Source: Circinaria calcarea | Taxonomy: Eukaryota | DNA: 33,870 nt | Reading direction: 5' to 3' | NCBI GenBank assembly: GCA_051942165.1 | Contig: JAVECS010000035.1 | Span: forward strand, 1 to 33,870 | Shown here: one piece after another, positions 1 through 33,870 of the stretch | How positions within the stretch are numbered: the first letter of the stretch is position 1 | Layout of the letters: each line of letters starts with the position of its first letter | Translations under genes and position numbers: made by a program | The notes under the pieces: generated by a model | Database searches by the model: none | Seen by the model: the letters and a program-made list of their open reading frames with translations, nothing else | What the model was told of the DNA's origin: nothing

Positions 1-358
1 AAGTAATGGAAGTGGGGGGGGGCGGGGGCTGACTCGGTGGCGCGTTGGGTGGAGCACGTTGTGGGCTTACTGGGGAAGGCTTTGCCTTGTGGATGAGGAC
101 TCTGCTTGAAGGAGGTGACTGCGGGCTACCAAAGGTCCCCAGTGAGCCGAATGAGCCAGATAACCTCCTCGCAAAGCTGTTCCGTCTATTGTGGCTATTA
201 TGGGCTGTTGCAGACGACTTGCTTGAAGCTGTCGACTGAGACCATCGGTTGAGGTTTCCAATTCCCTCCGTTATTCCACTGATGCTACTGGGTCTGTCAT
301 GAGCCGTAGCCGCCTTCCGCCTGGCATCAAATGGGTGCCCCGACGTGGACGAAACCAT
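1..358 (-). CDS. 5' part of a Ser/Pro-rich fungal protein (possibly the Pezizomycotina MIT-domain protein family); gene continues beyond the left edge
   Basis: Open minus frame from ATG at 358 to the window edge: MVSSTSGHPFDARRKAATAHDRPSSISGITEGIGNLNRWSQSTASSKSS...PPSQPPPPP. It has no stop inside the window, so it is absent from the ORF track. The GNLNRWSQST motif is recalled from fungal MIT-domain proteins, but the domain itself is not visible. A possible upstream intron (391-528) makes the true start uncertain. Confidence 0.55.
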   Translation of the reverse strand, partial: MVSSTSGHPFDARRKAATAHDRPSSISGITEGIGNLNRWSQSTASSKSSATAHNSHNRRNSFARRLSGSFGSLGTFGSPQSPPSSRVLIHKAKPSPVSPQRAPPNAPPSQPPPPPTSIT

Positions 359-2854
359 TGCGCTAGGGCTCGTGGACCGTACTGCCGAACCTGTCAGTTT
401 AGCACCATCCGTTGGCGACGGCGGCGCAACATGGTGTACTGTTGCGGTAGAGGAGCTGACTATTGCTTTCTTCTTAGAAGGCTGACGCTGGTAAAAGCTT
501 GGCATGGCCAAAATCGAAGTCATTTTACCTGGAGGTGCGCCGTGCGCGCCTCGTGGTTGTGGTTCCCGAGATTTGAGTTTGGGCCATGCGAGTGGTGGAT
601 AGCCGGATCAAACCCCAATGTTCGACTGATGATATAGATGGTGCGAGGACAGTAATCGATCACTTCCCGAGTATGCTTCTGGGTCAAGGGAACAAAGACT
701 CAACTGCCTGCCGAGGCGTTCTCCGCAAGACTGTGAGTTCCGAAAGCTTGAAGAAGCGAACAAGGGATATGCGCCGGTATATGGACGTCCGGGGGCCTGG
801 GGAGTCGAGGATTTTGTATAGAGTTGTTGAAGTGTGTGTGGTCAAGGGGGCTCGATTTTGCGAAAACGGACTGGCGCCAAGGGCTCGCGAGTCGGCGGAG
901 GATAGCAACCTGGCTGCGAGGTGGTAGGGCAGTGTGCTGGGTGGATTGGGCCGAAGATGTCGAAGAAGAAGATGGAGGACTCGAGGTTCTGCGGTGACCT
1001 ATGAAGGCTCGTTGGCTTGGCCAATCTCTGAGGCGAACGGTATTGCACCGCGCACGTTCTTCGAGTCTATTCTCCAGGACCAAGTGGCATCTCCTACTCC
1101 GTACCTGGTCGCAGACTCCGGGCCCGAGCTTATGTTTTGATGGACGTTGGTTTCTAGCCTCGTCGACTTGAAAACGACCGCGCCATTACGTGCACTGCAA
1201 GTACCGTGATGGACCGGTAAGGAGGTCTGCGATTGGTGCTTCCAGATAGATTACCATACCCGAGCTCCTAGCCTTAGTCTCCCCTGTACTTTCTCTTCCA
1301 GGAGAAGAATCCGAGTGCGCCTCCTAACCCATATGCCCGGGCCCATGGGCTTTGGCCCTCAGCTGCGGAGACTATCTATACTTATGATACTACATGGTAC
1401 CGGGGATGGTGTGCGTGCGTGCCCGTATGCGACATAAAGGGCGTGATGGGAGTGTTTTCTTGTATTGGCACGCTTATAGCGGAGAGATTAGCTGTACGTA
1501 ACTAACCAGCCGGTTGGAGGGGGATCCGGACAGGGCTGACTCGAGGACGCGGCCGAAGCTCATAGATGTCTTCACTTCATCTCGGGGAATAGGAAAGTTG
1601 AATCCATCCATCCATCCGATTTTGAAACTCCCGCTGGCGGTCCACCTCAAGCAAATCGACCGGAAATGGGGGACAAAGTAAAAGTGTCAGTCAGCCTTAC
1701 CATACTCCTGCACTCGGGGAAGTAAATTACCGTACCAACGACTAGCGTTCCTGTGTATCCAACACCGCTGTATATCATGGGCAGACGTCCTTCTCAAGGA
1801 GTCATCTGTGCCACGAGAGTGGCCACGTCTTCCGTGCTCATGAAAGCCACGTCAGGACCAAAGATTCCTTTCCATGGCTAACTCCGTGGCATCGGATCCC
1901 ATCATACCTCCTGAACTCACACCCACCAGCCCACGGACGTGTTTGTGCGAGTCTACTAAGAAGTCGACGCTATAAACTTGCAGGCGTTGTACTTGCTGTT
2001 ACATTGGAGGTAATGGCCAGGATACCACGGCCGCGTAGGAATGTTAAGTCACAGTACGGTACTTTTACTTATTGTACCACCGCCGCATCCGACGGGTGCA
2101 AGCAATCAGACAAACACTACTTTCGACGGAATCTCATACGAACGGGTTGCTCTCTGTAAACTAGCTGGAGAAAGGACGCGTCACTGGTGACGGTGATGGT
2201 ACACGTCCCGAGACACACACTTTTACTGTAAATAATGGTGTTCATGGTCAGTACAGAGAAAGTTGATTCCATCTTACACATCTCATCCATCGCAGTTTAG
2301 AGGCCGCGATAACCTTAGCAAGGAACAAGCAACCTTGGATGTTTCTAGCCTTTAGATTCACTCAAGTCACATACCAATCTGTGACCATCTCGAATGTTTA
2401 CTGTACAGTGCTGCAATCATATGCAACGCAAGCCATTACCCTAGCTAGAATATCATCCCCAACCATGACGAAGCCTACAAAACCAACGTCAGCGCAATAC
2501 CGAAACAAGGAACTTCTTGAAACCCGAGTTCAATCAACGTGTCTCGAGTCTCATCCTCATCTGTGTAGCAGAATGGACAACGGAGGAAGCCCCTTGCACA
2601 GAGGGTAGAAACATACGCAGTGGTTGAACACCACAGTTGCTTTACGATCGCATCTAGTATCAATCTCTTGGTCAGGCAACCCCTTCGCATATGCTTTACT
2701 TGAAGACACCTTTGCCGCGATCGATCGGATCTCCCCTCCCAATGCAGTACAACAATTCCGCTCTCTGTGGCATACCCTCCCAATCGGCCAAGGCCAGCTG
2801 AGAGCCTGTCGGAGCGATGTGAGGTACATCCCCAGTAGGCACTGGCGGATTTTG

Positions 2855-5677
2855 CTACCCATGAGGCTTCGGCGGGCTGGCAGATGCGCCAGCAGAGTTT
2901 TCGTCCACACACGGAGCAACTCTGCTTGAGGGGAGCATCCTCCTCTTCTGGTGGCGAATCTCACGATTAGCTCCAAGGACATCTAAACCAGAGCAACCTC
3001 CAGCAAGGTCCTCTTTGGAAGCTGACAAATGGTCGAGCCCACGAGCTTTCCTCTTCGATCCAGGGATGTTCTGCGAACTGAGCCGGATACTCAAGTCTCT
3101 CGACTGAAGGAGTTCATCAGGTTGATAACCACTGACGCTTGTCTTACCATGTCGCTGAGAGGTACTCTGACTTTCTGTGCGGAGGCTTGAGTGTTTTCTT
3201 ACATGAATTTCGTCTGATATTGGCTTATCACTTTGCCCAAATGATCCCCTAAATGGATCCCCATGATCCACAGCATATCCTGGTAGCAAGCCACGGCTCT
3301 GTCCGAATGCAATGTGCCTAGGTTGAGATACAGCGTCGGATGTGGATTTAAAGCTTCGATCTGTAGGTTTACGCTGTTCTCTATATCGGCGCCCCTCCCA
3401 TACCGAAGATGGACTGGCTCTCTGTTCAAAGGCTTCGTACTCGGATTCAGATTTATCGAAAGACTTGCGCTGTACTCCAGGATTCTTTGCTCGTCCACCA
3501 GGGTGGTTTGCCTGGGGTTCAGATGTTCCCTTGCGGGGAATTCCCGTGCTTTCATATGGAGGTCCGGTGCTCAGATCTTCCAACCGTTGGAGATCGGGGT
3601 TAGTGGGAAAGTCGAGGCCAATCTGACGAGGTGACACACAGGAGCAACCTTCATTGCTACAATGACGATACAGGCCGTTTTCGAGAAAGACCTCCGAGCG
3701 CTTTGACATGAATGCTATCCCTTCAGAGATGTTAGGACCCGTGTTATAGCCCTGGCAATAGGCGAAAGGAAATGTGATGATCATCTCATTCTGATACTGC
3801 ACGACTTCGGCGTGAAGGACACGGCATGCAGTAAGTGTTTTCTTTGGCAAATAAAGCGCTTCATGTCTCAAGAACTGGTCGCATTGCGGTGGAAGCAGCG
3901 GTAACTTGCAATCCGGTGTAAGGGAGAGCTTATCTACAGTCAGATAGTGTATGGCCTCTTCGAGTTGCTTGTGGTCCCTTGGCTTGATAACTGTCCACAC
4001 TTTCGGAGCTCCCTGCATCATGTCAGTCGCTGGCGGCTGCCATTACAAGGAGCTACTACTCCTACTTTGTGCAGATAGTTTACTGAATATGCGGCAAGCT
4101 CTTTGGTGTGCATAACAAATGCATTGACTCCATGGTGGGTTATTGCCATCGATGTGGAGCGAAAATTGTCAAGCTTCGAGAAAAAACCCGTCGGTCGTTT
4201 CCCAAGGAGATCGTTCAAGTGAGGATCATTGCACGCAAGAGCATGGCGTAAAGCGACATTGCCTAGGTAAGTCAGCACACGTTACTGAAACCATCTGGTT
4301 CCGGGTACTTCACATTTGACATTCATAGTAAACAGTGAATTTCCTGCCCCTCGCAACAATTGCTTGATCATCTGGCTTTCCGTAACTGTGGTTTCAAATC
4401 GAGTTTCCTTCCACGCATCAGGTAAATGTCTCGCATCCAAGCTCCACTTGGTCTTCAGGCTTGTACGGTGTTGCTCAATAGCCTCAGGGCTAACTCTAAC
4501 CTCCGCAGCCGGAAGGACTTGCAGCTTATACAGAGAGACCTCCTTCGACTCGATCTTGGCAGCACTCAACCTTAGCTTGCTTGTGGGTAGCAAGGTTTGG
4601 TTCATACCAGGTAGGTCAACGGATAAGACAGGAAGCACCGCTGTTTCAGGGACAATGACCTTGACAACCCCGTTGTCACGACCGGAGATCTCTTCGACGA
4701 CTGCGAGAAAATTCGAGAATTCCTCAAAGACCTCCTTGGTAGGGCTGAAAACGTCAATGCCAGCATCTTTGGTGATGTTATAACCAGATGGAAGGTCCAT
4801 GAGTGGATGGTAACCTGGTTGCTGTGAAAGCGACCAGGCCTCTGCCTTATGGGAATAGCCTTGTGTGTCGATGAGGCTCAGCACCCGGTCTGTGGTTGGG
4901 TACAAGTTAGCTAGTGTTGATCAGAGCTTCAGGGATGTTGCTGAATTCCCAAAGAGTGCCAAAAAATGTCTTATGCACCGCATAGAAGCTGTTTAAGTGT
5001 CTTGACTTACCCTTCTGCTTATGCCATTCTTCCCACTGCAGTGGTCCTTGAGCCAGCAATTTCATTACAGGAAGTCCTCTTGGCGAACTACCCGCGATAT
5101 CGGGATGCTTTGGTGTGATTGACAAACGTCCAGGGATTTGCTTCTTAGAAGGCCTAGTAAGTTGAATCCCATGAGGACTGTAGCTCAAGTCACGATTGGG
5201 GGTTGATGGCCCCTCGACGCCATCGCTTATTGTTGACTGACTACTCCCTTCATACTGACTACCTTCATCACCATTGCCTGCTTCATCAGGTAAAGGTGCT
5301 GCGCTACCGTCCGCCAGCAAGGCCACGTCCAAACTCTGTCGAGGTAAGGGTTCTTTATTTGCTGCAAGGGCGGTTACTACTTTCAACGTTCTCCGAGTAA
5401 CGTGGATGCGGGAGTCTTTTAGGATGTCTAATGGTCCCAGTTGCGTTGAGCTCCCGTTGAGAGCTGCAACTTCCTTTGCCAAGCCACTGAGGCGTGTTGT
5501 TTGAGGTTTGTTAGGAGTTATTTCATTTAAATGTGAAGGCGTTAAGCCATTGGGACGTTTTGCAGACTCATGTTGAGGTTCGGTTTCCCCTAATATCCTC
5601 GCCGCAATACGATGATTCTGCAAAGCCGGAATTGGTGACGTTGTGACCATCTGTGGATTAAGTGTCTCTTGCTGCAT
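2855..5677 (-). CDS. KDM4/Rph1-like JmjN + JmjC domain protein, about 865 aa, with degenerate Fe(II)-binding triad
   Basis: Exons 5677-5011, 4889-4314, 4262-4066 and 4012-2855 join in frame (2598 nt). Introns are 4890-5010, 4263-4313 (weak GTGAAG donor) and 4013-4065. JmjN: IDVFSPTKEVFEEFSNFL...GVVKVIVPE. JmjC: FVMHTKELAAYSVNYLHKGAPKVW...CDQFLRHE...EMIITFPFAYCQGYNTGPNISEGIAF, which aligns with KDM4 [22 protein letters not shown]...CEAFLRHK...[26 protein letters not shown]. Start codon uncertain. Confidence 0.85.
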
Positions 5678-5987
5678 TTCAAAACGTGGAGTCTCAACAT
5701 ATTCGTATTGCTGGCTCTCCCTGTCAGTAGCACTATTGCTCTGTTAGCAGCTTGCGACAGAGTTTCCAAGTCATGCGATTTAACACACAGAGTACCATTT
5801 TGAGGCTCGCCATGCACCAAACTCTCCATTCGGTCTTGTGGAGCACTATGAAGAGCGTCAACGAAAGGGCCCGGTCGAGATCAAGGCAGCCATATCTGTA
5901 CTTGAACGCTAGAGTTGACTGCATCGCCGACATTTGACTCAAAGTTGTATAAACGTACCCAACAAACCGTTTTACTTCAAAAACTCG

Positions 5988-6469
5988 ACGCGTTTTGCTA
6001 TACTCACAGTATCCACGAGAATAGCAAAGTAGCAAGAGCAAGGATCCTAGAGGTTGCCGAATTGTTTATGCTCGGGTGAGTGTTTCTACGAAGGTCAGCT
6101 GTAAAAGGACCCTTTCTGTTTGAGCTTTCTAGTGAGAGACCTCTTTATGCTCTGGGCCCTATACCTGAAGAGAGTAACGCTTTCGAGTATATCAGCACAC
6201 CTTTCAGCCAAACCCTGCCACTTCTGCGTGTACTCAAGCAAAAAGAGCAAGCAACCCGAGCAACTGGACTCTCGGGCTGTACTGTTGTGTTGTTTACGCG
6301 CGTCTCGCAACCTTAAGCACGCGAAGCGAAGTGTGCATCGACCCCTTAGGGCTGGTAGGGCAAAAGGGGGCCGGCCTTTTAAAAGCACCGAGCTATGCTA
6401 ACCTGTGTCAGGTTCGCATCAATGACCATCTGACCTTAGCTCTCTCCCGGTCACTGCGGAATCTCGCGT
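5988..6469. promoter_or_regulatory. Cluster of MCB-like ACGCG cores upstream of the JmjC gene
   Basis: ACGCGT at 5988-5993, ACGCGCGT at 6296-6303, CACGCGAA at 6318-6325 and TCGCGT at 6464-6469. Sequence match only. Confidence 0.3.
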
Positions 6470-7141
6470 TGGATTTTTTGTGGGGGTTGTACGTAAGGTC
6501 CCGTGGGAAGTCGATGGAAGAGTTCGTGGGACGAGTTTTAGACAGGGGTAGAAAATACGAGATAGTGATGAATTTGTGTCAACGTTCTGGGACGCTATGA
6601 AGTAGTAACAAAGTACTTGCGAGATTCTGCTGGCGTCCGGGATATGGTTTTGAGAGCGTGATCACTCGTCGGACATACGGAGGAGTGGGTACATTGTATA
6701 CGCATCGCTCTGATGGCATCAGGGTTGATCAAGGGGATTGACGAGTGATGAATCGATGGAACAACAGTTTGAATGGTGTACATGTCTGTTTGTCTGGTTG
6801 CTTTGGCTACGTTGCAACTCCTGTTACTCTAGTTACGAGATGCTTTCGGAGCACTACTGTGGTAGAAGGAACGAATTGTACATCTGAAGGACCTTAAAGA
6901 TTCCGCGGAATATTGACATGTCGCATCACAGCATCCCAGGATGATTTGGTAAACTCCACTTGGCCTTGTAGCGGAATGGGTGTGAAACGCTTAAGGGAGA
7001 CGAGAGATTCGATAGATGCCCTAGCTAGCGTATTTTCTGGTTAAATCTCCACAATCATGACGTGGCATAAAGTACAAATCGTTTCTCATCAAGAAATCAA
7101 GTCCTAGCTCCCGGACTCTCCGTATCAACCTCACATGCTCC

Positions 7142-10100
7142 TTATTCATCCTCCGGGCAATTCGAGAACAGGCTATTGGGCATTCCAGAACTATACTCGA
7201 CGTTCCGTTCGACCTTTGTCATCTCCTTTTCTGATCTCAGACTGAAGGCTCCATTGGATGTCTTTACAAGCTTTTTGCTTGTGCATTCCTGGAAGATATC
7301 GACGTCTATCGTCTTTAGCGCTAAGAATCGATACAAGTACACCGGCCTGATCTGTCCGAAGCGACGAGCTCGTCCAACGCACTGGGTATTCCAAGCATCG
7401 TATTCACTCTGGTTTTGCGCCAGGAGCGGCGATACGAATACGACATGATTAGCATTTGTAAGATTGCTGTGAGTACAAGACGTTAGTACTATATTCTATA
7501 GCAGTAGAGTGAGACATTACTTACGCCCCAGCAGATGACTCATTCGAGCAGTTCAAAAGCAGCACTTTCCGCTTCTTCGAGGTTTTATCTTCTTGGAAGC
7601 CATCCATCATGTCAGCGGCTTTGTTATTGGGTAGATTTTCCCGAATCGCATAGTGTGAGACTCCATTTTCTTGAAATGCTTTCGCAATTTTCTCCATAAG
7701 ATCATCAAACTGTACAAAGAGTAAAGCCTGCTCATCGGACGGTATATCTTTCTTGATCAGACTAACAATATCATCGATCTTTTTACCATGGTGAGATCTA
7801 ATATGAACATCACCATCACCAGGGCCGAGATCAGTAGACTTGAACGTATGATATTCCATCATAGGAGCGTCGCAACCAATTACCGGGCACTGTGTACGAA
7901 GAACTGCCATGCCACGACATCGCTTACAGATGGCATGCCCACAGTGAACAAGGATCAAGGCATCGTTAGCATCGTCGACTTCGTGTCCACAATCGAGGCG
8001 GACTCCACCTTGCCTATGGTTCTGGAAAGACGCCTTTTGAATGAAGCGAAGTGCTCTCTTCTTGTAAACGTATTCGCCGACTAGAGCATGTAGACCTGCA
8101 ACCATGTCGCGCAGTGCAGAAACTGTTACCTCGTTCCACGCAACTTCGGTGGACGCGTCCCGACCTGCATCCATAATCATGGTATTGAGGATAGTTCTAA
8201 CCTCTTCATCCCCGCAGCTACCATTCTTTATATTATGAGACCAACGATCATAATGTTTATCTTTTTCCTTAAGGTGCTTTTTAAACGCGGCAGCCTTAGA
8301 CAGCTCGGTTTTAAGTTTACAATGTGTCTCACTGAGTTGATCTCGACGGGTCTCCTCGATGGTCTTGCAATCAACACTAATGCTCTTTGAATAGTCGTTG
8401 ATACCTATAGAGCATCGCTTCAACAATGCTTCCTCGGCTGTTTTGCTTGAATCCAGAAGCTCATCAAGACGCTGGCTCCGATCATTTCCACCTCCTGACC
8501 GATGCTTTTTTGGAATCCTCATGCCATGTGAGCAAAGCTTCATATGTAACTCCAGATAGGCTACATAATCTGCAGCTGGCAAGGCTAGCCCCATTAGGTT
8601 CTCCCGCATCGGGATCGCATCGATCTCGGCAGTATTCTGACTTTAATTAACACATGCATTATCAAATGGTGTTGGAGATATACATACCTGCCTGACAAAG
8701 TGATCAAGGAACTCCTGGGCAAGCGTATGCCGTTGTTCATGCCAGACCGGGGAAAAGACTTGATTATAGGATTGAAACTGCTCAGCCGCTAGAGACTATT
8801 AGCGTAAGATCACCACGCAGGAGATAAGAGCACATACCGGTTCTATCTTTTTGAATAGCCTTGATATTTCGGTTGCTTAAATAACCCCTAGTAGCATCGT
8901 CCATACCTAGATTGATCCGCAAGAAGCCCGCAAGGATTTTAACATCCGCAAAATCGCCTAGAGTAGGTGTCCCGGACAGCACCCAACGTGACACGGCCAT
9001 TAACGACGTAATGGAGGCAGCATCTTTGCTAGTCACGTAGGTGAACTCATCTAACACCACGCGATTGAAGAAATAAACCTCAAAGGGTAAACCCCGTATG
9101 TCTTTTGCGCACTTAGCTTGCCGGAATCCGAAAAGATCTCTGTCATCCTGTGGAGGCTCGCCAGTTAAAGTCTTTGCCAACGTCGGCTTTTCACCAACTT
9201 TGCGCTTGGTGCCGCATTTTAGCTTCGAGTCCGGGCAATTAGTTAAGATCGAGCTTGTGCTAGCTTGCTTGCCCTCGTTTGCTGTCACATATCTCTTGCC
9301 TCTTAGCCGCTTCGACGGGGCTTGAAAGGGTAGGCGATCATCATCCTCTGTCAGATAAAGTCTTTGTTTGAGAGTCTGCGCAAAGTCTCTTGGAAAAGGT
9401 AAGGTTTGAAGCTCCTCCATATGCTTTGCAGCATTATCGACTGCGGTGGTCAACCAAGCTGCAAAAGCTCGACCTTGCAAGGACGATGGAGCTTCGGGCA
9501 AGGCAGAAAACTGAGAAAGTCTCCGAAGATAACTTTCACCGGTGAGGATCGTCCATGGGGCGATAATTACGTCTGCGCCCTCAAAGTCCGAGATCGTGAG
9601 ATGTATGAGCTGTGCAATGGTCTTTACCACTAGGATGTTGTAGTCGCTACCAAGGAACTTCTTCGCTTGCTTCTGCCATTGAGGTATCAGCGTTGTTGGA
9701 ACGAGGATGAGCGTTCCCTTCAGCGGAACTCTTCCAGCAAGGCCATGTACTGGAAGGGTCTTTCTAGCCTTAGTATTTTCCTTCCATTCATTTCTAGGTA
9801 GAGATCCTTCAAGTCCTGTTTCAGCCGCACGCTTTTGAAAGTCTATTAAAGCCAGCGTAATGATCGTTTTCCCGTAGCCGACCTCATCGGCAAGTACACC
9901 GCCTCGAACATAATGTGCTCTCCGTACCCGGGCTTCTGCTCGCCAACCCAAAGACGTCAAGCATGCCTCCTGGACCTCTTGTTCATAGAATGGCGGAGCA
10001 TGCTCATCTTCTTGGGCTATCATCCAAGACAGTGAACGCTCTTGCTCAGGGCGGAGTGAAAATGGAGTACCGTCATCATACTTCCCAAGAAATGCATGAG

Positions 10101-13100
10101 GTCTATGGCGATCTGCTTTGTTATTCGACAAACCGAATTCCGGTAGTGGATTCGGTGCTTGAAGGACGTGTTTAGTATTCAGACGCCAGGATACCTCAGT
10201 ATCCGTGTGGGATATGAGCGCTGGGAAGCATCCTAGCGCCCGATGAATCAGGGTCGGAATGTTGAGCGCAACAATAAGGTGACAGACGTTGGAGTTGTCG
10301 ACTTGAACTTGTGCCACGAAAGGCGAAGGTCTCGCTTTGACGGCACACTCGTATGGTCCAGCCTGCTGTGGATCTTCATAAGGGATTTGCTTAACTGTAT
10401 TACCTGCTTCTTCGCGCCTCCATCTGATGTCCGGTCGATTGGGAGCACACATCTGACATTGAATATGCCTGGATGGCAATGACACTGACCTCCACCGGTC
10501 CGAGAAGCCACCAAGATCCTTGATTCTCTCCATAAGCCAAGAGAAAGATGCAAATCTCTGTGCTTCGTTTGCTTGGTCGACAAGCACCCAGCCTTTTGTA
10601 GGCCACCCAATGTTCTCACCCTCTTCTAATGATACTTTGCATGATAGAATTGCTGTGAATGCATTTTGACATTGGGAGTCTACTTGAACTGCTTCATTTG
10701 GCTCCTGCATATCAGCAATCCCGGAGCTAATGGTTAAGGAGATGTCATCGGTGGGTACCGCGTATGTAGCTTCCTTCCCTACGACGATTCCTAGCATTGC
10801 ATCGCACCTTGTCCATTGCTCATGTACGACGCATTCCACTTCTTGTCTATTAGAATGACCAGACGGTCGCCACATTAGCCTATCCTTAATATAATTAGCA
10901 TCTCGCTCACAGGGCTTATGAAGCGGACCAACGCTCGCGTTGATATGGCGAACTTCTCCGTTGACCAAGCGGCGTATGTCAGAGGTGAAGACGAAAGCAT
11001 CTTTGGAAGGATTACCGATCTGGTCTGGATCCAACATGAGATACAAGTCCTTCGTTGAACCGTTGGAAGCTCTTCGATGTAAACTGCCGCAGGCAGTACC
11101 ACACTCTGGCAAGAGCGTGTAGTCACCGATAATATCGACATTGTATTGCTCGGAAATAGCATGCACATAACTAAAACGTAACTCCGACCATACCATCTCA
11201 TCTTTATAGTCCACTAAACCAAGCCGTGACTTCCAAGAAGGGACTAAGTGCCCTTTCCCTTCGACAGCAAGCAGAAAAGTCAAGCTCGTAGGAATCCGAA
11301 TGTTCCATATACCCGCAAGGATATTGCTCTTCTCCATCGACATCCGAGCAACGGGCTGTTTTAGTAACTGTCGGGTCTTGCTTTCAAAGGGTTCAGATTC
11401 TTTTGCTTTAACGTACCAAAACCATTGAGGCTTGTCTCCCTTGAATACAAGTTCTAGTCGCGAATGAAGCGATTCGTACTTGATAGTCCAAACTTCAGCG
11501 CGCTGAATCGAATGGAAGCGAAGCTCTTCTCCAAATGCAGGAGAGATGGCTTCAGAAAATACCTTCCAGTCGGATTTACTAATTGTGTCCTGATATAGGG
11601 CTTTTGCTGTCCTGAAAGAATCAGCTGTTAGACCTTGCAGTCGCATTCTCATTGGTAGAGCTTTCTTGATCCTATCGGAGAACATATGAGGTGGAATCCG
11701 AGACTTGACTGTGCTTTTTTCAGTCTCGACGTATTCGTGAAATGGACTGCCATGGCATCTTTCACAACTAGAATGTGAACACGCCTTGCAGACGAAGAGA
11801 CGCCTCGAGGTCACTGTAAGCTGCCCTTCGCAACGGCAGTGACGAGCACTTCTCTTAGCGTACGACTGAAGGTCGCTCACAATAGTATCGTTATGACTAC
11901 CAAAGTCAATAGGCCGCTCTTTCAGATGCTTCGCGTCGACCTCTTGCAAGCGAGGAAGTGAAGGTGGAATGACTGTCGATAGAGTCTCGTTCCGCTTCGG
12001 CAAGGCTTGATGACCGACAAGAAGCGCACTTAGAATAGCAGCTCCCACAACAGTAGAGGACATGGCGTTTCCAGCCAAATCCTGGAGCTCCCGCTGAGTC
12101 TCACAGGTAAGGTGTAGCTTGTCTATGGAAATCCCTTGCAGCATCAATGATTCAGCACCTACGATCGGTCCACCGCGAGTGGTGAGATACGGTTGTCCCA
12201 TTGGGGTTAGGCATGGGGTTATGCCAAATGCTGCCGAATCAACAAAGCGGTCAATGTTCTGCGATAGATCCAGGACGCGGCTAATACTATAAATCAGTAC
12301 GCTCTACCAGTTCTTGGAAAGGAAGCTCTTACGTTTTGTGTTCATGGTCGTATCCTCGATGGGCATTGCGTAAATAGGCCATGTCGAGTGTGTCCTTGAC
12401 CCGGTCCACCTGAATTACTGCCCATTCATGGTTTCCAAAGTCGACCATTCGAGACGGCCCATTCTCCTGCCATGCAGTTACGGGCCTACGATCCCCAAGC
12501 CGATTCGAGCTCCGGTAGTAGAGATGACGCTGTTGACATTTAATCCAGTTAACCTCTCTAATCAACTTCTCGTCTCCCGTTAGACTCTTGGTCAACTCCT
12601 GTATTGCAAGAAGAAGCCTGGGATCGTCCGGACCAAAAAGGAAACTGGTAACTGGAGAAGTAGCCGGTCTCTCTAAATCTTTCATCTTGGCTGCCCACTT
12701 CTTTACTGCCTCTCCAGTGGAGAAGCCTGCGGTATTACGCCGTTCGATGCAGATAACGTAACCCCGTTGTCGAGTGTGAGGAATGTAGTATTGCTTTGTA
12801 TCTACTTTAACCCATAAAGCCGAATATCCAATGTGCTCCCACATCTGTACAATTCTGCTCCATGGCGCAGTAAGGACATTTTCCAGAATTACCAACGGAG
12901 TACGGTATTTATCGGCATATTTGATGATTGCTCCGAGAGTATCGCTGGATTCACCGATCTCGTCCAGAGACTTCCCCGCATTATTCAACCTTGAAAAGTC
13001 CACACATGAGAATCCTGCGATGAGCATGTCAACATCACCTGGAACGGCGACTGGTGCCCCGTATGCCGTATCACTATTTAAGGTAGATTAGAAGTTGGTA

Positions 13101-14047
13101 GAAGTAGCGAACTTGAAGTTCGGGAGGACTCACGCTCGATCTTTCCCGTAAAGCTGCCGAATGTCTCTGAATAAGATTGGCGGGTGAAAGTTTCGCTCAA
13201 TGTAAGCTTGTTTGAACGCAACTATCTCAGCGCTGAAGACATGATCGATCTTGAATTGGACTTGATGATTGGCCTCAAGAACTGTGTTGTTTCAGTTTAA
13301 GAAGAATTGAATAGCTCACCTGCACTTACTGGCACAAAATTCATTTAGAAAGAGTATCGGGGCTTCCGTGCCTGAACACATGGTTGCTACTCTGAGCTTA
13401 CGGTTCCCTAAAGCTTTTAATACATCCTCGAAGCCAGCATCAAGGGCTTTCTGGGTCATGTCGGCAAATATCTGTGAAATGTCATGCAGTGGTGTTTCAT
13501 CAAGCCTGATTCCCAATTTGTATACCCAGTTGTCAAGGGATTTGACAGGAGGTTTGGCCGTTGGGCATTGCGACTCTTCAACATCGGTAATCGGCGAATA
13601 ACTGCCTGGCGTTAAGGGACCGGTTCTGCGACGTTTTGCTGTAGGCTTAACGGTAATGTCTTCATCACTAGATTGGTCTTCGGAGTCTGAAGAGGTGATG
13701 AAGTGGTCATGGTCGACGCTAGGAGTGGTAGAGTTCAACTGAGAATAATCGTCAAGAGCATCATCTCCAGCGGTAGACGAGTGGCTCAATCCTTGGTGAC
13801 GCCGGGTTTTGGAAATTCTTTCCGACTTGCCTGAGGGCCCTTTCTGGATTTGCTTACCTGCTGGTGCACGGGGAGACCTCTTTGGTTGAGAAGGATCGAG
13901 ATTTGCAGTGTCTTTTACCGAATTTCCCAGACATTTGGAGACTCGGCTCCTTTCACCTCCATAGGAAATTGGCGCCGACGGACGAGGAATTGGTGGCCTC
14001 AGTGCTTTGGGCGGAGCTTTGGCTCTTGCCCTCTTAGAAGGGGCCAT
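7142..14047 (-). CDS. DNMT5: DNMT5-family DNA (cytosine-5)-methyltransferase fused to SNF2 ATPase, RING finger and helicase C-terminal domain, about 2195 aa
   Basis: Seven exons (14047-13330, 13281-13134, 13073-12333, 12280-8838, 8788-8688, 8636-7525, 7466-7142) with GT-AG introns of 48-60 nt join in frame (6588 nt). MTase motifs: I VATMCSGTE, II FSAEI, IV IAGFSCVDFS, VI ILENV, VIII YYIPHTRQRGY, X LAGNAMS. SNF2 motifs: Walker A GGVLADEVGYGKT, Ia TLILVP, Walker B VVLDEFTY, III WVLSGTP. RING-like: CGH...CGHAICKRC...CPVIGC. Helicase C: LLFVQF, SAGANLTNANHVVF, QCVGRARRFGQ. Confidence 0.93.
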
Positions 14048-15658
14048 TTGAGTAGCTCGAACACTTCGATTCTCCAGACTAGAAGCTAAGGTTTCAGCTA
14101 TGGGTGAGCGAGATGATATGGTAAACGTTGTGCCCGAAGGACTGGTTGACGGGTGTTAGAGACCTGAGCAAGGTGATGACCTTGTACTGGAGTTATCCGT
14201 TGTGAGCAAGTAGCCTAACGCTGCATGGGTTCAGGAAGAAAGGTGTCTCTCGGTAGGGGGGATGTATGCATCATCTATCAACTTTGACGGGAGCGGAGTG
14301 TTGCGTCGCAGCGTCGTTGAATGAACTTGCGCAATGGTTGTTTTTTGATCCTGATATGGGAGGTTATGGGCGCGTTAATCGAGATCTAATAAGAAGTAGA
14401 CCGCGAGTGCTCGAGCACCACGCAGTAGTAAATTTGTATCTAGATGTTAAAGATTGCTAAGATTCGTAAGAATGTAGATGTCGAGGTGAAAAGAGCAAAG
14501 TCGCGGTTGTTGAGCTTTCATACCGCATCCATGATGCATTTTCCAGACTTGGCTAGAAAACGAAAAAATACCAGCCACCCGGAAAAACCGAAACACGATT
14601 TACCGCACGGTCCACACATTTCTTTCCTATTCGGAAGAACCAATCATTCACACTCCTAAGATTCGATGTTTCTTTTCTTACAGGGCCTATATCGGTATCC
14701 CTTCCGCATATGCCAAAGAGCTAATTTCAACCAACTTTGACGGTCATATGCGTCATCCGGTCGGTGGGATCCCTTTCACAATATAGAGATTCTTTGCATT
14801 TGTTCTCAAGAAAACCCTCGAATGCGTTTGAAAGAGGCCGGTTATAGCAAAACGAATTACAATACCAATGACGGACCGAATGGAAGAACATGACCACTTA
14901 CTATCATGTCGCAAGGTGTCGTCTAGTGTTTCGCAACAACAATGTGCCTTCCTTTGTCCGTGTTGTCGTCTTCCATATGGAAGAGACTCGGGTCAAAGTC
15001 TCCTTTGTAGCTACGGTGCTTCCACTTTGGATTTGACAGAGTAAGTTTTCTGATAGGCAAGCCGCCTGCATACGAGAAGCCACGGACGAAGGCATTTTTT
15101 AAAGCTGTCGGTCATAAACTGCACAGTAGGAACTTTTTGAATCTGGAATATTGCTGAGCATGCCGCTCTCACCAGAGATCCAAACCCAACCCGTCTACAA
15201 AGTCTCAAGACCATGATGTGAACAGTATTCCAGAGATACTCTGGAACACAATACGAAACCAACGAACTCGAGTGAGCTCTCGATTAATACCGATAAGACA
15301 GAACAGAGGAGTTCGCGAAAAGATCATACGGCGGTTGCTGAAACGCTATGTGATATGCGGGAGATGTTAGACAGTGGGGAAAAGAAATTGTGCAAGAACA
15401 ACAGCAGCTTCTGTAGAATTATAAGTCGCGGCCGTGCCTTAAGAGCTCTTCGTGATTAGCAGAGCCGCCAATACATGCAGCTACCAGCGGCGCCAGAAAT
15501 GCAACATGGGCAAGTCACCTGAGAACACATGAAGTTGGGGGAGAGGAGGACGTTTGGCGCAATACTGTTAACAGCTGTGAGATGAAGTGACGTTGAAATT
15601 CAACATCTTAAGGTTGGTCAAAGATTGTCACAGCAGTTGAGCCAATCGCTCTATAGAT

Positions 15659-16710
15659 TTGCCGGCTCCGCTCTGCGCTAAGACGTGGGGAGACAAGCAG
15701 CGCAGAGACAACCTCGATAGTCCGCTGTACTGTACACACGAGGAAACCAGGACATCACTGTGGCACGATGCCAGCTTCGATAAAATGGCGATCCACATCA
15801 TGTGGAGAGACAACGCTGTAGCAGTCAACGAGGACCTCACAGCATCGGTCAAAGATCATAATGATGACTATCCTACGGACATTTGCATTGTCCCAGTTAA
15901 CTCATGGACATATGAACCTTATCCTCTAGACTCACTTTGAACCTTACTTCTCTCTCCGCATGCATGCATTCTCGTCTATAATTCAGGACCATAGAATGAC
16001 ATTCCTCCTCCTAATCAGCTGGTGGCGCCAGTAATGAGCTACACCAAGATGAGACACTTTCTCACTTTCTGCTCTACGGATTCCCCAGGTTTATACTAAG
16101 CGTCATAAGGAAGAGCATGGGGACGGCTACAACTGTGGAAGGGACATAGTATACCGGGAGAGGAAAAAGAACCTCAGGCAACTACTCAAATACGCCCGAG
16201 AAGTCCCTACTACGAATACTGTTTTCTCCTAGCATAAAGAATGCACAGAATTAATTGAACGCAAGATTCTTTTCTGCCCTGACTTTCGCGGGCAAGCGCC
16301 ATGGTTACATCTATCTGCCAAGGTGAACGCCACTCACTACTCCAGTCCAGCTAAAACGAGAAGGTGCAAGTCACTTCGTCGGTTTTACTATGCTGAAGTG
16401 GTCATGATTCCAGGAAACTCTTACAGTTTGCTCCATCCTACTCTCGTTTCCCCTTGAGCTCACCATGCAGTTTTAAGAGTGGAATCTTGGTTTCAAGTAT
16501 CTGCCTACACGACCAGCGTGTGCAGATTATCGCCCAGGGCGCGTCTTATGGAACTATATAACGGACGCAGCTGCGGAATGGATCGGTCCTAGTTTCTCGG
16601 ACGCCGCCGCAGGTAGTTTGGAAGATTTCCAAGCATTCGAGGTTCCCTGGTTGAGCTACCTAGGATACTTGTTCAAACGCGTTACTCATAAGGATGCTTT
16701 TAATTAATCC
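15659..16710 (+). pseudogene. Possible decayed coding sequence of unknown family
   Basis: Protein-like fragments interrupted by stops and frame changes: ORF 15659-15940, then WNLGFKYLPTRPACADYRPGRVLWNYITDAAAEWIGPSF...FEVPWLSYLGYLFKRV near 16480-16710. No family recognised. Confidence 0.25.
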
Positions 16711-17381
16711 TAGCTACATCCCAATCACAAATGGGTGGAAACGGGCAATAACTGTCTGTATCAGCATAAAGGATCACACGATCATGAGAACACTTACTTT
16801 GCGTATCAGCATGACCAGCTGGAGCACGTCTATTCTTCTTTGCTCATATGTAAAAGACCGTTGATGTTGTTGGGGCAGCCTGCTATCCGGCAGAAACTAT
16901 AACAACCATGATAACCATAGGTAGTGTACGTAAGCTCTGTCGAATCGAGGCAGGTTTCGACGTGCAATCCGCTTATTATTCGATCTTGACATCGAGGATA
17001 TTATCTAGGTGTAGATAACCTACTACTCGACTGTCTCTATGTCTCACGGATCCCTTGAATAATTGAAGCTTGTGATAATCAAGTACTGATGATCCCCACC
17101 ACCTAATAAACATTCCATCTTTGCCGTGGTGAAGTTAACATCGAACTGTCCTTTGATAGTGTTGTAAATATACTTGATTACTGTTGACGCTCATCCTTGA
17201 CCACTCCTGTGAGGTTGAATACGTTAAGCTACGAACTATTCCATACCCTGCAGCGTGCAGGTTGCCGCCATAACAAGGGAGTGCAATTTTGCAAGAGCAG
17301 GACTTTAGCAAGATCTCTCCCAAGCATGAAGCATTGAGGAAAACAAGACATCGCAGAAACATCCCATGCGCTCTTGCGGGA

Positions 17382-18430
17382 ATGGCTACTGCGACCGAAA
17401 ATGCGTTTGCAGATCTCTCCGGCATATCTGTTATGAACACACCAAACCCTTACGATGCGTTAATAGAAGCCAGTGAGAATGATTCGGTGACTCTCCTATC
17501 GATTTGTGCTGTCTACGCTCCTGACCCCTGTCAGATACAAATTCAAGCTCGATACGAGGCCCATCGGAAGGCACGAAATGGTCAGCAAAAAGATCAGCTA
17601 CTATCACCAGGCTTTACTGGGATGGTTCTTGACCCTGTCCTGCAGAAGCTACTTCATCCTGAGCAGCACCCAGGCTATTCCGACCAAAGACATAACTTGG
17701 TCTTCTGGGCACGGCCTAGTGGCAACTTACGGGACTTAATTCACATCGTCCAGCAGAAACTATTGACTGCAGTTCCAAGTCGGTATCTCCGTTCTAGAAA
17801 GACGAACAGCACTAAACACGGCCAGATCTCTGGCTAATGCCGATTGACTGTCTGCATATGACTGTACTTGAGATCACGCATTCCGTGACCGAAGCAGAAG
17901 TGCAGAAGCATGTAGATAGCTTGCAATTAAAAGTCCAGACCATTGCGGACTATACGTTCACTCATCGCTCCAGGCTCATCAAACCAATGGTAGGATATGA
18001 TGCTTCAGCCATGGCGCTCAGTCTTGTACCTGCTGCTGGTGAAGGGCAGTCTTCTTTCGATGACTCGTATACATACCATCACCTTCGGCGCGACCTCTAT
18101 GCCCTCTGCAAAGATGCCGGTGCCACTATTGCATCCCGGTACACAGTGCCATCTGCGCATCTTACCATTGCCCGCTATGTGACGCAGGAGGACTTTTCCA
18201 TCAGAGACAGTACCAGCTCTGTTCCCGACAGGAAGAAGATGGAGCAATGGGTAAACGTTCTCGAAGAAGTCAATTCATGGTTAGAGGAGAACTACTGGCC
18301 AAAGGAAGCAGGGATGATTCCGGAGGGAGGCGAATGGATTGTGGGCCAGACAAAGGGCCTGGACTTTAGAAAGGGGGTATGTTGGTATGGGGGCGGAGAG
18401 ACGGTAGCGTTGGGGAGAGGCTCCGAGTGA
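17382..18430 (+). CDS. 2H-phosphoesterase (LigT-like RNA ligase/cyclic nucleotide phosphodiesterase family) protein
   Basis: Exons 17382-17486, 17535-17778 and 17826-18430, with introns 17487-17534 and 17779-17825. Two HxT motifs (CLHMTVLE, SAHLTIAR) plus fungal-family segments NPYDALI, LVFWARP and C-terminal WYGGG. Confidence 0.85.
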
Positions 18431-18737
18431 AATATACGTCCTAGACTCTCCCATCTGATGTGTCTATATATTGATACCGCCGTATGTGCTCCTTAGACGT
18501 ATGTAACAAGTTGTCTAATGTTCCTGACTGAGGGAGCTGGTGTTCATTCCCACGCATTACTGCCCATGAGGTACATGTAGACTGCAGGAGATCACAGAAG
18601 CAGCATACATCACGCTAGTACCGATTAATAAACGGACCAGGGCTCAAGCGAGCTTCGCACATTCATTCAACTTCGTGGTCAAGGCAGCGACCAACATTGA
18701 AGTCGAGTGTCACTTAACGTCGTTCTGCGCATTCAAA

Positions 18738-19511
18738 ATGGTAAGTGGCATCGGCATCAGGTGTATTTGTCCCTCCCATGCCTAGACGTTCCTTCGTTCC
18801 CAAGAACCCCTACTGTGGATAATGCCCACTGATGAAGGCGCTCGCAAAACCAATCTACAATACTCCGTACAGATCAAGCATACTATAGCAGGTCTCACAC
18901 ATTCCGACCACACCAACATTGATTCCCACAAACTTTTCCTGCCCGTTGTTTACAGAGCACGAGGCACAGGCCCTCTTATCTATTCATGCGGTTTGCATGA
19001 ATCGATCCCAAAAGATCGTCCGAACATCACAATCCGCATTACAGATGCTAATGTCTCATAATATCTTAGGTCAACGTACCAAAAACCCGTCGGACCTATT
19101 GCAAGGGCAAGGACTGCAAGAAACATACACAGCATAAGGTCACACAATACAAGGCTGGAAAGGTACGTTAGTAAGCTTGGATGGCACCGTCGCTGGGCTG
19201 ACGAGTAACTGGTCACGTTATTAGGCTTCTACAGTAGCGCAAGGAAAGCGGAGGTATGACCGTAAACAGTCAGGATATGGAGGTCAAACAAAACCCGTCT
19301 TCCACAAGAAAGCAAAAACTACGAAGAAAGTGGTGCTAAGGTTGGAGTGCACAAACTGCAAAACGAAGGCACAATTGGCATTGAAACGATGCAAGCATTT
19401 CGAGCTTGGGTATGGCTATCCTCAAGCATATATTCCCTCCATCTTGCTCCAAGGCTAACATGTATTTTTAGTGGGGACAAGAAGACGAAGGGTGCTGCGT
19501 TGGTTTTCTAG
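18738..19511 (+). CDS. RPL44: 60S ribosomal protein eL42 (L44/L36a), 106 aa
   Basis: Exons 18738-18740 (ATG only), 19070-19162, 19225-19409 and 19472-19511 give [106 protein letters not shown]. Missed by the ORF track because of the introns. Carries Pro56, the cycloheximide-sensitive type. Confidence 0.98.
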
Positions 19512-19640
19512 AAGTGTCTTTACGTTGCACAATATGATACCTTCTTCAATTCTGAAGTGTTCGTAACATACCACATTCACACACATCTACAAAGATTCCC
19601 GGCGATAATAATGTCGTTCCATGTAATGGACCTCACACTT

Positions 19641-20190
19641 TCATGGAATTAGGCCTCGCCTGGCCAACTCGTCCCGTATTTCAGAATTAGGAAGGTGGTG
19701 AAGCTTGCAAGTTGGTCGGCGCTGGCTATGGTGCTCTGTGTCAGAATAGCGAAGTCTGTATCCTTGTTGCAGCTTTCTCCAATCTTGTGGTACCCCCCCA
19801 CAAACTTCTTCTTTGCCTTCATTCCTCATCTGCTGGAAATCTTGCATACGAGGCTCAGCGTCGATTGGTCTTGTCACACTGAAGTTTTTGCGGAGGGAAT
19901 CACTCTCAGCTCTGAGCAGCTTGTTGATTGTTCGGAGAGTTGATGATTGATAGACTAGTCCGCGACGTCCTTTGGCCCTATTGATGAAAGTATGATTTAA
20001 AGATTTACCCTTTATACAGCTGCCTACTCTATGTGATAGTATTGCAGGGCCTGCCCCTATCCAACGCTTACCATGTCGTACACATGTGTCTTCATAGCAT
20101 GGATTTGGTGAGCGAATTTGATGATAGTTTTATTAGAGAAATTTCCCCCCGCCTCACTTTGTTCATCCACTGTGCTTTCAGCTTCAGGAA
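19641..20190 (-). other. Small hypothetical or degenerate spliced ORF with a SAP-like C-terminus
   Basis: An open frame runs from about 19977 to the stop at 19641 and ends LPNSEIRDELARRGLIP. An upstream coding-like segment (VPEAESTVDEQ...KTHVYDM) is followed by a GTAAGC donor near 20071. Joining them in frame needs an implausibly short intron of about 31 nt. Confidence 0.25.
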
Positions 20191-20599
20191 CCACCTATGG
20201 TGAAGCAGCCGGGACTGTTTGCCCGGGACGCAGAACATCATACTCGTATTCGTGTTGAAGTAAACTGTTACTCTGGGCCAGAAAGCAACCGATGTTCGAG
20301 ACGCATACTCGCTCTCAACATTGCCCACTTTCTGCCTACAAGATGTGTAATTTTGACCCCTTTTTGGCCTCCCGGCGGCCCGACAACGTGTCCGAGGCGC
20401 TAGAGCTACCATTTGGGTTTACGGAGACTACCGTAAGTCTGTCACCCTTGAAGCCACCGTATCTTCAACTCTAATCGAGCAAACCACGTCGTTCACGATG
20501 TCTTTTAAAGTCCATTGACCGTAGCCGCTCATTCGAAATAGTGACTGTGCCGTTTGGAACAACCGGCGAACTTGATCTTGCCCCGTCTTGGGCCACACA

Positions 20600-21885
20600 A
20601 TGATCTGCTTCTCTACTTTTCTCCTACTCTACTTCCTGCCCTTGATACTCTGCACCGAAGACTTCTACAAGCTCCTCAATATCGATAAATCCGCATCGGA
20701 GCGTGATATCAAGAAAGCTTATCGCACCTTGAGCAAGAAATATCATCCAGATAAGAATCCGTATGTATACCATTCACCAGTGTACACCTTCCGCATTTTG
20801 ACCCCCAGGCTGGTAGGGGGGACGAATCTGCCCATCAAACATTCGTCGAGATCGCCGAAGCGTATGAAGCCCTTTCGGATAGTGAGACTCGCCGCATCTA
20901 TGACCAATACGGCCATGAGGGTGTAAACCAACACAAGCAGCGAGGCTCAGCGCCACAGCATAACCCCTTTGATCTTTTCTCGCGCTTCTTCGGGGGGGAT
21001 GGACACTTTGGGCATGGCGGAGGTCAACGGCGAGGGCCAGACATGGAAGTCAAGATTCACATTCCGTTGAGAGACTTCTACAATGGCAGGGAGCATGACT
21101 TTTCGATTGAGAAGCAGCAGATTTGTGAAGAGTGCGAAGGTACCGGAAGCGCAGATGGCCATGTGGACACTTGCTCACAGTGCGCTGGGAGGGGTATGGT
21201 AATTCAAAAGCACATGCTTGCTCCGGGGATATTCCAACAGGTCCAGATGCAATGTGATCGATGTGGTGGCAAAGGGAAGACGGTCACCAAGCCATGCAAG
21301 GTATGTGGTGGCAGCCGGGTTGTACGAAAGTCTTCCAGTCATAAATTATTTGTGGAAAAGGGTATGCCTAAGGGTGCAAGGATAGTATATGAGAACGAGG
21401 CCGATGAAAGCCCTGACTGGGTTGCAGGGGATTTAGTGGTGACCTTAATGGAGCAGGAACCCAGGTTGGGCCAAAATGACGAAGAGCGCGTAGACGGAAC
21501 ATTCTTCAGGCGAAAAGGCAGGGAGATGTTTTGGAATGAAGTACTGAGCCTCCGAGAAGCCTGGATGGGCGACTGGTCCAGGAATTTAACTCACCTCGAT
21601 GGACACGTTGTCAGGTTGTCGAGAATGAGAGGGGAGACTGTCCAGCCTAATGCAGTCGAGGTCCTCAAGGGCGAAGGCATGCCTGTTTGGATCCAGGAGC
21701 ATGGGCAAAGCGACGATGACTTTGGATCGTTGCATGTCGAATACACGGTGGTGCTGCCGGATCAAATGGAGAAGCCAATGGAGAAAGAATTCTGGGCAAT
21801 ATGGGAGAAGTATCGGAGAAGGACGGGGATAGATCTTCACAAGGATAGCGGCAGACCAGATCATGCCGGACATGATGAATTGTAA
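20600..21885 (+). CDS. SCJ1: ER-lumenal class I DnaJ/Hsp40 co-chaperone (Scj1/Spj1)
   Basis: Signal peptide [19 protein letters not shown]-domain with HPD (KYHPDKNP), intron 20761-20816, G/F-rich region, four CxxCxGxG-type zinc repeats, DnaJ C-terminal domain and terminal HDEL ER-retention signal. Confidence 0.96.
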
Positions 21886-22546
21886 CGTACTGTTCACAGC
21901 TAATAGAGCACGTGGTACCTTTATAGATTATATAGACATTGTTCGTCTTATGAAAGTTCCAACTCGTACAGTCCATTGATCCAACAGGCTCCTTCCTATT
22001 CCTCCTGATACGACTTGGTTTCCAATACAGATTGCCGCATTATGTTATCAATACCGTTGTGACCCATACTAGAGAATGATTTCGCCCATCTCCTGTAGGT
22101 GGCCAATTTGACGTCGCTCCCGGGACTTGTTCAAGAGGACTTGGTGGTACGGCAGAGTACTCAACAACAACCTCGTCAGTCAAGAAACAGAGCAAGAGAG
22201 AAGCTGTAAAAGGGAACAGCAACCGCACCACCGCCTCAAACTACATCGCACGTTCATGGGTGTTACAGTAGTGGATCATGTCCCTGGCTCATACACTGAG
22301 AAACCGGCTTTGGCGGGAATAACGAAAAAGGGGCGAATGTTGTAATTGGATCGCGTGGAAACAAAGTGTTAGGATATCCTCCCTAACTCGCGAGTTCTGC
22401 GAAGGCTGATACTAGCGATAGTAATATTATTATGTAGAGTAGCTGACGGCCTTTAATATAGCAATCTTTTCACATTTCCCACTTCTCCTAGTCTTATTCG
22501 AATACATCCTCCGTCTTATATCTCTCCCCACCACAATCCAGCTTTC

Positions 22547-24146
22547 CTACCTCCGCTCCCGCCATTCCTCCGTCTAGTTCATGTATTGCCGCTGAATGTA
22601 ATTCTTGTACATCATGTCTTTCGGGGATGCCATGGGGATCTGCTGGAAGTTCTTCTAGGTTTTCACAATTCCGTGGAAAGCGTCGCCATCTTCTCCAGAG
22701 GACAACAGTGGCCTAAATGATGGCAGCTAGAATTATGATAGATCCAATCGCTATGCCTATACATCTACCTATTTTCGGACTCTTATGCGGAGCACCAGGG
22801 GAAGTGTCCGCTCTGGAAGGTGGGTGGATCGGTATTCGACTCGCTGGAACGCTAGAATCTGGAAAGAGAGCTTGTGAAATGGAGAAATTAGAACGGTCGT
22901 AATCGGTTATGAGGTAAGCTTCCTGGAAAAAGGTTCGGCTAAGTTTATATTGCGATTCGTTCTGAGCCCGGCGGAGTGAAAAATAACGGCTTGTTTTATT
23001 GCCAGCCAAGGATAAGTCACTGTCTGATCAAAGCTTGCGTAGGGTAACGTAACATCGATTGTTGCATTGGAATTGCTAACGCCGGCGCTGAGATGAAATA
23101 TTATGCTAGCCTCACGAGCAAGGAGGGCACCGTGTAGAGTATCGTTAACCAGGTAGAGATTATGGTCTTCATTCCACACAAGGCCAAAGGCTGCTTCAAG
23201 TCTCTGCCAAGCTACCACGGGAAGCCATCTGCGCAACTGTAGAGTCGAAATAGGTGATGATACTGCGAGGAAGGAAGATTCATTGATCCGCTCGTAATGC
23301 TATCGATACCTATTAGTAGGCCACGGGCTGTATTAGGACCAAGCGTGACGTTAAGCCTATTCGAATTAGAGCCAGCGGAGCCGTAGCCACCAATGGTAAC
23401 GCTGTCCAATATGGATTTCGGCTTATAGTATGCGCCTGCTGTGTACCCATATGAAGAGCTAGAGATTGTACACTTTGTTCCGTAAGCTACCTAGAACGCT
23501 TGGCTGGGAGTTAAGAAAGTTAGTGAAGTTGACGGGGCGAGGCGTGATTCCCAGATTTCCAATGTAAAAGTCTTTGGTTGCGAATCCCGCCAGGGCTTGA
23601 CGATCTAGTGTTGGTCCCCGGTTCCCAGGCCAGCCCAAAGTGACAGTGTCCAGGCCAAATCTTGTATTTCCAGAGCAGGGTAAGGAGCTTTCAGGGAGAA
23701 GCGTTGATTAGAAGAGTCCTCTATCCTGCCATGTTGTTGAGGCGCTGGGTCTAGAAGGGAAGCCGCGGAGGCTTTCGCAATTCTTTGAATCGGAGGCAAT
23801 ACATCCGTCAGGAAGGACTAACCAGACTGAGGATCAAGAAGTCGAGGGTAGAACTCTGACTACCTGTGGAGGTGTGCCGACTTGCAATGCAAAAGTAGAT
23901 CAGCTTCCATCGTTGCCGTCCCTGAAGCTAAAGTCAGCGGGCGTCTCTACTTCCCTTCATAAAGCATCACATACCAGTACTGACTGGGCACCAGTGCAAG
24001 AGGAGTAGAGTTTTACGACCGCATTGCAAACGCTCCTGCATCATCATAATAAAACAAACATAGCACCAAGAGCAAGCAGGTTCGAGATTTACGAAATCGG
24101 AGTGATTATAAAACAAAGCTATCCTCCGCAGCTTTGTTTCCTCCAT
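22547..24146 (-). pseudogene. Membrane-anchored pepsin-like (A1) aspartic-protease-family pseudogene
   Basis: Conserved segments VPSQYW|DGNDGS*STFALQVGTPPQVVRVLPST (intron 23922-23974), SLSYGYTAGAYY, VTIGGY, LEAAFGLVWNE, TLPYASFD, RTFFQEAYLITDYDRSNFSISQA, a TM helix IGIAIGSIIILAAII and an IHELD tail. Broken by stops at 23900-23902 (TGA at the conserved Trp), 23834-23836 and 22713-22715, and by several frameshifts across ORFs 23212-23409, 22907-23236 and 22713-23009. Confidence 0.85.
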
Positions 24147-24792
24147 AAGTGACCGACTACACAACGTTTCGACAATACGAGTATGGAATATCAAGATTGA
24201 AGAGGCAAGAAAGAAATCATATCCGAGGACAGACTACAAAGCATGTAACCAAACTAGCTAACCGTCGGGACAAGACAAATTAGTCTAGGAAATAGATACG
24301 AGCTTTGGCCAAGACGTAGTTAGGTCGGGTTGGTTTTTCTTGTGCCTGTAGGAATAGGCGATAGAGAAGGCAGTTGAGGAAGCCTGACTGAAGCTGTGGA
24401 TTATGGCTTCGCGCTGAGCCGTAGCTATAGAATACCAATGCATCGTTCGATCAACCGAACTCGGACATTTTGCCAAGATACCGGTGGTATTCAGCCTTTC
24501 GCTGCTTTGGTACGATGAGCCTTTGTAGCTTGAGACTATCACCTCGTAAAGATGCTCAGGAGGACGGATCCAGAGCAGCAAAGACTCGGATCAGGTGCGA
24601 GGATGGCCTTTGATACACAGTCTAGTCCCATGTCGCTACTGCAGTGAAAAGACAACGGCTTCTGGACAATACTTGAACCTGTCTATTACTCGAAGTGATA
24701 TAACGGGCACTAATACTTTAATGCATTTCTTCTTATGATAGTACCCTACTGTCTTCTTTGGCTACGAGCTGATTTTCTTTTCCACACAGTAT

Positions 24793-26688
24793 ATGCAGAG
24801 GTAGAAAGAGGCATACTTTAATTATTCTAATCGCTTTAATTCTCTACACTTTACTGATCCGCACCTGAAGGTTCGATACTAATTCAAGTACCTCTATAGT
24901 GACGTCAGCTTCGATCACTTCCTCTGCACCCCTAACTTCAACTTTGGTATCGGCCAACTCATGTTGCAGAGACTGCTTCATCGGTTTTAATAGACCCTTA
25001 ATAGTCGCGTGGCAGGCTACTTCCCCAGACTATCAGTACCGCAATCACAACAAGAACTTTACTAGTAGAAAATGCTACAAACAGTACTAAAACGTTGTCT
25101 TTTGAGTACAACAGCCACGGTCGTAGATAGTTACTCGAGATGTTTAAATACCATTATTCCAGACGGTACAGCCGTAGAGATATTTACTGCCAGTTTGGTA
25201 AACATTACCATCATTTCGATTTGGTGAGTTTATAGTAATTCTTTTAGCATCGGGCTGATGGACGTGTAGAGAATCAACCACGCCTTTCGTCTTTTACGGA
25301 TGTGAATGTACTGTGCGCGGAAATATTGAACTGACGGCACTAAATGGCACAACGTATTGCACCTCCAGAGGCTAGCTTGACGGCTTCGGAACACCTTTGC
25401 CTTCTTATCCACCGTATACGCATACATTATGTGGAGATCCTCGCAGACCCCACATCTGCTCAAGTGTTCAACAAGGCTTCATGGACCTTTATTTTGATAT
25501 ACTCGATTTTCGAACATGTATGGGGGCTACTCTGAATGGCTCTCTAGCTACGCTAACCGCTGCCGAGTTCTTGACGGATAGAACTGTCATCTATGAAAAG
25601 CCTCCCACTATTTCTACAGGTAAGTCCCAACCAGCCGGGCCAGAATCGGAAGGGCCAGGCCAAACCCACCTTCTCTATCTAAATCTACCACCGGCACTCC
25701 CCAATCCCCAGTCGTACGTACCAAGAACGACACGGACATCGTCGTTCCCAGACAATATACCCGCAACAGAAGCCCAGTCTCTTCCTGTTATTGCACTTCA
25801 GACAATACCTCCCATTGCCAATACAGCTTCCACGGCACCAGCACAGCAAACTGTCACCCTTCCAGCAACCCCTGTTTTTACTTACGGAGGTAACACCTAT
25901 ACTGCTCTCGCGAATTCCGTGTTTTTGCTTAATGTGGGAATCCTATCACCGGGAGATTCTCCAATTAAAGACTCTGGAAAGGTGCTCTCACTTAGGCCCG
26001 GTGGATCATAGATTATTGTCCAGGATAATAGAGATAATGGCACGGTTTTTCTATCCTATGCCAGCCAGGGCAGCGGTCAGATTGGCAGTCTATCAGCCTC
26101 GGTATCGCCATTAGTGGTAATAGCATGCGGTCAGTCCTTCACTATTATATCATCATCTGAGATTGTTTTCGGGGCTACAACTCTCATACCAGGCGACTCT
26201 GGATTACTTTCTCCGGGTACGCCTGTTACTTTTGCAGATACCGGAGACTATCTCCTCATTGGTACTAGTTCTGTCCTTCTCGGCCGATCCATCTAACGAT
26301 AGGCGACCGGACGTTTATAGCCAACGGTGCTACAGAGTTCACTATTGCTGGGCAAACCCTCGTCCTGGGCGATTCGGTTGTTATAGTCAATAAGACTACT
26401 ATCAGTCTTGCGCCTGGTGCGACACAGGTTGTTGTGGGAAGCAATACGGCCAGTGTTGGTCTTGGGATCGGAAGATACATATGGAGTGGACTAGGCGGGA
26501 ATGTAGGACCGAACTCGACCGTCACGGTCAGCGAGTTCACCGGAGCCGCTGTGACCGAGACGAGAGAAAAGCTATTGGAAGCTATTGGTAGGGGCATTCC
26601 TACTATGTCAGAGCTTGTATACATAGATCCAACGGTGGCGATAGATTTAACGTTATGGTATGGCTTCCACACCGCAACGCTAGTGTAG
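24793..26688 (+). pseudogene. Secreted/cell-surface Ser/Thr-rich protein pseudogene (probably GPI-anchored type)
   Basis: Signal-like LIILIALILYTLL, Cys-containing N-region (NSCCRDC), Pro/Thr linker and short beta-type repeats (FTYGGNTYTA, TTLIPG, FTIAGQTLVLG, ISLAPGATQVVVG), ending GIGRYIWSGLGG...FTGAA. In-frame TAG at 26009-26011, frameshifts near 25400 and 26290, and further stops in the 5' part. Confidence 0.7.
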
Positions 26689-27279
26689 TGGGAAGGCTAC
26701 ATCACACCGTTTTAGTAGTATAAAATTAACACCGCGCTGCCGGCATATATTGCCATGACCTTTGTGAATATAGCGTAATGAGTTCCAAATATTTACATAA
26801 ACTGGATGCATACTATAATTAAACATATGTATATATATGTTTTCCCGAACTCCTGTTAACTTAGGCCTCGCCGCTTTGTTCACGCGCTAACGCCAGCTCT
26901 GTCCTTCTGCTCCCTCCTGTTCCAGCGGTAATACTCCCTTTCCAAGATGGAATTCCCAGTCCTAAGGTAAGTTTGGGGTGTAAATAGTATAGTATTCCAC
27001 GCTCAAATGATCTACTACTACACGAGATCTCTATATACTAAGTAGATTAGTGTGTACCACATAAGCACCCACGTAATTGCAGGTAACTAATTCCTACACT
27101 ACTTTGATCGTAGGGGTAGTGGTAGTTAGCACCACGCTAAAGTTATTAATGGTTATGATTAACTAGTGCCACGCTAACGACTAATACCCATCCTACGATA
27201 GTAATAATACTTATTAATTTTTAGACATTAGAGAATTGAGTATATTTTTAAAAATAAGAGAAAACAAAATTAATCTGTT

Positions 27280-27390
27280 AACCTCGTGGCGCAGTGGTTA
27301 GCGCGCCGTTCTTATATCAAATCTTCTGGAATTGATATGGTAATATCCTAGGTGATGCGGATGTCGCGAGTTCGAATCTCGCCGGGGTTA
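27280..27390 (+). tRNA. tRNA-Ile(UAU) with an intron of about 38 nt (27317-27354)
   Basis: Acceptor stem AACCTCG/CGGGGTT, discriminator A, D-arm GCGC-AGTGGTTA-GCGC, anticodon TAT at 27313-27315, intron after position 37 and T-arm GCGAG-TTCGAAT-CTCGC. The intron (GATATG) can pair back onto the anticodon region, and a T-tract follows the gene. Confidence 0.92.
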
Positions 27391-27420
27391 GATTATTATT
27401 TTGCCGTTGAAAATAATTAG

Positions 27421-27443
27421 TAGATAGATAGATAGATAGATAG
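27421..27443. repeat. (TAGA)n microsatellite, about 5.75 units; short (CATA)n/(CAAT)n runs follow at about 27518-27543
   Basis: tagatagatagatagatagatag read directly. Confidence 0.85.
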
Positions 27444-27899
27444 GAAGAAAGGTAACTTTGGTGACAGTGAGTGGTTATTGTTGGTAGGTTGTTGCCTTTT
27501 TGGCAAGCTTACTTCTTACATACATACATACAATCAATCAATTCTAGCTACGGAGTAGAGAAAGTAAAATATATATCATATGCTACCTGCCGACTTTTTC
27601 TACCGAGCCGGTCTCGCGTGCGACTCAATAAAGTATAATATTTATATACTGCCCACGGCTACTACCTACTACCTATGCCCTAAAGCTCCGGCTGCTCCGC
27701 GTGTTGCACAAGGTAAAATTTGCATCCTGTCCTCGGACTACGTCAAATGTGCCTACTCACCGACCGCACCGGGTAAGCGGAGAGCCCCGTGCCAGCTCCT
27801 TCAACAGCGGCTAGCACTGTGGGGGGCATACATACAGTATGTGAGGACAATGTGTCCCTCGCCCAACGGTGAGTTTGCATTGCCGATGCTGCTAATATG

Positions 27900-29111
27900 T
27901 ATACAGGGGGATCCTGCCGCATGCGGCCCCGAGAAGAACACCAAGAGCTAGTACATTCTTTACGTCTGCTGGTGGCAGAGGTTCAATGGAACAAGAATAT
28001 CATAAGTCCGTTTACTATTCGAATTTTTCTTATGAAGCTGCTTATTGGGTGGGGAACAGGGATTGACAACCACGAATTTGATCTTCGTCGGGGTTTTGAT
28101 GAATTCAAAAACCTGGAAAGCCAGACTTGAGCTAAGTTTGGAAAATCGTCGACAAAAGCCCTCTCGTGAGGCGTTTGAGGTCATCAAGCTCAGAACTCGC
28201 CCATGCTCACGACTTCTCATCTGGCCAATGGCGAAACTGCTGTCATTACCAACGGATGCATAGCAACGGTAATGGGAAATGCGTTCGAGAGAGGCCATAC
28301 ATTGATATTTGAAGGTACAATCGTAGATCTGGGCGGTCGAGAAGACTTGTGGAATACTCAACACCAGTCCTACAGTGCCACGCGACATTCGCCCGGCAGA
28401 TATACGAGCTGAGTCAGGCCAAGGTTATCATGATGTATGGAAGGAAACGACAAGATCACTATGTAAGCACCCCAACTATGTATGACCTCACACTGTTAAT
28501 TTTGTGGGACACGCTCGAAGGCCATTTCATCGCTCTAGACCACGATAAGAATTATAACACTGGCGATGGAAAACCACGGGTGAAAAGGGTTCTAGTCTCT
28601 ATGGCCCATTCCCAGCGGCTCTTTTACGAGCCTGTTGGAAGCGAGTCATCGAAAAGACAGGATGTTATCACATTTGATAGCCACTCGTATGGCAGCGACA
28701 GATTTTTAATGCCAAGATCAATACTATGTAAACAAGTATTGGAGTCAACGTATGTCCCACAATTTCAGAAGAGGGATGTCAACTGCACAAACATCGCTCG
28801 ATTCAGCCGAGAAATAGAGTAGCGAACTTGAAGAGTCGGAGTTGATGGATGTCTCTAATCCCCTGCATACAACGTCGTATAAGCTTTTCAGCGAGCTTTC
28901 ACGTAGCAATGAAAGCTTACGGCCGCTTACAGCAAAGGTACTAGGCTCCTGGTCAGAACACGAACAAAACCACAAATGGAAAGATATCGCCGATTTTCCG
29001 AAGCCAGTATCACGCTGGTTTAAAGGCCAAAAACACATTATCTTCCGCGACATAGCCCTTCCATCGCTAACAGATATATATAATGGCAGTATTAGGGCCA
29101 TTTGTGTCTAA
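27900..29111 (+). pseudogene. Degenerate protein-coding sequence, possibly with a uracil-DNA-glycosylase-like fold
   Basis: A chain of same-strand ORFs in shifting frames (27897-28130, 28203-28412, 28349-28822, 28842-29111) with protein-like composition. IYELSQAKVIMMYGRK and RVLVSMAHSQ resemble the UDG-superfamily beta-strand-Gly and terminal HPS motifs. The family call is tentative. Confidence 0.45.
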
Positions 29112-29890
29112 CGAGCACCAGCACCTCGCGAGCGGAAGAAAGGTTCCTGAAATCCTTGGTTCAGTAGACAATCTTGAAGCAAAAGCAATTCTTGGACTTC
29201 GGCAGTGACCTCTACGGCAGTGGGTCTTTGCGATAGTGACAGCGACCTTCCGCAGTGACCTTAATGATAGCCACCTTCCACTAAAAGAAGGTCAATCAAT
29301 CATTAAAAATAAGAGGCTTGGAAAAGATTCCAAATCAGTTAAGATTTAGAGATAGGCAGCAGCCGGTCAAACTTAAATAGCTCGGAGTAATTATAGCCGG
29401 GCGGGGTTTACGTTGCCAAATCTGACTCTTGGCTCCTCGGCCTATTTTTGGTTGGCTGTTAAGAATATCTTCGCTCCGTGGTGCTCCTCCTATACTCCCT
29501 TGGCGGTTATATATATGCATCGATGCTCCATTTTGGTAACATGGGACGATGGTCACTACTGCATCATCGACCAGAAGTTCATGGGTGTAGGTCGAGGGTA
29601 GGCAGGGCGCTGCTGCTGCTTGCTGCAGAGTACAGCGATTTCACCGACTTTGGGGAAGAGCGCCTACTTGCTCCTTCTATGCTCCCTCAAAAGCGGCCAC
29701 TTCATCCTAAACTCGGGGTGTATATAACATATGATTTTTTATGTTCTTTAAATTCTCACTATAGGTAATAAATGTCCTATGCCTCCGCTAATGTATTTGT
29801 GGAAGGTTCACAGGTTCACCAGATCTCTTTGATTAATTGAGTTCTCCGCCAGATGTCCCGATATATTCAGTTCCCCGGATTCATCTTCCT

Positions 29891-30386
29891 CTACATCTCT
29901 GCCCCCATCGGTCCCAAGTCCTCTTGCAGTTCGATACCCCTGCAACGACCTTCTCGCTGTCCAACAGGACAAATGCGACTCGCACCCACTCCGTCCCGCT
30001 GTTGTTCCGCCACGCATGCATAACTCCTCGCTGCACGATCATGTCTCCCACCCTCATCACCTTGCTCTCGCCACTGTCGAGTATCAGCTCCGCTTCCCCT
30101 ACAATCACGATTCCATAATCTAACAACTGCGTCCTGTGCATACATAAATGGCTTCATTGGGGAGTGAGGGTCGAAAGGTGCCATGTCAACAACACGAAAG
30201 ATGCTACGGAGGGAATCGAGAGCCCGAGGGTGCCAGGTGCCACGACGGGAAGGAAGAATGGGCGGCTAGCCCAGGGCGCTTTGGGCGTGGGATGGAAAAC
30301 CGCCTCCCCTGCTGCGTTATGTATGGGTTGCGGTTGACTGGCGGAAGGGGGAAGATTTGGATAGCGACGGATGGGGAAGTAGACAT
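29891..30386 (-). pseudogene. Cupin-2 domain protein pseudogene
   Basis: Fragments LPPVNR / HNAAGEAVF / DMAPFDPHSPMKPF / MHRTQLLDYGIVIVGEAELILDSGESKVMRVGDMIVQRGVMHAWRN...RVAFVLL / ELQEDLG carry both cupin motifs but lie in different frames. A TATG duplication (catacata at 30139-30146 on +) causes one of at least three frameshifts. Confidence 0.85.
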
Positions 30387-31303
30387 TGTGAAATGATACT
30401 CCTGCTTTACTCCGTTTTTTTTCTCATGCTAGTGTGCACTGATCAATTGCTTGTTAAACTGATTGAGGAAGAGAGGAAGAAAAATGATGGGGGTTCCGGT
30501 ACGGTTTTGATAACAGGGTTTGAGTTGAGGGCTGACATTGGAGTTTGAGGTACTCATCTCCAAGGCCCCCATAGTACTAATTTTATATCATATCCATAGA
30601 TAGCTTAACTGTTTCTCCAAGGCGATGGATGGATGGATGGTGCTTAATAATTGGTAAGCTCGCTTTTTAGGTCTTACCGGACATTTAGTCGTTCCTTCAC
30701 GGAGCCCAAAGCATCCCGACCCGCAAGGAAATTCCACCGATCTTCGTCTTTGTAAACATTAACACGACATGCTTGATTATTTGTTAAGCGATGCACTTCA
30801 TCACATTCATAGAACTGTGGGTGAGTTTCACTAGGTATAAGAAGCTAAAAGAGCAAGCTTTCAGCCAATTAAATACAAGTCGTAGCGGCCTCTGATGGAG
30901 AGCCTTTTTTTTGAATTGAAAAAAAAACAAAAAACAAATGAGTGCTCACGCAGCCAGACGTACCCACATTGACAAAGTGACTACTTACACACTATCTAAT
31001 AAGAAGCAGGGTGCAGGCGGGTGGGTGGGTAAACTCGAACCCAGCTTTTGAAGGTGCTTCACCCACCGCTCGGATAGGGATGAAGAAGGGACAAGACACG
31101 AAGGCATTTCCAACTTCTTGTACGGAGTATACGAGCCGGGTAACTTCTTGGTTTTGCACGTTAGAATCTTTATTGGCTGGGGGCCCATGAGGAGCAGGCC
31201 GGAATAGCTAGACTTGGAGCGGGGCGAATGAGCTGAATTTTAACTTATCGCGACGGGTAATACTCGGATCACTATGCAGTGATTCCTCCGAGGAGAAGCG
31301 ACG

Positions 31304-31371
31304 GGGCATGCATTGGCATGGTGCATGTGTCGGCATGCACTGGCATGGAGTAGGCATTGGCATGGAGCATG
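31304..31371. repeat. Imperfect tandem cluster of (G)GCATG-ending units
   Basis: Seven GCATG copies in about 68 bp, several as CA(T/C)TGGCATG. Confidence 0.6.
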
Positions 31372-33870
31372 TAATATTGAGTGTTAATATAAAAGCACGG
31401 TAGTGAGCATATCATTGGAGCCGCAGACGGGGAGCAGGTAATTTGGCGCATGTACCTAGGTAGTATGCAGATGATGCACGCAGCCCGTAGCAATAATAGC
31501 GTAGAAATATGCGAATGTAATCTCATGTAACAAACAAGTCTCCAAATCCATCCAAGCGTAAAATTACCGAACGTTTTTGTTGAACTTGACTGACCTGACG
31601 TGTTTTGCTTGCCCGGCCTCCCTTCCATATATAGAGCGGTATAACGTGACTCGCCACAGCCGCCACCATGGTCTAAGCGTGTGGTGGAGATGAGCTAAAC
31701 CCATTTCGGCCATCGGAGTATCTGACGCCGGTTTAACTCCATACTCATTTCTCAGGCGCATCAAAGGCCCCACATGCCACTTTAAGGCCATGAACATCCA
31801 TGAAGCGAGCTTTTTGCTGCCATGTTGGAATCGTCCTGTCCTGCTGGCCTCGCAATTCTTGGCTTCCCATTCCTGGCCTGTATAGTGGCTCAGCTTACTA
31901 CGGTAGGGGATACGACCATGCGGTCAAGGCTTCCTATACGATTGATCCCCCCCCCCGGGTTCGTCCTTGGCTTTCCGTAAGAGGACCACGATCCTTGATA
32001 TTACAACCTGCACTCTATGTCAGCGTCAGCATCCTTTCGGTACTTGATCTAACCGTCATGCTCTCATTCGTCAAGCCTGCATTACGCTTTGCTGTAGTGT
32101 CTGGATCTGCTCGGGATGTAGCTGTCTTCAGACCTGCTGTCCTCAAGTTTGTGACCTGGCTGCCATATCTTTTCATATCATGGACCACGACCATCTTTTC
32201 GCTTGCTGCGGACAATTGTTTTAGTGGTTCCTTAGGCCTCTGCGGCTCTACCTAGCCATATCGCGTCACAGTTCGAGAGAACACGTTCTTTGATGACCGC
32301 AGCTTGTACACTGCAGGTTTGGAAGGATCCCTGAAGTACTCCGTACCGCATGCAGAACCTCCCCACACTTCCCCACAGCTTACAGAGGCATTAACCGTGT
32401 CGGTGCATCCATCTCACCCTCCTTTGCGGAAATGGCGCATCGGCCATCCTCCCGCCAACGTCTCTGTGGATAGTTCATGTCCCCCATCATGCATCCGGAT
32501 CGCCTCTAAACCAAAGGATTCCGATGTCGGATATTTGGACTTCCTCGGAGACTCACGCGGTGGACGACGAAGCGTGTTGGCAGACAAAAGGTGGCATCGA
32601 TAGTACAGAGTGTCCTTTACGGTATCCAAGGTGTGGGCGTGAGCCCTATGAGCCCAACCACATTCGACCTGCATGCAGCTGGCCACCTCCATTTCCAAGA
32701 CGGTCTTTGCAGCTCAACGAGACATCAGCTGTCGGGATCGGGGAGAATGACAGGCTCGGTTGCGGGGAAAGGTCGCAGGTTGCATGCAGGTAGCCTTGCA
32801 TGTCTTGGCGCCGGGAGATTAGTGTCCCCATCCGGTGTCCCCCCCCTCCTCTCCGAGAGCTCCGAAGGCCTTTGGAGAGAGGGCAGACGGGAACACGTTC
32901 GTGGTCATTCAGCTCTGCTTCGCCGCTGGACTTCATCCCGACTTCCCTCTCTTCTTGTGCATTTTACGTACTTGCATTCTCTCCACCTCGTGTTGCGGAC
33001 CCTATGATCCCTCGGCGTAAGCGAGATCACCGCCAATGGCACCGACTTCTGAGGTATGCCATTTGACATCATGGTAGCTGCAGCCGGCCTCTGCGACGGT
33101 GCTGTCGGAGCCCAAAAGGCTTTTCGGCGCATATGCACCCGCTCGTGAAAGATTCCAATTCCCCGGAAGACTTACGTACTCAGTTCCCCTCAAGGCGTCC
33201 TGCAAAAGACCTACGGAAGCATCATGGTCAGTGTCGGTTCTCTTTCTCATGGTGCCGGGGCCAAAGGTTGATGCCACCAAGCCTATCGCTGCTATCTCGA
33301 ACGCTTCCAAAGTTCACTCCCCAACGTCTGGGGACAGACTGTTGGTAAACAGGCACCTTCGACGCTCTCCTCATCTTATTGGTAGGATTTTTTAAACGGG
33401 GAATACCAGAATCCTTCATCTCACGATCCCGCCATCTCGCAAGCATAGCCATATGGGAGGTTTATTGGATAAGCTTCTCCGAGCTGCGTGTAGATCCTTT
33501 CGAACTCCCGTCACCTCTCGCTTGTCCACTTGATACACCCCATGGCTTGTCGTGTGGAAGCCTCGCCGCGTTTGTTACCAGGTCACTTCCCTGTCCTATG
33601 CTTGGCTGAGGCTTTTCAACACGGTTCAAGTGATCATCGATCCTTTGGTCGCTACTCCCGCAAGAGCCATTTACGCAAAGTACACCGAGTCAGCACAAAT
33701 AGGAAACGCCAAAACCGAGAGCACCTTTGTATTTGGGTCCGAGCTTCACGGCGATAGGCCTCTGGATGCGAACGCATGTGGGCTGAGCTGACCACCACTC
33801 GCAAACTTTCCCCTGGCCCCGTCTATCGGTTCCCCATTCGTACCTGTTGGCATTACATGGCAGGAAAGCT

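Follow-up and report, generated by a model that had tools for sequence, protein, structure and literature searches.

The window, a 33,870-nucleotide stretch of Circinaria calcarea DNA (contig JAVECS010000035.1), carries an intact gene for the DNA methyltransferase DNMT5 followed on the same strand by a gene for a KDM4-like JmjN-JmjC protein, and this adjacency recurs in other ascomycete genomes. We give roughly even chances that DNMT5 and this distinct KDM4-like paralogue constitute an old two-gene neighborhood kept for a joint role in heterochromatin and 5mC. The JmjC protein is best read as a chromatin factor linked to DNMT5 that began as an enzyme and is now a scaffold, most likely one that limits silencing.

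The two genes of the window

The DNMT5 gene occupies positions 7142 to 14047 of the minus strand and was modeled, from the spliced frame, Pfam matches, and the alignment with Cryptococcus neoformans DNMT5 (PDB 7R76), as seven exons (14047-13330, 13281-13134, 13073-12333, 12280-8838, 8788-8688, 8636-7525, and 7466-7142) with six introns of 48 to 60 nt, all GT-AG; the spliced translation gave 2,195 amino acids with zero internal stops. Pfam scanning of this protein revealed DNA_methylase, SNF2, RING, and Helicase_C pieces, and the layout is a low-complexity N-terminus, the methyltransferase, the SNF2 lobes, and the RING, that is, a C5 methyltransferase fused to a RING and an SNF2 ATPase. The G-Y-G-K-T of the SNF2 ATPase (9865 to 9879, minus strand), placed by the translation and the Pfam SNF2-rel_dom match, is what we take to be Walker A, with D-E near 9051 taken as Walker B. 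Across the methyltransferase exon, the protein matched 7R76 with an E value of 8e-56, and the S-C catalytic dipeptide, ENV, and R-x-R of the two enzymes were aligned. The S-C dipeptide, which replaces P-C in the DNMT5 family and is S439-C440 of the Cryptococcus enzyme in the available text of 10.1101/2021.10.01.462825, is present in the window DNMT5, where the codon of the catalytic C312, as computed from the seven-exon model, lies at 13004 to 13006 (minus strand).

The initial annotation had described an intact DNMT5 without a recognizable chromodomain, and both points held, since the frame is open through 7 exons with the expected Pfam domains and the first exon gave zero Pfam matches, chromodomain included. 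A DNMT5-JmjC fusion gene was considered and rejected: no JmjC Pfam match was found among the DNMT5 homologues listed, to which length limits apply, and the stop and C-terminus of the window DNMT5 are normal. The Circinaria genome also contains genes that, by motif and domain layout, we take to be DIM-2-like and RID-like.

The KDM4-like gene (deposited model P0001, 904 amino acids) lies at 2855 to 5829 of the minus strand, with exons 5829-5789 (uncertain), 5732-5011, 4889-4314, 4262-4066, and 4012-2855; the deposited model begins exon 4889-4314 21 nt earlier. The spliced frame is open to a stop at 2855, in agreement with the intact, same-strand JmjN-JmjC gene annotated initially. The JmjN domain (4654 to 4752, minus strand) was a weak Pfam match (E 0.0024, below the curated cut-off) that precedes the JmjC and also aligns with the JmjN of KDM4D, and the JmjC itself was matched above the cut-off. 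The best solved-structure matches of P0001 were KDM4D/A/C and Rph1 (E about 1e-15), and all 56 of 56 such matches were KDM4, Rph1, KDM5, or plant KDM5-like chains.

The JmjC core is encoded by two exons (3620 to 4262, minus strand) and combines a retained KDM4-type zinc site with a degenerate methyl-lysine pocket. Compared with KDM4D, H-T-E is changed to H-T-K (4102 to 4110, minus strand), in which the first iron ligand is kept as H505 and the second, Glu, is K507, and Y-H-A-G is changed to Y-C-Q-G, in which the alignment places C605 (3755 to 3757, minus strand) at the third ligand, His. Two of the three iron ligands are thus gone, as had been claimed initially, the protein having H-x-K...C instead of H-x-E...H. 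The positions of KDM4A Tyr177, Lys241, and Asn290 are occupied by Ala, Glu, and Ala, and that of Tyr175 by Ser. The zinc cluster (Cys, His, and two Cys) is kept; in KDM4 enzymes, the Cys and His lie in the strand 4-5 insert and the two Cys past strand 8 (excerpts of PMC2938197). Structure prediction for P0001 gave a mean pLDDT of 39, too low for use, and an ESM Atlas search with the protein returned generic JmjC clusters and no match for its N-terminus. Run X1, about 90% alike, contains a contig that extends from 3822 to 7019, but no contig was counted as bridging into DNMT5.

The intergenic spacer from the DNMT5 stop to the deposited JmjC start covers 5830 to 7141 (1.31 kb). The short same-strand gap annotated initially stands, with a revised length: the earlier figure of 1.46 kb was based on an ATG at 5677, and the deposited start at 5829, in a short first exon followed by an uncertain first intron, gives 1.31 kb. 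The JmjC start is probably further 5′ than 5677, since orthologues align upstream of that position. No sequence is common to this spacer and those of four further taxa, nor does any 8-mer occur in four of the five. ACGCG boxes are slightly more frequent than expected in the spacer of the window (6 against 2.0; p 0.024 for one region among six tested) but are not enriched in the other four taxa; a common promoter motif for the pair was rejected.

The linked JmjC group and its catalytic site

In trees built without Epe1 and DMM-1 sequences, the linked JmjC formed its own orthologue group apart from canonical KDM4/Rph1 (SH-aLRT 78/UFBoot 93). The canonical KDM4 of the Circinaria genome is located elsewhere, on contig C952, and the divergent paralogues of the same genome (L003-L006) have an intact triad and fall outside the linked group. 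The iron triad H-x-E...H was intact in 28 of 28 members outside one clade and in 0 of 44 inside it, the named members of the latter being core Lecanoromycetes; support for a single dead clade was weak (FastTree 0.40; 88/69 in a second tree). Every iron and 2-oxoglutarate ligand is kept in the intact members, whose residue corresponding to KDM4A Asn290 is Gly or Ala (28/28); they have no fixed residue at the Lys241 position and retain the Tyr of the Tyr177 position; Lys241 and Asn290 orient the methyl-lysine in KDM4A, according to the accessible portion of PMC8162366. In the dead clade, 11 different residues, never Tyr, occupy the Tyr177 position, the Tyr175 and Asn290 positions are also free, and the zinc site is maintained (Cys in 44/44, His in 43/44).

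The dead JmjC is still under purifying selection, with dN/dS values of 0.19 for dead members, 0.10 for intact members, and 0.18 for a helicase control, and its rate of evolution is roughly threefold that of the intact form (root-to-tip 1.57 versus 0.53). Scanning 10 other members revealed a short repeated N-terminal motif in 7, including three dead ones, and the window protein has it in degenerate form; Pfam detected no PHD, Tudor, or C2H2 module in 7 members. A pseudogene reading was rejected on the open spliced frame and the dN/dS of about 0.19 in relatives (dS between the window and the loci being saturated), and a recent private loss of ligands was rejected because Schaereria carries K and C at these very positions and no member of the clade has an intact triad. 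The group represents a KDM4 subfamily that is apparently undescribed, has an unusual pocket, and includes a large clade of pseudo-enzymes.

Linkage of DNMT5 and JmjC across fungi

In all eight named genomes in which both genes were located, the window included, DNMT5 and the JmjC gene are 1–3 gene numbers apart, and these genomes span five classes, from Pezizomycetes to Lecanoromycetes. The pairs are Pycnora (locus tags 4574/4575), Candelina mexicana (291/292), Pleopsidium (4632/4631), Sarea (951/950), Candelaria (1/3), Xylona (KZF20056/59), and Peziza (KAI5807571/69), with one or two gene numbers intervening in Candelaria, Peziza, and Xylona. Linkage here means neighboring locus tags or accessions on scaffolds of equal size, strand not included, and eight named genomes with the JmjC in which DNMT5 was not located lie outside the count. 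In addition, P0233 and P0369 come from contigs of one and the same length, 30,068 nt. Strand was given by the metagenome loci: the pair was in tandem on the same strand in 7/7 loci with 10 kb upstream, representing four taxa, two with a dead JmjC, and the gap reached about 5 kb in one taxon.

Since the adjacency recurs in other genomes, it exceeds chance, which favors the linked two-gene unit of the initial annotation over chance adjacency, and the synteny survey found the linkage well beyond close relatives. Shallow cases weigh little because ordinary neighbors (F-box, DHX29-like, and GCN1 genes) are also in kept order across two or three taxa of the dead clade. The gene downstream of the pair varies among three groups, and no relationship was detectable between the downstream F-box genes of taxon A and those of taxa B/C/E. 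The pair contains an intact JmjC in Peziza, Xylona, Sarea, Candelariales, and Pleopsidium; thus, catalytic loss came later than linkage. About 20 named ascomycetes with DNMT5 had no named JmjC orthologue among the matches, so DNMT5 probably works without this JmjC in many lineages. Cladonia grayi, for its part, has no DNMT5 according to PMC9676040. Our literature searches found no paper describing the pair.

Possible roles of the pair and comparison with known systems

We reasoned that the ancestral JmjC would have been an oxygenase whose substrate, a methylated component of chromatin, differed from the classic H3K9me3/H3K36me3, and that it would also have had a non-catalytic, protein-binding role, which the lichen form would keep. 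In the clade with core Lecanoromycetes as its named members, the active site and pocket have degenerated, and the fold core and zinc site persist under purifying selection. The likeliest form of the retained role, although this step is the weakest and somewhat doubtful in itself, would be to limit where DNMT5-maintained CG methylation and heterochromatin persist, as Epe1 and DMM-1, without detected demethylase activity, are said to act. The protein may be a boundary factor, and it may be a scaffold. The fullest version, which we regard as rather doubtful, is a dedicated DNMT5 partner module dating back to the origin of the filamentous ascomycetes. Its JmjC member would have been an oxygenase derived from KDM4, with a remodeled pocket and a non-classical methylated substrate, possibly DNMT5 itself or another heterochromatin protein. 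Inherited as part of a two-gene unit, it would have become, in the ancestor of the core lichen fungi, a JARID2-like non-catalytic subunit setting where maintenance CpG methylation persists.

The pair could instead be a passive relic of ancestral gene order in slowly rearranging genomes, both genes being constrained and the JmjC having a job unrelated to DNMT5. The three ordinary neighbors kept within the dead clade, the tolerated insertions between the two genes, the spacers without a common cis-element, and the apparent persistence of DNMT5 without the JmjC in many lineages all favor such a relic, as does the available text of PMC12543289, which describes the Dnmt5 locus as "mostly conserved" with a mid-table retention value (orthogroup mean neighbor retention 0.129, S18 row). 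The same published mean, a kingdom-wide average, is also counted in favor of a kept pair. However, the pair survived five deep splits, including that of Pezizomycetes from the rest, across which far fewer syntenic pairs remain than within Pezizales (excerpts of PMC3778014), and the opposite flank differs from group to group, whereas the DNMT5-JmjC side is constant. Five retentions would have a probability of about 4e-5 at 0.13 per split and about 0.03 at 0.5, these rates being assumed and not taken from the present genomes. We consider a mere relic possible but unlikely.

Two further readings assign the JmjC a positive function. The protein could bind DNMT5 and recruit or activate it, and in intact lineages may also modify it, much as JARID2, a dead JmjC protein, serves PRC2; the linkage, the persistence of the fold and short N-terminal motifs after catalytic death, and the lack of a chromodomain in ascomycete DNMT5s are in line with this, and DNMT5 adaptors outside Cryptococcus are unknown according to the accessible part of a 2026 review (PMC13297926). 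Many DNMT5-bearing ascomycetes nevertheless appear to be without the partner, and a threefold rate in dead forms is much for a fixed interface, making such a cofactor distinctly improbable. Complex prediction for the Pleopsidium DNMT5 methyltransferase region and JmjN-JmjC core, run without alignments, scored 0.00, a value that speaks neither for nor against a contact. The initial annotation had suggested the dead JmjC as a trans-acting reader that recruits DNMT5; on this view its pocket would recognize H3K9me3 and make up for the chromodomain that DNMT5 lacks, and the KDM4-type fold with its zinc site and a DNMT5 lacking that domain would speak for it. Our scan detected a chromodomain in 0/10 ascomycete DNMT5s and 0/1 mushroom DNMT5, and in the chytrid control, and among the 120 DNMT5 homologues listed only one, from a chytrid, had it; its absence is therefore the ascomycete rule, relatives with an intact JmjC being equally devoid of it. 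The conserved DNMT5 architecture is likewise given without a chromodomain in the available text of PMC9676040, and a Cryptococcus chromodomain mutant had merely a minor effect (10.1101/149385). Moreover, the pair with an intact JmjC predates catalytic loss, and the methyl-lysine pocket was lost with the iron ligands, being unconserved in the dead clade and reading Ala, Ser, Ala (Tyr177, Tyr175, Asn290) in the window. The reader proposal was not borne out, and we regard it as very improbable.

How DNMT5 is targeted or restrained outside Cryptococcus is described as an open question in the text available for PMC13297926. The deep linkage of two chromatin enzyme genes points to a concrete candidate DNMT5 cofactor, and the dead JmjC retained in one large group of lichen fungi is a candidate for assisting or restraining DNA methylation. 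Pairs with an active-type JmjC (the five lineages named above) versus pairs with a dead one (core Lecanoromycetes) offer a natural experiment. If the linkage is a relic, the KDM4 subfamily and its catalytic death remain, with modest interest.

Cryptococcus DNMT5 is an ATP-dependent maintenance CpG methyltransferase, an activity predicted for the window DNMT5 from its sequence; the two share the S-C methyltransferase, SNF2 ATPase, and RING, but the window protein lacks the N-terminal chromodomain. Known cofactors of the Cryptococcus enzyme are HP1/Swi6 and Uhrf1, and neither "JmjC" nor "jumonji" occurs in the main text of 10.1101/149385. A search of the Circinaria genome for an HP1 chromo-shadow domain gave no match anywhere, a result that carries no information either way. 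With KDM4/JMJD2 proteins (human KDM4A-D, yeast Rph1), the window protein has in common the JmjN plus JmjC and the Cys/His/two-Cys zinc cluster, but it belongs to a separate orthologue group and has lost the iron triad and the Tyr177/Lys241/Asn290 pocket.

Epe1 of S. pombe and DMM-1 of Neurospora restrict the spread of heterochromatin or methylation. They resemble the window protein as fungal JmjC proteins, in a works-like analogy only, and differ from it in that it is KDM4-type by its solved-structure matches; our literature and sequence searches found no linkage of either to a DNMT gene. In the available text of PMC9676040, they have no detected demethylase activity and belong to separate JmjC groups (KDM2/Epe1 and DMM-1). 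The window pair also resembles other systems that connect the function of a JmjC protein with that of a chromatin methyltransferase system, although through other JmjC subfamilies and other partners. Among these, JARID2, with a dead JmjC, is tied to PRC2, and IBM1, with an active one, to CMT3 in plants; to our knowledge, neither involves gene linkage. Finally, the endogenized giant viruses of Amoebidium carry divergent KDM4-like JmjC genes proposed to counter silencing (excerpts of PMC11244446). These, too, are divergent KDM4 paralogues without reader domains, but they are mobile, multi-copy, and JmjC only, whereas the window gene was seen once in the Circinaria genome, encodes a JmjN, and holds a stable chromosomal place.

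Gene content of the window

The window constitutes the whole of contig C35 in an assembly (31.5 Mb, 5,512 contigs) of Circinaria calcarea, a species placed by taxonomy look-up in Lecanoromycetes, Ostropomycetidae. The DNMT5 gene runs on the minus strand from 14047 to 7142 in seven exons with a stop-free translation of 2,195 aa, and its methylase, SNF2, RING and helicase parts were all matched by Pfam. Its methyltransferase exon matched Cryptococcus DNMT5 (7R76) at an E value of 8e-56, with the S-C dipeptide, ENV and R-x-R kept. Downstream on the same strand lies the JmjN-JmjC gene (deposited start 5829, stop 2855, with a putative first intron), whose deposited protein, P0001, was identified by protein search as C. 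calcarea Q9187_000491 (100% match). Compared with KDM4D, H-T-E is changed to H-T-K and Y-H to Y-C. Thus, the initial annotation of an intact DNMT5 in tandem with a JmjC gene altered in its iron ligands stands, except that the gap, given there as 1.46 kb, is 1.31 kb from the deposited start. The spacer (5830-7141) contains ACGCG boxes, presumably MCB-like, some 165, 470 and 640 nt upstream of the JmjC start codon, and these were not conserved in other taxa.

Elsewhere on the plus strand, a spliced gene without a Pfam match (17274-18430) lies 3.2 kb upstream of DNMT5 and divergent from it, and two H-x-T motifs, noted by eye, suggest a 2H-phosphoesterase fold. It is followed by a DnaJ gene (~20550-21885) with central zinc and C-terminal domains (Pfam) and an HDEL end, which we take to be Scj1-like, and by an intron-containing tRNA gene (27280-27390; Rfam RF00005), not called by ARAGORN and read by eye as tRNA-Ile with a UAU anticodon. 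The start of a Ser/Pro-rich gene (1-507, minus strand), truncated by the contig end, had neither a Pfam match nor a counterpart in 19 metagenome loci.

Linkage of DNMT5 and the JmjC gene

The search for DNMT5 homologues (best 120 of 979 matches) was supplemented by accession look-ups. The two genes were close together in 8/8 of the named genomes where both were found, the window included, spanning Lecanoromycetes, Candelariomycetes, Sareomycetes, Xylonomycetes and Pezizomycetes. Outside the window, proximity was read from scaffolds of equal length for the two genes together with near-consecutive locus numbers (Pycnora 4574/4575, Candelina mexicana 291/292, Pleopsidium 4632/4631, Sarea 951/950, Candelaria 1/3) or accession endings (Xylona 056/059, Peziza 571/569), which takes numbering as gene order and counts proximity irrespective of strand. 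The count leaves out Candelina submexicana, Toensbergia, Schaereria, Lecanora, Kalaharituber, Rhizina, Morchella and Geopyxis, where the JmjC gene was present and DNMT5 was not located.

The metagenome scan yielded 19 loci. In all seven with 10 kb upstream of the match, DNMT5 stands in tandem with the JmjC gene, both on one strand, with gaps of ~1 to 5 kb. By DNA identity these represent four taxa, two with an intact JmjC iron triad (H-x-E…H) and two in which it is lost ("dead"). The remaining 12 loci (≤6.1 kb upstream) were uninformative on linkage, and three of them (L040-L042) look non-orthologous. These data showed that the linkage is old, extending beyond close relatives from Pezizomycetes to Lecanoromycetes, and it is probably non-random. 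In one taxon (loci L029 and L032) the spacer measures 4.6-5.3 kb, differs between individuals and lacks a long open frame; it is possibly an unstable insertion.

Paralogy and catalytic loss in the JmjC group

A JmjC-exon query returned 15 proteins, and for a Pleopsidium orthologue query against a 50%-identity library the best 150 of 3,366 matches were taken. From the JmjC searches, 163 proteins were aligned on a 188-column profile; FastTree was run on 146 rows (at least 135 aligned residues for proteins and at least 115 for loci, three rows removed by hand) and IQ-TREE on a 55-row subset. Among the matches listed, the KDM4-like orthologues of the window gene (the linked group) formed a single group of 72 rows (FastTree 0.47; SH-aLRT 78 and UFBoot 93 in the subset), which in the IQ-TREE subset comprised two parts, Pezizomycetes (96/99) and all other members (95/95).

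Among its 15 JmjC matches, the C. calcarea genome has one canonical KDM4-like gene on C952 and one KDM5-like gene on C856, each with a strong JmjN, together with several divergent copies whose triads are intact. Judged by sequence, the window gene is a paralogue distinct from the canonical KDM4. About ten divergent KDM4-like genes or fragments (G000 loci L003-L007 and L010-L014, on C363, C745, C920, C92, C4821, C307 and other contigs) had no JmjN match; those translated in full retain H-x-E…H and the whole set clusters with similar proteins outside both the canonical KDM4 and the linked group, possibly as a mobile or expanded anti-silencing family. The accessible part of PMC9676040 distinguishes six groups of JmjC proteins in Aspergillus and outgroups, none of the linked kind. 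The DNMT5 and JmjC parts each belong to known families; no description of the pair or of the JmjC subfamily was found in the literature covered, which largely excludes subscription journals and bioRxiv supplements.

Among the matches listed, a dead clade of 44 rows (FastTree 0.40; 88/69 in the subset) lay inside the linked group, and the H-E-H triad was found in 0/44 of its rows versus 28/28 in the rest. Its four named members (Circinaria, Schaereria, Toensbergia and Lecanora helva) all fall within the NCBI OSLEUM clade, and the triad is intact in Pleopsidium (Acarosporomycetidae) and in non-lecanoromycete members. KDM4A residue numbers serve as labels. Tyr177, Glu190, Asn198, Lys241, Ser288 and Asn290 follow PMC8162366, which describes Asn290 and Lys241 as orienting methyl-lysine in KDM4A. 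Across the 44 dead rows, Tyr never occupies position 177, positions 175, 288 and 290 vary freely, and the zinc Cys (44/44), zinc His (43/44) and core strands are retained. For the core, three dead pairs gave a pairwise dN/dS of 0.19, against 0.10 in a single intact pair and 0.18 in a neighbouring helicase; these values are rough because dS exceeds 1. The 28 intact rows have Gly (24) or Ala (4) at position 290 and no fixed Lys241, and both residues are fixed or nearly fixed in 25 canonical KDM4-like rows, which were chosen by Ser288 and Asn290, so that their Asn290 figure holds by construction. With these positions altered, it is plausible that intact members act on a substrate other than H3K9me3/H3K36me3. 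The alignments showed that the predicted catalytic death is clade-wide and under constraint, in a separate KDM4-like group with an altered pocket.

A short motif, [RK]-E-L-x-[DP]-[FYH]-N, often doubled, is retained by intact as well as dead members within the disordered N-terminus (P0001 residues 100-106; also the N-termini of P0005, P0010, P0214, P0225 and P0364) and is a candidate binding motif.

Possible roles of the pair

The best reading, to which we give about even credence, is that DNMT5 and the JmjC protein would share a heterochromatin/5mC role and that their neighbourhood would be kept accordingly. Passive retention of gene order is rather unlikely. Taxa A and D have a P450 downstream of the pair, and B, C and E carry F-box and DHX29-like helicase genes there (with GCN1 additionally in B and E), so that this flank changed between groups while the DNMT5-JmjC adjacency did not; inside the dead clade, however, ordinary neighbours also stay in place. 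Neither set was found in the window's 2.8 kb downstream. In the parts available, PMC12543289 places Dnmt5 in "mostly conserved loci" and its S18 gives the DNMT5 orthogroup a neighbour retention of 0.129 (mean) and 0.090 (median; row 2,396 of 4,668), and PMC3778014 reports that Pyronema shares far fewer syntenic pairs with ascomycetes outside Pezizales than with Tuber; neither study supplies a background matched to the genomes compared here.

That the JmjC protein is a positive DNMT5 cofactor is improbable. Some 20 named ascomycetes that have DNMT5, among them Thelocarpon, Peltula, Aspergillus, Pleomassaria and Ascobolus, had no named JmjC orthologue among the matches listed. In the FastTree tree, each of the 13 intact rows from outside Pezizomycetes grouped with genera already named. 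Since the library is clustered and few rows carry names, these data only hint that the partner may have been lost in some lineages and that the partnership is not obligatory. An H3K9me3 reader supplying in trans the chromodomain missing from DNMT5, as initially proposed, is very improbable. The window DNMT5 indeed lacks a recognisable chromodomain, its first exon having no Pfam match, but this absence is general: at E 0.1, Pfam found none in 10/10 ascomycete DNMT5s and one mushroom DNMT5, some of whose models may be missing the N-terminus, and detected one in a chytrid control; among the matches listed, 1/120 and 1/83 homologues had one. Little is left of the proposal because the pocket is degenerate and the JmjC is intact in other linked genomes. 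In Cryptococcus, the available text of 10.1101/149385 reports a minor effect of the chromodomain mutant and a contribution from HP1. PIP-box-like motifs were seen at the N-termini of 4/8 related DNMT5s scanned (P0018, P0110, P0112 and P0117), and none in the window DNMT5.

As regards the shared heterochromatin/5mC role, what we take, by motif and domain layout, to be DIM-2-like and RID-like genes also occur in the C. calcarea genome, and the partner's target could therefore be a broader silencing system. KDM4 enzymes remove silencing marks; Epe1 and DMM-1 serve as boundary factors. By analogy with these proteins, the window JmjC might act as a non-catalytic brake limiting where DNMT5-maintained methylation or heterochromatin persists, a version that by itself we hold as tentative. 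Epe1 and DMM-1 are described, in the part of PMC9676040 available, as acting without detected catalysis.
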